A DNA stretch of 64,000 nucleotides, from assembly GCA_963790405.1 (NCBI GenBank), contig CAWBOJ010000006.1:380858-444857 (forward strand), in the 5' to 3' direction. Positions within the stretch are counted from its first letter, which is position 1, and each line of letters starts with the position of its first letter. The DNA comes from an uncultured Actinomycetota bacterium. GTDB taxonomy: Bacteria; Actinomycetota; Coriobacteriia; Anaerosomatales; JAGXFU01. The notes below the pieces were generated by a model. That model did not search any database, had not been told where the DNA came from, and saw nothing but the letters and a program-made list of their open reading frames with translations. The translations under genes and the position numbers were made by a program. Below, in pieces: positions 1 through 64,000 of this stretch.

Positions 1-1
1 C

Positions 2-2486
2 GGGGTCGTTGTCGCGTGGGACCTTGGCAGGCCTCAGTTCAGAATCGATGCGCTCGAGCAGTACAAGGCACATCGGCCGCCCACGGCGCCCGAACTCAAG
101 GACCAGTTCCCGATGGCCAAGCAAGTGCTTGAGGCGCTCGACGTGCCGCAGGTCGAGTTCGAGGGCTGGGAGGCAGATGACCTGCTGGGAACACTGGCCA
201 CCCGTGGTGCTGCGGCCGGGATCGAGATACTGCTTGTCACCGGCGATCGCGACGCGCTCCAGCTCGTGAACGATTCGGTACGCGTGGTCTCGACCAAGAA
301 GGGCATCACGGACATCAAGATCTACGATGCCGCGGCGGTCGAAGGAGCGCTTCGGTATCACGCCGGCGCAGGTGCCGGACTATCTCGGACTCAAGGGCGA
401 CACGTCTGACAACATTCCAGGCGTGCCCGGAATCGGCGAGAAGACCGCCGCCAAGCTGCTTGCCGAATACGGCACGCTCGAAGCGGTGCTTGAGCACGCG
501 GGTGAGATCAAGGGCAAGCTCGGCGAGAACCTGCGCGAGCACGCTGATGCCGCCTATGTGAGCCGCACCGTTGCGACGATCGTCTGCGACGCGCCGATCG
601 AACTCGACCTGTCCGGCGTGAGGTGGGGCACCTACGATCCGGCCACGGTCGCTCGGGCCTTCAGCGAACTACGCTTCACGACCCTGCTGGACCGGTTGTT
701 GGCCCTGGATCTCGAGACAAGCGACGAGAGTCCATTGCCTGTTGCACCCGCACCTGACGAGTGGACGCTGCTCCGAGGAGAGCGGGCTGCAGAGCAGATT
801 CGGGCGTGGGCTGACGACGAGGCATGGGTCGGCGTGGCACTCGATGACGGCACGACGGACTCACTGTTCGCGATGAAGCGAGACGTGGCAGCCGCGTCGC
901 ACGGGGCTGTTGCGCTCGTCGATTCCTCGGCCACAGAACAGGTGTGGGCGACGCTGCTGGCCACGGCACGTGTAGCGGCAGGTGATGTGAAGGATCTGCT
1001 TCACGAGTTGTGCCCTCCGCAGACCGACGGCCGATGCGATACCTCGTTTGAGGAAGTGGCTGCCACACGGCTGTTTGACTGTGCGATTGCGGCGTACCTT
1101 CTGGACTCGAACCGTTCGAGCTACGATCTCGCGAGCCTTTCGGCGGACTACTTGTCGCGGCCGGTTGCCGCGAGTGCCGAAGAGCACGACCGGGTCGCAT
1201 CTTTCGCTCGAGCCGCTGTGGAACTCGCGCCCGTGCTGGAGACCCGACTGCGTGATGATGGCTCGTGGGACGTGTTCGAACGTATCGAGATGCCACTGAT
1301 CGCTGTGCTGGCACGCATGGAGCGGGCCGGTGTCGGTCTGGACACGACAGTGCTGGAGAATCTCGGAGCCGAGACGAAAGGGCGAATCACGGAGCTTGCT
1401 CAACGCATCCGCGAGGCCGCGGACGCTGATTTCAATGTCGACTCGCCCAAGCAGCTCGCCGAGATTCTGTTCGAGCGCATGGGGCTGCCGCACACAAAAC
1501 GTACGAAGACCGGATACAGTACGGATGCCTCGGTGTTGCGAGAATTAGCTGCCGCGGGACACGATATCGCTCAACTCGTGATGGACTACCGCGAGCTTGC
1601 GAAGCTCCAGTCCACGTACATCGAGGCTCTGCCCCAGCTCGTGGCCGAGGACGGGCGTATTCACACGACATTCAACCAGACGGTGGCCGCGACCGGGCGG
1701 CTCTCGAGTACGAACCCCAACCTGCAAAACATCCCGGTCCGAACCGAATTCGGCAGGCGGATCAGAGCCGCGTTCGTGCCGGCCGACAAGGGCGATGTCA
1801 TAGTCGGGGCCGACTACTCGCAGATCGAGCTGCGCATACTTGCTCACTTGTCGGGCGACACGGGACTCATCGAAGCGTTCACCAGTGGTGTGGATTTCCA
1901 TGCTGCCACGGCCGCACGGGTATTCGGCATCGCCGTTGACGAGGTCACGACGGGCTATCGATCGCGCGCCAAAGCCGTCAATTTCGGAATCGTCTACGGA
2001 CAGTCGGCCCATGGCCTCGCCGAGTCACTCAAGATCACTCACGCCGAGGCGCAAGAGATGATCGATCGCTACTACGCCGCATATCCTGGCGTGCGGCGGT
2101 TCCTCGACGACACGATCGCACGTGCCCATCAGGATGGCTACGCTGTGACGATGTTCGGCCGCAAACGACGGATTCCCGAGCTTGTCAGCCGCAACTACAA
2201 TCTGCGTTCGTTCGGAGAGCGAACGGCGATGAACCATCCGATGCAAGGTACCGCAGCAGATATCATCAAGTTGGCGATGATCGAAGTGGATCACCGCCTA
2301 CAGGACAGCGGACTGCGGTCTCGAATGCTTCTACAGGTGCACGACGAGCTCGTGTTCGAGGCACCGTCCGAGGAGGTCGAGCCGTTGACGCGACTTGTGA
2401 GCGAGGCGATGAGTGGGGTGACCGAGCTGGCCGTTCCGCTTGAGGTGGATGTCAGTACCGGCGTGAATTGGGCGGAGGCGAAATGA
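2..2486 (+). CDS. polA: DNA polymerase I (5'-truncated by window edge; one frameshift near 340)
   Basis: 5'-3' exonuclease motifs (EADDLLGTLA, VTGDRD, GDTSDNIPGVPGIGEKTA) split across ORFs 113-409 and 327-2486; polymerase motifs DYSQIELR, AKAVNFGIVYG, QVHDEL. Confidence 0.97.
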
Positions 2487-3317
2487 ACTGGCGTGCTGTG
2501 AGTGGGGTAGTCTTGGCCGCTGTTCTGGCGGGGACTCTATGTGCATGTGGCTCGGGGGATTCGGACGTGCCGGTAGATCCGGCGTCGGTCGAGGAGACCT
2601 CTCCAACGGTCAAGCCGGTGCCTGATCTGGTGAACATGACCGCGGGTGCCGCGGTTCAAGCAGCCGAAGCGAGCGGCAGGACGTCATATCTCTTCGGAGC
2701 TGGCATCCACGCATTTACGCCGGGAGCGGCTCCCGGCACAGCGGGAACGATCGTGACCGCCTACAAAGTGGCTGACGTCGATGTGTACATTCGCATCGGT
2801 TCTGACGAGACCACGATGTCGATCGAGGAGCCCAGTCCCTGGTGGTACGAGGGCCACTGGGGGAAAGTGCGGACCGAGGGCTTGGGCGAGTGCTTCGGAT
2901 GCCACGGGGAGTCGTACTGCGAGGACTGTCATGTGCAGCACGATGTGGACATCAGCGGCATTCAGACGATTGGCCGTGCGCGAGGAGCTGCCCTACGAGG
3001 TGTTTCGACCGCTGGCTGTCCTCGGCTCACCATTCGTTTTGCGAGGCACAGCGTGGACCTACGAGGATGAGCCGACATTCACCCTCGAAGGACCAAAGGA
3101 CGAAGAAGCGGCGCGCGAGGCGCTCCTGCTGACCCTTCCGAAGGTCTTCGCAGATCAAACCGTCACTCCGCGTGTGTTCTATGACTTCGTCGAACCGCGG
3201 GAGGTGGAGGGCTTCTTGACCGTCGAGATTTCGCAGGAGACGGCGAAGAGCGTGGACTGGGAGACTGTCACGGCCGACGAGCTGCCCGGCGTAGTCGACT
3301 CCTACGTGTTGAAGTAG
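2483..3317 (+). CDS. Putative lipoprotein with PASTA-like segment and two c-type heme motifs (probable frameshift near 2960-2980)
   Basis: ATG overlaps polA stop; lipobox-like LCAC; VPDLVNMT PASTA-like start; CFGCH and CEDCH; protein-like continuation in ORF frame 2781-3317. Confidence 0.65.
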
Positions 3318-3441
3318 ACAAGGCTCGCACGTGCGCATTCTGGGACTCGCACTGTTCGCGGCCATGCTCGTGGGGCTAGCGGTCGCGCAAGACGTCAAGT
3401 TCGTTCGAAGCGCTCGGCTGGTACTCGGCGTATTCGCACGG

Positions 3442-3615
3442 TATAATCTGCGTTCGGTGTCAAGGGCGGGATGAACGTCCGACGCCGAAAGTAATGTAGG
3501 CCCCCGAGATGCATGACGCTCTGTAGGCGACGATTCGACCTGTAACCAACGATTCGGACCTGTAGGCAACCTAGTGCATGGCACGGGGCCCCGACTGTGA
3601 AAGGGGCCAACCGAC
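3442..3615 (+). promoter_or_regulatory. rpsA -10 element (TATAAT) and long structured 5' leader
   Basis: TATAAT at 3442-3447; repeated CTGTAG / ACGATTCG units and GGCCCC/GGGGCC pairings before GTG at 3616. Confidence 0.5.
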
Positions 3616-5243
3616 GTGAGTGAGTACGAGAACGACTCGGTCGTAGAGAAGACCGAGTACACCGATGAGGAGATGCACGCCCTCATCGACGAAACGATGA
3701 CCGATTTCGACGAGGGCGACCTGGTCAGCGGTACCATCGTGAAGGTCGAGCGAGATGAAGTGCTGCTCGACATCGGCTACAAATCCGAAGGTGTCATTCC
3801 GGCCCGTGAGCTTTCGATTCGCAAGGACGCCAACCCAGCCGACATCGTGTCGGTCGGCGATGCGGTCGAAGCTCTAGTTCTCCAGAAGGAGGACAAAGAC
3901 GGCCGCCTCATCCTTTCGAAGAAGCGTGCTGAGTACGAGCGCGCCTGGTCTCAGATCGAGGAGAAGTTCAACAGCGGCGAAGACGTCGAAGGCGAGGTCA
4001 TCGAGGTCGTCAAGGGCGGTCTCATTCTCGACATCGGCCTGCGCGGTTTCCTGCCGGCATCTCTCGTCGATCTTCGCCGTGTGAAGGATCTCGCTTCGTT
4101 CATGGGCGATCGTCTCGAGGCTCGCGTAATCGAGATGGATCGCAATCGCAACAACGTCGTTCTCTCGCGCCGCGTGGTGCTGGAGGAGGGCCGCAAGGAA
4201 GAGCGTGCCGCGATTCTCGGCAAGCTCGAGAAGGGCATGATCCTACCGGGTGCCGTGTCCAGTATCGTGGACTTCGGTGCCTTCGTGGACCTGGGCGGTA
4301 TCGACGGTCTGGTGCACATCTCCGAGCTGTCCTGGAGCCACGTCAACCACCCGTCCGAGGTCGTCAAAGTCGGCGACAAGGTCGAGGTCAAGGTTCTCGA
4401 CGTCGATCTGAGCCGCGAGCGCATCTCGCTCGGTCTCAAGCAGACTCAGCCCGACCCGTGGCAGGAGCTTGTCAAGAAGTTCCCCGTGGGCTCGATCATC
4501 GAGGGCAATGTCACGAAGCTCGTGCCGTTTGGCGCGTTCGTGCAGCTTGAGGACGGCGTCGAGGGTCTCGTGCATATCTCCGAGATGGCGCGCGGACATG
4601 TCGAGACGCCCGAGCAGGTCACCGCAGTTGGCGAGCACGTCCACATCAAGGTGATGGATGTCGATCTGGACCGCCGACGCATCTCGCTTTCGATGCGTGC
4701 TGCCGGCGAGGCGCTTGGCACCGTGATCGAGGTTCCGAGCAAGGAAGAGCTCGAGGAGAAGGCTGCGCTAGAAGCCGCCGAGGCCGGCGAGGGTGAAGTC
4801 ACCGAGGAAGCCGTCGAAGCTGGTGCCTTGGTTGCCGGAGAGACTCTGTCGTCGTCGAGGAAATCGGCGAGGAAGCCGAAGTCGAGGCTGAGCCAGAAGT
4901 CGCCGAAGAGGCCGCTGAAGAAGCTGCCGAAGAGGTAGCCGAAGAGGTTGCCGAAGAGGTCGCCGAAGAGGTCGCCGAAGAGGTCGCTGAAGAAGTCGCC
5001 GAAGAAGTCGCCGAAGAGGTCGCTGAAGAAGCTGTCGAAGCTGCCGAGGAGACCGAAGAGGTCGCTGAAGAGGCCGCTGAAGAAGTCGCCGAAGAGGTTG
5101 CCGAGGAGACTGAAGAGGTCGCCGAAGAAGTAGCTGAAGAGGTCGCCGAGGAGGCTGCCGACTCCGATGAGGTTGAAACCGAAGTCGAAGAGGCGGAAGC
5201 TGATAGCGAGGCGGACGATATAGACGAGGCCGAGAAAGAGTAG
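3616..5243 (+). CDS. rpsA: 30S ribosomal protein S1 with acidic C-terminal tail (frameshift near 4850)
   Basis: Four S1 repeats (LLDIGYKSEGVIP, FGAFVDLGGIDGLVHISELSW); shifted frame gives an EEVA-repeat tail ending TAG 5241-5243 just before a terminator. Confidence 0.95.
4895..5165 (+). repeat. Degenerate 12-bp tandem repeat (GCCGAAGAGGTC-like) encoding (AEEV)n
   Basis: Seen directly in sequence. Confidence 0.9.
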
Positions 5244-5267
5244 CGGCGACGTCATACCTACACTCGT

Positions 5268-5310
5268 AAGGGGCCGGGTCCGCGAAATGCGTGACTCGGC
5301 CCTTTCTTCT
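5268..5310 (+). terminator. Intrinsic terminator after rpsA
   Basis: GGGCCGGGTC...GACTCGGCCC hairpin followed by TTTCTTCT. Confidence 0.75.
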
Positions 5311-5326
5311 GGGGAGGGACGTACGC

Positions 5327-5935
5327 ATGTACGTAATCGCGGTCACCGGGGGCATGGGATCGGGCAAGTCCGAGGCATGTGAGTACTTCCGTGGCAGAGG
5401 CGCAATCGTCCTGGATTTGGATGACATAGCGCATCGCGTGATTGAACCCGGCGGACTGGCCTACGAGCGCCTGGTTGAGCGATTCGGACAAGACGTGCTT
5501 GCCGATGATGGGAAGGTCGACCGCGCCAAGCTCGCAGAGATCGTCTTCGGCCACGCGGACACCCTCCAGGATCTGAACCGCATCGTCCACCCAGCAGTGC
5601 TCAAGGAGGTAGTCGAAGGCATCACGAGTCTTAGACTCATGGAACGACCGCCGCGAATCGTGGTACTTGAGATTCCGCTACTGGCTGAGGCACCGGTGTT
5701 CGCCGATGTAGCGGACACTGTGGTGGCGCTCTCGGCTCCGGTCGATGTTCGACTGCGACGCTCCGTGCAAGCGGGAATGGATCCTCTCGATGCCAGCCGA
5801 CGTATCGCGAGGCAGGCTACAGACGACGAGCGCTCTGCGCTCGCAGACTACACGATCAACAACTCGGGCACTCTCGAGGATCTGCGTCGCTGTCTGGACG
5901 ACTACTGGAGCGAGGTGGCGCCGAGTGATACGTAG
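5327..5935 (+). CDS. coaE: Dephospho-CoA kinase
   Basis: VTGGMGSGKS P-loop, DRAKLAEIVF, LNRIVHPAV; GGAGGG RBS before ATG 5327. Confidence 0.92.
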   Translation: MYVIAVTGGMGSGKSEACEYFRGRGAIVLDLDDIAHRVIEPGGLAYERLVERFGQDVLADDGKVDRAKLAEIVFGHADTLQDLNRIVHPAVLKEVVEGITSLRLMERPPRIVVLEIPLLAEAPVFADVADTVVALSAPVDVRLRRSVQAGMDPLDASRRIARQATDDERSALADYTINNSGTLEDLRRCLDDYWSEVAPSDT

Positions 5936-6545
5936 CAGCATCCTTGCACCGCACCGGCTCATTATTGCCGGCGTGGTCATGTTGCTCGCTACCTTCACGT
6001 TTCTGTTTCTACGAGGTCCGGATTTCTGGCAGCGAATCTACTACCCGTTGCCGGATGAGTACAGCGAGGCAATCGAAGCGTCGGCCGCTCGGCACGATGT
6101 GAACCCCTACCTGGTCGCCGCAGTCATCGACGCTGAGTCCGACTGGCGTGCCGATATCGTGTCCGAGGCAGGTGCTGTCGGGCTGATGCAGGTGCTTCCA
6201 GAGACTGCCGAGGAACTGCGGACCGAGGGATACGTTGACCTTGACGATGTAGTTGGCGACACCGTCGCGAACGACCCGGGCGCATCGTTGTCAGACCCCT
6301 CTGTCAATATCGAGTACGGGACCGCGTATCTGAGGTTTCTGGTGGAGCGATATCACGAGGTCGAACCAGCCCTTGCGGCATACAACGCCGGCATCGGGAA
6401 CGTTGACGAATGGGTTGAACGAGAAGAGGACATACGCGATGCTATCGAGTTCCCAGAGACGCGTCACTACGTTCTCCGGGTGGCGCGGGCACGCGATGTC
6501 TACGAGCGGCTGTATCCGGATGTCTTCCCTGATTGGAGCGAGTAG
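5925..6545 (+). CDS. Lytic transglycosylase (SLT domain) with N-terminal membrane anchor
   Basis: AVIDAESDW, GAVGLMQVLP, ALAAYNAG, ETRHYV motifs; position after coaE. Confidence 0.9.
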   Translation: MIRSSILAPHRLIIAGVVMLLATFTFLFLRGPDFWQRIYYPLPDEYSEAIEASAARHDVNPYLVAAVIDAESDWRADIVSEAGAVGLMQVLPETAEELRTEGYVDLDDVVGDTVANDPGASLSDPSVNIEYGTAYLRFLVERYHEVEPALAAYNAGIGNVDEWVEREEDIRDAIEFPETRHYVLRVARARDVYERLYPDVFPDWSE

Positions 6546-6548
6546 GGC

Positions 6549-8621
6549 ATGACCGACAATCGGCTGAAGGTCGTCTCGAAGTACGAACCTGCGGGAGATC
6601 AGCCCAAAGCGATTGCTGAACTCGCAGAGGGGGTTCGGTCCGGTTTGCGCTACCAGACGCTTCTGGGTGTAACGGGGTCCGGCAAGACGTTCACGATGGC
6701 GAATCTGATTGAGCAGGTTCAGAAACCCACTCTTATCATGGCTCCGAACAAGACACTGGCTGCGCAGCTCGCCGCTGAACTGCGAGAAGTCATGCCCGAC
6801 AACGCCGTCGTGTACTTCGTTTCCTACTACGACTATTACCAGCCCGAGGCGTACGTTCCGACCACTGACACATTTATCGAGAAGGACTCAAGCATCAATG
6901 CCGAGGTGGAGAAACTGAGGCATGCGGCCACTGCTGCCCTGTTGTCACGTCGGGATGTCGTGGTCGTGGCGAGCGTTTCATGCATCTACGGCATCGGTTC
7001 GCCTGAGGACTATGCGGGTACCGCAGTGCTGCTTTCGACAACCAAGACCTACGACCGAGACGACCTGATCCGCGATCTGATTGACATCCAGTACGACCGG
7101 AACGACTACGAACTCACGCGCGGCGCCTTCAGGGTGCGAGGAGATGTCATCGACGTCTTCCCTCCGTATGCGGATCATCCGATTCGGGTGGAGCTTCTCG
7201 GCGACGAGGTTGATTCCATTGCCGAGGTCGATCAGGTCACGGGAGAGGTCATTGCGGAGATCAACTCGGTGCCTGTGTGGCCCGCGACGCACTATGTGAC
7301 CACACCGGAGAATCTGCAGCGAGGTATGACACGGATTCGAGATGAGCTGCGGGACCGCCTGCAGGAATTCAAGGCCGAAGGCAAGCTTCTCGAGGCGCAG
7401 CGACTCGAGATGAGGACGAGCTACGACCTGGAAATGCTTGAGACGATGGGGTTCTGCTCGGGTATCGAGAACTACTCTCGCCACCTTGATGGGAGGGAAC
7501 CGGGGGAGCCATCCTTCACGCTCATCGATTACTTCCCGAAGGACTTCCTGTGCGTGATCGACGAGTCTCACATCACGTTGCCTCAGATCAGAGGCATGCA
7601 TGAGGGCGATCGCTCACGCAAGCTCACACTTGTCGACCACGGATTCCGGCTGCCCAGCGCACTGGACAACCGGCCCTTGCGCTTCGACGAGTTCGAGCAG
7701 CGAGTACCACAGTTCATACATGTCTCGGCAACCCCAGGTGATTACGAGATGCGCGTGTCGGAGAAGGTTGTTGAGCAGATCATCCGCCCGACCGGGCTGG
7801 TTGATCCCGAGGTCGTCGTCCGACCTGCGAAAGGGCAGATTGACGACCTGATTGCTGAGGTCAAGGAGCGGGTCGAGCGTGACGAACGCATTCTGGTCAC
7901 AACGCTCACCAAGAAGATGGCCGAGGACTTGACGGACTATCTGTTCGAGCAGGGTGTCAAAGCTCGGTATCTGCACTCGGACATCGGGACTTTCGAGCGA
8001 GTCGATATCCTGCGCGATTTGAGGCTCGGGGAGTTTGATTGTCTCGTCGGCATCAACTTGCTGCGCGAAGGACTTGATCTGCCGGAGGTCTCGCTCGTTG
8101 CCATCCTCGACGCCGATAAGGAAGGCTTCCTACGCAATCACCGCTCGTTGATTCAGACGATCGGGCGCGCCGCACGCAACGTCTCGGGCAGAGTCGTGAT
8201 GTACGCGGACAAGTTCACCGATTCGATGCGGGCGGCGATCGACGAGACGAACCGGCGTCGCGAGATCCAGGTCACGTACAACGAAGAGCATGGCATCGAG
8301 CCGACGACCATCCGCAAGGCGATCGCTGACATCGTTCAGTACGCGCGCGAAGGGGACGCACAGTACACGACTGCGGCCGAGGCGGCAAAGGAACTCGCCA
8401 AGCTTCCACGCGACGAAGTGCTGCGTTTGATCGACACGCTTGAAGAGGACATGGGTGTGGCTGCGGAGCTGCTGGACTTCGAAGGTGCAGCTCGTTTGAG
8501 GGACCAAGTCGTGAAGCTGCGAGCTGAGATCGAGTCGTCGAGCGAGGACGACGCACTCAAACGGCTGAGGCAGGGCGCGCGCAAAGGAAGCACGTACGGT
8601 TCGCGGCGCAAGAAGCGGTAG
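6549..8621 (+). CDS. uvrB: Excinuclease ABC subunit B
   Basis: [40 protein letters not shown]. Confidence 0.98.
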
Positions 8622-8659
8622 GCCGAGCGGTTCGCGTTTGCGGTTTCTCTCTGGGGTGT

Positions 8660-8692
8660 CATACTGGTCATATGAACGAGCGCTCATATGAC
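8660..8692 (+). promoter_or_regulatory. ArsR/SmtB-type 12-2-12 operator overlapping the start codon of a probably leaderless transcript
   Basis: GTCATATGAACG-AG-CGCTCATATGAC at 8667-8692; extended -10 TGtCATACT ending 6 nt before ATG 8672. Confidence 0.8.
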
Positions 8693-9064
8693 ATCACCCG
8701 AGATGCCAAGTGTGAGACGACTGCGGTCGATTGTGAAATGGTCGCGCAGGTAGTCGCTGCTCTACCGCAGCAAGAACTCGCCGACGCGGTCGCCCGATTG
8801 TTCGATGCGTTGTCGGATCCGACGCGGTTGCGCGTTCTCAACGCCTTGGCCGTGAGTGAGCTGTGCGTGTGTGACCTTGCGGAGATTGCCGAGGTCAGCC
8901 AGTCAGGCGTGAGTCATCAGTTGCGCGTCTTGCGCGACCTGGATCTCGTTGCCTTTCGGCGCGAGGGACGTCGCGCGATATACCGGCTGGCCGACGAGCA
9001 CGTCAGAGCACTCGTGTCGGTTGCGACCGAACACGCGAACGAGCGGTTCGAGGGCGACCGATGA
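8672..9064 (+). CDS. ArsR/SmtB (CadC-like) metal-responsive repressor
   Basis: ALSDPTRLRVL, ELCVCDL, SQSGVSHQLRVL; N-terminal cysteines. Confidence 0.92.
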   Translation: MNERSYDITRDAKCETTAVDCEMVAQVVAALPQQELADAVARLFDALSDPTRLRVLNALAVSELCVCDLAEIAEVSQSGVSHQLRVLRDLDLVAFRREGRRAIYRLADEHVRALVSVATEHANERFEGDR

Positions 9065-11691
9065 ACCCTCACGAGGGATATGAACGCCTGCGCGTGCCCG
9101 TGCGTCTTCCTGCGGGGGAGGCATGCACGACGTGCATAGCGCGCTTTGACCAGGGAGTAGATGCGGTCGCAGGTGTCGGCTCGGTCGAGGTAGACCCCGG
9201 AGCGTCGGAGCTCGAGGTTGTCTACGATCCCTCCGTCATCACGCGCGAGCAGCTCGTTGCCCACATCGAGCGTCTTGGCCACGAAGTCGGTTCGGCCGTC
9301 GCTCACGTTTCGTGGCGGGTCGACGGTCTCGATTGCCCTGACTGCGCCAGAACCGTGGACGTGTCCGTGTCGCATCTCGACGGTGTCTTCTCGGCATCGC
9401 TCAACTTCGCCAGTGGCATGCTGTTCGTCGAATACGATTCAGCCGAAGATCCGCGTGCCGAGATCGAGCGATTCGTGGACGGCATGGGCTACGGCCTCGA
9501 GCGCGTGGGAGACACCGCCGGACGGCCGGTGGCAGAGTTTCGGGTCAGCGGGCTGGACTGCCCCGACTGTGCCAGAGTGCTCGCCGATCGGATTGCCGCG
9601 ATCGATGGGGTGGACAGCGCCGAGATGGAGTTCGCCACTGCCCGACTGAAAGTCGGCTACGACCCGGCGGTCGTTGCGCCGACGCAACTCGCCGATGCGA
9701 TCGTCATCGGGGGATACGGCGTCGAGGAACGTCCGATCCCGGGTACGGTCGCGACCTCGGGATCACGCGTTGGTCGCCGAGGGGACACGGCTACCTGGGT
9801 GAGCGGTGTGCTCATCGCACTGGGGTGGCTGCTCGAGTGGTTGCTCGGGCCTGCCGGTGATGCGCAGGTGTGGCGGACGGTCGTGTCCGTCGTGCCGTTC
9901 GCAATCGCGATTATCGTAGGCGGAGGCCTGATTTTCCGTCGTGCGGTTTCGTCTGCACGGGCTCGCATCTTAGACATGAACGTTCTCATGACCGTGGCGG
10001 TCATCGGCGCTGCACTGATTGGCGAGTGGGCCGAGGCGGCGATGGTCGTCTTCCTGTTCTCCGTTGGCGGGATGCTCGAGTCGCGCTCCCTCGAGCGCAC
10101 GCGTCGGTCGATCCGGGATCTCATGGACCTCGCGCCAGCCATCGCGCGGGTCGTGCGGGCCGGTGTCGAGAGCGAGATCTCGCCGACCGACGTTGCTGTC
10201 GGCGACCGCATCGCGATTCGGCCGGGCGAGCGGTTGCCGCTTGATGGCCGTATCGAGGAAGGCTCCTCGGCGATAGATGAGGCGGCCATCACCGGAGAGT
10301 CGGTGCCGGTCGACAAGGGGCCCGGCGACACGGTGTGGGCGGGGACGCTCAACACCTACGCGCCCCTGATCGTCGAAGTCACTGCGCCTGCCGAGGACAC
10401 AACGCTTGCTCGCGTCATCTTCCTCGTCGAGGAAGCCCAGGCTCAGCGCGCGCCGTTCCAGCGGCTTGTCGATCGGTTCACGCGGTGGTACACGCCTGCA
10501 GTGACTGTGACGGCGGGTCTTCTGGCGATCGGGCCGCCGCTCCTGGGTGCTCTTGCGCAGCCTGGGACGTTCGGCTTCGACACGTCGTTTGCGACGTGGT
10601 TCTACCGCGCACTGGTTCTGCTTGTTGTCGGCTGCCCGTGCGCGCTGGTGATCTCGACGCCGGTAGCCATCGTCTCGGCGATCACTCGCGCATCTCGCGA
10701 CGGTGTGCTCGTCAAAGGCGGCGCCTTCCTCGAGATGGCTCCGCGGATCCGCGCGCTGGCGTTCGACAAGACCGGTACGCTCACGCTGGGCCGCCCCGAT
10801 GTCGCCGAAGTGATCGCGCTCGACGGCATCGACGCCCCGACGGTGCTCGGGCTGGCCGGGACGCTGGAGCGCATGTCGACGCACCCTCTCGCCGGAGCCG
10901 TGGTGCGAGAGGCCGAACGAGCGGGGGAGAGCTTCTCGGCGAGTTCGAGCGATGTGCGTGAAACTCCGGGCCGTGGAGTGACCGGCGTGCTAGACGGTCA
11001 ACCGGCGGTCATCGGCAGCCTTGCCTTCGCCGAAGAGTCGGGATTCGCGGCGGACGGCGCACGCGCACACGTGGAACGGGTTGAGAATGATGGTCGCACC
11101 GCTCTGGCCCTGGGCTTGGGCGAGCGTGTCGTGGGTGTGATAGCGGTCGCGGACATGCCCCGCGAGAGCGCTGCGGGCGTGATCGAGCGGCTGCGAGGCA
11201 CGGGGCTGGACGCAATCACCATGCTCACCGGGGACAACGAGCGCGTTGCGGGCGCGATCGCGCAGCGTATGGGCCTGGACAGCTTCGATGCCCGGCTGTT
11301 GCCTGCGCAGAAGGTGGATGCTGTGCGTGCGCTCAAGGAACGCTACGGTGCCGTGGCGATGGTCGGAGACGGGATCAACGACGCGCCGGCGCTGGCGATG
11401 GCGGATCTTGGGATCGCGATGGGAGCGGCGGGCAGCGACACAGCGCTCGAGACTGCGGATATCGCGCTCATGTCTGACGATCTGAACGCGTTGCCGCGCT
11501 TCTTCGAGCTGGGACGACGCACGGTGGCGAACATCCGGCAGAACGTCGTGATCTCGGTCGTCATCAAGCTGATCGTGCTCGTGGCGGCGGTTCTCGGCTT
11601 CGCACCACTGTGGCTGGCGGTGTTCGCCGATACGGGTGTCGCGTTGCTCGTCATCCTCAACGGTTTGCGACTCCTGCGGCCGGTCTCGTGA
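9061..11691 (+). CDS. Heavy-metal P1B-2 ATPase (Zn/Cd/Pb type) with three N-terminal HMA domains
   Basis: CTTC, CPDC, CPDC; TGES, CPC, DKTGT, GDGINDAP; Lys in TM7 and ADTG in TM8. Confidence 0.93.
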   Translation: MNPHEGYERLRVPVRLPAGEACTTCIARFDQGVDAVAGVGSVEVDPGASELEVVYDPSVITREQLVAHIERLGHEVGSAVAHVSWRVDGLDCPDCARTVDVSVSHLDGVFSASLNFASGMLFVEYDSAEDPRAEIERFVDGMGYGLERVGDTAGRPVAEFRVSGLDCPDCARVLADRIAAIDGVDSAEMEFATARLKVGYDPAVVAPTQLADAIVIGGYGVEERPIPGTVATSGSRVGRRGDTATWVSGVLIALGWLLEWLLGPAGDAQVWRTVVSVVPFAIAIIVGGGLIFRRAVSSARARILDMNVLMTVAVIGAALIGEWAEAAMVVFLFSVGGMLESRSLERTRRSIRDLMDLAPAIARVVRAGVESEISPTDVAVGDRIAIRPGERLPLDGRIEEGSSAIDEAAITGESVPVDKGPGDTVWAGTLNTYAPLIVEVTAPAEDTTLARVIFLVEEAQAQRAPFQRLVDRFTRWYTPAVTVTAGLLAIGPPLLGALAQPGTFGFDTSFATWFYRALVLLVVGCPCALVISTPVAIVSAITRASRDGVLVKGGAFLEMAPRIRALAFDKTGTLTLGRPDVAEVIALDGIDAPTVLGLAGTLERMSTHPLAGAVVREAERAGESFSASSSDVRETPGRGVTGVLDGQPAVIGSLAFAEESGFAADGARAHVERVENDGRTALALGLGERVVGVIAVADMPRESAAGVIERLRGTGLDAITMLTGDNERVAGAIAQRMGLDSFDARLLPAQKVDAVRALKERYGAVAMVGDGINDAPALAMADLGIAMGAAGSDTALETADIALMSDDLNALPRFFELGRRTVANIRQNVVISVVIKLIVLVAAVLGFAPLWLAVFADTGVALLVILNGLRLLRPVS

Positions 11692-11775
11692 TCTTGCAAG
11701 TGCGGCCGCACGTAGGGTGAGCCGCTCGCACGTGGAATACTACAGAGGGCACAGACGAGGGACGGAGGCCGGCAC

Positions 11776-12111
11776 ATGACTGATGATTTCATGCGATTCC
11801 TGGCGTCATGGGCGCTCGTGCACGAGACCGCCGACGAGGGGTGGAAGGCTGCTGTCGAGCGGGGCAGTCAGCCCGATGCAGGCGACATGGCCGAGGGCCC
11901 CGAGGCGTTCGTGGACGGCCTTTCGGCGATGATCGCCGAGGAGAAAGAGCGGCTCAAGGCCGAGCTCGCGTCAGGCAGAGTCGAGGCTCCGGGCAGCAAG
12001 GCGGATGTCTCAGGCAAGCTCGACGATCTCTCGTTCGAGGTCGGTGAGCTGCGCGGTCGGCTCGAATCGATGCAGGCCAGTCTCGATGCGCTGCTGAAGG
12101 AAGACGAGTAG
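11776..12111 (+). CDS. Small coiled-coil protein (phasin-like partner of UbiB/AarF kinase)
   Basis: GGAGG RBS; C-terminal heptad coiled coil; directly upstream of the ABC1 kinase gene. Confidence 0.55.
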   Translation: MTDDFMRFLASWALVHETADEGWKAAVERGSQPDAGDMAEGPEAFVDGLSAMIAEEKERLKAELASGRVEAPGSKADVSGKLDDLSFEVGELRGRLESMQASLDALLKEDE

Positions 12112-12115
12112 CGCC

Positions 12116-13475
12116 ATGTCGGCCAGATCGCGTCGTATCGCGTCCGTCGCCTCCAAGCGGCTGGCACTCGGCGTGTGGCACGCGCGGTTCGGCCTCGTCG
12201 CCCCGGCTCGCAGGCGCCAAGCGTTCGCCCTGCAAGCCCGGCGCGCATGCGAGGAACTCGGCCCCACCTTCATCAAGCTCGGGCAGCTCGCGTCCGTGCG
12301 TCCGGATGTCTTCTCGGCCGAGGCCGTGTTCGAACTCGAGCGGCTGCAAGACTCGGTGGCACCGGTGCCGGCCGAAGCGATACGCACCGTCATCAAGCGC
12401 GAGCTCGGAAGCTCGCCGGAGGAGCTCTTCGGCAGCTTCGATCCAAATCCCCTGGCCTCTGCGTCGATCGCGCAGGTGCATCGGGCGACTCTTGCCGAGG
12501 AGTACCGGCCCGTATGCGGTGACACGCTACCCAAGGGCACGCCGATCGTCGTGAAGGTCGTCCGCCCCGGTATCAAGCGGATCATTGCCGAGGACTTCGA
12601 GATCGCGCGCACGTGGGTGCGCAGGCTCTCGCGGTTCCAGGCGGTGTCGCGCTACTCGCTCGAATCGCTCCTCGATGAGTTCGCCGACTCGCTTGCCAGC
12701 GAGCTCGATCTGCGCAAGGAGGGGCGAGTCGCCGATCGCTTCGGACACGACTTCCGCGATGACGATCTCGTTTTCGTGCCCCTGCGTGATCTGGCGCCAC
12801 AGTACCCGCAGCGTGCTTACGATGGAGTTCGTGAAGGGGTGGCGACTCACAGACGTCTGCAAAGGCTGAGCTCGCCGGAGTCGACGCCTTCGGTCTGGCA
12901 GTGCACGGCGCCGAGGTGTTCATGAAGCAGGTGCTGGTGTTCGGCCGCTATCACGCGGATCTGCATCCTGCGAATCTGTTCGTGACGCCCGACAGCCGCA
13001 TCTGCTATCTCGATTTCGGGATCACCGGTCGGACGGAGCCGTCGCAGCGTGTCGCGATCGCGCAGGTGCTCGCTGCGACTGTGTACGGGGACGCGGCGCG
13101 GGCGGTGCGCTATTCGCGCGAACTCGGCCTGGATATTCCGGAGGATCTCGAGCCGGTGATCCGTGCGCGCGTCGCCGAGCTGCTCGCGTCGACCATGGGA
13201 GGCCCCGGTCCTTCGGACGTTCGAGGGTTCGCGATAGGGTTTCTGTCCCTACTTGCTGATTTCAAGATCAACATCCCGCAAGGCTACGGGTTGCTCGTCA
13301 AAGCTCTTGTGACCGTCGAGGGCGTTGCGCGCCGACTCTATCCGAGATAGACATCGCGGAGGCCGCCAAGCCGTTCGCGACGCGGCTCATAGCGCGCGAG
13401 ATGGTTCGACCAGAGCGGCTGGCACGGAAGCTACCCGAGGCGCTGCGTGCTGCGATGAGGGAACTCGCTTCGTAG
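12116..13475 (+). CDS. ABC1/AarF/UbiB-family atypical kinase (frameshifts near 12780, 12860, 13345)
   Basis: ELGPTFIKLGQ, LASASIAQVHRA, VVKV, HADLHPANL, LDFG distributed over three frames. Confidence 0.85.
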
Positions 13476-13496
13476 CCTACCGAATGGCAACCTGGA

Positions 13497-14304
13497 CTAC
13501 TGCTCGCTCAGCACCTGGTTGAGACTACCTGTCCGATAGCCCTCGAGATCTTGGGCCACGAACGCGAAGCCGGCGCTCTTGATGGCGTCGCTCACCGATT
13601 CGCGCATCGCCCAGGCGCGGTCCATCTCGGCAGGTTCGACCTCGACGCGAGCCACGTTGCCATGAGCGCGGACCCGGAACTGGATCAGACCAAGCTCTCT
13701 GAGCGCGGACTCGGCGTCAGCCACCTGGGCCAGGCGCTGCTCGGTGATCGGCTCGCCGTAGGGGAATCTCGATGCGAGACACGCCATCGAGGGCTTGTCG
13801 CAGTTGGGCAGTTCGAGCATCGCGGCAACCTCTCGGATGTCAGCTTTGGTGAACCCGGCTTCGGCGAGTGGACTGACGACGCCGTACTCCTTCGGCCGCA
13901 CGTGTCCCGGGCCGGAAGTCGTCGCCATCGTCCAGGTTCGTTCCGTCAGCCAGCGCACTCAGACCTCGGCTGTCGGCGACATCTCTGAGCAGCGCAAAGA
14001 GCTCTGCCTTGCAGTGATAGCAGCGGTCGGGCGTGTTCTGTCGGAATCTGCGGGTCGATCAGTTCATGCGTTTCGACTTCGATCAGATGCAAGCCCGAGG
14101 GTCGCTGCGCATCGAACGCGCATATTCAGCTTCGCTCGGAGGGTAGGTGTCGGAGAGGGCGAGCGCGGCCAGGCATCGTTCGCCGAGAACCACGTGCGCT
14201 GCCACCGCCGAGAGAGTCGAGTCGACGCCACCACTGTATGCCACGAGCATGCTGTCGAATTGGGCGAGCCGCTCAAGCAGCGCTTCGTAGTTGGCAATGG
14301 ACAC
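13497..14304 (-). CDS. LarE-family ATP-dependent sulfur transferase (several frameshifts)
   Basis: AYSGGVDS PP-loop, DRCYHCK, DGTNLDD, KPSMACLASRFPYG, FRVRAHG across frames. Confidence 0.8.
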
Positions 14305-14643
14305 ACGTACGGAAATCCCCCTCGCTTCGTAAGCACGTCATTTTGCAGGTATGCAACCCCGTTGGGCTAGCGGACGTTCAGTATATGCTCGCTTTTCCGT
14401 TCATGCAGTGTCAGATTCGCGATTTATGATGAACGGCCCCAGATGAAGGGAAGAGCGGTTGGTCTCCGGTGCCGAAGTGGAGAACAAAGGCATCCGCCGG
14501 ATCTGCGAGCGACGGGTCAGTGTCGAGCATCCAAAGACGGTGCGCGCTGATGTGCGGGATGTACTAGGCTATATGAGGGGCAGTTGCCCGACGGTCCACC
14601 GAGGCTGTCGGCGTGGATCGTATCCGGGTCAAAGGGAGGCGAC

Positions 14644-16641
14644 ATGGCAGAGAACACCGAGCAGGGCTTCGAGCATCTGGCTACCGACGAAAGCGTGATC
14701 GCACCGCCTGAGTGGCTTGCAGACAAGGCCATCATCGGCGACATGGATGCGTACAAGGCTCTGTACCGGCGGTCGATCGACGACCCGGAGGGCTTCTGGG
14801 CAGAAATGGCCCGAGAGCATCTGACGTGGATGATCCGACTTCAAGACGGTGCGTTCCGGTGGTTTCGAGAACCTCGACTACAAGTGGTTCGAGGACGGGC
14901 ACTCTCAACGTCAGCGCGAACTGCCTCGATCGCCATCTCGACACGTGGCGGCGGAACAAGGCCGCGCTCATCTGGGAAGGCGACGACGGCTCGACGCGCA
15001 CGTACACCTACCAGCAGCTGCACTACGAGGTCTCGCGCTTCTCCAACGTGCTGCGCAAGAAGGGCGTCGAACAAGGGCGATCGTGTCGCGCTCTACATGC
15101 CGATGATTCCCGAGCTGCCGATCGCCATGCTCGCGTGCGCGCGGATCGGCGCGATCCACTCGATCGTCTTTGGCGGGTTCAGCTCCTCGGCATTGAAAGG
15201 CCGGATCCAGGACTGCGGTGCCAAGATGCTGATCACCGCAGACGAGGGTATCCGCGGCGGCCGCAAGGTGCCGCTCAAGGCAGCGGCCGACGAGGCGTTG
15301 TTCGAGTGCCCGAGCGTCGAGGCGTGCATCGTGGTCAAGCGCGGCGCCGGCGACGTCGACATGGAGCCGGGTCGCGATACCTGGTGGCACCAGGAGATCA
15401 CCGCCCCCGAGGTTCGCAAGCCGTTCGAGGCCGAGCCCATGAATGCCGAGGATCCGCTGTTCATCCTCTACACGTCCGGATCGACCGGCAAGCCCAAGGG
15501 TGTGCTGCACACGACCGCGGGCTACCTGCTCTACTCGGCGCTGACGTTCAAGACGGTGTTCGACTACCGCGACGAGGACGTGTTCTGGTGCACCGCCGAT
15601 ATCGGGTGGATCACGGGACACAGCTACATCGTCTACGGTCCGCTGGCAGCCGGCGCGACGACGCTGATGTTCGAGGGCATACCGACGTATCCGGACCCGG
15701 GCAGGTTCTGGGCAATCGTCGAGAAGTACCGCGTCAACACGTTCTACACCGCACCGACGGCCATCAGGGCGCTCATGCGCCACGGCGAGGGCTGGCCGGC
15801 TCGCTACGACCTGTCGAGCCTGCGGCTGCTTGGCACTGTCGGTGAGCCCATCAACCCCGAGGTCTGGCTGTGGTACCGCAAGATCATCGGGCGTCAAGAG
15901 CTACCTATCATCGATACGTACTGGCAGACCGAGACGGGCGGCTTCCTTATCACGCCGTTCCCGGGGGCCATACCGCTCAAGCCCGGTTCGGCGACGGTGC
16001 CGTTCTTCGGCATCGAACCGACCGTCGTTACCGAGGACGGCTCCGAGGCCGCCGAGAACGAGGGCGGCTACCTGGTCATCGAGAATTCGTGGCCGGGCAT
16101 GATGCGTGGGACGTGGGGCGACCCCGATCACACGCGCATGCACGAGGTCTACTTCGAGCGTTTTCCCGGTCGCTACTTCACCGGTGACGGGGCGCGCAAG
16201 GACTCGGACGGCTACTTCTGGCTGCTCGGTCGTGTGGACGATGTCATCAATGTGAGCGGGCACCGACTCGGCACCGCCGAGATCGAGAGCGCGCTGGTCT
16301 CGCACGAGGCGGTGAGCGAGGCGGCCGTGGTCGGCTTCCCGCATCCGGTGAAGGGCGAAGGCATCCACGCGTTCGTTCTGCTGCGCGACGGCCAGTTCCC
16401 GAGTGAGGACCTTGCGAAGATTCTGCGCGGGCACGTTCGCAAGATCATCGGCCCGATCGCAACGCCCGATCATATCCAGTTCGCGCGCGACCTTCCCAAG
16501 ACGCGATCCGGCAAGATCATGCGACGTATCTTGCGCAAGATGGCGGCGGGCGAGAAGGAGATGGAGGCGTTCGGCGACATCTCGACGCTGGCCGACCCCA
16601 AGGTGGTCAAGGAGCTGCTCTCGGGAGCAGACGAGTTCTAG
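14644..16641 (+). CDS. acs: Acetyl-CoA synthetase (AMP-forming); compensating frameshifts about 14830-15070
   Basis: [31 protein letters not shown]; [11 protein letters not shown] found in an alternate frame. Confidence 0.95.
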
Positions 16642-16649
16642 ACAGCGCG

Positions 16650-16682
16650 ACGGCGCCGGATGCCGCACGTGTCCGGCGCCGT
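16650..16682. terminator. Hairpin between convergent acs and methyltransferase genes
   Basis: ACGGCGCCGGA...TCCGGCGCCGT inverted repeat. Confidence 0.6.
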
Positions 16683-16683
16683 G

Positions 16684-17516
16684 TCAGTCCTTTACGGCGC
16701 TCACCGAGAACATGAGCGGGATGTCGGGTGCACCGGCGGGCATGCGCCACAACCCGTCCTGGTCGCGCTCCATCCAGGGGAACCACGCCCAGGCGATACG
16801 GTCGTATTCCTTGAGCGACGTGATGCGCAGGCCAGCGTCGAGCAGCGTGCCCACGATCTCCTCGAACGTGTGCTGCCATGAGTAGCTCACCGAGGTGTAG
16901 TCGCTCGTCGGGTCGGCGTAGTTGCCGGTCTGTTCGTCGCGGATCGGCTCGCAACTGAAGTACGGGTACTTCAGCCGTAGCTCGCCGGGCCCCGCTTTCG
17001 TGCCCTGCGTCGGTATCGTCATAGACCCACAGTGCAGGGTGGTGGTCGACTACGAACAGCCGTCCGCCCGGCGCAAGTACCGCACGCGATCGTGCGCGCC
17101 CACGGCGCCAGACTCGGAAGCCAGCTGATCGCACCGTAGGAGACGAACACGACATCGAACTCGCCGTCCAGGTGTTCGCGGGCGTCGGCCACATCACAGC
17201 ACACGAATTCCGCCTCAACTCCCACCTCCTCGGCGAGAAGGCGGGCGCGCTCGATGGCGCGCTGCGAGAAGTCGACGCCGGTGACCCGGGCGCCTCTTCG
17301 TGCCCACGAGATCGTGTCCATCCCGAAATGGCATTGCAGGTGGAGCAGACGCATTCCGGTCACGTCGCCGACGCCGGCGAGCTCGATCGGATCGAAATAG
17401 GAGCGACCGGCGATGAAGCCCGGGACATCGTAGAAGTCGGAGTTGAAGTTCACATCGGTCCAGCGATCCCAGGTCTCGCGGTTGCGCGACACCAGATCCT
17501 TGTTCGCATCACCCAT
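16684..17516 (-). CDS. Class I SAM-dependent methyltransferase (frameshifted about 17020-17090)
   Basis: LLHLQCHFGMDT, VTGVDFS, LAPGGRLFVVDHHP; C-terminal IPLMFSVSA. Confidence 0.85.
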
Positions 17517-18088
17517 CGACATACTCCGGGGTCCCAGTGGACGTCTCCACCTGGAATCGCATGTTCGTGTAGCGCGCCATCGCGAACAGCAGGTCGGAGA
17601 GCCGGTTGACGAAGGCGAGCACGTCGGCATCGACGGGCTCGGCGTCGGCGAGGTCGAGGATCGCACGCTCGGCTCGTCGTACGACCGTGCGGGCCACGTG
17701 CAGCCGTGCGGAGAGCTCGCAGCCAGCAGGCAGCACGAAGTGCGTGAATTCAGTCGGTCTCGGCCGTGAGTGCGTCGATGTGGCTTTCGAGTGCCGAGAC
17801 GTCTTCGGGTCGTACCTGCGGCGTTTCTGTGCTCACGACATCATCCGGCGTTGCGAGTCGGCTCGAGCAGTTGAACAGCTTGTGCTGCACGAAGTCGAGC
17901 ATGCGATCGAGCTCTGCTTCGTCAGGCGTCGCGACCTCGAGCGCCGCGCGGACGAGGCCGATGTGGGAATTCGCCTCGTCGATCGTCCCGTACGCTGCTA
18001 CGCGCTCGCTGTTCTTCGGCACGCGGGCTCCGCCCACGAGCGAGGTCTCGCCGCCGTCTCCGTGGCGCGTGTAGATCGGGTCGCTCAC
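17509..18088 (-). CDS. PduO-type cob(I)alamin adenosyltransferase (frameshift near 17750)
   Basis: IYTRHGDGGET, AYGTIDEANS, LHVARTVVRRAER, NRLSDLLF. Confidence 0.9.
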
Positions 18089-18212
18089 GTTCGCTCCCTT
18101 CGATCGGTCATCTAACACTATAGGGTTCCCAAGATGTTTCGTGGGCGATGACCGGGTTGCCTTGTGACCGCTACACTAGGAGAGCACTGCTCGGCAGATG
18201 AGGTGAGGCCCC

Positions 18213-18443
18213 ATGGGTATCGGTGCGTCAGAACTGCTGTTGATCGCATTCATCGCCGTCATGCTGTTCGGTCCTGCCGCCATAGCCGCATGGATTGCGT
18301 ACACCATCGGCAGAGGCCAGGTCAGCGGGCCCCCGGCCTCCGAGCCGGAGGACACGGCTTTCGTTGCAGCTCGAGAGCGTTACGCGCGCGGCGAGATCAA
18401 CCGCGATGAATTCGAGGACATCAAGCACACGCTGGGCTACTAG
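18213..18443 (+). CDS. Small membrane protein with SHOCT domain
   Basis: Hydrophobic N-terminus; ARERYARGEINRDEF. Confidence 0.8.
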   Translation: MGIGASELLLIAFIAVMLFGPAAIAAWIAYTIGRGQVSGPPASEPEDTAFVAARERYARGEINRDEFEDIKHTLGY

Positions 18444-20724
18444 CCTTCGGTTCCCAGCTCCCGCAGACGCATTCCCAGCATGCCGAGAAGCCCCTCGGCG
18501 GGAATCTCCTTGTCGCGATCTGACGACCCGGAATGTGTCGACGGCGCGTCCGTGTTTCGTTGTCGCCGTGACGCCGACGATATCCAGGCCGCTGTCTGAG
18601 ATGGCGCGTGTGACATCGTAGAACAGGCCGAGACGATCGTGCGCCTGCACCGTCACCACGGCCGCGTAGGGATTGGTCGTGTCGATTCGGACTTCGGGCG
18701 CGGCCGTGCGTGTCTGTCGGTAGTGACGTTGACGTTCGGCGAGTCGGACGCCTAGTGCCAGTCGGTCTCGCAGCGCCGCAGACAGGTTCCGCTCGAAACG
18801 TGCCCAGGTGTCCGTTCCTACATCTGCGAGAGTGGCCGAGTGGACGGTGAACGCATCCAACGCGATGCCATCAGCGAGCGTGAATGCCTGCACGCCGAGG
18901 ATATCGAGTCCGGAAAGTGCGAAGCAGCCGGCAATCGAGGCGAGCAGTCCCGGGCGATCTACCGCGACGACCGTCACGTCGAACGATTTCGGGAGGGGAC
19001 CGATGGTGATGTCGACTTCGTGCGTGTCCGCGGGCCGCGTTCCCGCCAGACCGGCGACCAGGAAGGCGTGGCGGATGACCTGGAGCGGATCTCGGTCGGC
19101 AAGGTAGCGTTCGGGTGCGGAGCCGATGAAGTGCGCTTCTCGCGAGGCGGCTGGCACCTGTGCAAGTGCGGCGTCACGTGTGAGGTCGGCCGCATCGGCG
19201 ATACCGGCTCCATCGACATCGGGTGAGAGCGCGGCATCCAAACGGGTCACGAGTTTGCCGATAAGTGCCTCGTGCCACCCGGTCCAGGCCGCCGGGCCAG
19301 TCGCCAGGCTGTCGGCGATGGTCAAGAGATGAAGCGGTGCAAGCAGTTCGCGCCGATGAATCCGTGCTGCAGTCCGCAGGATGACGTTCTCGTCGTCGAG
19401 ATCATCGCGAGCTGCCGTCTCGGGAAGCAGAAGGTGCAGACGAACGAGTTCGGCCACGTCGTCCGCGTGTTCCTCCAGGCCAAAGCGTGTGGCCGTCGCC
19501 CGTGCGGTTTCGACCCCGCGTTCGGCGTGGTCGGCGCCGGGGACTTCCTTGCCGACGTCGTGGACGAGCGCGGCGACGACCGGTACTCGGGAGTCGTCAA
19601 GCGCGCGTGCGGATCGTGCAGCGATCTCTCCGCCGGGGCTCAGTCCATCGTCGCTACCGATCTCGGACAGAAGCGTGGCGGCCTTGAGGCAATGAGCTCC
19701 GACGGTGAGCGTGTGCGCAAGTCCAGGTCGTCGCAGCACCATCAGAGCGCTGTATCCGGGGACGAGCGCGTCCAGTCGTCCAGCCCAGCCGGCCTGCTCG
19801 AGTCCGGGAAGCCCATCTCGTCCGCGCATCGCCAGATCGAGCACGTCGACCGATGACATCTGGCCGGTGTCGTGGCGTCCGCGCTGCGCAACCCTCTCTC
19901 GTGTCCGCAGGAGCAGGTGGTGCGTGTCGGCTAGTCCTTGCTGAACCTGCTGAGCGTCTGTGTGCATTTCCTCGGCAGCATCGAGCGTCATGAGCGATTC
20001 ACTGCCGAGACGCTGCAACTCCCAACGCGCTGCGGCAACCAGATCGGCCGCGTGTTCGAGGCGGGCTGCCTCATCGGCAGCGAGCAGTCCGAGTGAGACG
20101 AGTGCCGCCGGATCGCCTTGGGGCGCCCCCGTCAGGATCGCCGCGGTCCAGGTCAGCTCGTCGAAGTCGCGCCGTCCTCCCGCGCCGTCCTTGAGTTCAG
20201 GCTCGAGGAGGTACGGAGATCCCGGGCGAGGGCGCTCCCACAGAGCTCTGGAGCACGTCTCCTTTTCGCTTCGCGGCATCAGCGGCGCAGGCGTGGAGTA
20301 CGTCCGCTCCCAGCCTGTCGTTTCCCGCGATCGTGCGGCCCGTAAGCGTTGCGGTGAGTGTGACGAGGTCGGTCCGGACAGCGCGAATCTGCTCGCGGCG
20401 GGAGCGAACCTGATGGCCGACTTTCAGGCCGGCATCCCACAACGGGTACAAGATGGCCTCAACGAACGGCTTGAGCGTTGCCGAGGAAGCATTGGACACG
20501 ACAAGCAGGTCAAGATCGCTGCCCGGCAACAAGGTACCTGACCCGTATCCGCCCAACGCGACGAGCGACCAGTGCGTCTTAGGGTGCAGTCGTCGCGCGG
20601 CTTCCTCGGCAAGCAGCGCAAGGGTTTCGTCCGTGAGGCGCGCCAGCCGCCGTGCCGAAACGAGACTCGGTACGGCGGCTGAGAGAAGTGCTTCGCGTTC
20701 TTTCAGGTAGTGCGAGAGATCCAT
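18440..20724 (-). CDS. glnD: GlnD-family PII nucleotidyltransferase with HD and two ACT domains (frameshifts near 20250 and 18520)
   Basis: ALGGYG...GSDLD, EPELKDGAGG, ALVHDVGK, DRPGLL, DRLGLF; downstream of amtB-glnK. Confidence 0.88.
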
Positions 20725-20736
20725 TCGATTACCGGA

Positions 20737-22447
<1,711 letters not shown>

Positions 22448-22511
22448 GTACCTCCTCCTTCAAGAAGAGAGCGAACGTCGATCCTTGCTATCAGGAGGAT
22501 TGCCTGAGCGT

Positions 22512-22591
22512 GTTTCGAGTGTATTTCGGCAAGGTGAATTGTGCGTTGCGACGGTTGCGGAATGATTTCGGCGACGTGAGCTGTGAGTTGC
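22512..22591 (-). promoter_or_regulatory. Two arrays of 11-bp-spaced pentamers resembling GlnR boxes upstream of amtB
   Basis: Minus strand: GCAAC-n6-CTCAC-n6-GAAAT-n6-GCAAC (22591-22554) and GCAAC-n6-TTCAC-n6-GAAAT-n6-GAAAC (22549-22512). Confidence 0.65.
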
Positions 22592-22647
22592 CCGAGGGTT
22601 TTTGGGCAGACGCCATGCGGGGATCTTGCCTCGCACGGGAGACCCAC

Positions 22648-22675
22648 TTGATACGAACGTATGTTCGCGTACAAT
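22648..22675 (+). promoter_or_regulatory. uvrA promoter with LexA (Gram-positive-type) SOS box
   Basis: TTGATA (22648-22653), CGAAC-GTAT-GTTCG (22654-22667), TACAAT (22670-22675). Confidence 0.9.
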
Positions 22676-22734
22676 CCAGAGTACAATGAAGATTCGTGAC
22701 AAACTGATTCCTCGAGCGAAAGCAAGGTTCTCCC

Positions 22735-25593
22735 GTGTCTCTCGAACACATCTCGATCCGCGGAGCGCGCGAACACAATCTGAAGAACATCGACCTTGAG
22801 ATCCCGCGCGACAAGCTCGTCGTTATCACGGGCCTTTCGGGTTCGGGCAAGAGCTCGTTGGCCTTCGACACGATCTACGCCGAGGGCCAGCGTCGCTACG
22901 TGGAGTCGCTGTCGGCCTACGCCCGCCAGTTCCTCGGCCAGATGGACAAGCCCGATGTCGATCACATCGAAGGTCTGTCGCCGGCCGTCTCGATCGATCA
23001 GAAGACCACATCGAAGAACCCTCGCTCCACCGTGGGCACGGTCACCGAGATCTACGACTACCTCCGACTTCTGTACGCGCGTGTCGGCATCCCGCACTGC
23101 CCGATCTGCGGCCGACCGATCGAGAAGCAGACGAGCGACCAGATCGTCGACCGGATTCTCGAACTGCCGAGGGCACCAAGTTCCAGGTGCTCGCGCCGGT
23201 CGTGAAGGGGCGCAAGGGCGAGTACGGCAAGCTGCTCGACGAGCTGCGTCGCGAGGGGTTCGTGCGGGCGCGCATCGACAAGCGAAATCCGCTCGCTTGA
23301 CGAGGACATCGTGCTCGACAAGAAGTACAAGCACGATATCGATGTCGTGATCGACCGGCTCGTGATGAAGGAGTCGCTTCGGACTCGCCTGGCTGACAGT
23401 GTCGAGACCGCACTACGCCTGTCGGGAACCAGTCTGCTCATCGATGTCACGGACGGAGAAGAGCAGGCGTACTCTCAGGCGTTGGCATGTCCTGTTCACG
23501 GCGTTTCGATGGACGAGCTCGCGCCGCGCGACTTCTCTTTCAACTCGCCCTATGGGGCGTGTCCGGACTGCAACGGACTCGGTTCGAGGCTTGAGGCCGA
23601 TCCGGATCTTGTCGTGCCCGATCCGACACTCTCGCTTGAACAGGGCGCCATCGCGCCGTTCTCGGGAGGCATGAACTACTACCCGCAGCTCGTTGCGGCT
23701 GCGGCACGCCACCTCGGCGCCGATACGGTGACCCCGTGGGCCAAGCTGCCGAAGAAGGTGCGGCGTGCGCTCATGGACGGCCTCGGCGACGAGCGGATCC
23801 GGGTGGACTACCTCACGCGCGATGGCCGAGAGACACACTGGTATTCGCGCTACGAGGGGGCAGTTGTCAGCGTGATGCGACGCTGGAGTGAAACGGAATC
23901 CGAGGGCGTTAGGGACAAGCTTGAGGAGTACATGGCTGTCATTCCGTGCAAGAGCTGCGGTGGGGCTCGGCTGAAGCCGGAGATTCTGGCGGTCACGTTC
24001 GGTGAGAAGAACATCAATGAGGTCACGCAGATGAGCGCGAAGGACTCTCTCGCGTTCTTCGAAGGCGTCGCGCTGAGCAATCGGGACGCGCAGATCGCCG
24101 AGCGAGTGATCAAGGAGATCTGCGAGCGGCTGCGGTTCCTGGTGGATGTGGGACTCGACTACCTCACACTCGAACGCGGTACCGCCACGCTTTCGGGCGG
24201 CGAGGCGCAGCGTATTCGGCTTGCCACACAGATCGGCGCAGGTCTCATGGGCGTGCTCTACATCCTCGACGAACCCTCGATCGGGCTACACCAGCGCGAC
24301 AACGCGCGGCTTATCGGCACGTTGGAACGGCTGCGGGATCTCGGCAACACCGTCATCGTCGTGGAGCACGACGAAGAGACGATCCGGGCGGCCGATTTCG
24401 TCGTCGACATGGGTCCGGGCGCGGGCGAACACGGCGGTGAGATCGTATGCATCGGCACGCCGGAGGACATCTTGGCGTGCGAGGAATCGCTGACCGGGGC
24501 GTATCTCCAGGGACGCAGGTCCATTCCCTTGCCGGACAAGCGTCGTGAGCCGAACAGGGGGGCGCTCGTTCTCAAGGGTGCCGAGGAACACAACCTGCGT
24601 GGAATCGATGTCGAGATCCCGCTCGGGACGCTCACGTTGGTCACGGGTGTCTCGGGCAGCGGAAAGAGCTCGCTTGTGGCCGACACGCTTGCACCGGCAC
24701 TCGCGAACAAGGTTTACCGGCTTCGCCGGCGCACCGGTGTCTACAGGTCGATCCACGGGCTGGAGGCCATTGACAAGGTGATCGATATCGATCAGTCGCC
24801 AATCGGTCGCACGCCGCGGTCCAACCCCGCCACCTACACCGGTCTGTGGGACGACGTGCGTCAGCTGTTCAGTTCCACGCCCGAGGCCAAGGCGCGCGGC
24901 TACGCTCCGGGCCGTTTCTCCTTCAACGTGAAGGGCGGCCGCTGCGAGGCGTGCAAGGGTGACGGGCAGATCAAGATCGAGATGCACTTCCTGCCCGATG
25001 TCTACGTTCCATGCGAGGTGTGCAAAGGCGCGCGCTACAACCGCGAAACGCTTCAGGTCACCTACCGAGGCAAGAACGTGAGCGAGATTCTCGACATGAC
25101 CGTGGAAGAAGCGCTGCATTTCTTCGAAAACATCCCCAAGATCAGGCGCAAACTCCAGACCCTGTACGACGTGGGGCTCGGCTACATACGTCTCGGGCAG
25201 CCGGCGACCACCTTGTCTGGTGGCGAGGCCCAGCGCGTGAAGTTGTCGAGCGAACTGCAGAAGCGCTCGACGGGTCGCACGTTCTACATCCTCGACGAGC
25301 CCACCACCGGACTGCACTTCGATGACGTGCGCCAGCTGTTGCACGTGTTGCAGCGCCTTGTCGAGGCGGGCAACACGGTGCTTGTCATCGAACACAACCT
25401 CGATGTCATCAAAAACGCGGACCATATCATCGACCTCGGTCCGGAAGGTGGTGACCGCGGCGGTGAAGTCGTGGTCTCGGGCACTCCGGAGCAGGTCGCG
25501 GCGTGTCGGGACTCGTATACGGGCCGGTTCCTCAAGCCGGTGCTCGAAGGCAGGGGAGCGACAGTCACTCCTGACGGAGAAGTCGTAGCATAG
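22735..25593 (+). CDS. uvrA: Excinuclease ABC subunit A (frameshifts near 23170 and 23280)
   Basis: [23 protein letters not shown], two LSGGEAQR motifs, zinc fingers. Confidence 0.97.
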
Positions 25594-25601
25594 AGACCGA
25601 C

Positions 25602-26978
25602 ATGCCGACGTCGGATGAGATGCCAGACCCGAGGAGTCACATGGTCGCCGCCGATCGCAGTGCGCGAGGCGTAGAGTCTGCCGAGAACATTCAGCGTGAG
25701 AAGCGCGTGCCCGGACGTAGGGTCGCGCTGGCCGTGGCTACAGCAGCGCTCATTGCGCTAGCGATGTGGGGCTTCTCGGCATTGCGAGACGGCGGTCCGC
25801 TCGCGCCGAGCAGCGAGGGCGAGCAGGTGCTCCGCACGATGCGCCTCGCCGGGTTCGACCGGGTGTGGGTGAGCGAGGGCGATGGCGCGGTCTCGGTCTT
25901 CCTGGTGATGCCCGGAATCGACAGCCCTGCCGATGTCGAGATTGCGTGGCAGACGGCATTCGCATCTCTGGCCTCGGCATTTCGTGCGACGGGTGAGTTT
26001 CGCGTCGGCATTGTGTCCGATGATGAGATCGTTGCCGAGTTGAGCGGAGCGGCCAGAGATATCGTGCGCGTGGTCGAATCGGGCGATGCGACGGGGCTTC
26101 GCGACGCGGTGGCCGTGGAGTATATCCTGGCCGATCTCTCCGACGCCGGACCGACGCCGGCCGAAGTTCTCGCGCAGGCGACGACTCCTGAAGATGCGGC
26201 GTATCTCGATGCGAAGAATCGGGCTGCGGGTCTTCTCGGCGATGAGGGTCCTGTGCAACCGGAGGCAGAACAGCTTGCAGACGAGTGCGACTCGATGCGG
26301 GCTGTCGTTGCAGGCAGGCCGGCAGTGAGGCCCGAGGAGGCACTCAAGGAGTACTCGAGTCGCATCGTGGCCAACCTGGTCCGCTCTGACGCAGGAGCGG
26401 ATCGCGTGATCGATGAGATCGCGCGGCTGGCGGGCGCAACCCCTGCAGGGGGCACAGATGGTGTGGCTCGCTTGCGGACGATATCGCTCGTGGTCGAGGC
26501 CTTTGCCGCCGAGGAACCATACGGTGATCTGCTCGCGAACACCGCTGCGATCGCCGGGCTTGTAGCCGACAACAAGCTAGCGGAGGGAGCTGCATCGGAT
26601 GCGGTGCTCGCCGCAGCACGCGATAGCGCGGCTTCTGAAACTGCGGTGCGCATCGATTCGTTCGCCCGATCGGAGGATCTCGACCTGAGGCCCGGCAGCG
26701 AAGGTGCGTCGGTGGTCGGCGCGGTCGTCCGGGCGATATCCAGCGGCGTGCCGGTTCAGCTGTCCGACACGGTCGTGACGGTGCCGTCCCAGGTCTGGGA
26801 GGCCTATCGCCGCGCAGACGGCACGGTGTACTGGCGCGGTGAGGCCGGGACCGAGTTTGCGCTCACCGACGGCTCGCTCAGGGGATGGGCGTTTTCTCGC
26901 GGCGCGGCTGCGGCGGTGGATCCCGACAACGTCGGCATCGTGCATTCGCTCATCTTGTCTGACTCGGTGCCGCGATGA
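25602..26978 (+). CDS. Hypothetical membrane-anchored Ala-rich protein
   Basis: 458-aa ORF filling the gap between uvrA and uvrC; single N-terminal hydrophobic helix; stop overlaps uvrC start. Confidence 0.7.
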   Translation: MPTSDEMPDPRSHMVAADRSARGVESAENIQREKRVPGRRVALAVATAALIALAMWGFSALRDGGPLAPSSEGEQVLRTMRLAGFDRVWVSEGDGAVSVFLVMPGIDSPADVEIAWQTAFASLASAFRATGEFRVGIVSDDEIVAELSGAARDIVRVVESGDATGLRDAVAVEYILADLSDAGPTPAEVLAQATTPEDAAYLDAKNRAAGLLGDEGPVQPEAEQLADECDSMRAVVAGRPAVRPEEALKEYSSRIVANLVRSDAGADRVIDEIARLAGATPAGGTDGVARLRTISLVVEAFAAEEPYGDLLANTAAIAGLVADNKLAEGAASDAVLAAARDSAASETAVRIDSFARSEDLDLRPGSEGASVVGAVVRAISSGVPVQLSDTVVTVPSQVWEAYRRADGTVYWRGEAGTEFALTDGSLRGWAFSRGAAAAVDPDNVGIVHSLILSDSVPR

Positions 26979-28900
26979 CGGGGCGTGACGATCTGCACGA
27001 GGGCTCCTCGGCAGAAGATGCCTCCGTGGCCGAGCAAGTCGCCTCGGTGCCGGAGCGTCCGGGCGTCTATCTGTGGAAGGACGCCGAGGGCAAGGTCCTC
27101 TACGTAGGCAAGGCCAAGGCGTTGCGTCGCAGGATGCGCCAGTACTTGGGCGGGCACGACGAACGCGAGCAGATACCGCTTCTGATGGAGCGCGTGGCGG
27201 GCTTTGACTACATCGTGACCGAGTCGGAAGTCGATTCGCTCGTGTTGGAGAAGAACCTGATTCGGCAGTTCAGACCGCCGTACAACGTCGACTATCGCGA
27301 TGACAAGAGCTACCCGTTCATTGCGGTGACGACCGGGGATCCCTTTCCGGCCATCAAGTTCACCCGCGAGAAGCATCGGCCGGGGACCACGTATTTCGGT
27401 CCCTACACCGATTCGAGGGCGGCGCGGGCGACCATCGAGGCGGTGCGCAAGGTCTATCCCATCTGCAGCGCGCAGTGTGTCGAGTGGAAGCGTCTGAACG
27501 CGAAAGGTGGCGCGGCCACCGGCAAGGCGTGTTTCGACTACCACGTAGGCAAGGGTCCGGGACCGTGCGTGGGTGCGGTATCGAGCGAAGACTACGCTGC
27601 CAACGTGGCGGACGTTCTGGCGTTTCTGCGCGGCAAACACGCCGGACTTGCCGCGACGTTGACGGCCCGGATGCGTGAGGCTTCCGATGAGCTGGATTAC
27701 GAGTTGGCTGCGCGGTTTCGCAACCGCCTCGAAGCAGTGCACTCGATCGAGGAGCGTCAGAAGGTCGTCTCCCGGCACGCCCTTGATGCTGACGTGATCG
27801 GGATCGTGCGCGAAGAGACTGTGACGGGCGTGCACGTGTTCGTTGTGCGTGAGGGCCGCGTCTTGATCGGCAACGAGTTCGTGCTCGACAAGGGTCTTGG
27901 CGTGCCTGAGGCCGAGCTGATCGAAGGTTTCCTGCTCCGCTACTACGACGAGGTCACCCACGTTCCCAAAGAAGTGCTGTTGCCGGCGCTACCCGAGAGC
28001 CCCGACGCAATAGAAGCCTGGCTGTCGGGATGCCGCAGGTCTCGCGTGTATCTTCGGGTGCCCCAGCGTGGCGAGAAGCGAGAGCTGCTCGCGCTTGCGC
28101 AGACGAATGCACGCCACACACTCATGCGCTACAAGGTCCGTACGCGCTACGACGAGGAGCGCCTCAACGCGGCGCTGCTGCAGCTGGAGAGCGCGCTCGG
28201 TTTGCGCGTACCGCCACTGCGCATCGAGTGCTACGACATCTCGACGATCCAGGGCGCGTTCTCCGTGGGGTCGATGGTCGTGTTCACCGACGGACGTGTT
28301 GACTCCTCGGCGTATCGGCGATTCCGGGTGCGGATGGAGAGTCCGAGCTCGAACGACGTGGCCATGATGGGGGAGGTGCTTCGTCGGCGGTTCGCACAGG
28401 AGCGACTTGCTGACGGGCGGTTTGGCTCTCGGCCCGATCTGGTGATCGTGGACGGAGGCAAGCCCCAGCTTGCGGCTGCTCGCAAGGCCCTGGATGACGT
28501 CGGAGTGAGCGACATCCCGCTTGTGGCGCTAGCCAAACGTGAAGAGGAACTCTATGTAGGATGGCAGGACGAGCCTGTGGTGCTTCCGGCAGGTGCCCCC
28601 TCTCTGTATCTGGTCAAACGTGTCCGCGATGAGGCTCATCGCTTCGCAATCACCTATCACCGCGAGCTTCGCGGCAAGGCAATGACTGCATCGATCCTCG
28701 ATGACATCCCCGGTATCGGACCCAAGCGCAAGAAGGCTCTCATCCGAGCGTTCGGATCGGTCAAGCGCTTGGCCCACGCCGACGTCGATTCTGTCGCCGC
28801 CACACCGGGCGTGCCGCGCGACGTAGCCGTCGATATCGTCCAGACGCTGTCGGCATTGCGTACGGATTCCCATAACGGGGACAATAGCGCGAAGGACTGA
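26975..28900 (+). CDS. uvrC: Excinuclease ABC subunit C
   Basis: GIY-YIG (PGVYLW...YVGKAK), IECYDIS, DGGKPQ, RDEAHRFA, HhH. Confidence 0.97.
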   Translation: MTGRDDLHEGSSAEDASVAEQVASVPERPGVYLWKDAEGKVLYVGKAKALRRRMRQYLGGHDEREQIPLLMERVAGFDYIVTESEVDSLVLEKNLIRQFRPPYNVDYRDDKSYPFIAVTTGDPFPAIKFTREKHRPGTTYFGPYTDSRAARATIEAVRKVYPICSAQCVEWKRLNAKGGAATGKACFDYHVGKGPGPCVGAVSSEDYAANVADVLAFLRGKHAGLAATLTARMREASDELDYELAARFRNRLEAVHSIEERQKVVSRHALDADVIGIVREETVTGVHVFVVREGRVLIGNEFVLDKGLGVPEAELIEGFLLRYYDEVTHVPKEVLLPALPESPDAIEAWLSGCRRSRVYLRVPQRGEKRELLALAQTNARHTLMRYKVRTRYDEERLNAALLQLESALGLRVPPLRIECYDISTIQGAFSVGSMVVFTDGRVDSSAYRRFRVRMESPSSNDVAMMGEVLRRRFAQERLADGRFGSRPDLVIVDGGKPQLAAARKALDDVGVSDIPLVALAKREEELYVGWQDEPVVLPAGAPSLYLVKRVRDEAHRFAITYHRELRGKAMTASILDDIPGIGPKRKKALIRAFGSVKRLAHADVDSVAATPGVPRDVAVDIVQTLSALRTDSHNGDNSAKD

Positions 28901-28934
28901 CACGCTCCGCAACCTTGGCCGGCAGGGGGGGACC

Positions 28935-31907
28935 ATGCCGAACGGCTCGTCGGATCCGGTCTGGACCGAACTCGGCAATATCGACTACTTGCTGGAGCAG
29001 TTGGCGCGTGCCGTCGAACGAGGCGAGGTCGACCGTTCGAACTACGATGTGCTGGCCCCCCGCTATCTCGAGCGCCGAGCCGAACTTGTTGCGATCCTGG
29101 AAGCTCGAAGCGTGTCGGCTACCGTTGCGCGGCCAGAGGTGTCGCCCTCCGTTTCGGCGCTCGGCGTGCCACCCTCGGCCCAGGAACTATCGGCACCGCC
29201 GCGTCCCTCGTATGCGACTCCGCGCGAGCCGATCCAGGTGAACTGGACCGGCGTGCTCACCGCGGTGGGTTCGCTGCTCGTCATCGTTGCCTCGGCGATC
29301 TTCGCAATCGCGACGTGGAAGTCGTTCTCCGTCGGCTTCAGGATCGGATTCCTCGGCTTGCTGACCGCGGGCTTCTACGTGGCCGGCAATCTTGTACGCA
29401 CGCGACTGAAGCTTGCAGCTGGAGGCATCGCCCTGATGGTGGTGGGCTCGGCCATGCTGCTGTTCGACGGCTGGATCGTCATCGATGGCTACGCTCTGAC
29501 GGGTCCCTGGCCCTGGGTGGGTTGGCTCGCGGTCTGCTCGGCGGTCTACTGGCTGACCGAGGTCCGTGTCGCGGGTCGCTTCTTCGGAGCGATTGGCGCT
29601 GCCGCTCAGATCGCGTGGGTGTGGTTGCTCGGCCAAGGTATGGGCTGGACGACCGGACCGCGTATGGCCGGCATTGCTGTCGTGGCACTGGCGTGGACGC
29701 TCGCGGGACGCCTCGCCGAGAAGCGCGAGCCGCTTGTCTCACTCGCGTGGGTGATGCGCCTTGCCGGACCGATCGTGGTGGGATTCGCCGCCATCGGTGT
29801 GGCGGTCGACCTTGGGATTGGACCTGTGGGTTGGACGCAGATAGTCGCGGCGCTCGTAGTCGGGACGTGCGCCACGATCATCGCCGACCTCGTTGAGCTT
29901 CCGAGCGGGATCGCAGCCGTCACACACGTGCCTGCCTTCTTCGCGATTGCGTCCATGGTCGACTTCTCAGGAGCCGAGTGGGGCCATGCGATCGTGCTTG
30001 CTCTCATGGCAATCGCGTATCTGGTCCACGAGGTTGTCCGAGGCGGGTGGGGCCACGGCGTGCTGGCGTTGTTCGCAGAAGCCGGCGTATGGTGGGTGCT
30101 CGCGCTGCACTACGAGTGGTCCCCGGATGTCACGCTCGCCGTGCTCTCGGCACTCGCGGTCTCGTGGCTTCTGGCAGCGACTCTCATCGAGCGATCCGAA
30201 GACATCGCCTGGCGCGGTACCAAGAGCACGCAATTCCTCACTCTTGGTGGAGGCTACGCGCTGTTGTTGGCTTCCACGCTATCTGTGCCCTTGGTGCGCA
30301 TGGCCGTGCCGCTGGCAGGAACCCAGATCGTGCAGCGTGACGTCAAGCTGGCGGTTCTCGTGACCGCGCTATGGTGGGCAGTTTCGGCGTTCCGGACCGA
30401 ATCGGGGCCCGGTGTCCCCGCACTTGCCGGTCTGTTCTACTCCGTCGCCGCGCTCGCGGCATGGCAGGTACCCGGGTGGCACAGTGCACTGTACGCGTCC
30501 GTGCTCCTAGCCGTGGTCGGCGGAGTGTTGGCCGCTCGCGGGCCGCTCGCTCGCATACTCAAGCTCCCCGAGGCGGGCATCGCGTTCGCGATGCGGTTCC
30601 TCGCAGCGGCGCTGCTCTTCGGTGGAGTGGCGGCGTCGGACAGCTTCTTCGATCTGCGTGCCTGGCAGGTTCCGGTGCTCGTGGGTCTCTCGGCGGCATT
30701 TTGGATGCTCGACGCCGTACTTGCCGAGGAATCGCGCATCGGACTCGCCGGGTCCTCCGCGCTCGCTGTCGTGGCAGTCGCGCTCCTCGTGTGGTGGAGG
30801 ACCGCCCCGGGTCACGGTGGAGGGCAGGCGGCGATTGCTGGAGCCGGTGCGGCTCTCGTGCTGTCCGGGTCCGCACTGCTGAGTAGGCGAGCGAAAGGAT
30901 GGTTCGGCGCGTGGCCGTTCGGGGCTGCCGTCGCCGGCACCGTGTGCTGCGTGACAGCGGCCGACGATCCTGGACGCCTTGCTATCGCGCTTGCAGTGGC
31001 CGCGCTCGCGTGGATTCCCGTAGCGCTGCTTGTCAGCGCCGAGGCTTCCGCGGCTTCGGGGCTTCTCGGCATGCTCGCCGTGTTCGCGGCTCTGGCGCAT
31101 TTCGACGGGCTCGCGTGGGTGACGGTTGCCGTTGTGCTGGTTGTTTCGGGCCTGGTGCTGACGCCGTCCTTCGTGCGGCTCGGAGGCTTGACGGACCGGG
31201 CACTCCGGACCGTGCGCGCTTTGGCGGTCGCGGGGTTGTCGGGACCCTTGCTCCTGATACTCGTCGGGACACCCGATGTGATGGGCCTGGGCGTCGGGCG
31301 GTGGGCGCAGATCGGCGAGCAGGGCATGGTGGCAAGCTTGCTTGGGCTTGGGGCGTATGCAGTGGTCGCAGGGCTCATCTATCGCTTTGAACCCGCAGTC
31401 TACGGCGGTGGCATCGCGTTCGTGGCGGCGATCTGGGCGGAGCTCGGCGCTGTCGACATCGGTCAGGTGGCGGCATTCACGACACCGCTTGCTCTCTATC
31501 TGATCTGGGCGGGGGCTCGGTGGAGCAAGCACACCGGCCAGCCGCCGAATCCGGCGTTCGACTTTGCAGCGGCGTTCGTGGGACTGATCGCGCCGTCTCT
31601 TGCCGCGGTTTCCGGAGGATTTGCGGGGGCAGCTGTGTCGGAGCTGATGTGGGCTCTGGGGCTAGCTCTGGTTGCCATCGCTGCTGGTGTGGTGCTCAAG
31701 GTGCGCGCGTACTTCTTCGGGGGCTCTTTGGCGCTCGTGTTCGTGGCGGTGGGTCGCTCGTGGGTCTACCTCGTCGAGCTGTGGTGGCTGGTGCTGGGGC
31801 TCATCGGAATCGCTATGCTCGCAATCGCCATCGCGTGGGCACGCCAGCAGATGCTGCCCGGTGACGCACGCGAGCGTGTGTCGGAGACCCTTGAGGGTTG
31901 GCGCTAG
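28935..31907 (+). CDS. Large polytopic membrane protein of unknown function
   Basis: 990 aa with more than 20 hydrophobic segments after a short soluble N-terminus. Confidence 0.8.
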   Translation: MPNGSSDPVWTELGNIDYLLEQLARAVERGEVDRSNYDVLAPRYLERRAELVAILEARSVSATVARPEVSPSVSALGVPPSAQELSAPPRPSYATPREPIQVNWTGVLTAVGSLLVIVASAIFAIATWKSFSVGFRIGFLGLLTAGFYVAGNLVRTRLKLAAGGIALMVVGSAMLLFDGWIVIDGYALTGPWPWVGWLAVCSAVYWLTEVRVAGRFFGAIGAAAQIAWVWLLGQGMGWTTGPRMAGIAVVALAWTLAGRLAEKREPLVSLAWVMRLAGPIVVGFAAIGVAVDLGIGPVGWTQIVAALVVGTCATIIADLVELPSGIAAVTHVPAFFAIASMVDFSGAEWGHAIVLALMAIAYLVHEVVRGGWGHGVLALFAEAGVWWVLALHYEWSPDVTLAVLSALAVSWLLAATLIERSEDIAWRGTKSTQFLTLGGGYALLLASTLSVPLVRMAVPLAGTQIVQRDVKLAVLVTALWWAVSAFRTESGPGVPALAGLFYSVAALAAWQVPGWHSALYASVLLAVVGGVLAARGPLARILKLPEAGIAFAMRFLAAALLFGGVAASDSFFDLRAWQVPVLVGLSAAFWMLDAVLAEESRIGLAGSSALAVVAVALLVWWRTAPGHGGGQAAIAGAGAALVLSGSALLSRRAKGWFGAWPFGAAVAGTVCCVTAADDPGRLAIALAVAALAWIPVALLVSAEASAASGLLGMLAVFAALAHFDGLAWVTVAVVLVVSGLVLTPSFVRLGGLTDRALRTVRALAVAGLSGPLLLILVGTPDVMGLGVGRWAQIGEQGMVASLLGLGAYAVVAGLIYRFEPAVYGGGIAFVAAIWAELGAVDIGQVAAFTTPLALYLIWAGARWSKHTGQPPNPAFDFAAAFVGLIAPSLAAVSGGFAGAAVSELMWALGLALVAIAAGVVLKVRAYFFGGSLALVFVAVGRSWVYLVELWWLVLGLIGIAMLAIAIAWARQQMLPGDARERVSETLEGWR

Positions 31908-32012
31908 CGGCTCCACGATCTTGCAGGTGAGCGTGTCAGACCCTCGGGTATACTCTGACCTGCCAGTACATTCATCCCGCCGCGTGCGTGGAACGACCTT
32001 CGAGGGGGACAC

Positions 32013-32360
32013 ATGAAGCTCATCGTGCGACTGCTCATTTCGGCCGTCGTCATCTTCGGAGTCGCCTATCTGTCCGCTGGCTCATTGCTCGTAGTAGACG
32101 GGTTTGTGGCGGCATTGTGGGCGGCTTTGGTTCTGGGGCTCGTGAACGCCATCATCAAGCCGATCGTCAAGCTATTTGCATTGCCCGTGACGATTCTGAC
32201 CCTGGGCTTGTTCTCACTGGTCATCAACGCCGGTATGCTCTATCTCGTCGGCTGGGTCGTGCCTGGGCTCGAGATGGTGGGTTTCTGGCAGACACTTCTC
32301 GCTGCGTTGATCATCTCCGTGGTCAGTTCGGTGCTCATCAAGATTGCAGACAAAGACTAG
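32013..32360 (+). CDS. YvlD / 4-TM phage-holin-family membrane protein
   Basis: LGLVNAIIKP...LPVTILTLGLFSLVINA motif. Confidence 0.85.
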   Translation: MKLIVRLLISAVVIFGVAYLSAGSLLVVDGFVAALWAALVLGLVNAIIKPIVKLFALPVTILTLGLFSLVINAGMLYLVGWVVPGLEMVGFWQTLLAALIISVVSSVLIKIADKD

Positions 32361-32424
32361 ACTTGAATCGACCGACTGGTCTCAAGAAGCAGTTCTCACT
32401 CGCTCGGAAGGGGGTGTGCGACAG

Positions 32425-33342
32425 ATGCCCGAAGAGTGTTCCTCGGAAACGCCAACGCAAACGGCTACACCTGAGCTCGTGGTCATAACAGGCATGTCGG
32501 GTGCCGGTCGCTCTGAGGCCATCCACACGTTTGAGGACCTCGGCTATTTCTGCATCGACAACCTGCCACCTAGCTTCATCCGGCCGCTTGTCGATCTGAC
32601 GCAGCTGCCGGGGAGTCGCATCCGTCGCATCGCTGTGGTCTGCGACGTGCGCGCCCGGGAGTTCTTCGACGAGCTTGCAGCCGAGCTGAAGCGTCTCGAG
32701 GAGAGTGGCACGAAGTACCACCTGCTGTTTCTCGAGGCTGATGAGGACACGCTTGTACGGCGGTTCAGCGAGACGCGACGTCGACATCCTCTGTGCGAAG
32801 AGGGTGCGTCGGTGATCGATGGCATCCGTGCAGAGCGTGAGGCACTCACCGTGGTCCGCAGCAGTGCCGACGTCATCATCGATACCACCGAGATGAAGCC
32901 GCGACGCCTTCGCGCGGCAATCAAGGACCGTTTCTTCACCGGCAACCTCGCGCGCTCGTTGAGCGTTACTGTGACGTCGTTCGGATTCAAGTACGGCATC
33001 CCGATCGACGCCGACATCGTCATGGACGTACGCTTCTTGCCAAACCCCTACTACAAGCCGGAGCTCCGTGAGCTCACGGGCCTCGAAGAGCCCGTGCGCG
33101 CGTTCGTGTTGGGCCGCGAAGAGACCGGCGAGTTTCTCGCACGTTGGACCGATCTGCTGACCGTTCTCATGCCTGGCTACCTGATGGAGGGCAAGTCGCA
33201 TCTTTCGATCGGCCTCGGATGCACGGGCGGCATGCACCGCAGTGTCGCATTGGCCGAGGAGACGGCCGCCTTTCTTCGCGAGGGCGGCTACTCTGTGGCT
33301 GTGAGCCATCGTGACATCGCCAAGGATCGGGAGAGCTCGTGA
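32425..33342 (+). CDS. rapZ: RapZ/YvcJ-family nucleotide-binding protein
   Basis: ITGMSGAGRS, FCIDNLP, ETRRRHPL, SFGFKYG, GCTGGMHRS. Confidence 0.93.
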   Translation: MPEECSSETPTQTATPELVVITGMSGAGRSEAIHTFEDLGYFCIDNLPPSFIRPLVDLTQLPGSRIRRIAVVCDVRAREFFDELAAELKRLEESGTKYHLLFLEADEDTLVRRFSETRRRHPLCEEGASVIDGIRAEREALTVVRSSADVIIDTTEMKPRRLRAAIKDRFFTGNLARSLSVTVTSFGFKYGIPIDADIVMDVRFLPNPYYKPELRELTGLEEPVRAFVLGREETGEFLARWTDLLTVLMPGYLMEGKSHLSIGLGCTGGMHRSVALAEETAAFLREGGYSVAVSHRDIAKDRESS

Positions 33343-34319
33343 CGGTGACCGGGCGGACTCGTCGGGCCGTCGCAATCGGTGGCGGAACCGGCCTTCCGAG
33401 GGTCTTGCATTGTCTTCTCGCTAGCGGCTACGAGACCTCGGCTGTGGTCACGATGGCAGACGACGGGGGTTCGACGGGAGTGCTGCGCTCCGAACTCGGC
33501 GTTCTGCCTCCGGGGGACATCCGCAACTGTCTCGTCGCAATGGCCGATGAGCCCCAGGGTCCCCTCGGGACTCTATTTCAATACCGTTTTCCTGCCGGAG
33601 AGGGTCTTGCCGGTCACGCTCTGGGCAACCTCGTACTGGCCGCCCTGGTGGACATCACGGGTTCGTTCCCCGAGGCCGTGGCGACTGCCGAGCGTTTGCT
33701 GGGTGTGCGAGGACGCGTGCTTCCTTCGACTCTCGAGAACGTTGTGTTGCATGCGACTGATTCGAAAGGGCGTCCGGTTCGAGGTCAGGCCAATATCGCT
33801 GTAAGCGATGGACCGGTCGCCCACGTGACGATGGACCCGGCGACCCCAGTCGCGTACGGGCCTGCTCTCGAAGCGATCCGCACGGCAGATGTGATCGTGA
33901 TCGGACCGGGCTCGCTGTTCACGAGTATCATCCCGAACTTCCTTGTCGATGGCGTGATCGATGCGATGCGCGACTCCACCGCGAAGTGCGTGTACATCTG
34001 CAATGTGGCAAATCAACGTGGCGAGACACAGGGGATGGACGCGGCACAGCACGTCGAGACGCTCATGGATCACGGACTGCACGCTTTGCTCGATGCCGTG
34101 GTCGTTCACCATGCCGAGCACGCCGAAACATCGCACACGGTGCCGGGCGTGTGCGATGATGGCGGCAACCGGATCGAGCAGGTCGATGCCGGGACGGCGG
34201 TTCGGGAGCGCATCGAGTCGCTCGGCATACGCGTGGTCGCGGGTGATCTCGTGCATGTCGATCAGCCTCTCACGCATGATCCGGACCGACTCTGCGCCAT
34301 TCTCCGAGAGGTGCTCTAG
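33339..34319 (+). CDS. yvcK: YvcK/CuvA-family protein
   Basis: IGGGTGL, DDGGSTG, PGDIRNCL, GPGSLFTS. Confidence 0.9.
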   Translation: MTVTGRTRRAVAIGGGTGLPRVLHCLLASGYETSAVVTMADDGGSTGVLRSELGVLPPGDIRNCLVAMADEPQGPLGTLFQYRFPAGEGLAGHALGNLVLAALVDITGSFPEAVATAERLLGVRGRVLPSTLENVVLHATDSKGRPVRGQANIAVSDGPVAHVTMDPATPVAYGPALEAIRTADVIVIGPGSLFTSIIPNFLVDGVIDAMRDSTAKCVYICNVANQRGETQGMDAAQHVETLMDHGLHALLDAVVVHHAEHAETSHTVPGVCDDGGNRIEQVDAGTAVRERIESLGIRVVAGDLVHVDQPLTHDPDRLCAILREVL

Positions 34320-34322
34320 CCG

Positions 34323-35273
34323 ATGTCTTTCACGGCCGAGGTCAAAGACGAGCTGTCCCGGGTAGAGCCGAAACGGCAGTGCTGTCTGCGCGCGGAGTTG
34401 GCGGCTATCGTGCGCATCGAGGGCACGCTCCACATCACAGGCAAAGAGCGCTTTCGGCTTGAAGTAGCGACGGAGACCGCGCCCGTGGCGCGGAAAGCCA
34501 TCAAGTTGCTGCACGGACTCTACGACCTCAAGACCGAGCTCACCGTGCGGCGAAGTGTGTTGCACAAGACGAACAACTACCTCATCACCGTTCCGAGCCA
34601 ACCTTCTCTGTCTGGCGCTTTGAGTGAGCTCGGTATCCTTGATGATTCGATGGCGCTTACCTACGGGATCTTGCCGCGCATCGTGCGCAAGGAGTGTTGC
34701 GCTATCTCCTATCTACGGGGGGCGTTTCTCGGCGGCGGTTTCGTTGCCGATCCTCATGGGGACTTTCACTTTGAGCTCACGGCCGAATCCGATCAGCTCG
34801 CCGAGGATTTGGCGGCTTTGATGGACCGCTTCGAGATTCCCGCGAAGACAACTCGCAGGCGCGGTCTGTACACGGTGTACTTGAAAGGCGCCGAACCAAT
34901 CGTGACGTTTCTTGCGCTCGTCGGGGCGCACCGCGCGCTTCTGCGCACAGAGGACGTCCGCATCATGAAGTCAATGCGCAACGATGTGAACAGACTGGTG
35001 AACGCCGAGACCGCGAACCTTCAGAAGACAGCCGATGCGGCGATGTCACAGATCGAAGCCATTCAGCTGCTCGACGAGCAGAGGGGATTGGAGAATCTTG
35101 CGCCGGCGCTGCAGGAGCTGGCGCGACTGCGTCTCGAATATCCGGATGTGAGCCTGCGGGAGCTCGGCGAACTCGCCGACCCGCCTCTCTCGAAATCGGC
35201 GGTATATCATAGGGTTCGTCGCATCGAGGAGCTGGCGGCCGAGGTTCGCCACGAGCATGCGCACTACAGGTAA
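34323..35273 (+). CDS. whiA: DNA-binding protein WhiA
   Basis: SFTAEVKDEL, LRGAFL, NRLVNAETANL, SLRELG...SKSAV. Confidence 0.95.
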   Translation: MSFTAEVKDELSRVEPKRQCCLRAELAAIVRIEGTLHITGKERFRLEVATETAPVARKAIKLLHGLYDLKTELTVRRSVLHKTNNYLITVPSQPSLSGALSELGILDDSMALTYGILPRIVRKECCAISYLRGAFLGGGFVADPHGDFHFELTAESDQLAEDLAALMDRFEIPAKTTRRRGLYTVYLKGAEPIVTFLALVGAHRALLRTEDVRIMKSMRNDVNRLVNAETANLQKTADAAMSQIEAIQLLDEQRGLENLAPALQELARLRLEYPDVSLRELGELADPPLSKSAVYHRVRRIEELAAEVRHEHAHYR

Positions 35274-35309
35274 GAGGAGTTGATGCGGGTTCTTTTTGAG
35301 CCTGTATGA

Positions 35310-36350
<1,041 letters not shown>

Positions 36351-36446
36351 GACGTCAAGCATATCGGGCCGTGCGGTACGGGGGCTTCGTATCCGACGGG
36401 TGTGTTCTGAGACGATCACGCCTGTGCATCAGAGTGCGGAGGAAAC

Positions 36447-37637
36447 ATGTTCGACAAGAAGACGATCCGGGATGTGGACGTCGCCGGCAAACGCGTGCTC
36501 GTCAGAGTGGACTTCAATGTGCCTCTGCTAGAGGGGTCGGTCACCGATGACACGCGCGTTCGGGCTGCGCTCCCGACCCTGCGCTACCTGATCGATCACG
36601 GAGCCCGCGTGATCATCATGAGCCATCTTGGTCGACCGAAAGGTGAGCCCGACCTGCAGTACTCGCTGAAGCCGATCCGGAGGGTGCTCGCGCGGCTCCT
36701 CGGCAGGAACGTGCACTTCGTGAGCGAAACCGTCGGCCCTGAGGCCACCGAGGCGGTTGACCGGATGATCGACGGCGAGATCGTGATGCTCGAGAACACC
36801 CGTTTCAATGCGGGCGAGAAGACGAACGATCCCGCATTTGCCAAACAGCTGGCTGCGTTGGCGGACATCTATGTGAACGACGCGTTCGGAGCGGCCCACC
36901 GTGCGCACGCCTCGACGACGGGGGTGGCAGACTATCTGCCCGCCTACGCCGGGATGCTGCTCAGTCGCGAAGTGGAGACGCTCACCGACATGCTGGCGAA
37001 CCCGGAGCATCCGTTCGTCGCGATATTGGGTGGATCCAAAGTCTCGGACAAGTTCGGTGTGATCGACCGGCTGCTCGACTGCGTGGACGTGCTCATCATC
37101 GGCGGCGGCATGTGTTTCACACTTCTGGTTGCCAAGGGCGTCGACGTGGGCAAGTCGATGGTCGAGGACGAGTGGATTGCCCCCGCCAAAGACATGCTGC
37201 AAAAAGCGCTTGCCAAGGGCGTCGATCTGCTTCTCCCGGTGGACTTCGTTGTGGCCGAGGCAATTGCCGAAGATGTCGACACGAAGATCGTCGGTCGCGA
37301 GGAGATTCCCGCAGAGATGATGGGGCTCGACATCGGTCCGACGACCACCGAACTCTTCACCGGTGCAATCGCGACGGCCCGAACTGTGTTCTGGAACGGA
37401 CCGATGGGTGTATTCGAACTCACGCCCTTCGAATCAGGGACTCGCAAGGTTGCCATGGCCGTCGCGCGAAACAACCGTGCCGTCTCGGTTGTAGGCGGCG
37501 GAGACTCGGTGGCGGCACTCAGGAAGTTCGATGTCGAGGAACGCGTCACCTTCGTCTCTACGGGTGGCGGAGCGTCGATGAAACTGCTCGAAGGCTCGGA
37601 GCTTCCGGGTCTTGAGGCGCTGCTGGATCGGGAGTAA
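36447..37637 (+). CDS. pgk: Phosphoglycerate kinase
   Basis: RVDFNVP, NDAFGAAHRAHAS, WNGPMG, STGGGAS. Confidence 0.98.
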   Translation: MFDKKTIRDVDVAGKRVLVRVDFNVPLLEGSVTDDTRVRAALPTLRYLIDHGARVIIMSHLGRPKGEPDLQYSLKPIRRVLARLLGRNVHFVSETVGPEATEAVDRMIDGEIVMLENTRFNAGEKTNDPAFAKQLAALADIYVNDAFGAAHRAHASTTGVADYLPAYAGMLLSREVETLTDMLANPEHPFVAILGGSKVSDKFGVIDRLLDCVDVLIIGGGMCFTLLVAKGVDVGKSMVEDEWIAPAKDMLQKALAKGVDLLLPVDFVVAEAIAEDVDTKIVGREEIPAEMMGLDIGPTTTELFTGAIATARTVFWNGPMGVFELTPFESGTRKVAMAVARNNRAVSVVGGGDSVAALRKFDVEERVTFVSTGGGASMKLLEGSELPGLEALLDRE

Positions 37638-37692
37638 ATGCAGAGGTGCCCGGGCCGTTAGTCCTTGGTGCCACGGAAGGGGCTGACCGAAT

Positions 37693-38463
37693 ATGAGTGA
37701 TCGACGGCCGATGATTGCCGGCAACTGGAAGATGTACAAGACTGCGGGCGAAGGAGCCATTCTCGTTCAGAATCTCGAGGAGAAGGTTTCGAGCGTGTGG
37801 GATCGTGTCGAGGTCGTGGTCTGTCCGCCGTTCACGGCACTGAAGTCGGTCTCCACGGTGATTGAACTCGATCGTCTCTCGGTAGGACTAGGCGCGCAGA
37901 ACGTGTACTGGGATGACGAGGGTGCATTCACGGGCGAGATTTCCCCGCGGATGCTCAAGGAGTTGCGTTGCGACTACGTCATCATCGGCCACTCGGAGCG
38001 ACGCCAGATGTTCGGCGAGACCGATGAGACCGTCAACCTCAAGATCAAGGCCGTGCACGCTGGCGGGATGCTCCCGATCATGTGCGTGGGAGAGACACTG
38101 GCCACGCGTGAAGCAGGTGAGACCGACTCCTGGGTCCGCTCTCAGGTGCTCGCCGGTCTCAATGGCGTCGATGCAGATCACGCGGCTGAGCTTGTCATTG
38201 CATACGAGCCCATCTGGGCGATCGGTTCCGGCAGCACGCCGACCCCCGAGGATGCGAATGACGTCGCACGCTCTATCCGGGCCACGGTCGGCGCTATGTT
38301 CGGCCCGCCGGCCGCAATGAGCATGCGTGTCCTGTACGGGGGCTCGGTCAAACCGGAGAACGCCACGCTGTTCCTCTCCGAGCCCGACATCGACGGCGCG
38401 CTCGTTGGCGGGGCGGCACTCGACGCCGAATCGTTTGCTGGTATCGTCCACGCGGCTCTGTAG
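37693..38463 (+). CDS. tpiA: Triosephosphate isomerase
   Basis: AGNWKM, GHSERR, AYEPIWAIG, YGGSVKP. Confidence 0.98.
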   Translation: MSDRRPMIAGNWKMYKTAGEGAILVQNLEEKVSSVWDRVEVVVCPPFTALKSVSTVIELDRLSVGLGAQNVYWDDEGAFTGEISPRMLKELRCDYVIIGHSERRQMFGETDETVNLKIKAVHAGGMLPIMCVGETLATREAGETDSWVRSQVLAGLNGVDADHAAELVIAYEPIWAIGSGSTPTPEDANDVARSIRATVGAMFGPPAAMSMRVLYGGSVKPENATLFLSEPDIDGALVGGAALDAESFAGIVHAAL

Positions 38464-38471
38464 GCCTTCGC

Positions 38472-40007
38472 ATGCCGAAGAATCTGCCTGCAGCGTTGAT
38501 TATCATGGACGGATTCGGGTGCGCAGATCCCGGGCCGGGCAACGCAATCGAACTTGCCGCTACCCCGGTGCTAGACGGTCTGTTCGAGACGTGGCCCACG
38601 ACATGCCTGCACGCCTCGGGGCTATCGGTGGGCCTGCCAGAGGGGCAGATGGGCAACTCTGAGGTAGGGCACCTCAACATAGGCGCTGGTCGGATTGTGT
38701 ACCAGGAACTGACGCGGATCTCCCAAGCAATCGAGGATGGCTCGCTTGGCGAGAACACCGTGCTTGCTGAGGCGATCGATGCGGCGGTGCGAGCCGACCG
38801 AGCGCTCCACTTCATAGGTCTTGTCTCGGATGGGGGAGTGCACAGCCATCAAGATCATCTCTATGCTTTGTTGGAGATGGCCCGAGATCGCGGGGCTCGG
38901 CGCGTGTACGTGCACGCCTTCCTGGACGGTCGCGACGTACCACCGCGGTCGGGAGCGGGCTATGTGCGACAACTTGTCGAGCGCATGCACGCGATTGGGA
39001 TCGGAGAAGTGGCTACCGTTATGGGTCGCTACTACGCCATGGATCGTGACCAGCGATGGGAGCGGGTCGAGAAGGCGTGGCGAGCGATGGTGCTCGGCGA
39101 AGGTGTTCGATCTCAAGATGCCGTGGAGGCAATCGAGGAATCGTACACGCACGATGTCACAGACGAGTTTGTCCTGCCCGTGGTCCTCGAAAGTGAGGGC
39201 GAGCCTGTGGCGCGGTTGGCCGATGGCGACTCGCTCGTGTTCTTCAACTTCCGTCCCGATCGTGCTCGGGAGATTACTCGGGCTTTGGTGGACCCGGATT
39301 TCGAGGGGTTCGTTCGATCTCAAACACCGAAGCTGCATTTCGTGTGTCTGACCGAATACGATCCCAGCATCGAAGCCCCGGTGGCATTTCCGAAGAGCTT
39401 CCCCTGTTGCACTCTGGCAGACGTGATTTCCGAGGCGGGTCTTCGGCAGCTTCACATCGCCGAGACCGAGAAGTACGCGCACGTGACCTTCTTCTTGAAT
39501 GGTGGGCAAGAGCTGCCTAAGGCTGGTGAAGAGCGCGTGCTCGTGCCAAGCCCCAAGGTCGCGACGTATGATTCTCAGCCTGAGATGAGCGCGCCCGAGG
39601 TAACAGACGCACTCGTCGCTGCAATCGAAGCCGACAGAGCCGATATCTACATCGTCAACTTCGCGAATTGCGACATGGTCGGGCACACGGGCGTGCTCGA
39701 CGCCGCGATACTCGCGGTCGAGTCAGTCGATTCCGGCGTTGGTCGCGTGGTCGACGCTATCCGCTCCAAGGGTGGCGTCGTGATCATCACCGCCGATCAC
39801 GGCAATGCCGAGAAGATGGTCGCGCAGGACGGGACGACGCCGTTCACGGCGCATACGACGGACGACGTACCGTTGTGTGTGGTCGCAGATGGCCTCCACG
39901 GTCTTGCCAAGGACGGGATTCTCTCCGATATCGCTCCCACGCTGGCAACGCTCATTGGGCTCGATTTGCCCGAGGAGTGGACGGGGCGCTCCCTGCTGGT
40001 ATACTAG
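38472..40007 (+). CDS. gpmI: 2,3-BPG-independent phosphoglycerate mutase
   Basis: GQMGNSEVGH, GRYYAMDRD, AETEKYAHVT, DMVGHTG, TADHGNAE. Confidence 0.97.
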   Translation: MPKNLPAALIIMDGFGCADPGPGNAIELAATPVLDGLFETWPTTCLHASGLSVGLPEGQMGNSEVGHLNIGAGRIVYQELTRISQAIEDGSLGENTVLAEAIDAAVRADRALHFIGLVSDGGVHSHQDHLYALLEMARDRGARRVYVHAFLDGRDVPPRSGAGYVRQLVERMHAIGIGEVATVMGRYYAMDRDQRWERVEKAWRAMVLGEGVRSQDAVEAIEESYTHDVTDEFVLPVVLESEGEPVARLADGDSLVFFNFRPDRAREITRALVDPDFEGFVRSQTPKLHFVCLTEYDPSIEAPVAFPKSFPCCTLADVISEAGLRQLHIAETEKYAHVTFFLNGGQELPKAGEERVLVPSPKVATYDSQPEMSAPEVTDALVAAIEADRADIYIVNFANCDMVGHTGVLDAAILAVESVDSGVGRVVDAIRSKGGVVIITADHGNAEKMVAQDGTTPFTAHTTDDVPLCVVADGLHGLAKDGILSDIAPTLATLIGLDLPEEWTGRSLLVY

Positions 40008-40065
40008 GCAGCTGATTTCGGAACAAGCCGACGGTGTTCAGCCGCGGCCATGAAGGAGAAGCAAC

Positions 40066-40311
40066 GTGAACGTCTTGATCGGCATCATCATGGTCATACA
40101 TGCACTGGTTTCCATCGGTCTCGTCGTGTTCATCCTGTTGCACTCCGGCAAGGGGACGGGCGTCTCGTCGATGTTCAGCGGTGTCATGCCGACGACATCG
40201 ACCGGCACCGGCATCATCGAGAAGAACCTCGATCGCATCACGATCGGGCTGTCAATCGTGTTCGCCGTGACGAACCTGTTGCTCATGATTCTGTACACAC
40301 CGAACATGTAG
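40066..40311 (+). CDS. secG: Preprotein translocase subunit SecG
   Basis: Two TM helices, LLHSGKGTGVSSMF, EKNLDRIT; conserved position after the glycolytic genes. Confidence 0.9.
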   Translation: MNVLIGIIMVIHALVSIGLVVFILLHSGKGTGVSSMFSGVMPTTSTGTGIIEKNLDRITIGLSIVFAVTNLLLMILYTPNM

Positions 40312-40346
40312 CCCCGACGCCTGATACACCTCTATGCATACTCCTA

Positions 40347-40373
40347 GGTGCGCCTATTCATGGGCGCATCTTT
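40347..40373 (+). terminator. Probable terminator after secG
   Basis: GGTGCGCCTA-TTCA-TGGGCGCATC followed by TTT. Confidence 0.55.
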
Positions 40374-40586
40374 GCATTGTATGGATTTTCCCACGCCGGG
40401 CTTGCTAAGGGTTGTTTTTCGACTCGATAAAGGCAAGACTATTCTATGCATGGAGATTGGCGCGGCAGAGGTGGAGCCGTGTGTCCGATGCGTGTGCGGT
40501 TCGCTGGAGACAATGGTTAGGGGCCGCATACCGTTTCGTTATTGGCTTGTGAAGGTGTTCCGATTTCGGAGGGAGGGTGCGCGTTA

Positions 40587-42266
40587 ATGAAGAGATTCCA
40601 CAAGGCTATCTCGATTTCGCTGAGCCTGGTGCTCGCGCTGGCAGTCGCCGGCGTTGCAGGCTGCACGTCCGGAGGTGACGAGGGCGGAGATACCGGTACG
40701 GTAGACCAGAAGATGGGCGGCACGTTCAACTTCTACATCGCCGAACCGGCATTCATCGATCCTTACAACCTTCAGGAGTCTGAAGGCACGCAGGTTGGCC
40801 AGGCTGTCTTTGACTCCCTGGTTGCATTCGACTACAAGACCTCTGAGATCATGCCGGCAGCTGCAGAGAGCTGGGAGGCCAACGAGGACGCGAGCGTATG
40901 GACGTTCCACCTTGTTGACGGCGCCAAGTTCCATAACGGTGACCCTGTGACTGCTGCAGACTTCAAGTACGCATGGGAGCGCATCTGCAATCCCGACAAC
41001 GAGTCTGAGATCTCGTATCACCTGGGTGCCGTAAAGGGTTACGACGCCATGCAGGCCGGCGAAGCCACCGAGCTCGAAGGCGTTGTCGCTGTTGACGATC
41101 TGACTCTCGAGGTCACTCTGAACGACTCGTTCGCAGACTTCGAGTACGTTGTAGGCCACCCGGCTCTCGCGCCGGTGCCGATGGATGCCGTTGAGAATGG
41201 CGTCGACTACAACGGTGCGATGGTTGACTTCTCCGATATGCCGATCGGCAACGGCCCGTTCATGATGAGCGAGCCCTGGGCGCACGACCAGTATGTCAAG
41301 GTCGAGAAGTTCGCTGACTACTACGGCGACGAGGCGAACCTCGACGCTGTCAACTTTGCAATCCTGGCCGACCAGGACACCGCGTTCATCGCGTTCCAGG
41401 CCGGAGATCTGGACTTTGTTCCGATCCCCACCGGTCAGATCCAGAGCACGGTTGACGAGTATGGCGAAAGCCCCGACGGCTACAGCGTGAACCCTGGCGA
41501 GCAGGTCAGCCTTGGTGCTGAGCTTGCAACGTATTATCTGCTTGAGAACAACACGGACGAAGTCATGAAGGACCCCAAGGTCCGCGCCGCATTCTCGATG
41601 GCCATCGATCGCGAGCAGATCGCGGAGAAGGTCTTCGAGGGCACGCGTATCCCGGCTACGGGTATCGTCCCGCCAGGCATCGTGGGCTTCCAGGAGGACG
41701 GCTTCCAGTACTCCAAGTACGATCCTGAGGCTGCAGCCGCCATGCTGGCAGACGCTGGCTATCCCGACGGCGAAGGCCTGCCGACGATCAAGCTCGAGTA
41801 CAACACCGGCTCCGGTCACGAGGACATCCTTGCACTGGTGAAGGACGACCTTGCTGCTATCGGCGTTGAGTCTGAGCTGGTCGGCACCGAGTGGGCGCAG
41901 TATCTGGACAAACTGGATGAGAAGACCTACCAGGTCGGTCGTCTCGGCTGGATCGCCGACTATCCGATCATGGACAACTTCCTGTATCCGCTGTTCCTGA
42001 CCGATAGTGGCGACAACTACGCTGCCTACAGTGATCCGGCAGTCGACGCGCTGCTCGCGGATGCTCGCAAGGAGCTCGATACCGACGCGCGCATCGAGAT
42101 GTACCGTGAAGTAGAGAAGACCGTCGGCGACGCAGCTGCGGTCATCCCGATCGTCTTCTACCGCCACACGCGTGTTGCGTCTGACCGCGTGAACGAGGGT
42201 GTGTTCAGCCCCAACGGCATGTTCAACTTTGACCAGGTCTGGCTGACCACGGATGGTGCTGAGTAA
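40587..42266 (+). CDS. Peptide ABC transporter substrate-binding lipoprotein (OppA/DppA family)
   Basis: Lipobox VAGC; WTFHL...KFHNGDPVTAADF; GNGPF; GWIADYP. Confidence 0.93.
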   Translation: MKRFHKAISISLSLVLALAVAGVAGCTSGGDEGGDTGTVDQKMGGTFNFYIAEPAFIDPYNLQESEGTQVGQAVFDSLVAFDYKTSEIMPAAAESWEANEDASVWTFHLVDGAKFHNGDPVTAADFKYAWERICNPDNESEISYHLGAVKGYDAMQAGEATELEGVVAVDDLTLEVTLNDSFADFEYVVGHPALAPVPMDAVENGVDYNGAMVDFSDMPIGNGPFMMSEPWAHDQYVKVEKFADYYGDEANLDAVNFAILADQDTAFIAFQAGDLDFVPIPTGQIQSTVDEYGESPDGYSVNPGEQVSLGAELATYYLLENNTDEVMKDPKVRAAFSMAIDREQIAEKVFEGTRIPATGIVPPGIVGFQEDGFQYSKYDPEAAAAMLADAGYPDGEGLPTIKLEYNTGSGHEDILALVKDDLAAIGVESELVGTEWAQYLDKLDEKTYQVGRLGWIADYPIMDNFLYPLFLTDSGDNYAAYSDPAVDALLADARKELDTDARIEMYREVEKTVGDAAAVIPIVFYRHTRVASDRVNEGVFSPNGMFNFDQVWLTTDGAE

Positions 42267-42288
42267 TCACCGTCCATGCTGACAACGT

Positions 42289-42319
42289 ACACCGGGGCGT
42301 CCTAGCGGCGCCCCGGTGT
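42289..42319 (+). terminator. Intercistronic hairpin after the substrate-binding protein gene
   Basis: ACACCGGGGCGTC...GGCGCCCCGGTGT. Confidence 0.6.
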
Positions 42320-42384
42320 CGCGTTCAGCACTTGATCTGATTCTGAGTTCCCGACAACGGCGCTCAACGGACTAGGCCACATCC

Positions 42385-43355
42385 ATGTTCAAGTACATCT
42401 TCAAGCGCATGCTTCAGATGATTCCGGTGTTCATTGGCGTCACCATGCTGCTGTTCGTCTTGCGCGCGCCGGGTATTCTGCCTGGCGATCCGGTGCGGAT
42501 GATCACGGGCGACAAGTCGATCTCCGAGGAGCTCTATCAGGAGATAGTCAGAGAGAATGCGCTCGATCAACCGATCTGGAAGCAATACGTCATCTACCTC
42601 GACCATCTCGTTCACGGCGATCTCGGGCAGTCGTTCCAGAAGAGCCGCCCAGTCACTGAGATTCTTGCCGACAAATTCCCGAATACCCTTCGCCTCGCTG
42701 TTGCGGCGATCATCATAGAGATCATCATCGGTGTTGGAGCCGGATTGATATCGGCGGTGAAACGCTACTCGTTCTCGGATGTGTTTGTCACTCTGACAAC
42801 ATCGGTGCTCGTGTCCGTCCCGGTCTTCTGGTTAGGCATGCTGCTCCAGATGCTCTTCGGCATCAAGCTGAAGCAGTGGACGGGCGGCACCTTCTACTTA
42901 CCGATCTTCGGGATGGGTGACCCGCCTGATTTCGTCCACATCATCTTGCCGGCCTTCACGCTGGCGTCGGTCTCTTCGGCGTATGTGGCGCGCATCATGC
43001 GCAGTCAGATGCTTGAGGCTTGGGCCAGGACTACGTGCGTACCGCACAGGCCAAGGGTCTGACCCAGAGTGCTGTGGTACGCAAGCACGCGCTCAAGAAC
43101 GCGTTGATTCCGGTCGTGACGTTCATCGGTATCGACTTCGGAGTCATGATGAGCGGCGCGATTCTGACTGAGACGATCTTCAGTTGGCCGGGTGTGGGGC
43201 GAGAGATCTTCCTTGCCATCGGGCAGCGTGATTGGCCGGTGGTGATCGGTGGCGTCATCGTCATCGTCATCGTGGTCATGGCCATCAACCTGCTGATTGA
43301 CATCAGCTACGCCTTCCTCGATCCCAGGATCAGGTACGGAGGTGCGGCAGAATGA
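42385..43355 (+). CDS. Peptide ABC permease, OppB family (frameshift near 43020)
   Basis: PGDP, GDLGQS, then DYVRTAQAKGL, HALKNALIP in the next frame. Confidence 0.9.
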
Positions 43356-44389
43356 GCGATCACCACGACCCGAATGTGCCGCACCAGCACGATGAAAGCG
43401 GGCTGGTGCACGGCGATATCGTTGACGTAGACGGCCATGCGGTGAAAGATACCGGATCGCTTTCGCCGACTGCCCCATTTTCCGACGGCGATGTAGCCGA
43501 ACTGGGTGCTGGTGCTCCGCGCACCTTGTGGGGCGACGCATGGCGCAGGCTGCGCAGGAACAAACTCGCGATTGGGAGTCTGATCTGGCTGGTCATCGTG
43601 GTTTCCACGGTGTTCACGGCAGACCTATGGGTGCCCGCCTACTTCTCGAGCCCCTACGATCCGGCCTACGAGGCGCTGCAGCCGCCCTCGCTGCCCGATC
43701 ATCCCTTCGGTACGGACAAGCTCGGCCGCGATGTGTTCAGTAGAGTCGTCTACGGCGGGCAGATCTCGCTGGAGGTCGGCATCGTGGCAGTGAGCATCTC
43801 ATTGGCGATAGGCCTGCTGCTGGGTGCTCTATCCGGCTACTACTCGGGATTCGTCGACTCGGCGATTATGCGGTTCGCCGATATCTTCTTTGCCTTCCCG
43901 TACATCCTGTTTGCAATCGCGCTGATGGCAGTGTTCAGATCGAGCGGATCTGAGTTCGGGAACAGTTTCTGGCCGGTCTTCATAGCCATCGGTATCCTCG
44001 GCTGGCCGTCGATCGCACGTGTGTTCAGATCGTCGATCTTGTCGGTCAAGGAGAATGAGTACATCGATGCGGCGCGGGCCATGGGCGCCAGCGACATACG
44101 CATCATGTTCCGGCACATCATGCCGAACGCTATCGCTCCCATCATCGTGTACGGCACGATGAGCGTCGGCGGGGCGATCTTGTCCGAGGCGGCGCTGTCG
44201 TTTTTGGGAATGGGAGTGCAGCCACCTGAGCCGTCGTGGGGTCTCATGCTCTCCGAGGCGAAACCGCTCATGTTCGCCGCGCCCTGGCTGACGATCTGGC
44301 CTGGGCTAGCGATTCTTGCGACTGTGCTCGCGTTCGTGTTGATGGGTGACGGGATGCGGGACGCGCTCGACGTGAAGATGAAGGACTGA
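43352..44389 (+). CDS. Peptide ABC permease, OppC family
   Basis: HPFGTDKLGRDVFSR, EYIDAARAMG, SFLGMG. Confidence 0.93.
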   Translation: MSDHHDPNVPHQHDESGLVHGDIVDVDGHAVKDTGSLSPTAPFSDGDVAELGAGAPRTLWGDAWRRLRRNKLAIGSLIWLVIVVSTVFTADLWVPAYFSSPYDPAYEALQPPSLPDHPFGTDKLGRDVFSRVVYGGQISLEVGIVAVSISLAIGLLLGALSGYYSGFVDSAIMRFADIFFAFPYILFAIALMAVFRSSGSEFGNSFWPVFIAIGILGWPSIARVFRSSILSVKENEYIDAARAMGASDIRIMFRHIMPNAIAPIIVYGTMSVGGAILSEAALSFLGMGVQPPEPSWGLMLSEAKPLMFAAPWLTIWPGLAILATVLAFVLMGDGMRDALDVKMKD

Positions 44390-44392
44390 TCC

Positions 44393-45406
44393 ATGCCTCT
44401 ACTTCAAGTCAACGATCTCAAGACTCACTTCTTCACCCGCGACGGCGTAGTGAAAGCCGTTGACGGTGTGACGTTCACGCTCGAGAAGGGCAAGACGCTG
44501 GCAGTGGTCGGCGAGTCCGGCTCGGGCAAGTCGGTTACAGCCCTGTCGCTCATGCGTCTGATTCCCGACCCTCCCGGCAAGATCGTCTCGGGAGAGATCC
44601 TGTTCAAGGACGAGGATGTCCTCGGCATGTCTGATGCGAAGGTCCGTGCGCTGAGGGGCGACCGCATCGCGATGATCTTCCAGGACCCCATGACGTCGCT
44701 GAACCCCGTCTATCGGGTGGGCAAGCAGATCGGCGAGTCGCTACGCCTGCACAAAGGCATGTCGAAGAAGCAGGCACTCGATCGCGCGATCGAGCTACTG
44801 GAGATGGTTGGGATCCCGAACCCTGCAGATCGGGCCAAGGACTATCCGCATCAATTCTCCGGAGGTATGCGTCAGCGCGCGATGATAGCCATGGCGCTTG
44901 CGTGTGATCCGGACATCTTGATTGCCGACGAACCGACGACCGCGTTGGATGTAACGATTCAGGCGCAGATCCTCGATCTGATGGTGGCGTTGCAGCAGCG
45001 GACCAGCACGTCGATCATCATGATCACTCACGACCTGGGCGTCGTAGCTGACATCGCAGACGACGTCATGGTCATGTATGGCGGCAAGCAGGTCGAGTAC
45101 TCAATGTCCGAAGAGGTCTTCTACAGACCGATGCATCCCTACACGTGGGGCCTCCTGGACAGTCTCCCGCGTCACGATGTGGACGAGAAGGGGACGCTGC
45201 TTCCCATCACCGGACAACCGCCCAGTCTTATCCACGTGCCGGCCGGATGTTCCTTCCATCCTCGATGTCCGTATGCACAAGACGTGTGTAGATCGGCAGT
45301 TCCCGAGCTGCTCGAGGTTGCGCCTGGGCATCTGGCTGCGTGCCATTTTGCCGGTGAGGCGAGCTTCAAGCGCGGGTCGGTTGCCTCGACAGTAGAGGTG
45401 GCCTAG
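44393..45406 (+). CDS. Peptide ABC ATPase, OppD family
   Basis: GESGSGKS, FQDPMTSLNP, FSGGMRQR, C-terminal Cys cluster. Confidence 0.94.
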   Translation: MPLLQVNDLKTHFFTRDGVVKAVDGVTFTLEKGKTLAVVGESGSGKSVTALSLMRLIPDPPGKIVSGEILFKDEDVLGMSDAKVRALRGDRIAMIFQDPMTSLNPVYRVGKQIGESLRLHKGMSKKQALDRAIELLEMVGIPNPADRAKDYPHQFSGGMRQRAMIAMALACDPDILIADEPTTALDVTIQAQILDLMVALQQRTSTSIIMITHDLGVVADIADDVMVMYGGKQVEYSMSEEVFYRPMHPYTWGLLDSLPRHDVDEKGTLLPITGQPPSLIHVPAGCSFHPRCPYAQDVCRSAVPELLEVAPGHLAACHFAGEASFKRGSVASTVEVA

Positions 45407-46429
45407 ATGAGCGAGCTGCTGCAAGTCGAGAATCTCGTCAAGTACTTCCCGGTCGAGCAGGGGATTCTGAGTTCCCGTCTCAGCCGAAAGGTGAAGGCGG
45501 TGGATGGCGTTTCCTTCTCGGTGGCAGCCGGCGAGACCGTGGGGCTCGTCGGTGAGTCAGGCTGTGGGAAGTCCACGACCGGACGCTGCATCATGCGACT
45601 CATCGAGCCTACTGCCGGTAGTGTGACGTTCGATGGCACGGACGTGCGCCATCTGCGGGGGAAGCAGTTCAAAGCCTTCCGCCGAGACGTGCAGATCATC
45701 TTCCAAGATCCGTACGCTTCACTCAATCCACGTATGACCATCGGTGAGATCGTCTCGGAACCGCTGGTTATTCATGCGTTTGGGACGAAGGCCGAGCGGC
45801 TGGCGCGCGTGAAGGAGTTGCTGGACGTTGTCGGTCTGAACCCGGAGCATATCAACCGCTATCCCCACGAGTTTTCGGGAGGTCAGCGGCAGCGCATCGG
45901 CATCGCGCGGGCGCTTGCGCTCAAGCCCAAGCTCATTGTGTGCGATGAACCGGTCTCGGCACTCGACGTCTCCATCCAGGCCCAGGTCATCAACCTGCTC
46001 GACACGCTTCAAGATGAGTTCGGGCTGACGTATCTGTTTATCGCCCACGATCTCTCGGTTGTGCGCCATATTTCGGACCGGGTGGCGGTGATGTACCTGG
46101 GCAAGATCGTCGAGTTTGCTGATTGGAAAGAACTCTACGACGCTCCGCACCATCCCTACACACAGTCACTGCTCTCGGCGGTGCCGGTCCCCGACCCGGC
46201 GAAGCAGCGTGAGCGATCAAGGATCATCCTCGAAGGTGACGTTCCCAGTCCGATCGACCCTCCCGGCGGGTGTAACTTCCACACTCGGTGTCCGATCGCG
46301 AAGTTCCCGATCTGCTCGGAGCAGGTTCCGGAGTTGCGTGACATCGGTGGTGGTCACACGGCGGCGTGTCATTTCGCGGCTCCGTTCCCGATTGAGCTTG
46401 CCGAGGCGACGGAGCAAGTAGGCGGATAG
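45407..46429 (+). CDS. Peptide ABC ATPase, OppF family
   Basis: [23 protein letters not shown]...GCNFHTRC. Confidence 0.94.
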
Positions 46430-46533
46430 ACCGGTGTCCCGGCAACGGGCGGGGTCCGAGCTGGTGAGCAGGGGTAGTCAGCCATTTGGCGTATTGCTAT
46501 ACTTGCCAACGCTGTCCCCGGGGACGGGGTCAC

Positions 46534-46619
46534 GCGAGAGTGGCGGAACGGCAGACGCGCTAGCTTGAGGGGCTAGTGTCCTTAGGGACGTGAGGGTTCA
46601 AATCCCTCCTCTCGCACCA
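46534..46619 (+). tRNA. tRNA-Leu (anticodon GAG)
   Basis: GCGAGAG acceptor pairing with CTCTCGC, then ACCA; anticodon arm CTAGC-TTGAGGG-GCTAG; long variable arm; GGTTCAAATCC T-loop; upstream TATACT. Confidence 0.96.
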
Positions 46620-46628
46620 CGAAGTATC

Positions 46629-46659
46629 GAAGGCCTCCCACGGGAGGCCTTCTTCGTTT
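46629..46659. terminator. Terminator between the tRNA and the convergent phosphatase gene
   Basis: GAAGGCCTCC-CACG-GGAGGCCTTC followed by a T-rich tract. Confidence 0.8.
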
Positions 46660-46678
46660 CAGTCGGTGCTCTTCGCCC

Positions 46679-49087
46679 TCAGGATTCGCCAAGTCCCAGG
46701 TAGCGGAAGACTACGATAGCGATGTCGTCATCGGGAGTGCCGACCGCGAAGTCCCAAGCGGCCTCCATCAGCGTGTCGGCAATCACCTGGGGATCTGCGT
46801 CTCCGAGTTCGTCGACAAGTTCTAGCACGCGATCTTCGCCGAGAAACTCGCCCCCGCGACGCGTGTCGATGAGTCCATCGCTGTACATTATCAGACGCTG
46901 GCGTGGATGCAGGTGCACGGAGTAGGTCTCAAATTCATGCTCGCCGAACACGGCCAGAGGCGGATTGCGCGTAGTGGCATGTTCCGTGCAGCCGAGTTGA
47001 TCGCAAATCAGCGGGAGGGGGTGGCCCGCGCACACGATTGTGGTGTCGCCTGACGCCAGGTCCACGACGCCGTAGAGCATGGTGATGAATCGCCCTTCCT
47101 CGACTTGCAGGGCGAGGGTTCGGTTGGCTGCGCGTGCCACCAAGGCGGGATCCTGCAACTCGTACGCGAATGCCCTAAGCGTACTCTTGGCGACAGAGGT
47201 GATTGCGGCGGCTTCGATACCCTTGCCCGATACGTCTCCGATGACGAACGCGACGCGGTTGTCTTGGAGCTTGAACAGATCGAAGAAGTCGCCGCCGATC
47301 TGAGCCAGCTCGGTGGCGCTACGGTACGCCCACGCGAGCTCAAGTCCCGACACATCCGAGTCTATTCGGAGCATGGAGGTCTGGAGTGTGTCCGCGACAA
47401 GACGTTCCCCGGCGTATAGGCGGGCGTTCTCCATCGCCAAAGCGAGTGCGGATCCGAGTTTGCGCGCGAAGTCGTGTTCTTCAGTCGTGAACTCGTGATG
47501 AGCTTGGCGCCACACGAAGGTGAGGGCGCCGAAGTGCTCGGATCTGAACTGCAGTGGTATGGCAAGTGCGGAGGTCACGTTGTGGTCGCGGGCCGCAGCG
47601 AAGCTGGAGTCGGGATAGCGAGCCGGAAGATCCTCGATGGCCAGCGGTTCATCGAGACGTATGGCTTCGGCTACGTGCGGAACTTCTCTGTCTGTGAAGC
47701 GTTGGTTGATGATCAGGTCCGGGTAGCCATGCGCGAGCCGGGGTATCCAGCGGCCGTGGTCTTCGATCCAGACAGTGGCGGCGTCGGCACCGATCACGGC
47801 TACACCCAAGGACGTGACGCGACGCATGACCTCATCGAGGTCGAATGTCGAGTTAATGGCGCGGTCTATGGCATTGAGCGCTTCACCGAGGTCACGTGCG
47901 TGGTAGAGACGTTGCTCGGCGTCCTTTCGCACTGTGATGTCTTCGATGATCGCCACGATGTATCGGGGCGATCCAGAGTCATTCCGTACGATGCTACGTG
48001 AAACGCTCACCCAGACGAGTGACCCGTCTGGACGCACGAAGCGCTTCTCTAGGTGAGGCTCTGACAGTTCTCCGGCCAACAGGCGCTCGACGAGCATCTC
48101 CTCGGCAACCTGATCGTTGCTGTGGGTCGCGCCGGAGGGGCGGATCTGTCGCAAGGACTCAAGTGAGTGGCCGGTGATCTCACCAAGCCTGCGATTGGCA
48201 AGGAGCAACCGTCCGTCAAGTGAAATGTGGGCGATGCCGACGGTTGCCTGCTCGAAGGTGGAACGGAATCGGACCTCACTCTCGCGGAGTCTCTCGCTCG
48301 TCTCTGTGAGCTCATGGAACAACACTGCATACGGGCGCAAGATCCCAGTTTCAACTATGGCTCGATAGAGCAGGTAGAAAGCCAATATCCGCAGAAGGTG
48401 TCCGCCCATATTCTCGAGAGACACGGGCGTCACGTAGAGGGTGAACGCGAACTCGGCGGTGATGCTGGCGATGATCGAACCGGCGAGCAAACGAAGCACC
48501 TGTGGATCGAAGGACCTCCGATTGGAAAGGAGTCCGACCAGCCCGATCACGAATGCAGAGATGACCAGCCACTCGCTCCATATCTTGAACGGTGTGAGTT
48601 CACCCGATGCGGGAAGTGCTGAAGGGAAGTGTCCGCTGAAGACCAGGACAACCAGCGTGAGCGTCAGGCTCGCGAATGCCGCAAACACGACATTCGCCCG
48701 GAAGCGTTTCCCGGCGAACATCGGCGCGATGATCAAAGCTGCGGACTGGACATAGCGCGCGATGAGCCACAGCTGGGTAGGCAACTCGGTCGACGAGTAT
48801 GCCGAGAAGGTCTCGACGCCCTGGTAGGCCAGCATGTGGAGTCCGTCGACAGCGGCGACGAAGAAGTAGGCGATTCCCAGGAACACCAAGTACCCGTTGT
48901 CGATGTAGCGTCGGGCATTCCACGTGACCATGAAGGTGCCGATCGCCACAGAGATCGTGAAGAGTTCGGCAAGCGTATGAAATATGGGATACCCCAACGA
49001 GTACCGAATGGCTACGAGTGCGGAGGCAACAACGACACCCCAGACGGAGTATTCAGGTATCGCGTGGCGTGTGCGAGTCGTGTCCAT
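46679..49087 (-). CDS. MASE3-PAS-GAF-SpoIIE (PP2C) serine phosphatase
   Basis: FHTLAELF and DGLHMLAY membrane sensor motifs; PAS/PAC; GAF; GGDFFD, GDVSGKG, YSDGL, DDIAIV. Confidence 0.9.
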   Translation of the reverse strand: MDTTRTRHAIPEYSVWGVVVASALVAIRYSLGYPIFHTLAELFTISVAIGTFMVTWNARRYIDNGYLVFLGIAYFFVAAVDGLHMLAYQGVETFSAYSSTELPTQLWLIARYVQSAALIIAPMFAGKRFRANVVFAAFASLTLTLVVLVFSGHFPSALPASGELTPFKIWSEWLVISAFVIGLVGLLSNRRSFDPQVLRLLAGSIIASITAEFAFTLYVTPVSLENMGGHLLRILAFYLLYRAIVETGILRPYAVLFHELTETSERLRESEVRFRSTFEQATVGIAHISLDGRLLLANRRLGEITGHSLESLRQIRPSGATHSNDQVAEEMLVERLLAGELSEPHLEKRFVRPDGSLVWVSVSRSIVRNDSGSPRYIVAIIEDITVRKDAEQRLYHARDLGEALNAIDRAINSTFDLDEVMRRVTSLGVAVIGADAATVWIEDHGRWIPRLAHGYPDLIINQRFTDREVPHVAEAIRLDEPLAIEDLPARYPDSSFAAARDHNVTSALAIPLQFRSEHFGALTFVWRQAHHEFTTEEHDFARKLGSALALAMENARLYAGERLVADTLQTSMLRIDSDVSGLELAWAYRSATELAQIGGDFFDLFKLQDNRVAFVIGDVSGKGIEAAAITSVAKSTLRAFAYELQDPALVARAANRTLALQVEEGRFITMLYGVVDLASGDTTIVCAGHPLPLICDQLGCTEHATTRNPPLAVFGEHEFETYSVHLHPRQRLIMYSDGLIDTRRGGEFLGEDRVLELVDELGDADPQVIADTLMEAAWDFAVGTPDDDIAIVVFRYLGLGES

Positions 49088-49220
49088 TGCACCCCGTGTG
49101 GGTTGACAGCGTAGTTCATCGTCGCATGTCTGCAGATACTCCTTCAAGCCGACACGAATGGGGTCGAGCAAGGGATGCTACGCTATCGTCGTGCAGTGAC
49201 GCGGACTTGGGGGATGCTCA

Positions 49221-49958
49221 GTGATTGACTTCTTCAATATCTCGCTGGGCGAGGGGATCGGTTGCGCATGTCGCCGGTGCTCGCCTCCCACGCCCGAACA
49301 CTTTCGCGAGGTTGACGCCATCTTGGAGGAAGTGTCTCGTGCCGTTGCGCTCTGGGACGGGGTTGGTCCCGGACCCAACATCGCCTTCACCGGTCCAGAA
49401 CCGTACAGACACCGGCGGCTGCCCACGCTTGCCCAGGGTGCGATGGCGGCTGGCGTACAGCGCCTGAGTCTTTCCACCGACGCTGTGGCGTTGGCCATGC
49501 CGGACACCGCCGCGGGCTCTCTCGATGCCGGAGTGCGCCACATCGAAGTGCCGTTGCTGGGCGCTTCATCGCACAGCCATGATGCGCTGTCCGGGACACC
49601 AGGTTCGTTCGATGGCGCGTTAGCCGGCATGCGGACTCTGAAGTCCGTAGGCGAGGAGCGAGGAGTCCCCGTCCTCATCTGTGGCCGGGTGCGTGTGTGC
49701 AGTCACAATGTCCGTGAGCTTCCGGGGATCGTGATCGCGTTTGCGCAAGTCGGTGCCAACAGCGTGACGCTCGAGCTTGACGGCACGGTTCCCGCGACGG
49801 TCGCGCGTCCGTGGGTCGGTGCCGCGGTGGATACGGGAATCGTGAGTAACGTGTGGGTGGCTCTTGAGGGAGCGACTGCCGAGGAGTATCGGATCGCGCC
49901 TTTGCACGAGCACAATGCAACGCGTCTTCTTCCGTCCAGCGGGGAGGGGGCTGCGTGA
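49221..49958 (+). CDS. Radical-SAM-fold protein with atypical CxCxxC motif
   Basis: CACRRC, AFTGPEP (GGEP-like), HDALSGTPGSFDGALAG. Confidence 0.7.
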   Translation: MIDFFNISLGEGIGCACRRCSPPTPEHFREVDAILEEVSRAVALWDGVGPGPNIAFTGPEPYRHRRLPTLAQGAMAAGVQRLSLSTDAVALAMPDTAAGSLDAGVRHIEVPLLGASSHSHDALSGTPGSFDGALAGMRTLKSVGEERGVPVLICGRVRVCSHNVRELPGIVIAFAQVGANSVTLELDGTVPATVARPWVGAAVDTGIVSNVWVALEGATAEEYRIAPLHEHNATRLLPSSGEGAA

Positions 49959-51244
49959 GTCGCCCAGAACTTGCGGTTGCACTCGTCGGATTGAACTGGC
50001 CCGGCTACCAATCCTTAGCCCTCGGCTACGTGCAGGCGTACGCGCAACAAGACGAACGCCTCGCCGGAAAGGTGGGGTTCACTACTCTGAACCTTGCGTG
50101 CGATCAAGATCCGTGGTGGGTTGTGTATCGACTCGTGGCGATGGAACCGGATGCGGTCGGCTTCACGGTGACGTGCTGGAATGCGAAGGCCGTGTACGAC
50201 GCGTGCAGAATCCTTCGGCTGGCCTTGCCGGACACGTTCATAGTCCTAGGAGGGCCTGAAGTAGGACCGATCGCCGAGGATGTGCTTGAGCGCAACCCAG
50301 CTGTGGACGCGGTCGTACGAGGCGAGGGCGAGGAGACGTTCGCAGAGCTGCTCTACACCGTGCTCAAGAAGGGGAAGCTCTGGAAGATCGAAGGGGTAAC
50401 CTGTCGCCGAGACGGATCGGTCACCTCCGCTCCGGACCGTCCACCGATTTCTGATCTAGACACCATCCCGTCCCCGTACGCTACAGGCACGCTTGCGCCG
50501 ATTGACGGTGCTACCTACATCGAGACGTCTCGCGGCTGTCCGCACAAGTGCGCGTACTGCTACGAGGGCAAGGGAGTGCAACGAGTTCGCTCGTTCAGCG
50601 ACGCGCGGATCGCGGCTGACATCGAAGCCGTCGCAACCACCCCGGGAATCACGAACTTCTCGTTCATCGACTCTGTCTTCAACCTAACCGACGGCAGGCT
50701 AGAGATGCTGTCCGAAGTCATGGCGCCTCATGCGGCGCGAGGGATCCGGCTCCACACGATTGAGGTGGACATCGAGCGGGTTGATGAGCATCAGGCCGAC
50801 CTGCTCCGTCGCGCAGGCGTGGTGAGCGTGGAAACAGGGCCACAGAGCGTGGGGGAGAAGGCACTTGAGGCATGTGAGCGGCGGTTCGATCCTCAGCGCT
50901 TCGAGGCGGGGGTTGAGGCCTGCAAGCGTGTCGGAATCTCTGTCGAGTGCGACTTGATCGTCGGGTTGCCGCACGACACGCTTGAGGATTTCATGGATGG
51001 TCTCCGCTTCGTCTTGGATCTCGATCCGGGGAAGATCCAGTTCTCGACATTACATGTCTTGCCCGGCACATTGTTGTGGAACCAAGCGGAGCGCTTCGGG
51101 CTGGTATACAACACCGAGCCTCCACACGAGGTGGTCCGCACACCAGACATGAGCTTCACGGATCTTCGGCGAGCCGAGGTCTTCGGCTGTGCAGTCACCG
51201 CGCACTACCGGGCGCGCGTCGACGTACCGGCCAACCCCACGTAG
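49955..51244 (+). CDS. Cobalamin-binding radical SAM protein
   Basis: N-terminal B12-binding domain (LGGPE, VVRGEGEETF); ETSRGCPHKCAYC; LIVGLP. Confidence 0.9.
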   Translation: MSRPELAVALVGLNWPGYQSLALGYVQAYAQQDERLAGKVGFTTLNLACDQDPWWVVYRLVAMEPDAVGFTVTCWNAKAVYDACRILRLALPDTFIVLGGPEVGPIAEDVLERNPAVDAVVRGEGEETFAELLYTVLKKGKLWKIEGVTCRRDGSVTSAPDRPPISDLDTIPSPYATGTLAPIDGATYIETSRGCPHKCAYCYEGKGVQRVRSFSDARIAADIEAVATTPGITNFSFIDSVFNLTDGRLEMLSEVMAPHAARGIRLHTIEVDIERVDEHQADLLRRAGVVSVETGPQSVGEKALEACERRFDPQRFEAGVEACKRVGISVECDLIVGLPHDTLEDFMDGLRFVLDLDPGKIQFSTLHVLPGTLLWNQAERFGLVYNTEPPHEVVRTPDMSFTDLRRAEVFGCAVTAHYRARVDVPANPT

Positions 51245-51282
51245 AATCGGACAGTGGAGTCCGAGACCGATCTGGGAGCACA

Positions 51283-52437
51283 ATGACCGTATCCAAGCGT
51301 GCTCGTGCCGTACGGCCTTTCGTTGTCATGGATGTGGTCGCCCGGGCGAAGGAACTCGAGAGTCTTGGTCGAGACATCGTGCGTCTCGAGATCGGAGACC
51401 CCGACCTGCCCACACCTGACATCGTGACCAAGGCTGCCGAGCGCGCCATGGAATCCGGCGATACCGGCTACACGCAGTCCGCCGGTCTGCCTTCACTCCG
51501 TGAAGCCGTCGCGAGTCACTACCACGAGCGCTACGACGTGGCTGTCGATCCCGAGAACATCGTTGTGACGCAGGGAACCTCCCCGGCGATGTTGCTTGTG
51601 TTCGGCGCACTACTCGATCCAGGTGACGAGGTCGTGATCTCGGATCCTGGATACCCGGCGTATTCGAACTATGTTGAGTTCCTGGGAGGCGTGGCTCGCC
51701 GCGTGCGAGTGCGTGCCGAGGAAGGATTCCGCTTCCGCCCCGACGAGATTCGCGCGGCGATAACCGAGCGTACACGCGCCATCATGATCAATTCGCCAGC
51801 CAACCCCATGGGCACGGTCCTACCTGCCGAGGATATCGCTGAGCTCGCTGCTATAGCCGAGGAGACAGGTGTGTGGATCGTCAGCGACGAGATCTACCAC
51901 GGTCTGCAATTCGAAGGCCGGGAGAGAAGCATTCTTGAGTTCACCGACAGGGCTTTCGTACTCAACGGGTTCTCGAAAGCCTACGCGATGACAGGCTGGC
52001 GACTCGGCTATCTGATTGCTCCGAAGGAATTCGTTCGACCGTGCGAAGTGATTCAGCAGAACTTCTTTCTGTGCGCGAACCATTTTGTCCAAGTGGCCGG
52101 CACCGTGGCTCTGACTCAGGCGCAAGGCGAGGTTGTCCGCATGCGCGCGGTGTATGACGAGCGGCGAAAGTACATCGTGCCAGCCTTGCGTGAACTGGGT
52201 CTGCGGATCGATACCGAGCCGACGGGCGCCTTCTACGTGTTTGCCGACGCGCGTGCCTGGGGCGATGACTCGCTATCGCTGGCGGGTCGCATTCTCGAGG
52301 AGGCGGGTGTGTCAGCCGCTCCCGGCATCGACTTCGGACCCGGTGGAGAGGGCTTCCTGAGGTTCAGCTACGCCGCCTCGCTCGACCGGTTGCATGAGGG
52401 CGTGAGCCGCATCGCGCAGTGGCGCGAAGGTTCCTGA
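51283..52437 (+). CDS. PLP-dependent aminotransferase class I/II
   Basis: NSPANPMG, SDEIYH, GFSKAYAMTGWRLGY. Confidence 0.93.
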   Translation: MTVSKRARAVRPFVVMDVVARAKELESLGRDIVRLEIGDPDLPTPDIVTKAAERAMESGDTGYTQSAGLPSLREAVASHYHERYDVAVDPENIVVTQGTSPAMLLVFGALLDPGDEVVISDPGYPAYSNYVEFLGGVARRVRVRAEEGFRFRPDEIRAAITERTRAIMINSPANPMGTVLPAEDIAELAAIAEETGVWIVSDEIYHGLQFEGRERSILEFTDRAFVLNGFSKAYAMTGWRLGYLIAPKEFVRPCEVIQQNFFLCANHFVQVAGTVALTQAQGEVVRMRAVYDERRKYIVPALRELGLRIDTEPTGAFYVFADARAWGDDSLSLAGRILEEAGVSAAPGIDFGPGGEGFLRFSYAASLDRLHEGVSRIAQWREGS

Positions 52438-52725
52438 CGGAATCTGGTTGTCGTGACCGAGCGCCGTTCGCCGGAGCCAGAAGTACCGTTCTCGGAGCAG
52501 TACTGCCGTTCGGGTGCGATGTCGTCAGCGAGTTCACGCATTTCGTCACCACGAGCTATACTGATGCATCACGCACGCCGATGAACTAGACGTCGGAGGC
52601 AGAGCGAAGCATCCCGCACGGCGGCGATTGGCCGGACGAGCGGCCGCAGCGAATGCGGCACGAAGGTTGCTTCCTCATGAGGGAACCGCACTGCGCGCAA
52701 GCGCTCGTCTTTGAAGGGCCGATCA

Positions 52726-53445
52726 GTGAGCGATATCTGGAGCAAGGCCGATCTCCACATCCATAGCACCCATAGCGACGGGTTGGCCAGGATTCCGGAG
52801 ATCATGGACTACGTCCAGGATCAGACCGATCTGAAGGTCGTCGCGATTACTGATCACAACACCATCGAGGGCGCTCTGTTCGCGAAGTCGCTCGAAGAGA
52901 TGTATGACTTCGAGGTTGTTGTCGGCGAAGAGGTGTCATCCAAGTCCGGTCACGTGATCGGACTCTTCCTTGAAGAGTCGATTCCTTCAGGACTGTCTGT
53001 TGCCGAGACTATCGCGCGTATCAACGAGCAGGGTGGGGTAGCCATCATTCCTCACCCATTTTCCAACCAGGGTGTGTTCGGTCCGTTCGGAGTGAACACG
53101 TTCGGTGCTGCGTTCAACGAGCTTGCATTCCATGCACTTGAGGTCTACAACTCAATGCCGTTCCTCGTGTGGGCCAACCGTGTGGCTGCCAAGGTCTTCG
53201 CCGGTGGGCAAGGGCTTGCGGCGACCGGCGGCTCCGATGCGCATGTGCTTCAGGGAATCGGGAAGGGCTACACAGTGTTTCGCGGCACGTCTGTAGAGGA
53301 TCTGCGGCGTAGTCTCGACAACTTCGAGACACGGGCAGAAACCGGGCACGGTGGTCTGAGCCTGATGCTGCGCTATGCGTTCCGTTTCCCGCAGATTCGT
53401 CGACAGCAGGCCTGGAACTGGGAGCGCTGCAAAGCCGTCAAGTAG
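52726..53445 (+). CDS. PHP-domain phosphoesterase
   Basis: DLHIHSTHSDG, ITDHN, GEEV, PHPF, GGSDAH. Confidence 0.9.
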   Translation: MSDIWSKADLHIHSTHSDGLARIPEIMDYVQDQTDLKVVAITDHNTIEGALFAKSLEEMYDFEVVVGEEVSSKSGHVIGLFLEESIPSGLSVAETIARINEQGGVAIIPHPFSNQGVFGPFGVNTFGAAFNELAFHALEVYNSMPFLVWANRVAAKVFAGGQGLAATGGSDAHVLQGIGKGYTVFRGTSVEDLRRSLDNFETRAETGHGGLSLMLRYAFRFPQIRRQQAWNWERCKAVK

Positions 53446-53484
53446 CGTCGGTGTCCTTCCGACCGCTCGGCCCTGTCGGAGTAT

Positions 53485-54708
53485 CTAGCCAAGTTCGCGA
53501 GCTGTCGCTTTCAGTTGCTTGGCGAGCAGACCTGCGACTCTGGGGTTGTCGCCCCAAGCACCGATCGTGACCGTCGAGACGTGTGCTTCGACGCGTGCCT
53601 GCCTGATGGACACCTGCATGTCGATGATGGTCACGGAACTCTCGAACGGGAAGCAGGCGGGGCATACCAGCACGCGGCTACATCCGAGTGCTGCGAGGTG
53701 CCGGACCGTCTCGGTGATGTCCGGATTTCTCCATTCCGCGTAGCACAAGCGGACGTTCTGCTGAGGTAAGCCGCGGTCTATCAGGATGGACCGCACGCGA
53801 TTGGCGAACGAGTTCTCTTGAACATCGAAAGAGGTGTGGCTCTTCTGCCAGGCATCGGGCTGTCCATGCAGCGTTAGTGCTACACCCGTGTGCTCCGGGA
53901 CATCTCGAGCCTGCCAGACGAGGTCGGAGACGTGCTCGCACAACTCGGCAGATCCCCAAAGGGGCGGGGTGTAGCTGAGCCGAAGCCCGTGTGACTCAGG
54001 TCTCAAGGAGTCCACCGCAGCCTTGGCGCGATCCATGGCGTAGGACTCACCGACAGCCAGCGTCGCGACGACGATGTTGCGGAAGCCATCCTGCGCTGCC
54101 TGAACAACTACTCGATCTAGAGTGTCGCGGCCGACGCCCGATACGAAACGGACTGCACCGAAGTCCTTGCCGAGCTCAGATTCGACGTTCTCAGACAATG
54201 CTCGTGCTTGACGTGCAGCCGGGCTGGTGCCGCCGAGTGCGCGATACCGTGCCTTCTGCGCGGCATACAGAAATGGTGCGATGCCCAGTGTTGCTTCAGG
54301 CAGACCCGCTGCAGCGAGGCGTTCCAGCTCCTGTGCGATAGCGGATGGCCTGTAGTGCTCCGGTTCGATCTGAGCGACGATGAGCGCCAATGGACCCGAG
54401 ACGGTGTCATCGAACGTGTCGGGCAGTTCGGGGGTGCTGCGTCGGGCGGCAAGGTAGGGGAGCAGTGCTGAGGCGAGCGCGTAGCCACCGCCGACAGAGC
54501 CGACCGAGAGGCCCAGAGCGGCAAGCGTCACGTTTGCCTGGCCGTAGGCGTCTACGACTTCGATGATTCCCCACGCTCCACCGACTATTCCCGCTATGGC
54601 CAAGAAGAGGAGCAGGGGTTCTCGTCCCCGTGATACCACCAGCAGGCCTACGACCGATGTGCCGACCGTTAGCCCACCTATGAAGATGGTGCCCCACTCG
54701 ATTGTCAT
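53485..54708 (-). CDS. Membrane-anchored ferrochelatase/class II chelatase-like protein
   Basis: Three N-terminal TM helices; RYRALGGTSP, LTLHGQP, C-terminal PDITETV...VLVCPACF. Confidence 0.7.
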   Translation of the reverse strand: MTIEWGTIFIGGLTVGTSVVGLLVVSRGREPLLLFLAIAGIVGGAWGIIEVVDAYGQANVTLAALGLSVGSVGGGYALASALLPYLAARRSTPELPDTFDDTVSGPLALIVAQIEPEHYRPSAIAQELERLAAAGLPEATLGIAPFLYAAQKARYRALGGTSPAARQARALSENVESELGKDFGAVRFVSGVGRDTLDRVVVQAAQDGFRNIVVATLAVGESYAMDRAKAAVDSLRPESHGLRLSYTPPLWGSAELCEHVSDLVWQARDVPEHTGVALTLHGQPDAWQKSHTSFDVQENSFANRVRSILIDRGLPQQNVRLCYAEWRNPDITETVRHLAALGCSRVLVCPACFPFESSVTIIDMQVSIRQARVEAHVSTVTIGAWGDNPRVAGLLAKQLKATARELG

Positions 54709-54775
54709 ACGGTGTGCTCCTCGGTCTTGTTGCTGGGTGGTCTCAAGGATACCCGTACGGAGGGTTCAACACACG

Positions 54776-54804
54776 TTGACTACTAATACCCCAGGGGGTA
54801 TACT
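54776..54804 (+). promoter_or_regulatory. trxA promoter with CsoR/CstR-type operator
   Basis: TTGACT-17 nt-TATACT; ATACCCC-AG-GGGGTAT at 54786-54801. Confidence 0.85.
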
Positions 54805-54852
54805 AGCCCGTGAAATGACAAGCGTGGTTTGTCGCTATAGGGAGGAAGTCCG

Positions 54853-55173
54853 ATGAGTACAGCAGTGAAAGACGTATCGACCTCTGAGTTCACTTCGGAG
54901 GTTCTGGACGCAACCGTTCCCGTTGTGGTCGACTTCTGGGCACCGTGGTGCGGTCCGTGTCGTGTGGTAGGTCCCGAAGTCGAGAAACTTGCGGATCGCA
55001 TGAACGACAGCGCTAAGTTCGTGAAGGTGAACGTGGACGACAACCGTGACATCGCAATGAAGTACGGCATCATGAGCATTCCGACTATTGCGAAGTTCGA
55101 GCGAGGAAACATGATCACCCAAGTGGTTGGGGCACGCGGTGCCGATGCGCTAGCCTCGGAACTCGGGCTGTAG
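54853..55173 (+). CDS. trxA: Thioredoxin
   Basis: DFWAPWCGPC, MSIPT; GGAGG RBS. Confidence 0.96.
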   Translation: MSTAVKDVSTSEFTSEVLDATVPVVVDFWAPWCGPCRVVGPEVEKLADRMNDSAKFVKVNVDDNRDIAMKYGIMSIPTIAKFERGNMITQVVGARGADALASELGL

Positions 55174-55183
55174 GCTGGTATCA

Positions 55184-55399
55184 TTGCCTACGTACGAACT
55201 GACTTGCCAGGCTTGTGGTGAGCGCTTCGACCGATTCTTCACCAGGTTGCTTCGCGAAGAGGACAAGGTGTGTCCGGTTTGCGGGTCCACACAGGTGAAG
55301 TGCGGTTTCGGGGGAGGTATCCTTGGCAAGGGAACGAGCGCCGGTGTCGGTGCCGTGCCCGCCGCCTCGTGCGGGACAGGGGGCTTCACTTGAGGCTAG
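55184..55399 (+). CDS. FmdB-family zinc-ribbon protein; possible Sec at TGA 55391 (ends at 55393 if UGA is stop)
   Basis: MPTYE..CQAC..CPVC; ends CGTGGFT-TGA-GGC-TAG with a downstream hairpin. Confidence 0.85.
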
Positions 55400-55433
55400 C
55401 CCGCGTCTGGCCAGACGTCCGAGGGAGTTGTCG

Positions 55434-55808
55434 GTGGACTACGCGTACAAGCGGGTAGGCACTGAGGGATTCGAATCTACGATCGAGGCCGTGGAGCGCT
55501 CTGTGCGCGACCACGGCTTCGTCATACAGCAGTTTCACGATATCAGCGCCCGGTTGGCTTCGAAGGGCTTCCCGATCCGGCCGCTCGTGATCTTCGAGAT
55601 CGCCTTGGCGGACGGTGATTCGGACGAAATGGTCTCGCTACTCATGCCGTGCAGGATCAACGTCTACGAAGAGGGCGACAGTGTCGTCGTCGCTGCGCTT
55701 CGGCCCAGCCTGTTCAAGGCGGTGTTTCCGGAGCACGAGCTCGATGCAGTTGCGCAGAGAGTAGAGGCGAGCGTGATCGATGTCGTAGACAGCGCTGTCA
55801 GCGGGTAG
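55434..55808 (+). CDS. DUF302-family protein
   Basis: HGFVI...DISARLASKG, LLMPCRINVYE, ALRP. Confidence 0.75.
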   Translation: MDYAYKRVGTEGFESTIEAVERSVRDHGFVIQQFHDISARLASKGFPIRPLVIFEIALADGDSDEMVSLLMPCRINVYEEGDSVVVAALRPSLFKAVFPEHELDAVAQRVEASVIDVVDSAVSG

Positions 55809-55853
55809 ACGGCAGACGCACGGCAGGGTCGATGCACCCGCGTTGGAGTCTGG

Positions 55854-56441
55854 CTACAGGACGCATGCCGAGTATCTCAGGAAGACAGCGATAGCCTCAT
55901 CGACTAGCTCGTCTCGCGTCTGTGCACGGTCATCGATGAGACATTCCTTCATCGAGTGCCCGAGAATGGCCAGTCCAACGTCTCCGATGGTTGAGGTAGC
56001 TCGCGACAGTCCCTTGAGGATAGCGTCGCATTCAGCACCTTCTTCCATCCGTTCCTGGATGTCACGGAGTTCAGCTTCCAGGCCGCCGAGTCGCGATATC
56101 ATCTCCGCGCTGTCTCCCGGAGAGATGCTGCTGGGATCAGGCGTCGACGTCGATAGGTTCCTATACCGGATGAAGACTTCGAATGCTTCCTGGATCACGC
56201 TATCCCGTCCGGTTTCGGCTCCGCCGGCCAGGCATGTCTTCATCGAGTAACCGATGATGCGCATTCCCACCTGCGTTAGCGCCGACTTGGCCGCGAGCAC
56301 TTGCGTCAGAATCGCCTGACAGTCCTTGTCGGAGCCGATCATCGTCTGAAGTCCGCGCACCTGACCCTCGAGCCGTTTGAGGCGGTTCACGATGCGGCGC
56401 CGTTCCGACTCGACTGTTATGGCATCCATGCGCTCGGGCAT
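55854..56441 (-). CDS. Tandem CsoR/CstR-family repressor (two repeats)
   Basis: Repeat 1 NRLKRLEGQVRG..DKDC..SMKTC; repeat 2 SRLGGLEAE..GAEC..SMKEC; GAGGAG RBS. Confidence 0.85.
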   Translation of the reverse strand: MPERMDAITVESERRRIVNRLKRLEGQVRGLQTMIGSDKDCQAILTQVLAAKSALTQVGMRIIGYSMKTCLAGGAETGRDSVIQEAFEVFIRYRNLSTSTPDPSSISPGDSAEMISRLGGLEAELRDIQERMEEGAECDAILKGLSRATSTIGDVGLAILGHSMKECLIDDRAQTRDELVDEAIAVFLRYSACVL

Positions 56442-56493
56442 AGCTTCTCCTCGATGGTGTTGCGATATCATTGTGCGGTACGTCTGTCGAAAA

Positions 56494-56512
56494 TATACCC
56501 CCTGGGGGTATA
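56494..56512. promoter_or_regulatory. CsoR/CstR-type operator between the divergent repressor and CDF genes
   Basis: Perfect palindrome TATACCCCC-T-GGGGGTATA. Confidence 0.88.
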
Positions 56513-56533
56513 ACGTGCAAGCGCGGGGATGGT

Positions 56534-57481
56534 ATGAGCCCAAACACTGAAACGGTATCCGCCTACTCCACTCCGCCGAGGATCAAGCAGATCAGGCGGG
56601 TTCTGTGGGTCGTTCTATTCCTCAACCTCATTGTGGCGATCGCCAAGATGGGTTGGGGCTACTTCTCCGGCTCGGTGGCCATGCAGGCCGACGGGTTCCA
56701 TTCTCTGTTCGACGGAACCTCGAACGTAGTCGGGCTCATCGGCATCGGTATGGCTGCTCGGCCTCCAGACAAGGACCACCCCTACGGTCATGCGAAGTAC
56801 GAGACCTACGCCTCGCTTGCCATCGGGGCGATGCTCGCCTTGGCGGCCTACAACGTGGGAAGCAGTGCCGTTCGGGAGTTGATGGCGGGTGCAGAACCTC
56901 CGCGCGTCGACATGATTTCGTTCGCTGTCATGCTTGGGACGCTCGCAGTCAACTTGACCGTGACTACGTATGAGCGTCGGGTTGGGAAGCGCATTGGCAG
57001 CGAGATCTTGATTGCGGACGCATCCCACACGTTCAGCGACATCTGGGTAAGCCTGGGCGTTATCGTCGGACTGGTCGCCGTCAAACTCGGCTACCCACAA
57101 GCCGACCCGCTCATCGCCGTGCTCGTAGCATTCGCCATCGCTTTCACGGCGTGGCATGTGTTCAAGCAAGCCAACGCGACGCTTTCTGACACGGCACGCA
57201 TCCCGCCGGTTGACGTGTGTGCCCGCGCCCGCGCGGTTGAGGGCGTACTGGGTTGTCATCACGTGCGGACACGCGGTACTGAGGCTGAGGTCTACGTCGA
57301 CCTTCACGTTCAGGTCGATCCGTCTTTGAGCGTCGAGGAGGGTCATCGCATCAGCACCGAGGTGGAGAATGTCGTGTGTGCTGCCTTCGATGCTGCAGTC
57401 GATGTTGTGGTTCATCTCGAACCGTACGATTCCTACGAGGCTTCGAAGACCGCCGAGGAGATCAATGCAGGACTTGCCTAG
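56534..57481 (+). CDS. Cation diffusion facilitator (FieF-like)
   Basis: ADGFHSLFD, PPDKDHPYGHAKYE, ADASHTFSD, VVHLEP. Confidence 0.93.
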   Translation: MSPNTETVSAYSTPPRIKQIRRVLWVVLFLNLIVAIAKMGWGYFSGSVAMQADGFHSLFDGTSNVVGLIGIGMAARPPDKDHPYGHAKYETYASLAIGAMLALAAYNVGSSAVRELMAGAEPPRVDMISFAVMLGTLAVNLTVTTYERRVGKRIGSEILIADASHTFSDIWVSLGVIVGLVAVKLGYPQADPLIAVLVAFAIAFTAWHVFKQANATLSDTARIPPVDVCARARAVEGVLGCHHVRTRGTEAEVYVDLHVQVDPSLSVEEGHRISTEVENVVCAAFDAAVDVVVHLEPYDSYEASKTAEEINAGLA

Positions 57482-58445
57482 GGCTGACGGGTCGCAGGAA
57501 TCATGGAAAGGATACGCACTCGCTGCTCTTGCGGCCGTCTTCTGGGCGACCGGCGGTCTGACTGCGAAGTGGCTGTTCAGCCCGATAGATGCTACGACGT
57601 CGGCGTGGCCGTTCCCTCCGCCCGGGCTCGAGGTTGATCCGCTTGTTCTCGCAGGCGCTCGTGCCCTCACAGCCGCGCTGATCCTGTTGGTGTACGTGGC
57701 TATCGCCAAGCCAGCCGCACTTCGTATCCGTCTTCGGGATGTGCCATTTCTCGCTCTGTTCGGCACAGTTGCATTGGCTGGAGTTCACGCGGCCTACTTC
57801 CTGGCGATTTCACACACCAACGTTGCCACTGCGGTGCTGCTCGAGTACCTGGCGCCCGTCATCGTGCTGGGCTTCTCCGTCGTTTTCTTGGGCGAGCGAA
57901 TGACCTGGGCCCTGCCGGTCGGGGTGGCTTTGTCTATTGGCGGTTGCGCGCTTGTTGTGGGAGTCGCGGGGGGAGCGGAGCTTGCGGTCACGTCGGCGGG
58001 TCTGGCGTGGGGTCTTGCAGCCGCTGGCTTCTTTGCCTTCTACCAGCTTCTCGGAAAATGGGCTGTTCCCCGATACTCGCCCTGGACGCTGCTCACGTAC
58101 GGGCTTCTCGCGGCGTCTGTGTTCTGGATCGTGTATCTTGGCGGTTTCGCCGAGATGCGCGCTCTGATGATAGAGCCTGCCGGAGGTGCAGCAGTGGTCT
58201 ACATTGCTGTCGCCTCCACGATTATTCCCTTCGGTGCTTCGCTGAAGGCCCTTCACTACATCGATGCGACAAAGGCGGTCGTCACATCCACTCTTGAGCC
58301 CGTGCTCGCAGGCATCGCGGGTTGGGTGGTGCTGGCCGAGATGTTCGACGCGTGGCAGGTGCTCGGCGGAGTGCTGGTTCTGGCTGCTATCGTGGTCGTG
58401 CAGCGGTCGGATCGTCGCGGCCTTGCGATTCCACCCGGAGTCTAG
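57465..58445 (+). CDS. EamA/DMT-family transporter
   Basis: About 10 TM helices; LEYLAPV, LGER, LEPV. Confidence 0.88.
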   Translation: MQDLPRADGSQESWKGYALAALAAVFWATGGLTAKWLFSPIDATTSAWPFPPPGLEVDPLVLAGARALTAALILLVYVAIAKPAALRIRLRDVPFLALFGTVALAGVHAAYFLAISHTNVATAVLLEYLAPVIVLGFSVVFLGERMTWALPVGVALSIGGCALVVGVAGGAELAVTSAGLAWGLAAAGFFAFYQLLGKWAVPRYSPWTLLTYGLLAASVFWIVYLGGFAEMRALMIEPAGGAAVVYIAVASTIIPFGASLKALHYIDATKAVVTSTLEPVLAGIAGWVVLAEMFDAWQVLGGVLVLAAIVVVQRSDRRGLAIPPGV

Positions 58446-58556
58446 AGAATCTGGACATCGACACAGATTGCCCGCATGGTGGTATATAAATTGCTATGCG
58501 GCTCGCTTCGCTGAGAGCCGTCCGGGCACGGTCGAGCTGGGGATGGAGTCACTGTC

Positions 58557-59957
58557 GTGGAGCTCATACAGCGGCCCGATCTCAAACAGAAGATCACGCT
58601 CTCGCCGCAGGTTTACCAGGGACTCAGCATTCTTGCGATGCCCGTCGCCGAACTCCAACAGCTTGTTGAGGCGGAGCTTCTGGAGAATCCCATGCTCGAG
58701 GTCGAAGAGCCGGAAAATGACGAAGAGCCGGCGGACGAGTACGAAGAGCGCGAGAACTCCGAGGAAGAGGATCGGGCCTGGGACGATTGGCTCGACATGT
58801 ACGACGAACTCGAGTCTTCGGAGACGACGGGGCCACGCGATCCGAATGAGGAAGCTGCAAACACCGAGGACTTTGTTGGCGGTATCCAGACGTTCGATGC
58901 GTACTTGATCGAGCAGATCGGCTTGCTGGATATCCCATCCGAAGTCTCCCGGGCTGCGCGCGCGATCATCGGGTTTCTCGACCGCGACGGCTTCTTTGCT
59001 GGCGAGTGTACAGAGGTCGCCGCGGTGGCAGATGTGGATGTTGAGACGGCCGAGCAGGCTCTGCGGGTCGTGCAGCAGTTGGATCCGCCAGGTGTCGGTG
59101 CGCGGACTCTCACCGAGGCATTGCGCATCCAGATGGAATACCTGGGCATGGACGAGCCGGTCCTGGACATGATCGTCGAGAGCCACATGAGCGATGTCGC
59201 CGCGAACCACTATCGCAAGATCGCTCGAGCGCTGCGCGTGGATGAAGATGAGATCAGGCGCGTCGTTGAGTTACTCAAGACTCTCAATCCGCGACCGGCG
59301 GGCGCATTCTCGCCCGGCCCCTCGCCCGGATACATCGTTCCCGATGTGACACTCCGCCGCTTCGACGCCGATTGGCTGATCATCCCCAACAACGAGGCGG
59401 TTCCGACTCTTCGGGTCAGCCCTCGCTACCGAGCAATGCTCAGATCGGGCTCGACGGCCGACGACGACACGAGACGGTATCTGAAGGACAAGATTCGATC
59501 GGCGGAGAGCTTCATCCGCAATGTGGATCGACGCAAGGACACGGTAAGTCGCATCGCGGAGATCATCTTGGACGTTCAATCGGAGTTCTTCGAGGACGGG
59601 AAGGGTTTGCTCCGTCCGCTGCGGCTCGAGGATGTGGCTGTTGAGATCGGCGTGCATCTATCGACGGTGAGCCGTGGGGTCACCGGAAAGTACATGGCGA
59701 CTCCCTACGGGCTGTTCGAGTTGAAGCACTTCTTCTCGGGAGGCTACCGGACGCGAACGGGCACCGACGTCGCTTCCACAAGCATCAAGCAGCGACTCAA
59801 GGAGATCGTCGGTGACGAGAGTCTGGAAAAGCCCTGGTCCGATCAGAAACTTGCCGAGCTGCTGTCGGACGAGGGAGTCACGGTAGCTCGTAGAACTGTG
59901 GCCAAGTATCGCGAGGAGCTGGGAATCGCTCCTTCGTGGGCACGGAGACGCCGATGA
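58557..59957 (+). CDS. rpoN: RNA polymerase sigma-54 factor
   Basis: ELLENPMLE, DPPGVGAR, HLSTVSR, RpoN box ARRTVAKYRE. Confidence 0.96.
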   Translation: MELIQRPDLKQKITLSPQVYQGLSILAMPVAELQQLVEAELLENPMLEVEEPENDEEPADEYEERENSEEEDRAWDDWLDMYDELESSETTGPRDPNEEAANTEDFVGGIQTFDAYLIEQIGLLDIPSEVSRAARAIIGFLDRDGFFAGECTEVAAVADVDVETAEQALRVVQQLDPPGVGARTLTEALRIQMEYLGMDEPVLDMIVESHMSDVAANHYRKIARALRVDEDEIRRVVELLKTLNPRPAGAFSPGPSPGYIVPDVTLRRFDADWLIIPNNEAVPTLRVSPRYRAMLRSGSTADDDTRRYLKDKIRSAESFIRNVDRRKDTVSRIAEIILDVQSEFFEDGKGLLRPLRLEDVAVEIGVHLSTVSRGVTGKYMATPYGLFELKHFFSGGYRTRTGTDVASTSIKQRLKEIVGDESLEKPWSDQKLAELLSDEGVTVARRTVAKYREELGIAPSWARRRR

Positions 59958-61476
59958 GCGAGACGGATCGCGATATTGAGCAAGCGAATCCTCGGCGAAT
60001 GACGTACACGCGTACGGCACGGCAGGTGCTCACGATCGCGGGGATGCTCATCGCGGTCACGGTACTCCATCTGTACGCGAACTCCTTCGGGCAGGTTGAC
60101 TGGCTGCATCTGCTGTATCGACGGCTCTACTACGTGCCAATCCTGTATGCGGCCTTCATCTTTGGAAAACGCGGCGGATTCCTTACGGCGGTAGCCGCGT
60201 CGATGCCCTTCGCTATGTACGCCCACATGTCACTCGGCGGGCTCTTCGGCGATCATGTCGACAATCTGCTTGAGATCGTCATGTACTTCGCCGTGGGTGT
60301 TCTGTTCGGTGCGCTTCATGACATGGAGGAGCGCAAGACTCGTGACTTGCGTCAGGTGTCCGTGCGCCTCGAAGATGCGTATCGCAAGCTTGAGGAGCGC
60401 GCGATTCAGCTCATCAACATTCAGGACTATACGCAGTCCATCTTGCGCTCGATCACGTCCGGCGTCCTGACGGTTGGACCGGATGGCTCCGTGACGACGG
60501 TGAATCCTGCTGCAGAACGCATGTTGGGCGTCAACGAGTACGACATCGTTCCTCGGCCAATAGGCGCGATTCTCTCCGACGACGGTGGACTTAGCACTGA
60601 CATGGACAAGGTGCTGTCGGGCCGGTTGCCGCTGTCGCTGCGCGAGGTAACGATCGTGACGCGCGACATGCGAACGATACACGTGCAGGCTTCGACATCG
60701 CGCATGAGAGCGGTCGGAGGACGAATCCTCGGCGCGGTGGTGACGCTGGAAGACGTGTCCGAGATCAAGGCGCTCACCGAGCAACTCATACGCGCCGATA
60801 GGCTTGCAGCGATGGGGGAACTCACGGCTGGGGTGGCTCACGAGGTGCGCAACCCTTTGGGAGTCATCCGGGCCACCGTACAGCTGCTCGAAGATGCTCG
60901 CGGTGACAGAACGCGTACAAAGGAGGCGGCCGATGTCATCAAACAAGAGATCGACCGCCTGGACAGAGTGATCAAAGCGCTTCTCGATTTCGGGCGTCCG
61001 AGTAGCCCCACGTTCGTCCATACGGACGTGGAGGATGTGCTGCACGACGTGCTGCTGTTCACGGGTCGGTTCGCCAAGCAGGCGGACGTGAGGATAGTCG
61101 AGAAGCTGAAGGGCGGACTGCCGCCGGTGACCGCGGATCCCGATCAGCTCAAGCAGGTAGTGCTGAACCTTGTCACCAACGCCGTTCAGGCCATGGAAGA
61201 CGGCGGGGGTACCATCACTCTAGAGACCGACACAGACGGGGATTTCGTTCATATCTCGGTTGGCGACACGGGCCCGGGTATTCCGGCGTCCAGCATCGGC
61301 AAAGTCTTCGACCCGTTCTTCTCCACAAGAGATGACGGGACCGGTCTCGGTCTGACGATCGTGCACAGGATCATCGACCAGCACGACGGACACATTGAAG
61401 TGGGAAGCGGCCCGGAGGGTACGGTATTCAGAGTCTCACTTCCGGCGGTCTTGGATGAACAGGCGGAGGGCACCGA

Positions 61477-61480
<4 letters not shown>
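59954..61480 (+). CDS. Membrane-bound PAS sensor histidine kinase
   Basis: N-terminal TM region (LHLLYRRLYYVPI), PAS, AHEVRNPL, NLVTNA, DTGPG, GTGLGL. Confidence 0.93.
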
Positions 61481-62826
<1,346 letters not shown>

Positions 62827-62854
62827 CTCGACGACCCTCCAAATGCCCTGCTCT

Positions 62855-62870
62855 TGGCATATGGCTTGCA
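62855..62870 (+). promoter_or_regulatory. Sigma54 -24/-12 promoter
   Basis: TGGCAT-ATGGC-TTGCA. Confidence 0.85.
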
Positions 62871-62908
62871 TCTGTGCAGGCACGATGCAATGGGCAGGGA
62901 GCTCGGAA

Positions 62909-63265
62909 GTGGCACGCACGCCGGCAAGACAGATGATTGTTGTGATCGGGAGCGGTCTGCTTGCGGGCGCCGTGCTCGTCGGTCTGCTGTTTCTGCTCGG
63001 TTCGGGTGATGCGACGAGTTCTAATGCGATTCAGCGAATCGGTTGGGTCGTCCCACTTGCGGCCGGGCTTGTCATCGGAGGCATAGCGCTTGTCTTGCTC
63101 GGCACCACGGACGATGCCAAAGACGAGGCCGACGATCTCGAAGCCGCGACGTGCGCCTCATGCGGGAGCCCAATCATCGCCGAGTGGCGCTTGTGCCCGC
63201 ATTGCGGCTCGCTTCTGGAATGCGATATGAGGATACCGGGTACCCCTTCTCCCCACGAACAGTAG
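62909..63265 (+). CDS. Two-TM protein with C-terminal zinc ribbon
   Basis: Two hydrophobic helices; CASC...CPHC. Confidence 0.75.
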   Translation: MARTPARQMIVVIGSGLLAGAVLVGLLFLLGSGDATSSNAIQRIGWVVPLAAGLVIGGIALVLLGTTDDAKDEADDLEAATCASCGSPIIAEWRLCPHCGSLLECDMRIPGTPSPHEQ

Positions 63266-63308
63266 ACTCGCGAGTCAGGGAAACGGCTCGCTTCGCGAAC
63301 GTTCGAAC

Positions 63309-63324
63309 TGGCATGAGCTTCGCA
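63309..63324 (+). promoter_or_regulatory. Second sigma54 -24/-12 promoter
   Basis: TGGCAT-GAGCT-TCGCA; GG and GC at the exact spacing. Confidence 0.7.
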
Positions 63325-63377
63325 TGGGTATAACCTACCTATCGAGTCAGGAATGACGGAGAGAAGAGGGAACAACG

Positions 63378-63596
63378 ATGGCCGAGACACAGACGACGCT
63401 CAAAACGACCGGTATGCATTGCAGGTCATGCTCGATGCTCGTGGACATGACCGTCGGCGAGCTTGAGGGCGTCGAGAGCGTTGAAACCGACCACGTCAGT
63501 GGGGACACGAAGGTGTCGTATGACCTGGAGAAGGTCTCCGTTGACGACATAGTGTCAGCAATCAGATCAGCTGGCTACGACGTCGACCAAGCGTAG
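63378..63596 (+). CDS. CopZ-like HMA metal chaperone
   Basis: GMHCRSC, 72 aa, C-terminal AGY. Confidence 0.9.
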   Translation: MAETQTTLKTTGMHCRSCSMLVDMTVGELEGVESVETDHVSGDTKVSYDLEKVSVDDIVSAIRSAGYDVDQA

Positions 63597-63640
63597 TCTG
63601 TCATCGCCCAACGACCGACAAACGAGAGGACCATCAAGAC

Positions 63641-64000
63641 ATGAGCGAGACGACGTATGCGGCATCGAGTCGCACGAAGTACATTCTTGTTGCCGTAGTG
63701 GTTGTACTGGCGTTCTTCGCTGCATACGGTATCGCGTCAGGCCGCGCGGATGCTTCCTCACAGACTGCCATCCCGGCCACGACAGCCAACGGTTCTGGAA
63801 CCGCTGCTGCGTGTGACCCTGCGGCTGATCTGGCAGCGTGTGGTGGAGACTGTTGCGAATCAGGCTCGTCCGAGCTGATCGAAGGAAGTGCGACGCTTGA
63901 AGGCGATGTGCAGAAGCTGTACGTGGATGTCTCGGGCGGCAGTTTCGATCCGAACGTCATCTACGTGAAGGCTGGCGTTCCGATCGAGCTCACGTTCAGC
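63641..64000 (+). CDS. Membrane-anchored cupredoxin-like protein with Cys-rich linker (3'-truncated)
   Basis: Translated by hand (absent from ORF track): TM helix, CDP..CGGDCC, then FDPNVIYVKAGVPIELTF. Confidence 0.7.
   Translation, partial: MSETTYAASSRTKYILVAVVVVLAFFAAYGIASGRADASSQTAIPATTANGSGTAAACDPAADLAACGGDCCESGSSELIEGSATLEGDVQKLYVDVSGGSFDPNVIYVKAGVPIELTFS

Follow-up and report, generated by a model that had tools for sequence, protein, structure and literature searches.

A candidate CstR-like tandem repressor and its sulfur/selenium regulon in an Anaerosomatales bacterium

A repressor consisting of two CsoR domains fused in one chain is encoded between a trx-fmdB-DUF302 unit and a CDF-eamA unit in the 64,000-nucleotide stretch of DNA analyzed here (the window), and a C/G-tract palindrome is found on either side of its gene. 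It is fairly probable that this protein acts as a CstR-like thiol switch governing a reductive sulfur/selenium relay, and the effector that we infer is probably reactive sulfur rather than a metal. A sequence-only reading had proposed that the local tandem repressor controls all three units. At the level of comparative genomics, this proposal is supported by the type-2 operators, by the conservation of the locus and by the presence of a single PF02583 gene in the genome. The calls of the thioredoxin, zinc-ribbon, DUF302, tandem repressor, CDF and EamA genes were all borne out by Pfam; the GTG start of the DUF302 gene was chosen by the analyst.

Table 1. Features of the repressor locus (positions in the window; a dot marks sites to which no strand was assigned)
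Feature	Position	Strand	Basis
Sigma-70-type promoter TTGACT-17-TATACT of trx-fmdB-DUF302	54776..54804	+	promoter scan, 10/12 matches
Operator O1, ATACCCCAGGGGGTAT, 14-nt core TAC-N8-GTA	54786..54801	.	pattern scans and relatives
Thioredoxin (WCGPC), 106 aa	54853..55173	+	PF00085, 6.8e-29
FmdB-family zinc-ribbon protein, 69 aa	55184..55393	+	PF09723 (Zn_ribbon_8), 3.5e-11; TIGR02605, 8.1e-10
DUF302 protein, 124 aa	55434..55808	+	PF03625, 25.1 bits vs cut-off 23
Single-chain tandem CsoR/RcnR-family repressor, 195 aa	55854..56441	-	PF02583 (Trns_repr_metal), two stretches, 2.1e-31
Repressor domain 2	55854-56150	-	within 55854..56441
Repressor domain 1	56151-56441	-	within 55854..56441
Repressor's own promoter TTGCAC-17-TATATT	56492..56520	-	regular-expression match
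Operator O2, TATACCCCCTGGGGGTATA, 15-nt core TAC-N9-GTA	56494..56512	.	pattern scan and relatives
CDF-family cation exporter, 315 aa	56534..57481	+	PF01545 (Cation_efflux), 1.7e-44; PF16916 (ZT_dimer)
EamA/DMT-family transporter, 326 aa	57465..58445	+	PF00892, two stretches, 1.1e-36

The tandem repressor

The two domains of the repressor align without gaps over 77 residues with 38% identity, and cysteine is aligned with cysteine. Six helices were predicted by AlphaFold2 (pLDDT 84, pTM 0.80), and each half matched CsoR, InrS and CstR chains at TMt 0.64-0.73. Judging from this one model, the fused three-helix protomers would form an intramolecular pseudo-dimer; two chains would then be expected to rebuild the usual tetramer-like disc.

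Conservation was evaluated in an alignment of 46 tandem-length metagenomic proteins. C41, C138 and C167 were invariant in all 46 and C70 was present in 45. Residues N19, R20, L21, R23, G26, Q27, R29 and G30 of domain 1 were also invariant, while their equivalents in domain 2 vary (arginine is found at 117 in 14 of the 46) and the RLXR DNA-binding motif is kept in domain 1 only. All four sensing cysteines are kept in the repressor and the histidine ligand of Cu(I) is absent, giving the pattern x-C-S-C. In HMMER alignments to Cu-CsoR structures, serine faces the ligand histidine and cysteine faces both ligand cysteines; this position, four residues before the Z cysteine, is occupied by Ser, Ala or Thr in each of the two domains.

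Of 61 genomes, 9 encode the tandem form and most of the others a single-domain orthologue. A separate canonical CsoR that could account for both palindromes was sought with PF02583 in this genome, which is 85% complete, and none was found, the tandem repressor being the only locus detected.

Operators and promoters

O1 was the sole match to ATACCCCNNGGGGTAT when up to two mismatches were allowed, against 0.01 expected. The pattern TACCCCN{0,4}GGGGTA is matched twice and no more in the window (54787-54800, 56496-56510); again 0.01 was expected, and two matches were reached in none of 100 shuffles. The two palindromes that had been noticed in the sequence, ATACCCC-AG-GGGGTAT within the thioredoxin promoter and a second one between the repressor and CDF-eamA, were thereby confirmed. 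O1 occupies the whole spacer of its promoter. O2 lies between the repressor start (56441) and the CDF start and is common to the two divergent units. It is located inside the repressor's own promoter, which scores below the threshold of the promoter scan and was found by a custom regular expression; TTGC-type -35 and TATATT-type -10 elements recur next to the repressor gene in relatives. The end of O2 is 21 nt away from the CDF ATG, which requires that a CDF transcript begin at this operator or upstream of it.

Both palindromes conform to the type-2 form of CsoR operators (TAC-N8/9-GTA, C/G tracts) and agree with the consensus ATATACCCCTNAGGGGTATAT of streptomycete CsoR and with the TAC/GTA dyad rule, as published for this operator type (PMC3902906). 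The earlier remark that the two cores differ by one base pair proved to be correct. The core on the repressor side has 15 nt in 18 of 20 relatives and that on the thioredoxin side has 14 nt at 17 of the 17 sites found, and since these lengths recur, the difference is not an assembly slip. Among the operator sites of relatives, 89 of 95 showed the same promoter layout, with a TTG-type -35 element, the operator in the spacer and a TAnnnT -10 element overlapping the operator end, as compared with 13 of 20000 random positions.

Conservation of the locus

Synteny was found in all 20 relatives fetched. At least one operator is present at the locus in each of them, with one on each side of the repressor in 15, and gene order and operators are conserved among relatives from many families of the order. 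The thioredoxin gene was found at 16 of the 20 loci (one of these a partial match of 34 aa), the fmdB-type gene at 12, the DUF302 gene at 14 and the EamA gene at 18. The FmdB-family protein carries a cysteine in its C-terminal tail. In one relative (G020, L146), a small CxxC...CxxC protein, read by eye as FmdB type, stands alone behind its own operator.

The EamA start overlaps the CDF stop by 17 nt. The best match of the CDF protein was a Zn-type NCBIfam model, with 245 bits against a cut-off of 460. When the protein was aligned with Shewanella YiiP, H-x3-D of TM2 faced D-x3-D and H-x3-D of TM5 faced H-x3-D, which we take to be the transport-site residues; this H-D/H-D pattern presumably fits CDFs of the Zn/Co/Cd type. 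The suggested link between thiol-redox proteins and a metal exporter is the least constant part of the proposal, because the CDF gene was found at the loci of 15 of the 20 relatives.

The regulon outside the window

A genome-wide scan found five strict operator sites in this genome and five to nine in each of five relatives, with no match to the reversed control pattern in any of them, and revealed targets beyond the window. An operator is found upstream of a rhodanese-Trx(Sec) gene at 29 of 30 loci and upstream of an fdx/CxxxxU selenoprotein operon at 30 of 30. The first of these encodes a membrane-anchored rhodanese-thioredoxin with Sec at the first CxxC position; in the second, a ferredoxin-like gene is followed by a CxxxxU thioredoxin-fold selenoprotein. 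The ccdA gene is preceded by an operator in three relatives (G021, G048 and G050) and, with one mismatch, in this genome. These three targets support the sulfur/selenium label that the locus had been given. An SBF/ACR3-like transporter and nadE are preceded by an operator in this genome and in two relatives (G002 and G050).

Two side observations were made. The ccdA gene directly follows a CopZ-like gene and another one that was judged by eye to be cupredoxin-like. Furthermore, the genome is a draft of eight contigs, and there are apparent frameshifts in the SBF transporter gene and nadE.

Proposed mechanism

In its reduced form the repressor would bind the type-2 operators (5'-TAC-N8/9-GTA-3' around C and G tracts). 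These sites are located in the spacers of sigma-70-type promoters, downstream of the -35 element and overlapping the -10 element, and we propose that the bound repressor thereby keeps RNA polymerase off. It would control trx-fmdB-DUF302 through O1, and its own gene and the divergent CDF-eamA through O2. Elsewhere in the genome, the same operator would place rhodanese-Trx(Sec), fdx-CxxxxU, ccdA (one mismatch), the SBF/ACR3-like transporter and nadE under its control.

Each sensing site would pair the X-position cysteine of one domain with the Z-position cysteine of the other (C41/C167 and C138/C70). The absence of the Cu(I)-ligand histidine makes covalent thiol chemistry of the CstR kind the most likely trigger. 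A persulfide or polysulfide would link the two cysteines through a di-, tri- or tetrasulfide bridge; less likely triggers are an oxidant or selenite. Once bridged, the repressor would come off the DNA, derepressing a reductive relay that runs from cytoplasmic thioredoxin to CcdA and on to rhodanese-Trx(Sec), together with the exporters. The role of the CDF exporter with its H-D/H-D site in a sulfur response is not explained by the thiol switch.

According to the literature, x-C-x-C is characteristic of persulfide sensors of the CstR type, among them uncharacterised actinomycete clusters that lack the wedge Asn (PMC11672702, PMC8643695), and S. aureus has been described as having thioredoxin-like proteins that reduce protein persulfides (PMC6196236). 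A single named relative was found; it comes from Cryobacterium sp. Y57, has x-C-x-C and is 44% identical over 57 aa. Its neighbours are TauE, a rhodanese-YgaP_TM gene and an MBL-plus-two-rhodanese gene, and its locus has four 14-nt operator-like sites against 0.17 expected. This neighbourhood may hint, independently, at sulfur.

Alternative effectors

It is conceivable, though unlikely, that the repressor is instead a sensor of a soft metal or metalloid, namely Cu(I), Zn/Cd or As(III)/Sb(III). Two cysteines, a nearby histidine and a C-terminal cysteine would then make up a thiolate-rich site, and binding of metal would take the repressor off the DNA, so that the CDF exporter and the thiol-repair proteins are induced. 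By sequence, the best matches among solved structures are the metal sensors Cu(I) CsoR (2.8e-11) and Ni InrS (1.6e-10), followed by CstR (8.7e-9), and among NCBIfam models RicR scores best, with 66 bits where the cut-off is 175. In type, the operator is the same as that of the Cu-sensing CsoR of S. lividans (PMC3902906). Possible ligands are also frequent in the tandem homologues: His five residues before the Z cysteine in domain 2 (38/46), His nine residues before it in domain 1 (42/46) and a third cysteine near the C-terminus (37/46). However, these residues are lost in some orthologues that keep the operator, for example those of the f19 family, and the two histidines are not constant among the 12 single-domain orthologues read. 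Moreover, the Cu(I)-ligand histidine is replaced in both domains, and the N-terminus has no nearby histidine, as RcnR or InrS would need.

The CDF exporter belongs to the regulon, but it is missing from 5 of the 20 loci, whereas the thioredoxin-type and Sec-protein targets are nearly constant. The CopZ-like gene next to ccdA would suit copper, but a copA-like gene encoding three HMA domains lacks an operator, also in a scan that tolerates one mismatch. For metalloids, the SBF transporter is suggestive but reached 46 bits against the cut-off of 283 for a true ACR3. A separate ArsR-type regulator stands before a P1B ATPase in the window, which also argues against a metal-sensing repressor.

Sensing of selenium status is rather improbable. 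A species derived from selenite or selenide would join the cysteines as Cys-S-Se-S-Cys, and the repressor would tune the expression of selenoproteins, along with that of partners based on Cys, to selenium supply or toxicity. Two of the operator-controlled genes encode selenoproteins: the in-frame TGA is kept at 30 of 30 retained rhodanese-Trx loci and in 57 of 57 genomes in which CxxxxU was matched, SECIS-like hairpins are present in both genes, and tRNA-Sec, selD and selB are encoded in the genome. Selenite and tellurite reportedly form mixed trisulfides with CstR, going by the title of Luebke et al. 2013. On the other hand, the genome scans found no operator near selD, selB and tRNA-Sec (C3:683-694 kb), and most members of the regulon are not selenoproteins. 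Selenium and sulfur chemistry are indistinguishable at the sequence level.

An FrmR-like aldehyde sensor, in which a methylene bridge would join Pro2 and the X cysteine, is very improbable. The protein does start Met-Pro and partially matches the NCBIfam FrmR model (43 bits against a cut-off of 133), but the orthologues do not share a conserved N-terminus, Pro2 and C41 are 39 residues apart with Pro2 on a longer N-terminal stretch, the P-C-H-x motif lacks its His and no formaldehyde dehydrogenase was seen at any operator. That the palindromes arose by chance or misassembly and the tandem gene is a misassembled duplication, as the draft state and frameshifts might suggest, has a negligible probability and is already contradicted by the recurrence of sites and lengths in independent assemblies across the order, by the tandem form in other genomes and in the 46 metagenomic proteins, and by the low identity of the domains.

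Comparison with known systems

The preferred reading, a CstR-like thiol switch, was compared with known regulators. The repressor has the fold of CstR, the persulfide sensor of S. aureus, S. pneumoniae and E. faecalis (TMt 0.66-0.69 to 7MQ1-3), the x-C-x-C sensing pattern without the Cu(I) histidine, a C/G-tract operator and a rhodanese-type sulfurtransferase in its regulon. It differs in having Ser, Ala or Thr at the Y position in place of the wedge Asn and, in this genome, in being a fused two-domain chain. Persulfide dioxygenase, SQR and CoA persulfide reductase, which CstR usually controls, were not seen adjoining any operator; the regulon is instead reductive, with thioredoxins, CcdA and selenoproteins, plus the CDF and EamA exporters. 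RcnR-type regulators are paired with CDF exporters in DmeR-DmeF, and here too a CsoR/RcnR-family repressor is divergent from a CDF gene, but the H-C-H-H metal site is absent and the exporter's best match is the Zn-type model, not DmeF (36 bits).

The actinomycete x-C-x-C clusters (S. coelicolor 'CstR', M. tuberculosis Rv1766; SSN cluster 3 of Fakhoury et al. 2021) are reported to be two-Cys proteins without the wedge Asn that have sulfur-detoxification neighbours (PMC8643695, PMC11672702). The present repressor is likened to them by these descriptions. The Cryobacterium homologue fits this picture and shares an (S/A)MKEC motif with the repressor, whose own neighbourhood is different and constant across a separate order.

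The Cu(I) sensor CsoR of Streptomyces lividans, matched at 2e-9, shares the type-2 operator with TAC-N9-GTA and C/G tracts, autoregulation and RLXR in helix alpha-1 (PMC3902906). In contrast to it, the present protein lacks the Cu(I) histidine and copZA targets, copA has no operator, and RLXR occurs in one domain of the chain. TTHA1953 of Thermus thermophilus is a CsoR-like regulator of the Sox pathway and likewise controls sulfur metabolism rather than metal efflux (PMC10318464), but it is a single-domain protein with oxidative Sox targets in an aerobe.

Finally, TsoB (NCBIfam NF045694) is a rhodanese/DsbD fusion-like selenoprotein (PMC13188914). Its Sec motif is UxxxxU, unlike UxxC here, and rhodanese-Trx(Sec) and CcdA, which are separate genes in this genome, scored 30 and 64 bits against the family cut-off of 805. 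These weak matches suggest that the parts are linked functionally: the rhodanese, the DsbD/CcdA membrane part and the thioredoxin-like Sec part are one protein in TsoB and appear to be co-regulated here.

Operators and gene order of the repressor locus

The sequence-only reading had placed a repressor of the CsoR family in 54776-58445 between a trx-fmdB-DUF302 unit and a CDF-eamA unit, each with a G/C-tract palindrome, and this layout was borne out when the sequence was re-read. The palindrome before trx-fmdB-DUF302 (O1), ATACCCCAGGGGGTAT, is the sole match to ATACCCCNNGGGGTAT with at most two mismatches, where 0.01 were expected. The promoter assigned to this unit, TTGACT-17-TATACT, was recovered by a promoter scan with 10/12 matches, and O1 fills its spacer and abuts the -10 element. 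The palindrome between the repressor and CDF-eamA (O2), TATACCCCCTGGGGGTATA, lies in the 92 nt that separate the start of the repressor gene (56441, minus strand) from that of the CDF gene (56534). A search of the 64 kb with the pattern TACCCCN{0,4}GGGGTA returned exactly two matches, at 54787-54800 and 56496-56510, compared to 0.01 expected, and none of 100 shuffled sequences reached two. O2 also fills the spacer of a minus-strand promoter of the repressor gene, TTGCAC-17-TATATT, which was found with a custom regular expression and falls below the promoter-scan threshold. Since 21 nt separate the end of the O2 palindrome from the CDF ATG, the CDF transcript must start at or upstream of O2. 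The operator adjoining the repressor gene is a C/G-tract pseudopalindrome with a TAC/GTA dyad, as in the CsoR/RcnR family, for which a consensus containing this dyad has been published (PMC3902906).

The conservation of the locus was evaluated by tblastn with the window's proteins in about 12 kb around the repressors of 20 relatives, 8 with a tandem and 12 with a single-domain protein. The neighborhood proved to be conserved, in the order PHP, chelatase-like, trx, fmdB, DUF302, repressor, CDF, eamA, rpoN. At least one TACCC-N-GGGTA site was present in all 20 loci, and in 15 the repressor had a site on both sides. The site on the repressor side has a 15-nt core in 18 of the 20 loci, and all 17 sites on the trx side have 14-nt cores. 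The 1-nt difference between the two cores, already noted from the sequence, is thus a conserved feature and, because the core lengths are kept across relatives, not a homopolymer error. The 15-nt autoregulatory and 14-nt target sites may differ in affinity. On the sequence evidence, the repressor very probably controls the units of the window through O1 and O2.

Several features were observed in the surroundings. In each of the 20 relatives, the genes of the PHP-domain and CbiX/ferrochelatase-like proteins adjoin the trx promoter. The 144-nt region containing O1 separates trx from the divergent chelatase-like gene, which may thus come under the same control. On the other side, rpoN (sigma-54) precedes the genes of a PAS sensor kinase and of a sigma-54 activator of the NtrC type (58557-62826). 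The CDF exporter has an H-D/H-D site. Elsewhere in the window, an ArsR/SmtB-type regulator with an ELCVCDL motif directly precedes a P1B-type ATPase with three HMA domains and a CPC motif (8672-11691; ATPase, 9061-11691). This pair is a separate metal-efflux unit without a CsoR operator.

Table. Features of the locus and operator sites. Coordinates without a prefix are window positions; C3 and C6 are contigs of the window's own genome (the window lies on C6); L002, L058 and L059 are fetched loci with local coordinates; G-numbers are relatives of the same order.
Feature	Position	Strand	Assignment or context	Relatives
PHP-domain protein	with the next gene, 52711-54708			20/20 loci
Membrane CbiX/ferrochelatase-like protein	53485-54708	minus	flanking gene	20/20 loci
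Promoter of trx-fmdB-DUF302	54776-54804		TTGACT-17-TATACT	
O1	54786-54801		TTG-type -35, overlapping TAnnnT -10	
Thioredoxin	54853-55173		Pfam/NCBIfam	16/20 loci (one a 34-aa partial)
FmdB-family zinc ribbon	55184-55393		Pfam/NCBIfam	12/20 loci
DUF302 protein	55434-55808		Pfam, barely over cut-off	14/20 loci
Repressor, 195 aa	55854-56441	minus	Pfam, two PF02583 stretches	20/20 loci
O2	56494-56512		TTG-type -35, overlapping TAnnnT -10	
CDF exporter	56534-57481		Pfam/NCBIfam	15/20 loci
EamA transporter	57465-58445		Pfam; overlaps CDF stop	18/20 loci
rpoN	58557-59957		flanking gene	20/20 loci
Operator before membrane-anchored rhodanese-thioredoxin	C3:247187		Trx motif W-TGA-P-S-C; TTG-type -35, overlapping TAnnnT -10	
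Membrane-anchored rhodanese-thioredoxin	C3:247233-247931 (L058 834-1532)		Sec first in CxxC (W-U-P-S-C)	
Operator before small ferredoxin-like gene, then Trx-fold protein	C6:24933		Trx-fold motif C-Y-S-G-G-TGA-G-P-S; TTG-type -35, overlapping TAnnnT -10	
CxxxxU thioredoxin-fold protein, 113 aa	C6:24307-24645 (L059 505-846)	minus	C-x-S-G-G-U-G-P-S	
Operator before ccdA	C6:445049		one mismatch; TTGCCG-17-TATACT; about 190 nt beyond window end	G021, G048, G050
Operator before FAD-linked oxidase	C6:490900 (490900-490960)		one mismatch, second one-mismatch site 22 nt on; TTGACC...TATCTT	
Operator before SBF/ACR3-like transporter, divergent from HlyD-like gene	C3:156848		perfect, without strict promoter context	G002, G050
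Operator between SLOG/TIGR00725 gene and small Cys-rich ORF	C3:356174 (L002 1501-1514)		perfect, without strict context	
Operator before nadE	C6:357881		perfect, without strict context	G002, G050
Operator before lone FmdB-like zinc ribbon			read by eye	G020
Operator before small YgaP-like membrane protein			read by eye	G020
Operator before methyltransferase and NifX-like protein				G050

Architecture and residues of the repressor

The repressor matched PF02583 with 108.6 bits, compared to a curated cut-off of 22.8, in two stretches; in a search of the whole genome its two domains, D1 and D2, scored 77.3 and 38.6 bits. A separate canonical CsoR, which would have undercut the assignment of both sites to this protein, was sought with the same family model in all 2.49 Mb (8 contigs, 85% complete), and the model matched the two domains of this one gene and nothing else. 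D1 and D2 are 38% identical over 77 residues, ungapped, with Cys opposite Cys. The 195-residue, two-domain chain departs from the family norm, a homotetrameric protomer of about 90-100 residues. An AlphaFold2 model built from the tandem alignment has 2 x 3 helices (pLDDT 84, pTM 0.80), in agreement with the three-helix protomer fold, and each half matched CsoR, InrS and CstR chains in Foldseek (TMt 0.64-0.73, probability 0.96-1.00). The whole tandem model gave no Foldseek match at E <= 0.001; CsoR-type chains match half its length only. We infer that the chain would form a pseudo-dimer within itself and that the protein would be a dimer of chains.

A repressor match was found in 57 of 61 genomes of the same order, of which nine, the window's own genome included, span both domains. 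Most of the others encode one domain only, about 100 aa long, with an N-terminal part like D1 and a C-terminal part like D2. When the halves were placed in one tree with the single-domain proteins, the D1 halves of seven tandems formed one clade (100/97) and the D2 halves another (100/99), which fits one duplication. The tandem of the relative G019, whose branches are long, may represent a second.

Residue conservation was counted in an alignment of 46 tandem-length metagenomic homologues. Of the four sensing cysteines, C41, C138 and C167 never vary, and C70 is kept in 45. In the HMMER alignment to Geobacillus CsoR, C41 and C70 face the Cu(I)-ligand cysteines and Ser66 faces the ligand His, the sensing position denoted Y. 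D2 repeats the pattern with C138, S163 and C167, and Ser163 likewise faces the Geobacillus His. Position Y is Ser, Ala or Thr in D1 of 45 tandems and Ser or Ala in D2 of 45, the remaining one being Arg, and His does not occur. Both sensing cysteines were kept in all 12 single-domain orthologues read. The halves differ in the putative DNA-reading helix. The alpha-1 motif N-R-L-x-R-L-x-G-Q-x-R-G of D1 is invariant in the tandem homologues, with R20-L21-x-R23 in 46/46. The corresponding D2 segment lacks RLXR and reads RLGG here; Arg is found at 117 in 14/46 and at 120 in 14/46, and the two Leu alone survive. RLXR carries DNA binding in S. lividans CsoR, as determined by mutagenesis (PMC3902906). 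Its retention in D1 and loss in D2 would leave each chain with two sensing sites and one DNA-reading helix.

Operator sites beyond the window

The genome-wide operator scan yielded five strict sites in the window's own genome and none in the reversed control. A looser pattern gave ten, and allowing one mismatch together with promoter context added two (table). The FAD-linked oxidase gene may, from its upstream sequence, be a further member of the regulon. The Cys-rich ORF beside the C3:356174 operator (74-97 aa) has no family match. A site at C3:580610 lies inside the hypF coding sequence (IPPGV) and was taken as chance; those at C5:44150 and C6:545968, which lack promoter context, and one inside an EF-G-like gene of the relative G002 (C17:79285) were judged chance or unclear.

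A TACCC-N2-6-GGGTA site was present upstream in 29 of 30 rhodanese-thioredoxin loci and in all 30 CxxxxU loci. Promoter context accompanied 89 of 95 sites at the rhodanese-thioredoxin, CxxxxU and repressor loci, compared to 13 of 20000 random positions. Five relatives scanned whole had 5 to 9 ATACCC-N2-5-GGGTAT sites each and none in the reversed control, which makes the operator sharp enough for regulon prediction genome by genome.

At the end of the window, the gene of a CopZ-like HMA protein (63378-63596) comes before that of a membrane-anchored cupredoxin-like protein, recognized by eye (63641 on, past the window end), and ccdA is next (region to C6:445855). The SBF/ACR3-like transporter and nadE change frame relative to their intact G002 orthologues, at C3, about 156238-156246, and at C6 358563-359052, and no long homopolymer was seen at the transporter's break. 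The changes reflect either genuine pseudogenes or indel errors of the draft; with apparent frameshifts in two regulon genes, the base-level accuracy of the draft genome is not assured. A search for public sequencing runs found one DNA run with 0.08 of the words and no RNA run.

Selenoproteins of the putative regulon

The genome has tRNA-Sec, selD and selB. The selD gene (C3:683229-684143) holds one in-frame TGA, so that selenophosphate synthetase would itself be a selenoprotein, and selB and tRNA-Sec lie at most 11 kb away. Two of the genes behind operators carry an in-frame TGA (table). The rhodanese-thioredoxin gene was matched in 60 of 61 genomes, with one in-frame TGA in all 30 loci kept. 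A SECIS-like 6-bp hairpin 3' of this TGA is shared by 18 sequences, and two of its pairs show compensatory changes (in 7 and 1 sequences). The CxxxxU gene was matched in 57 of 61 genomes and its TGA is present in every one; 26 sequences share an 8-bp hairpin 13-31 nt past the TGA that is invariant even at synonymous positions. The CxxxxU protein has no NCBIfam match, and Pfam gives only DUF1462, below the cut-off, which suggests that it may belong to an undescribed selenoprotein family. An assignment as ArsD was not supported, as there was no Pfam ArsD match and the match to ArsD in the PDB had E = 0.16. A published list of prokaryotic selenoproteins (PMC13188914) includes FmdB-family proteins and rhodanese/DsbD fusions (TsoB), a hint towards sulfur.

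Assignment of the effector

The possibility was considered that the repressor is a metal sensor, as are the nearest solved sequences. The ccdA gene with its operator stands after the CopZ-like gene, a weak point of the non-metal reading, as is the H-D/H-D site of the CDF exporter. His residues near the Cys of sensing position Z and a third, C-terminal Cys, likewise weak points, are frequent among the tandem homologues and lost in some orthologues. The x-C-H-C signature of Cu(I) sensors is absent, and no His stands four residues before the Z Cys in any of the 46 tandems. Control of copA/copZ, typical of these sensors, was not seen either: the copA-like gene, which encodes three HMA domains (C2, about 327-330 kb), lacks an operator even at one mismatch. 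The formaldehyde sensor FrmR (P-C-H-x, in which a methylene bridge joins Pro2 and Cys) shares Pro2 with the repressor; it was dismissed, the N-termini of the orthologues being variable and position Y not being His. The Ni/Co sensors RcnR/InrS (H-C-H-H or H-C-H-C, with an N-terminal His) were dismissed on an N-terminus, MPERMD, without His and on Ser at position Y.

The repressor resembles CstR in having x-C-x-C, two conserved cysteines and no His ligand. This signature marks CstR-type persulfide sensors, including large uncharacterized actinomycete clusters without the wedge Asn (PMC11672702, PMC8643695). The reading as a whole, a CstR-like switch over a reductive sulfur/selenium relay with a thiol-reactive, non-metal effector, is moderately favored by these sequence comparisons.

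Under the CstR-like reading, the reduced repressor would sit on the spacer and -10 element of every target promoter. Sulfane sulfur would bridge C41-C167 and/or C138-C70, and the DNA would be let go, much as CstR gives up its DNA when persulfide cross-links its Cys pair by a di-, tri- or tetrasulfide. Derepression would then yield cytoplasmic thioredoxin, and CcdA, once made, would carry reducing power through the membrane, where the anchored rhodanese-Trx(Sec) would deal with persulfide or polysulfide. Release would also switch on the exporters and the CxxxxU protein along with its ferredoxin-like partner. The CDF exporter could presumably be accounted for by zinc freed from oxidized thiolate sites. 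The occurrence of DUF302 genes within sox clusters of sulfur oxidizers is a hint towards sulfur (PMC5037610).

A more ambitious version is unlikely as it stands. It holds that the repressor is a natural single-chain CsoR and an obligate asymmetric sensor, in which D2 gave up DNA reading and kept its sensing cysteines, and that it senses sulfane sulfur or selenium and coordinates a trans-membrane selenoprotein relay, Trx to CcdA to rhodanese-Trx(Sec), along with a CxxxxU selenoprotein that fits none of the described families. If this is true, a transcription factor in command of a bacterial selenoprotein regulon would be known for the first time, as would a CsoR that senses redox state or chalcogens outside the oxidative CstR paradigm.

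Comparison with known systems

The repressor family, the operator type and the thiol-switch chemistry are already known. A tandem or fused CsoR was not found in literature listings for PF02583/DUF156, and the words 'tandem' and 'fused' are absent from the main text of PMC8643695. These searches likewise turned up no account of a fused protein whose second DNA-reading helix is degenerate, of a constant, reductive regulon that includes two selenoproteins or of the 14/15-nt operator split. Work on CsoR-family sensors has dealt with symmetric tetramers built of identical small protomers, and how one fold discriminates copper from persulfide and why the sides of the CstR dimer react unequally are open questions of the field (PMC8643695, PMC11672702). 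In a natural fusion, the asymmetry is genetic and can thus be tested. No ROS-specific CsoR-family sensor has been characterized according to the review PMC11672702.

A search of the ESM Atlas returned single-domain PF02583 clusters only (scores 0.84), a lead with no bearing on tandem forms. One named relative, Cryobacterium sp. Y57, was found in a contig scan with very specific peptide patterns; it also has x-C-x-C and shares the (S/A)MKEC motif. Its PF02583 regulator stands amid a TauE sulfite exporter, a rhodanese-YgaP_TM protein, an MBL-plus-two-rhodanese protein and a lipoprotein-like rhodanese. The locus (NZ_PJJL01000055.1, 3300-8300 in L007) is a textbook CstR-like cluster, with four 14-nt TACC-N-GGTA operator-like sites compared to 0.17 expected.

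The repressor itself departs from CstR at position Y, where the wedge Asn (x-C-N-C), aligned by HMMER in S. pneumoniae CstR (7MQ1), is replaced by Ser, Ala or Thr. CstR regulons pair a sulfurtransferase with oxidative enzymes. Here, the rhodanese-thioredoxin gene has the operator in 29/30 loci; no persulfide dioxygenase, SQR or CoA persulfide reductase was seen beside the operators whose neighbors were examined. The regulon is unusual for the family in that, instead of a copper pump or oxidative sulfide-detoxification enzymes, it comprises thioredoxins, CcdA and a rhodanese as well as two selenoproteins that are conserved. The lineage is a candidate for a reductive, anaerobic form of the thiol-stress response.

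Follow-up and report, generated by a model that had tools for sequence, protein, structure and literature searches.

The question raised by this locus is whether a short zinc-ribbon gene of an uncultured member of the Actinomycetota ends at its first in-frame TGA, where gene callers stop, or reads that codon as selenocysteine (Sec) and terminates two residues later. The window, i.e. the whole 64,000-nucleotide stretch of DNA analysed here, had been described in an earlier note as probably harbouring a hidden selenoprotein beside a thioredoxin. The features on which the question turns are the following.

53485..54708, minus strand: CbiX/ferrochelatase-like chelatase with a membrane part at its N-terminus, oriented divergently to the thioredoxin gene (PF00762, E 8.8e-15; PF01903)
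54853..55173, plus strand: thioredoxin with a WCGPC motif (PF00085, E 6.8e-29; TIGR01068, 110.7 bits vs a cut-off of 96.8)
55184..55399, plus strand: predicted coding sequence of an FmdB-family zinc-ribbon selenoprotein, 71 residues, TTG start (PF09723, TIGR02605 and a 40-orthologue alignment)
55391..55393, plus strand: in-frame TGA predicted to be read as Sec, residue 70 (at the same aligned place in 40/40 orthologues, then one codon and a stop)
55403..55418, plus strand: SECIS-like hairpin (6-bp stem, GGCC loop), past the predicted true TAG, in the spacer before the DUF302 gene
55434..55808, plus strand: DUF302 gene, starting with GTG 35 nt past the TAG (PF03625, 25.1 bits vs a cut-off of 23)
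55854..56543, minus strand: two-domain regulator of the CsoR/RcnR family (Trns_repr_metal), oriented towards the operon in convergent fashion (PF02583 in two stretches, E 3.4e-31)
56471..57481, plus strand: cation diffusion facilitator (CDF) metal efflux transporter, start codon uncertain (TIGR01297, 227 bits)

Read conventionally, the zinc-ribbon gene is an open reading frame (ORF) of 69 amino acids at 55184-55393, opening with TTG and having TGA as its last codon. Its product passes both FmdB family models at their curated cut-offs, PF09723 (Zn_ribbon_8/FmdB; E 3.5e-11, 43.4 bits vs 34.4) and TIGR02605 (33.7 bits vs 31.3), through an N-terminal region of ~40 residues with two CxxC motifs; the knuckle cysteines are C8, C11, C30 and C33, and a Gly-rich linker precedes the tail. 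AlphaFold places three strands in residues 3-41 and models residues 1-41 as a confident ribbon (pLDDT 84-88), while the C-terminal tail is of low confidence in the model and is probably flexible. The 3' end reads TGC GGG ACA GGG GGC TTC ACT TGA GGC TAG, with TGA at 55391-55393, GGC at 55394-55396 and TAG at 55397-55399, and the codon string given in the earlier note is correct to the base. When the TGA is translated as Sec (U) the C-terminus becomes ...SCGTGGFTUG, i.e. Cys-x6-Sec-Gly (C63-x6-U70-G71), bearing out the description of the protein as a zinc ribbon with this ending. Every public gene call stops at the TGA, and the predicted two-residue extension is missed by annotation, as the earlier note had foreseen.

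The stem-loop reported just downstream is present in the sequence as described: the stem arms GCGTCT (55403-55408) and AGACGT (55413-55418) enclose the loop GGCC (55409-55412), 15 bases lie between the A of the TGA and the first G of the loop, the loop begins 18 nt after the U, and no run of T follows 3' of the hairpin. The GGCC loop is unlike the GGUC found in most relatives. Taken alone, the window sequence offers no more than would be expected by chance. The folding energy of the 42-nt stretch is unremarkable (-11.7 kcal/mol, z = 0.41; 134 of 200 shuffles equal or better), and an Rfam scan returned no family for the hairpin. As a background set we used the TGA-ended long ORFs of the window's own genome, which number 1010 out of 1846 long ORFs in total (55%). 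Eighteen of the 1010 (1.8%) have a further stop two codons past the TGA and 110 have a comparable hairpin after it, the latter rising to 235 (23%) when a wider interval is allowed. It is the comparative data across orthologues that lift the signal far above chance.

Orthologues were obtained from 40 of the 61 genomes of the order, the window's own genome included. All 40 end in F-x-TGA, exactly one codon, and then TAG or TGA, and all 40 retain a hairpin after it, which a fixed rule finds in 39 of them; these counts overstate independence because the genomes are related. Homologues therefore do not use stop codons freely at this position, in keeping with a Sec reading. The earlier note had asked whether homologues keep TGA-GGN-stop with the hairpin or have Cys at this place; the former holds insofar as TGA-codon-stop occurs in all 40, with GGN as the middle codon in 22 cases (GCN in 16, AGG and ACG in one each). 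No Cys-for-Sec orthologue occurs among the best 150 of 1062 representative relatives, which means that the usual Sec/Cys hallmark is missing, and 37 of those best 150 have the ending C-x(2-9)-F-[GSTRA], the very point at which a TGA would truncate them. Third positions of the middle codon are free and the encoded residue is small, as expected for coding constraint on a small residue. In the alignment of the 40 orthologues C8, C11, C30, C33, C63 and position 70 are all invariant, and the UGA is conserved in frame at one aligned position in all of them; a further 38 Sec-type tails were found in distant lineages.

The orthologous hairpins have stems of 5-9 bp whose sequences vary with pairing retained, loops beginning 17-25 nt after the U, and loop sequences of GGUC, GUN or CGUGA, mostly of the GGUC type. 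In a MAFFT alignment 65% of cells pair compared with 57% in shuffles, a level that none of 500 shuffles attains, and covariation scores 0.291 vs 0.176. RNAalifold returned no consensus structure from the same alignment because loop lengths differ and place the arms out of register. A word-indexed protein search gave only seven relatives, all ending at TGA, and for distant loci a single protein as query found none and a six-row alignment gave 21 loci. Relatives that end where the TGA would cut are called only 'zinc ribbon' or 'FmdB family' in public records. Two 176-residue 'thioredoxin-FmdB fusions' (P0016, P0037) were set aside, as their garbled middles look like frameshifted gene calls and offer no evidence of fusion.

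Sec insertion requires dedicated genes, and selA, selB, selC and selD, which the earlier note had singled out, are all present in the window's own genome (selA 552 bits, selB 329 bits, selD 364 bits, tRNA-Sec 72 bits), on contig C3 at 683-694 kb. Both observations that the earlier note would have taken as refuting its reading, a genome lacking the Sec machinery and homologues with freely used stops, thereby came out in favour of that reading. ARAGORN calls the tRNA as tRNA-SeC with anticodon tca (UCA), and selD itself contains one in-frame TGA, providing a known SECIS for comparison. In selD of this clade the SECIS loop lies 19-20 nt after the U in 26/26 parsed loci, and in the window's own genome it is GGC and begins at 20 nt. 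The clade stem, GGGGUCC-GGN-GGACCUC, resembles the ..GUCC-GGUC-GGAC.. of the zinc-ribbon hairpins, and both elements are short GC-rich hairpins with the apical loop ~20 nt after the U and G at the loop start; the zinc-ribbon hairpin differs in lying outside the coding sequence, where it is under no codon constraint. The SECIS of E. coli fdhF has the loop GGUC, shared with the hairpins of most relatives, the window's own being GGCC. In the comparison with a known SECIS that the earlier note had called for, the hairpin resembles the clade's selD element in position and apical sequence, but not at the level of a covariance model. With the model built from the 40 hairpins, no selD SECIS was recovered from 31 loci at E <= 1, two weak matches falling elsewhere, and on 67 distant loci it matched only L150. 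The identity of the RNA element is therefore argued from geometry, and as so short and variable a hairpin is ill suited to a covariance model, we relied on a fixed hairpin rule with matched controls.

Within the order, correlation between the gene and selA was uninformative as evidence because 53 of 61 genomes carry selA, and a phylum sample of 401 Actinomycetota genomes was used in its place. Other FmdB subfamilies in this sample likewise have TGA, one to three conserved in-frame codons and a stop, the residues after the TGA being G, A, GF, GG, GL, SH, AG, C or [SRK]-P-W; in the last case P-W-stop is conserved while its codons vary. In nearly every tail variant a Cys precedes the Sec by 4-8 residues or follows it by two. 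By one fixed rule the hairpin is found in 73/78 Sec-type tails vs 8/31 other FmdB tails and 235/1010 TGA-ended long ORFs, and selA in 38/39 genomes with a Sec-type tail vs 12/28 with other tails. These figures include a manual assignment of L133, L134 and L153 (TGA, one codon, stop) to the other tails; counted as Sec-type they give 74/81 for the hairpin and 38/42 for selA. In two families where no selA was found (0/28 and 0/7), all the tails are Cys-rich, their stops are a mixture of TAA, TAG and TGA, and mostly no hairpin follows. The Cys-rich tails of other FmdB proteins are not alignable with the Sec tail. Judged from these sequence comparisons, the zinc-ribbon gene almost certainly reads its TGA as Sec and ends two residues later, and translation past the UGA, with a hairpin apparently selected together with it, is the step for which the comparison speaks directly.

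What the protein may do is suggested by its neighbours. The thioredoxin gene, correctly called adjacent in the earlier note, lies directly upstream and ends 10 nt before the zinc-ribbon start; thioredoxin is upstream in 34/40 orthologous loci and a neighbour in 20/31 distant ones. The DUF302 gene, downstream in 34/40 orthologous loci, is probably co-transcribed with the zinc-ribbon gene, and on grounds of neighbourhood its product may be linked to the zinc-ribbon protein. A CsoR-family regulator and a chelatase-like gene are each found in 40/40 orthologous loci and the CDF transporter in 35/40, a count limited by locus length. Distant Sec-tail loci variously contain thioredoxin, a TrxR-like flavoprotein, flavin reductase, CsoR-like regulators, rhodanese, DUF302, and TlpA/DsbD/CcmH or an ECF sigma factor. 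We consider it very likely that the locus encodes a 71-residue zinc-ribbon selenoprotein with a UGA decoded through SelB and the hairpin and a Cys63/Sec70 tail most likely reduced by thioredoxin. The UGA at 55391-55393 would be decoded by Sec-tRNA(Sec) delivered by SelB, and the small hairpin past the true TAG (55403-55418) would serve to recruit SelB; Sec-Gly would be lost from standard annotation, which halts at the UGA. The tail Cys and Sec may act as a pair, most likely forming a Cys/Sec selenenylsulfide reduced by the co-transcribed thioredoxin in a transient contact of the enzyme-substrate type, with a function in thiol, persulfide or metal stress under the CsoR-family regulator. A Cys/Sec redox tail recycled by the adjoining thioredoxin, as the earlier note envisaged from the neighbourhood, is plausible given that thioredoxin and a CsoR-family regulator recur in several lineages, and is strengthened by the thioredoxin neighbour in several distant lineages together with the low-confidence tail in the predicted fold.

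One alternative is that the TGA is an ordinary stop, that the protein ends ...GGFT, that the hairpin serves mRNA stability, attenuation or coupling ahead of DUF302 and that the second stop is a tandem back-up. Such a reading would fit the ordinary folding energy of the hairpin (z = 0.41), the 23% of the genome's TGA-ended genes with some such hairpin, the Cys-for-Sec orthologue not found among the best 150 of 1062, and the public gene calls that all end at TGA. It would also fit two genomes that keep the tail with doubtful Sec machinery: G019 retains TGA-GGC-TAG though its selA shows two and its selD six in-frame stops, and G195 (97% complete) has a Sec-type tail with a borderline tRNA-Sec match (47.3 bits) and no selA or selB found. 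It does not account for TGA in 40/40 orthologues when only 55% of the genome's long ORFs use it, for a second stop exactly two codons on in 40/40 against a background of 1.8%, or for an intervening codon that varies only synonymously or among small residues. Other lineages moreover conserve two or three in-frame residues past the TGA (GF, xPW), the tails track selA across the phylum, and the hairpin stays in the six orthologous loci that have no DUF302 gene and is not followed by a T run, all of which make an ordinary stop very improbable. More improbable still is a changed genetic code with TGA as a standard amino acid, or SECIS-independent near-cognate read-through. Trp-tRNA or Cys-tRNA is known in general to read through UGA, and nothing specific points to it here; TGA ends 1010/1846 long ORFs of the genome, selD and the other sel genes behave as in ordinary Sec users, and a dedicated hairpin is conserved at SECIS distance.

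A reading that accepts Sec insertion and differs over its purpose deserves more weight, and we regard it as possible, if rather unlikely: the tail may bind a soft metal (Cu, Zn, Ni, Co, Hg) or carry persulfide or selenium, working with the CsoR-family regulator and the CDF exporter as a chaperone, a buffer or a partner in sensing, and would not be recycled by thioredoxin. The same neighbours would suit a tail that binds metal or persulfide, given the regulator and the chelatase-like gene at all 40 loci and the CDF transporter at 35, and two distant loci point the same way, L137 with rhodanese, DUF302 and a CsoR-like gene and L078 with an ArsP_2 heavy-metal exporter. Sec-less FmdB relatives have Cys/His-rich tails, e.g. 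GCCGGACGGH, that resemble metal sites, and a 2026 review suggests, in the portion consulted, that Sec in several near-C-terminal families may be a metal ligand (PMC13188914). On the other side, the most widely recurring neighbour across lineages is thioredoxin, synteny inside the order may be mere inheritance, and the CsoR-like domains lack the His that the known motif has four residues before the second Cys. Thioredoxin-coupled reduction of the Cys63/Sec70 pair remains the reading we prefer.

A selenoprotein of the FmdB family has been reported before, as a 'putative regulatory protein' in the GOS metagenome (Zhang and Gladyshev, 2008, PMC2398784; reviewed in PMC9312934 and PMC13188914). As far as the consulted parts of these accounts go, it comprises two sequences with 807 Cys homologues, and its Sec motif is given as CxxU in 2008 (PMC2398784), U/CxxU in 2022 (PMC9312934) and UxxU in 2026 (PMC13188914). 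It shares with the present protein the family (COG2331/TIGR02605 zinc ribbon), a UGA-encoded Sec and a predicted bacterial SECIS. In those accounts, however, the Sec takes the place of a knuckle Cys, whereas here all four knuckle cysteines are invariant, the Sec is penultimate in a tail, the SECIS comes after the true stop and the best 150 of 1062 include no homologue with Cys in place of Sec. The near-C-terminal 'star' selenoproteins of NCBIfam comprise KCU-star (NF033934), UXX-star families 1 and 2 (NF041114 and NF041211, defined by Haft and Tolstoy, 2025, according to a review's table) and SaoC (Cys-Sec-COOH). They likewise place Sec 0-2 residues from the C-terminus, an arrangement that forces the bacterial SECIS downstream of the real stop, and are shortened by gene callers; they differ in fold, NF041211 (gluta_UXX_star_2) for instance being glutaredoxin-like. 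NCBIfam selenoprotein models matched none of 19 Sec-tail FmdB proteins (one scanned at E <= 0.01, six at E <= 1, 12 at E <= 0.001), the six-protein scan at E <= 1 giving only a 12.5-bit touch of NF041197; NF041114, NF041211, NF041212 and NF033934 in particular matched none of the proteins scanned, and the only matches of NF041211 in the window's own genome are at other loci and fall short of its cut-off.

A tail-Sec FmdB protein was not found in the literature searched; Haft and Tolstoy (2025) and Deng et al. (2026, Cell Rep) could describe the family. FmdB zinc ribbons with C-terminal Sec tails (U-G/A, U-GF, U-xPW, U-C, U-GC(N)) probably make up a large selenoprotein family that we found described nowhere, spanning several deep Actinomycetota lineages and MAGs labelled Firmicutes, Thermoleophilia and CSSED10-310, in which all public calls end early, the SECIS always lies past the stop, Cys-form orthologues are apparently absent, and the genes are repeatedly wired to thioredoxin and CsoR/CstR-type regulators. 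A Sec one to three residues from the end escapes gene callers and the usual selenoprotein searches, because the latter depend on a Cys homologue and on sequence conserved to either side of the UGA. If the family reading holds, the tail would offer a first clue to what the enigmatic FmdB family does, as a selenol/thiol relay or a persulfide/metal sensor. Confirmation would enlarge by one family the selenoproteomes of these anaerobic Actinomycetota and of related bacteria, assign the function-unknown FmdB family a role that can be tested, alongside thioredoxin and sensors of the CsoR type, and provide a natural minimal example of C-terminal Sec, with a 16-nt hairpin after the stop, useful for selenoprotein engineering.

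Mammalian thioredoxin reductase (TrxR) ends in Gly-Cys-Sec-Gly on a flexible tail and forms a selenenylsulfide with the nearby Cys. Both proteins have a penultimate Sec followed by Gly-COOH and a nearby Cys available for a selenenylsulfide. The likeness does not extend to a TrxR-type tail, as the zinc-ribbon protein has neither a vicinal Cys-Sec pair nor a flavoprotein domain and only the Sec-Gly-COOH ending is common. In TrxR the Cys and Sec are adjacent, the carrier is a large flavoenzyme and the SECIS is of the eukaryotic 3'-UTR kind, whereas here the Cys lies 5-7 residues upstream and the carrier is a 40-residue zinc ribbon that, unlike TrxR, would be a substrate or partner of thioredoxin and not its reductase.

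The sequence description in the earlier note matches the bases of the window exactly, and the observed feature is confirmed: an ORF closes on TGA and is followed by one further codon, a second stop and a hairpin. The product was rightly called a zinc-ribbon protein, being assigned to the FmdB family by both Zn_ribbon_8 of Pfam (E 3.5e-11; 43.4 bits, cut-off 34.4) and TIGR02605 of NCBIfam (33.7 bits against a cut-off of 31.3), and a thioredoxin gene does lie directly upstream. Read with TGA as selenocysteine (Sec), the C-terminus becomes ...S-C-G-T-G-G-F-T-U-G. The features of the locus, in window positions, are:

Farther upstream than thioredoxin, opposite strand: CbiX/ferrochelatase-like gene
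54853-55173, + strand: thioredoxin gene (TIGR01068), upstream of the zinc-ribbon gene
55184 (TTG) to 55391-55393 (TGA), + strand: FmdB-family zinc-ribbon ORF, 69 residues up to TGA
55397-55399, + strand: TAG, predicted true stop of the zinc-ribbon gene, after TGA and then GGC
55403-55408, + strand: GCGTCT, 5' stem of the hairpin, with CCC between TAG and stem
55409-55412, + strand: GGCC, hairpin loop
55413-55418, + strand: AGACGT, 3' stem of the hairpin
Start 35 nt past TAG, + strand: DUF302 gene, downstream of the zinc-ribbon gene
55854-56543, - strand: two-domain CsoR/RcnR-family regulator, convergent, farther downstream than the DUF302 gene
Farther downstream than the DUF302 gene: CDF metal exporter

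In the regulator, 229 residues long, two Trns_repr_metal domains stand in tandem. Counting back four residues from the second Cys, neither domain has a His (...GYSMKTC..., ...GHSMKEC...), and we take this to argue against the classical site of a Cu(I)-CsoR and for a two-Cys CstR-like sensor.

By itself, the single-locus feature is not remarkable. For the 42 nt 3' of the TGA, the folding energy is -11.7 kcal/mol (z = 0.41), with 134 of 200 shuffles folding equally well or better, and among 1010 TGA-ended long ORFs of the window's own genome a stop follows two codons past TGA in 18 and a comparable hairpin in 110 (235 with a wider window). The evidence comes from comparison with the same taxonomic order, in which our search of this genome and 60 relatives found a strong homologue (E <= 1.8e-14) in 40 of 61 genomes, with 46-74% identity to the window protein. 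All 40 genes were read, and every one ends F-x-TGA, one codon, stop, with TGA as the first stop throughout and none of the free use of TAA or TAG that would have refuted the reading. The codon after TGA is GGN (22), GCN (16), AGG (1) or ACG (1), third positions vary freely, and the second stop is TGA (23) or TAG (17). The alignment shows no change at C63, at position 70 or at any of the four knuckle cysteines, and F68 is kept in at least 90%. A hairpin lies 3' of each orthologue, with stems of 5-9 bp whose sequences vary between genomes while pairing is kept, and with loops GGUC (13), GUC, GUG, GUA, GUU or CGUGA. In 38 of 40, a greedy search places the first base of the loop 17-25 nt past the U of UGA; to the two remaining loci, the window's own among them, it assigned a different stem. 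In a MAFFT alignment, 65.1% of the cells of an 8-bp helix are paired, compared with 56.7% when shuffled (0 of 500 shuffles come up to the real figure); covariation scores 0.291, compared with 0.176, and the pairing value drops when the 3' arm is slid by 1-3 columns. The hairpin is kept in all six orthologous loci without a DUF302 gene, which makes it part of the zinc-ribbon gene rather than of the beginning of the gene that follows.

The Sec genes named in the earlier note, selA, selB, selC and selD, are all present in this genome (2.49 Mb, 8 contigs, 85% completeness), at 683-694 kb of contig C3, selD, selA, selB and tRNA-Sec thus falling within ~11 kb. Scores are 552 bits for selA, 329 for selB, 364 for selD, which has one in-frame TGA of its own, and 72 for tRNA-Sec, which ARAGORN also calls as tRNA-SeC with anticodon tca. 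A changed genetic code is ruled out as an explanation because TGA is the commonest stop, terminating 1010 of 1846 long ORFs. A second FmdB paralogue (L184, G000:C8:126694-126813) combines the classical GTGFHTTDYRK segment with a tail that contains Cys (...CPSKSDSSACKSCPASSE); a short in-frame extension past its TGA stop was looked for and is absent, and the genome thus holds both Sec-tail and plain FmdB forms.

The selD gene (G000:C3:683229-684143) itself encodes a selenoprotein (...TKAG-U-AAKWG...), with a GGC SECIS loop that begins 20 nt past the U, and nearly all relatives also have one TGA in selD. A common SECIS form was found in 26 of 31 selD loci read (this genome and 25 further parsed), a stem (U)GGGGUCC paired with GGACCUC(A) around a GGC, GGA, GUC or CGGGC loop that begins 19 or 20 nt past the U in the 26 parsed loci. 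The zinc-ribbon hairpins resemble it in distance and in the apical ..GUCC-GGNC-GGAC.., the window's GGCC being nearest to the GGC of its own selD. R1, a covariance model built on the 40 orthologue hairpins, recovered none of the selD elements, and the likeness is thus one of geometry and apical sequence rather than model-based identity. Upstream of an FmdB gene (L168:1252-1477, - strand), R1 also matched three GC-rich sites of 24 nt, all of identical sequence and spaced by 101 nt, which look like a short tandem or array-like repeat.

Tails of this type are much more widely spread than the single window locus suggested. With 1.84 billion proteins reduced to their best representatives, a profile search returned 1062 matches at E <= 0.001; among the best 150 of these, 37 have a called C-terminus of exactly C-x(2-9)-F-[GSTRA] and none has Cys at the Sec position, so that no Cys-for-Sec orthologue was found there, which speaks against the Sec reading. 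Public records call these proteins 'zinc ribbon domain-containing protein' or 'putative FmdB family regulatory protein'. Tails other than U-G and U-A occur in the sample of 401 Actinomycetota genomes described below and read ...G-U-G-F-stop, ...F-S-U-G-G, ...F-G-U-G-L, U-S-H, U-A-G or U-C according to lineage; ...C-x5-U-[S/R/K]-P-W-stop is the tail of a large group there, with P-W-stop kept in frame past TGA and its codons varying. MAGs labelled Peptococcaceae and Oscillospiraceae have ...G-F-G-U-G-C(-N) and U-A-S-C. We defined Sec-type tails as TGA, 1-3 codons and a stop, moving three loci with Cys-rich or PP-type tails (L133, L134, L153) out by hand, and applied a single hairpin rule (stem 5 bp or longer; loop 3-6 nt long, with G in its first two places and its first base 14-28 nt past the U). 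A hairpin follows 73 of 78 Sec-type tails (39/40 in the order, 34/38 outside it), 8 of 31 other FmdB tails and 235 of the 1010 TGA-ended long ORFs. Within a sample of 401 Actinomycetota genomes, 267 have selA and 69 an FmdB-like match, the best of which could be read in 67 (two were unparsable); selA is present in 38 of 39 genomes with a Sec-type tail and 12 of 28 with other tails, although the genomes are mutually related and Fisher values therefore overstate the support. Counting the three loci as Sec-type gives 74/81 for the hairpin and 38/42 for selA. Two families without any selA (0/28, 0/7) hold only Cys-rich tails, e.g. ...SCPTGTCPFN and ...GCCGGACGGH, that stop at TAA, TAG or TGA, an outcome of the proposed homologue and machinery comparison that favours Sec. 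Two genomes speak against the reading. In one, which is 97% complete and has a U-G-F tail (G195), no selA or selB was found and tRNA-Sec is borderline (47.3 bits). Another (G019, of the order, 80% complete) retains TGA-GGC-TAG and hairpin at its FmdB locus L059 and an intact tRNA-Sec (75 bits), with in-frame stops in selA (2) and selD (6) (C7:85516-88395). Both could reflect assembly problems or recent decay of the Sec system.

Taken on sequence comparison, the zinc-ribbon gene very probably encodes a selenoprotein with Sec at position 70. The comparison indicates that ribosomes pass the UGA at 55391-55393 and that a hairpin at SECIS distance is under selection along with this read-through; given the sel genes, SelB-dependent insertion is the sole fitting mechanism, and would place the SECIS 3' of the true stop. 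In the AlphaFold model, residues 1-41 form a three-stranded ribbon with good confidence (pLDDT 84-88), and residues 44-71 have no confidently predicted structure, in keeping with a flexible tail. In nearly all tail variants a Cys precedes Sec by 4-8 residues or follows it by two. Of the 40 loci in the order, 34 have thioredoxin as the upstream gene and 34 have DUF302 downstream; a CsoR-like gene occurs in all 40 and CDF in 35; among distant loci thioredoxin adjoins the Sec-tail gene in 20 of 31, and other neighbours (Pfam) include a TrxR-like flavoprotein, flavin reductase, CsoR-like regulators, rhodanese with DUF302, a TlpA/DsbD/CcmH set and an ECF sigma factor. The group ending in P-W has no such thiol, sulfur and metal neighbours by Pfam. 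Because of the low-confidence tail, the nearby Cys and these neighbours, we favour a putative selenenylsulfide/selenol couple serviced by thioredoxin, a plausible role to which we give roughly even chances. That the tail instead serves as a soft-metal or persulfide ligand ranks after it and seems rather unlikely. 

The predicted protein would add a new member to a known class, bacterial selenoproteins with near-C-terminal Sec and a SECIS past the stop. Near-C-terminal 'star' families in the table of a 2026 review are KCU-star, UXX-star 1 and 2 and SaoC (PMC13188914); the model NF041211 is glutaredoxin-like by name. An 'FmdB family' selenoprotein was reported from the GOS metagenome with 2 sequences, 807 Cys homologues and a CxxU motif (Zhang and Gladyshev 2008, PMC2398784), given as U/CxxU in a 2022 review (PMC9312934) and UxxU in the 2026 review (PMC13188914); its Sec lies in the zinc knuckle, unlike the tail Sec of the window protein. 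When 19 Sec-tail FmdB proteins were scanned against NCBIfam release 20, not one matched a selenoprotein model, and no description of a tail-Sec FmdB protein was found in the literature searched; an earlier description elsewhere may exist.

In three loci of one family in the Actinomycetota sample (L119, L139, L150), a Sec-tail FmdB gene and thioredoxin adjoin a divergent ECF sigma factor and a small unannotated ORF, an arrangement reminiscent of thiol-stress SigR/SigH-type regulons. Two public gene calls (P0016, P0037) appear as 176-residue 'thioredoxin-FmdB fusions'; their middles look out of frame, and we rejected them as real fusions, since frameshifts in assembling the neighbouring trx and FmdB genes probably produced them. 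Next to the Sec-tail FmdB gene of a MAG labelled Oscillospiraceae, a stop splits an ArsP_2 '10TM heavy-metal exporter' into two ORFs (L078:1904-3117, - strand), and the split may mark a candidate Sec codon of an SO_0444-type Cu/Zn efflux selenoprotein, a type listed in the 2026 review (PMC13188914).

Follow-up and report, generated by a model that had tools for sequence, protein, structure and literature searches.

Repressors of the CsoR family are textbook D2 homotetramers. What use is made of the four identical sites and the two identical DNA faces is still debated, and the stoichiometry is two tetramers per operator. Within the family, x-C-x-C is given as the fingerprint of the clusters of candidate persulfide sensors in the text of PMC8643695, which also describes CstR as forming inter-protomer di- to tetrasulfide links and as being functionally asymmetric within the dimer. 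ScCsoR (SCO0620) of Streptomyces coelicolor is presented in the text of PMC7533328 as a sensor of sulfane sulfur that has Cys37 and Cys66, binds ATACC-N6-GGTAT, is autoregulated and controls rhodanese and PDO genes. In CsoR, according to the text of PMC3902906, the RLxR sequence on helix 1 is needed for DNA binding, and the operator is a palindrome with a GTA dyad. Literature searches found no published description of a tandem or fused CsoR-family protein, and the text of PMC8643695 contains no mention of such forms.

Here we describe a natural single chain of this kind, encoded in a 64-kb stretch of DNA (the window), in which evolution appears to have parted a DNA-binding half from a sensor-only half whilst keeping all of the sensing cysteines. 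Such a protein is an asymmetric construct ready for use, with sites and faces that could each be mutated on their own.

The tandem repressor

The gene is read from an ATG at 56441, upstream of which a GGAGAA Shine-Dalgarno sequence can be read directly from the DNA; an alternative, longer frame that starts with TTG and extends to 56543 would overlap the operator O1 described below. In this genome, which is 85% complete, no other PF02583 locus was found. The gene and its parts are as follows.

55854..56441, (-) strand: tandem CsoR/CstR-family repressor gene, from the open reading frame and its translation (195 aa; stop codon 55854-55856)
56151..56441, (-) strand: repeat 1, residues 1-97, the putative DNA-binding and sensing half; helix 1 carries NRLKRLEGQVRG; C41 at 56319-56321, S66, C70 at 56232-56234
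56112..56150, (-) strand: linker, residues 98-110, STSTPDPSSISPG-like, with variable alignment columns and lower model confidence
55857..56111, (-) strand: repeat 2, residues 111-195, the acidic, putatively sensor-only half; C138 at 56028-56030, H162, S163, C167 at 55941-55943, and a YSACV tail with C193 at 55863-55865

A Pfam search with the whole protein returns two matches to PF02583 (DUF156, CsoR/RcnR superfamily). The HMM search for two repressor domains that had been proposed as a check places each repeat, when taken alone, above the gathering cut-off of 22.8 bits: residues 1-99 score 77.6 bits (E 9.9e-22) and residues 98-195 score 38.8 bits (E 1.2e-9). By BLASTP the two halves are 38% identical over 77 ungapped residues (E 1e-17), and their identity lies at 34-38% across comparisons.

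The cysteine pairs, C41/C70 and C138/C167, are spaced by 29 residues in each repeat and lie 97 residues apart in register. The x-C-x-C fingerprint is thus present twice, as C41-S66-C70 and C138-S163-C167, and there is no N-terminal ligand. In alignments to Geobacillus CsoR (4m1p) and InrS (5fmn), S66 and S163, at +25, occupy the column of the Cu-ligand His; H162 is the neighbour of S163, one residue off that column. Helix 1 carries RLKRLEGQ (residues 20-27) in repeat 1 and RLGGLEAE (117-124) in repeat 2. A fifth cysteine, C193, belongs to a conserved C-terminal YSxCV tail. The motifs, the cysteine spacing and the serines at +25 had all been named in the original prediction, and the translation and alignments bear them out. 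The two dithiol sites were also expected to be non-equivalent, which agrees with four cysteines that are invariant or nearly so, with flanks that differ (Y65/S66 against H162/S163) and with a terminal cysteine that follows repeat 2 only.

Comparison with described CsoR and CstR proteins

The features common to ScCsoR, as described in the text of PMC7533328, and the window protein are PF02583, x-C-x-C, cysteines 29 residues apart, an operator of the ATACC-N6-GGTAT type, an operator at the protein's own gene and a rhodanese gene. ScCsoR, however, is a single domain of ~100 aa, whereas the window protein consists of two fused domains, of which one is the DNA-binding half; the regulon predicted here comprises thioredoxin, ccdA and a CDF exporter, whereas persulfide dioxygenase and TauE belong to that of ScCsoR. 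The likeness to ScCsoR and to the actinomycete 'cluster 3' candidate persulfide sensors is set by the features described in the texts of PMC7533328 and PMC8643695.

With the CstR proteins of S. aureus, E. faecalis and S. pneumoniae (7mq1-7mq3) the window protein has in common its predicted fold, two sensing cysteines and the lack of a His at position Y, although sequence similarity to 7mq1 is modest (E 8.7e-9) and the 'wedge' residue of SpCstR is an Asn, at position 55, whereas Y is Ser in the window protein. The chains of the CstR D2 homotetramer are all identical; in the window protein, in contrast, the asymmetry is contained in one chain and cysteine bridges would be intrachain. The best sequence match amongst solved structures is the Cu(I)-sensing CsoR of G. 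thermodenitrificans (4m1p, E 2.8e-11). Like CsoR as set out in the text of PMC3902906, the window protein has RLxR on helix 1 and a GTA-dyad palindrome. Compared with the Cu(I) sensors as a group (M. tuberculosis 2hh7, 4m1p and S. lividans 4adz), the window protein is a tandem chain without the Cu-ligand His, has RLxR in repeat 1 only, and has no copA or copZ under its operator.

Predicted structure

The D2 homotetramer of the family is built from four identical protomers of ~90-100 aa; the present chain has 195 aa and two differing repeats. That these are three-helix repeats, whose helices 1 and 2 make a four-helix bundle as elsewhere in the family, is seen by prediction only. The AlphaFold2 model of the chain is compact, with six helices (pLDDT 83.8, pTM 0.79), and the linker is non-helical between helices 79-97 and 111-134, in a block with pLDDT of 67-78. 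With VIA-align, residues 8-98 of the model match S. lividans CsoR (4uig) with Z 7.5, residues 111-192 match 81 residues of CstR (7mq1_A) with Z 7.7, and single-chain four-helix bundles superpose across residues 9-165. The Z scores, 7.5-9.3 in all, do not discriminate between helical proteins; because unrelated helical bundles also reach 7.5-7.7, the fold of repeat 2 is assigned mainly from the HMM. Foldseek against the PDB gives nothing at E <= 0.001, and places CsoR, CstR and InrS chains at E 0.14-0.47 with probabilities of 0.96-1.00. The fused pseudo-heterodimer that had been proposed is thus supported by the match of each repeat to PF02583, by the six predicted helices and by the superposition of CsoR and CstR protomers on both repeats.

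Conservation and origin of the fusion

A tandem open frame of 194-209 aa is present in 11 independent genome assemblies, all Coriobacteriia-like MAGs, and the 120 matches listed include full-length tandem homologues in about 45 clusters, with identities down to 38%. In 69 related loci, the same syntenic slot is occupied by a single-domain orthologue of ~100 aa. The gene order rpoN-EamA-[CDF]<>regulator-DUF302-ZnR-Trx-ferrochelatase-like-PHP is common to the 11 tandem and 69 single-domain loci, and it follows from the shared slot that the fusion arose in place. The best explanation of these sequences would be a tandem duplication, in place, of the ~100-aa orthologue, with the halves becoming specialised afterwards.

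The two repeats have diverged. In a quick tree of 85 columns, in which many forks are unresolved and which omits P0051 because its repeat 1 lacks the second Cys, the repeat-2 sequences of this group form a single clade of 14 rows with an SH-aLRT of 99 and a long stem (0.66), and the repeat-1 sequences group amongst the single-domain orthologues on short stems (0.08-0.14). The C-terminal tail of repeat 2 resembles that of the single-domain orthologues. Amongst 12 tandems, mean pairwise identity is 0.63 in repeat 1 and 0.44 in repeat 2. The difference is larger in helix 1 alone (0.71 against 0.29) and is reversed in helix 3, where repeat 2 has 0.59 and repeat 1 has 0.53. Across the 12 orthologues, helix 1 carries a net charge of +3 to +6 when it belongs to repeat 1, but of 0 to -4 when it belongs to repeat 2 (+5 and -4 in the window repressor, in which the whole core of repeat 2 carries -9), and the RLxR/GQ motif is kept in repeat 1 only. 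Repeat 1 has the invariant residues N19, R20, L21, R23, G26, Q27, R29, G30 and C41, and retains the LTQ..AAKSAL stretch of helix 2, which repeat 2 has lost. The original suggestion that the protein has only half of the usual basic DNA-binding helices is upheld by the charges and by the confinement of RLxR/GQ to repeat 1. The cysteines are shared by both halves: in 55 tandem sequences C41, C138 and C167 never vary, and conservation of C70 is at least 90%.

It could be argued that the tandem is an artefact of assembly or annotation, or that repeat 2 has no function and is decaying as a pseudo-domain, given that repeat 2 evolves faster, that its DNA-binding motif is lost and that the second halves of P0084 and P0110, amongst the homologues listed, are scrambled (both were omitted from alignment A2 on this account). 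This reading is already contradicted by the data, and we give it almost no credence. The recurrence of the same frame in the 11 assemblies and in the clusters amongst the matches listed speaks against it, as do the invariant C138 and C167 of repeat 2 and a helix 3 no less conserved than its counterpart in repeat 1. Duplication during assembly is not compatible with repeats that are just 34-38% identical. In addition, a metagenome contig of run X1 spans the junction of the repeats (56056-56205) without an indel, in a set of three DNA metagenome runs that yield short contigs only and in which half of the contigs compared are at least 95% alike. A sequencing artefact is ruled out by the conservation across independent assemblies.

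Operators and neighbouring genes

The genes and predicted control sites on either side of the repressor are listed below.

56495..56511, no strand: operator O1, ATACCCCCTGGGGGTAT (ATACC-N7-GGTAT), within the 92 bp that separate the repressor start (56441) from the CDF start (56534)
56534..57481, (+) strand: CDF (cation diffusion facilitator) efflux gene, divergent from the repressor (PF01545 and PF16916; HxxxD on TM2 and TM5)
57369..58445, (+) strand: EamA-family transporter gene (PF00892), directly 3' of the CDF gene; true start uncertain
54776..54804, (+) strand: promoter TTGACT-17-TATACT (10/12 matches in the promoter scan), the spacer of which holds O2, ATACCCCAGGGGGTAT, at 54786-54801
54853-55173, (+) strand: trx (PF00085)
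55184-55393, (+) strand: Zn-ribbon protein gene (PF09723)
55323 (start uncertain) to 55808, (+) strand: DUF302 gene (PF03625)

The trx-Zn-ribbon-DUF302 operon (54853..55808, + strand) is convergent with the repressor gene. On the other side, the EamA gene probably shares an operon with the CDF gene; in most of the 80 loci it stands next to the CDF gene or next to the regulator.

The pattern ATACC-N6/7-GGTAT occurs at 12 sites genome-wide, compared with one for the control. Four of the 12 palindromes lie in promoter spacers, namely those of the repressor's own gene and CDF-EamA, of trx-Zn-ribbon-DUF302, of ccdA and of rhodanese; three others have no G/C tracts and lie inside open reading frames, and are therefore probably due to chance. 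A looser pattern, TACCC-N3-9-GGGTA, was non-specific (10 genome sites, 6 in the control) and was replaced by the stricter one. Within the 64-kb window, the operator pattern has two matches, starting at 54787 (54787-54800) and 56496, where 0.03 are expected; the pattern search found no further operator there and none at the CopA-like ATPase. G/C-tract palindromes with TAC/GTA dyads that overlap promoters are typical of operators of the family, and on this pattern the sites are predicted operators. The promoter scan found no consensus promoter or terminator in 55750-56650, which includes the gap between the repressor and CDF genes; our own reading by eye is that TTGCAC-17-TATATT would be the repressor promoter and TATAAC the CDF promoter hexamer.

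The same arrangement is found in related genomes. The O1 core, TACCCC..GGGGTA, lies upstream of the orthologous regulator in 77 of the 80 loci, and a site precedes the trx operon in 64 of 71 (10/11 tandem and 54/60 single-domain loci). The rhodanese orthologue is preceded by a site in 14 of the 20 relatives' loci, the weaker rhodanese matches L109-L112 having been left out. As these genomes are kin, the conservation of the regulon is not independent evidence. The sites delineate a candidate thiol-stress regulon of thioredoxin, CcdA, rhodanese, CDF, EamA and DUF302 in uncultured, anaerobic Coriobacteriia-like actinobacteria, which gives a functional context to DUF302 and to the Zn-ribbon protein. 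Genes for a CopZ-like HMA protein and a cupredoxin-like protein, ~7 kb away, adjoin the ccdA operator.

Proposed working of the repressor

What is observed is the tandem architecture and its conservation, together with how far the repeats have diverged and where the operators lie. The best reading of these observations, to which we give a probability of about 0.6, is that the protein is a CstR-like dithiol repressor responding to persulfide or thiol stress, in the form of a natural asymmetric single chain, for which we infer the oligomeric state, the site pairing and the inducer. The two three-helix repeats, joined by the linker of ~13 residues, would fold back on each other to give the four-helix-bundle 'dimer' within one chain. 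Repeat 1 would keep the DNA-reading helix 1; repeat 2 would be acidic, yet with helix 3 and the C-terminal Cys tail retained. Since none of the four sensing cysteines has been lost, we predict two thiol pairs between the repeats, on the pattern of the inter-protomer sites of CsoR and CstR. These pairs are C41 with C167 and C138 with C70, neither of which would have the His required for a Cu(I) site of the CsoR type. Two chains may form a pseudo-tetramer, with the two repeat-1 helices facing the two half-sites of ATACC/GGTAT. The reduced protein would then occupy the spacer and -10 region of the four promoters named above, and persulfides or other thiol oxidants would bridge or modify the inter-repeat cysteine pairs within one chain, leading to release from DNA.

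A bolder version of this scheme, which we regard as improbable, is that the fusion converts a symmetric D2 tetramer into an obligate 'Janus' pseudo-tetramer, with both DNA-reading repeat-1 helices on one face and an acidic, DNA-repelling repeat-2 surface on the other, in which chemically different thiol sites could read two signals. One site would comprise C41/C167 with H162 and perhaps C193, and the other C138/C70 with Y65; one might, for example, sense a thiophilic metal and the other persulfide or disulfide stress. This would explain why one repressor stands over a metal exporter as well as thioredoxin, ccdA and rhodanese and, if true, the protein would be a natural single-chain, two-input allosteric repressor.

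The nature of the signal

Sensors of the CstR type have genes for the detoxification of sulfide, persulfide or sulfite in their regulon or neighbourhood, the classic cst genes being those of SQR, persulfide dioxygenase and CoA persulfide reductase. Here rhodanese, thioredoxin and ccdA carry the operator, and the gene adjacent to the repressor is that of a CDF metal exporter, which would suit a metal sensor equally well. The main rival to the sulfur reading is a sensor of thiophilic metals (of the Zn/Cd/Co type), in which thiolate-rich sites made up of the Cys pairs, the C-terminal Cys and nearby His would bind a metal that releases the repressor, chiefly for the sake of the CDF gene; thioredoxin, ccdA and rhodanese would ride along since such metals deplete thiols. 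A softer form would be a sensor that responds both to metal and to thiol stress. In 63 of 80 loci, and in all 11 tandem loci, the CDF gene and the regulator diverge from a shared gap that holds the operator; the CDF protein has both HxxxD site residues, passes the superfamily model TIGR01297 and scores best in NCBIfam with the Zn efflux family Cdf31, although at 245 bits this is under the cut-off of 460. The C-terminal Cys is present at every one of the 63 loci with a CDF gene and missing from 12 of the 17 without, but this link rests on essentially one clade and one locus, and so reflects few independent events. In most orthologues His stands at -9 and -5 relative to the second Cys, whereas the window protein has R61 and Y65 at these places (R61 standing where most relatives carry His), and some tandems have N, R or S instead of the -5 His in repeat 2. 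Ni/Co sensors do exist amongst CsoR-family members, as the text of PMC11672702 describes. However, the H-C-H-H or H-C-H-C ligand set of RcnR, InrS and DmeR, with its N-terminal His and amine, is absent: position Y is Ser here and Ser or Ala in every member seen, the N-terminus (MPERMD) lacks both conservation and a His close to the start, no N-terminal His is conserved, and the matches of the repressor to the NCBIfam RcnR and FrmR models are far below their cut-offs. The genome already has an ArsR-regulated P1B ATPase for heavy metals, and operators before trx, ccdA and rhodanese point to sulfur or thiol chemistry. We regard a metal sensor as rather unlikely.

Sensing of Cu(I), as by the founding CsoR proteins, seems very improbable. 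The Pfam family, the cysteine spacing and the CsoR-type G/C-tract palindrome are the same, and the CopZ-like and cupredoxin-like proteins lie by the ccdA operator, but the Cu-ligand His is replaced by Ser in both repeats. Cu sensors are defined, in the text of PMC8643695, by an x-C-H-C motif and CopA/CopZ neighbours, neither of which is found here; the CopA-like P1B ATPase (9061-11691) is preceded by an ArsR-family gene of its own and showed no operator. The preferred reading, a dithiol repressor of persulfide or thiol stress, retains one part of the original prediction, which favoured reactive sulfur or selenium over Cu: the operators at trx, ccdA and rhodanese, and none at the ArsR-regulated ATPase, argue for sulfur. 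The selenium part gains no support. Against selenoprotein-related NCBIfam models, the rhodanese and CcdA score only 28.8 and 48.4 bits, the cut-offs being 115 and 805.

Other tandem PF02583 proteins

Tandem PF02583 proteins also occur in several unrelated lineages, and the architecture is therefore recurrent. These proteins (for example P0139, P0151, P0152, P0195 and P0215) have 177-209 aa, and two PF02583 stretches were found in 13 of the 14 scanned. Their identity to the window protein is 21-25% when aligned and 23-32% over matched stretches, and several have C-H-C in both halves, or RLxR/GQ in both halves. The low identity and these motifs together indicate separate duplications, with other likely ligands.

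The tandem regulator and its two repeats

The gene, the putative operators next to it and the divergent gene are:
55854-56441, minus strand: tandem repressor gene, an ORF of 195 residues
56495-56511: putative operator ATACCCCCTGGGGGTAT, a 17-bp palindrome within the 92 bp that separate the repressor and CDF genes
56534-57481: CDF gene, divergent from the repressor
54786-54801: second operator copy, within the spacer of a predicted promoter, TTGACT-17-TATACT

The ATG at 56441 is preceded by a GGAGAA ribosome-binding site, and homologues share this start in the alignment; a TTG start extending the frame to 56543 was rejected, as it would cross the putative operator. It was originally predicted that the protein is a single-chain, two-repeat CstR-like repressor, and this is borne out by two Pfam matches to PF02583 (Trns_repr_metal): residues 1-99 alone score 77.6 bits and residues 98-195 alone 38.8 bits, each exceeding the gathering score of 22.8 bits, and the halves align gap-free over 77 residues (38% identity, E 1e-17). 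The cysteine pairs (C41/C70 and C138/C167, both 29 apart), the serines (S66, S163) that align with the Cu-ligand His of Geobacillus CsoR and InrS, and the motifs RLKRLEGQ (residues 20-27) and RLGGLEAE (residues 117-124) likewise read as had been described, which together confirms the observation. Its interpretation is also supported, selenium sensing being the one portion for which there is no support. H162 adjoins S163, an additional cysteine (C193) lies within a C-terminal YSACV tail, and R61 occupies a position that is His in most relatives.

Divergence of the repeats

In a 34-sequence alignment, repeat 1 has an invariant set in helix 1 (N19, R20, L21, R23, G26, Q27, R29, G30) and helix 2 (C41, L45, T46, Q47, A50, S53, A54), as well as K68. 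Mutation of the RLxR motif or the conserved Gln of Streptomyces lividans CsoR abolishes operator binding (PMC3902906). Neither is conserved in repeat 2, which conserves L118, C138, V155, L157, M164, C167 and the helix-3 tail. The expectation that only half of the basic DNA-binding helices would be present is upheld by the charge of helix 1 in the 12 genomic tandems compared below.

Table. Comparison of the repeats in 12 genomic tandems
Property; repeat 1; repeat 2
Mean pairwise identity, whole core; 0.63; 0.44
Mean pairwise identity, helix 1; 0.71; 0.29
Mean pairwise identity, helix 3; 0.53; 0.59
Net charge, helix 1; +3 to +6; 0 to -4
Net charge, whole core; +1 to +6; -4 to -10

C41, C138 and C167 never vary in the 55 tandem sequences aligned, and conservation of C70 is 90% or higher; the 29-residue spacing is kept in both repeats in 22 of 23 tandems checked, and the C-terminal Cys is found in all 12 genomic tandems of the window protein's group.

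Predicted structure

AlphaFold2 (55-sequence alignment; pLDDT 83.8, pTM 0.79) predicts six helices: 2-36, 41-71, 79-97, 111-134, 138-168 and 176-192. With VIA-align, residues 8-98 superpose on S. lividans CsoR (Z 7.5) and residues 111-192 on S. pneumoniae CstR (81 residues, Z 7.7), but unrelated helical bundles can also reach such values, so that the HMM evidence weighs more; single-chain four-helix bundles superpose on 9-165 (2.5 Å, 96 residues). The modelled chain fits an intramolecular version of the CsoR dimer core; its higher-order assembly and exact site geometry are matters that we infer. In CsoR and CstR, the first Cys of a protomer faces its partner's second Cys. By analogy, the sensing sites are predicted to be C41/C167 and C138/C70.

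The operator and the putative regulon

Of the 80 loci described below, tandem and single-domain alike, 77 have a TACCCC..GGGGTA core upstream of the regulator, which suggests that both forms use the same symmetric operator. The reading motif is found in repeat 1 only, and two chains would therefore be needed for two half-site contacts. No further PF02583 gene was found in the genome containing the window, which is 85% complete.

The operator pattern matches twice in the window (0.03 expected), and ATACC-N6/7-GGTAT occurs at 12 sites genome-wide versus one for the reversed control. Downstream of the copy at 54786-54801 stand trx, Zn-ribbon and DUF302 genes; this trx operon has an upstream site in 10 of 11 tandem and 54 of 60 single-domain loci. 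Approximately 190 bases past the window's end, ccdA is preceded by a copy in TTGCCG-17-TATACT. Elsewhere in the genome, a membrane-anchored rhodanese gene is preceded by a copy in TTGCGA-18-TATAAT; the rhodanese orthologue has an upstream site in 14 of 20 loci (19 genomes, including this one), in 12 of them within 100 bp.

In the 80 loci, the regulator-adjacent site is almost always ATACC-N7-GGTAT (17 bp) and the trx-operon site always N6 (16 bp), a consistent difference of one base in the spacing. Further G/C-tract ATACC-N6-GGTAT copies on contigs of the same genome (C6:357880, L123; C6:24932, L122; C6:490899, L124; C3:156847, L117; C5:44149, L120) may mark extra regulon members. They are found ahead of a gene resembling glutamine-dependent NAD synthetase, upstream of a chemoreceptor gene, close to a pair of SBF transporter and HlyD-like genes, and in front of a 308-aa ORF of no assigned function; one site is double, its second, imperfect copy following after 24 bp, and is close to ORFs of no assigned function. 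A membrane-anchored ferrochelatase/CbiX-like gene (53485-54708, minus strand, 407 aa), which keeps its place in most of the 80 loci, begins on the opposite strand at a distance of 78 bp from the trx-promoter operator; the regulated intergenic stretch may be common to it and the trx operon. Following the operator-bearing rhodanese gene is a 107-aa ORF (L084:2118-2441) with no Pfam or NCBIfam match. At the window's end (63378-64000, and L114:836-2208) are genes for a CopZ-like 72-aa HMA protein (GMHCRSC motif) and a membrane-anchored, 173-aa cupredoxin-like protein, followed by the operator-bearing promoter and ccdA.

The nature of the signal

An x-C-x-C fingerprint is the defining feature of those clusters in the CsoR family that are candidate persulfide sensors (PMC8643695). 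ScCsoR is the one characterised actinomycete member; PMC7533328 describes Cys 29 apart, binding to ATACC-N6-GGTAT, release by polysulfide, and control of rhodanese and persulfide dioxygenase genes. The window protein has in common with it the Cys spacing, the operator type and a rhodanese target, here predicted. With thioredoxin, CcdA and rhodanese as predicted targets, a response to thiol or persulfide stress is a good fit, and we put the probability of a thiol/persulfide mechanism at about 0.6. Under this mechanism, the CDF could remove from the cell Zn that is set free when thiolate sites are oxidised.

The main rival, a sensor of thiophilic metals, is a good deal less probable. It would account for the nearest predicted target of the repressor being the CDF, whose best score is to a Zn-efflux family, though under that family's cut-off, and for the C-terminal Cys, which is present at all 63 CDF-bearing loci and absent from 12 of 17 loci lacking a CDF. 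In the quick tree these 12 loci are one clade plus one locus. Sensing of Cu is unlikely, because neither repeat has His at the Cu-ligand position and the CopA-like ATPase (9061-11691) is paired with an ArsR-family gene of its own, no CsoR-type operator being found in the window near 8672-11691.

That clade of single-domain orthologues (L016, L019, L020, L027, L037, L042, L050, L056, L058, L063 and L071) ends ..LLRYVNLPESWP.. in place of ..FLKYSSCV, and so has no C-terminal Cys; all its loci lack the CDF, have EamA divergent from the regulator and retain the operator. The ArsR-family gene (8672-9064) overlaps the start of the P1B-type ATPase, which has three N-terminal HMA domains, and the two are a separate heavy-metal efflux unit.

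Distribution and origin of the fusion

The fold, fingerprint, operator type and kind of regulon are already known; what is new is the single-chain, subfunctionalised architecture, a variant outside the definition of CsoR-family proteins as homotetramers. No literature description of a tandem CsoR protein was found in the papers searched, the text of PMC8643695 among them.

Among the best 120 proteins listed by a word-indexed search, 45 are full-length tandems (190-205 aa, 38-74% identity), and most others are single-domain proteins of 109-122 aa, 53-69% identical to repeat 1. Scanning a single genome for each species left 80 loci, almost all of them in MAGs labelled Coriobacteriia or Actinomycetota, with the tandem in 11 (L001-L010, L062) and a single domain in 69. 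All have the order rpoN, EamA, usually CDF, divergent regulator, then convergent DUF302, Zn-ribbon and thioredoxin genes, the ferrochelatase/CbiX-like gene and a PHP gene; the two forms are therefore positional orthologues, and the regulator was duplicated in situ. Single-domain forms end ..DELIDEAIxVFLKYSSCV, the repeat-2 tail, and their N-terminal half resembles repeat 1. The fusion, for which a sequencing artefact had been considered, is genuine: tandems recur across relatives' loci, and the junction (56056-56205) is spanned by a short contig of a different metagenome run, which differs at two positions and has no indel.

In a quick maximum-likelihood tree (119 rows, 85 columns, many unresolved forks), the 14 repeat-2 sequences of the window protein's group form one clade (SH-aLRT 99, stem 0.66) and their repeat-1 counterparts cluster with stems of 0.08-0.14; both sets branch from within the single-domain orthologues. 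P0045 and a second tandem group, which includes P0036, are placed elsewhere in this weakly resolved tree and may have duplicated separately. Among distant 177-209-aa proteins of other lineages, 13 of 14 scanned have two PF02583 stretches, some distant tandems having C-H-C in both halves. One of the distant tandems, P0152, keeps RLxR/GQ in both halves and has a further match, to PF10372 (the CdaS N-terminal domain family; E 2.9e-10), that covers the linker and the second half.
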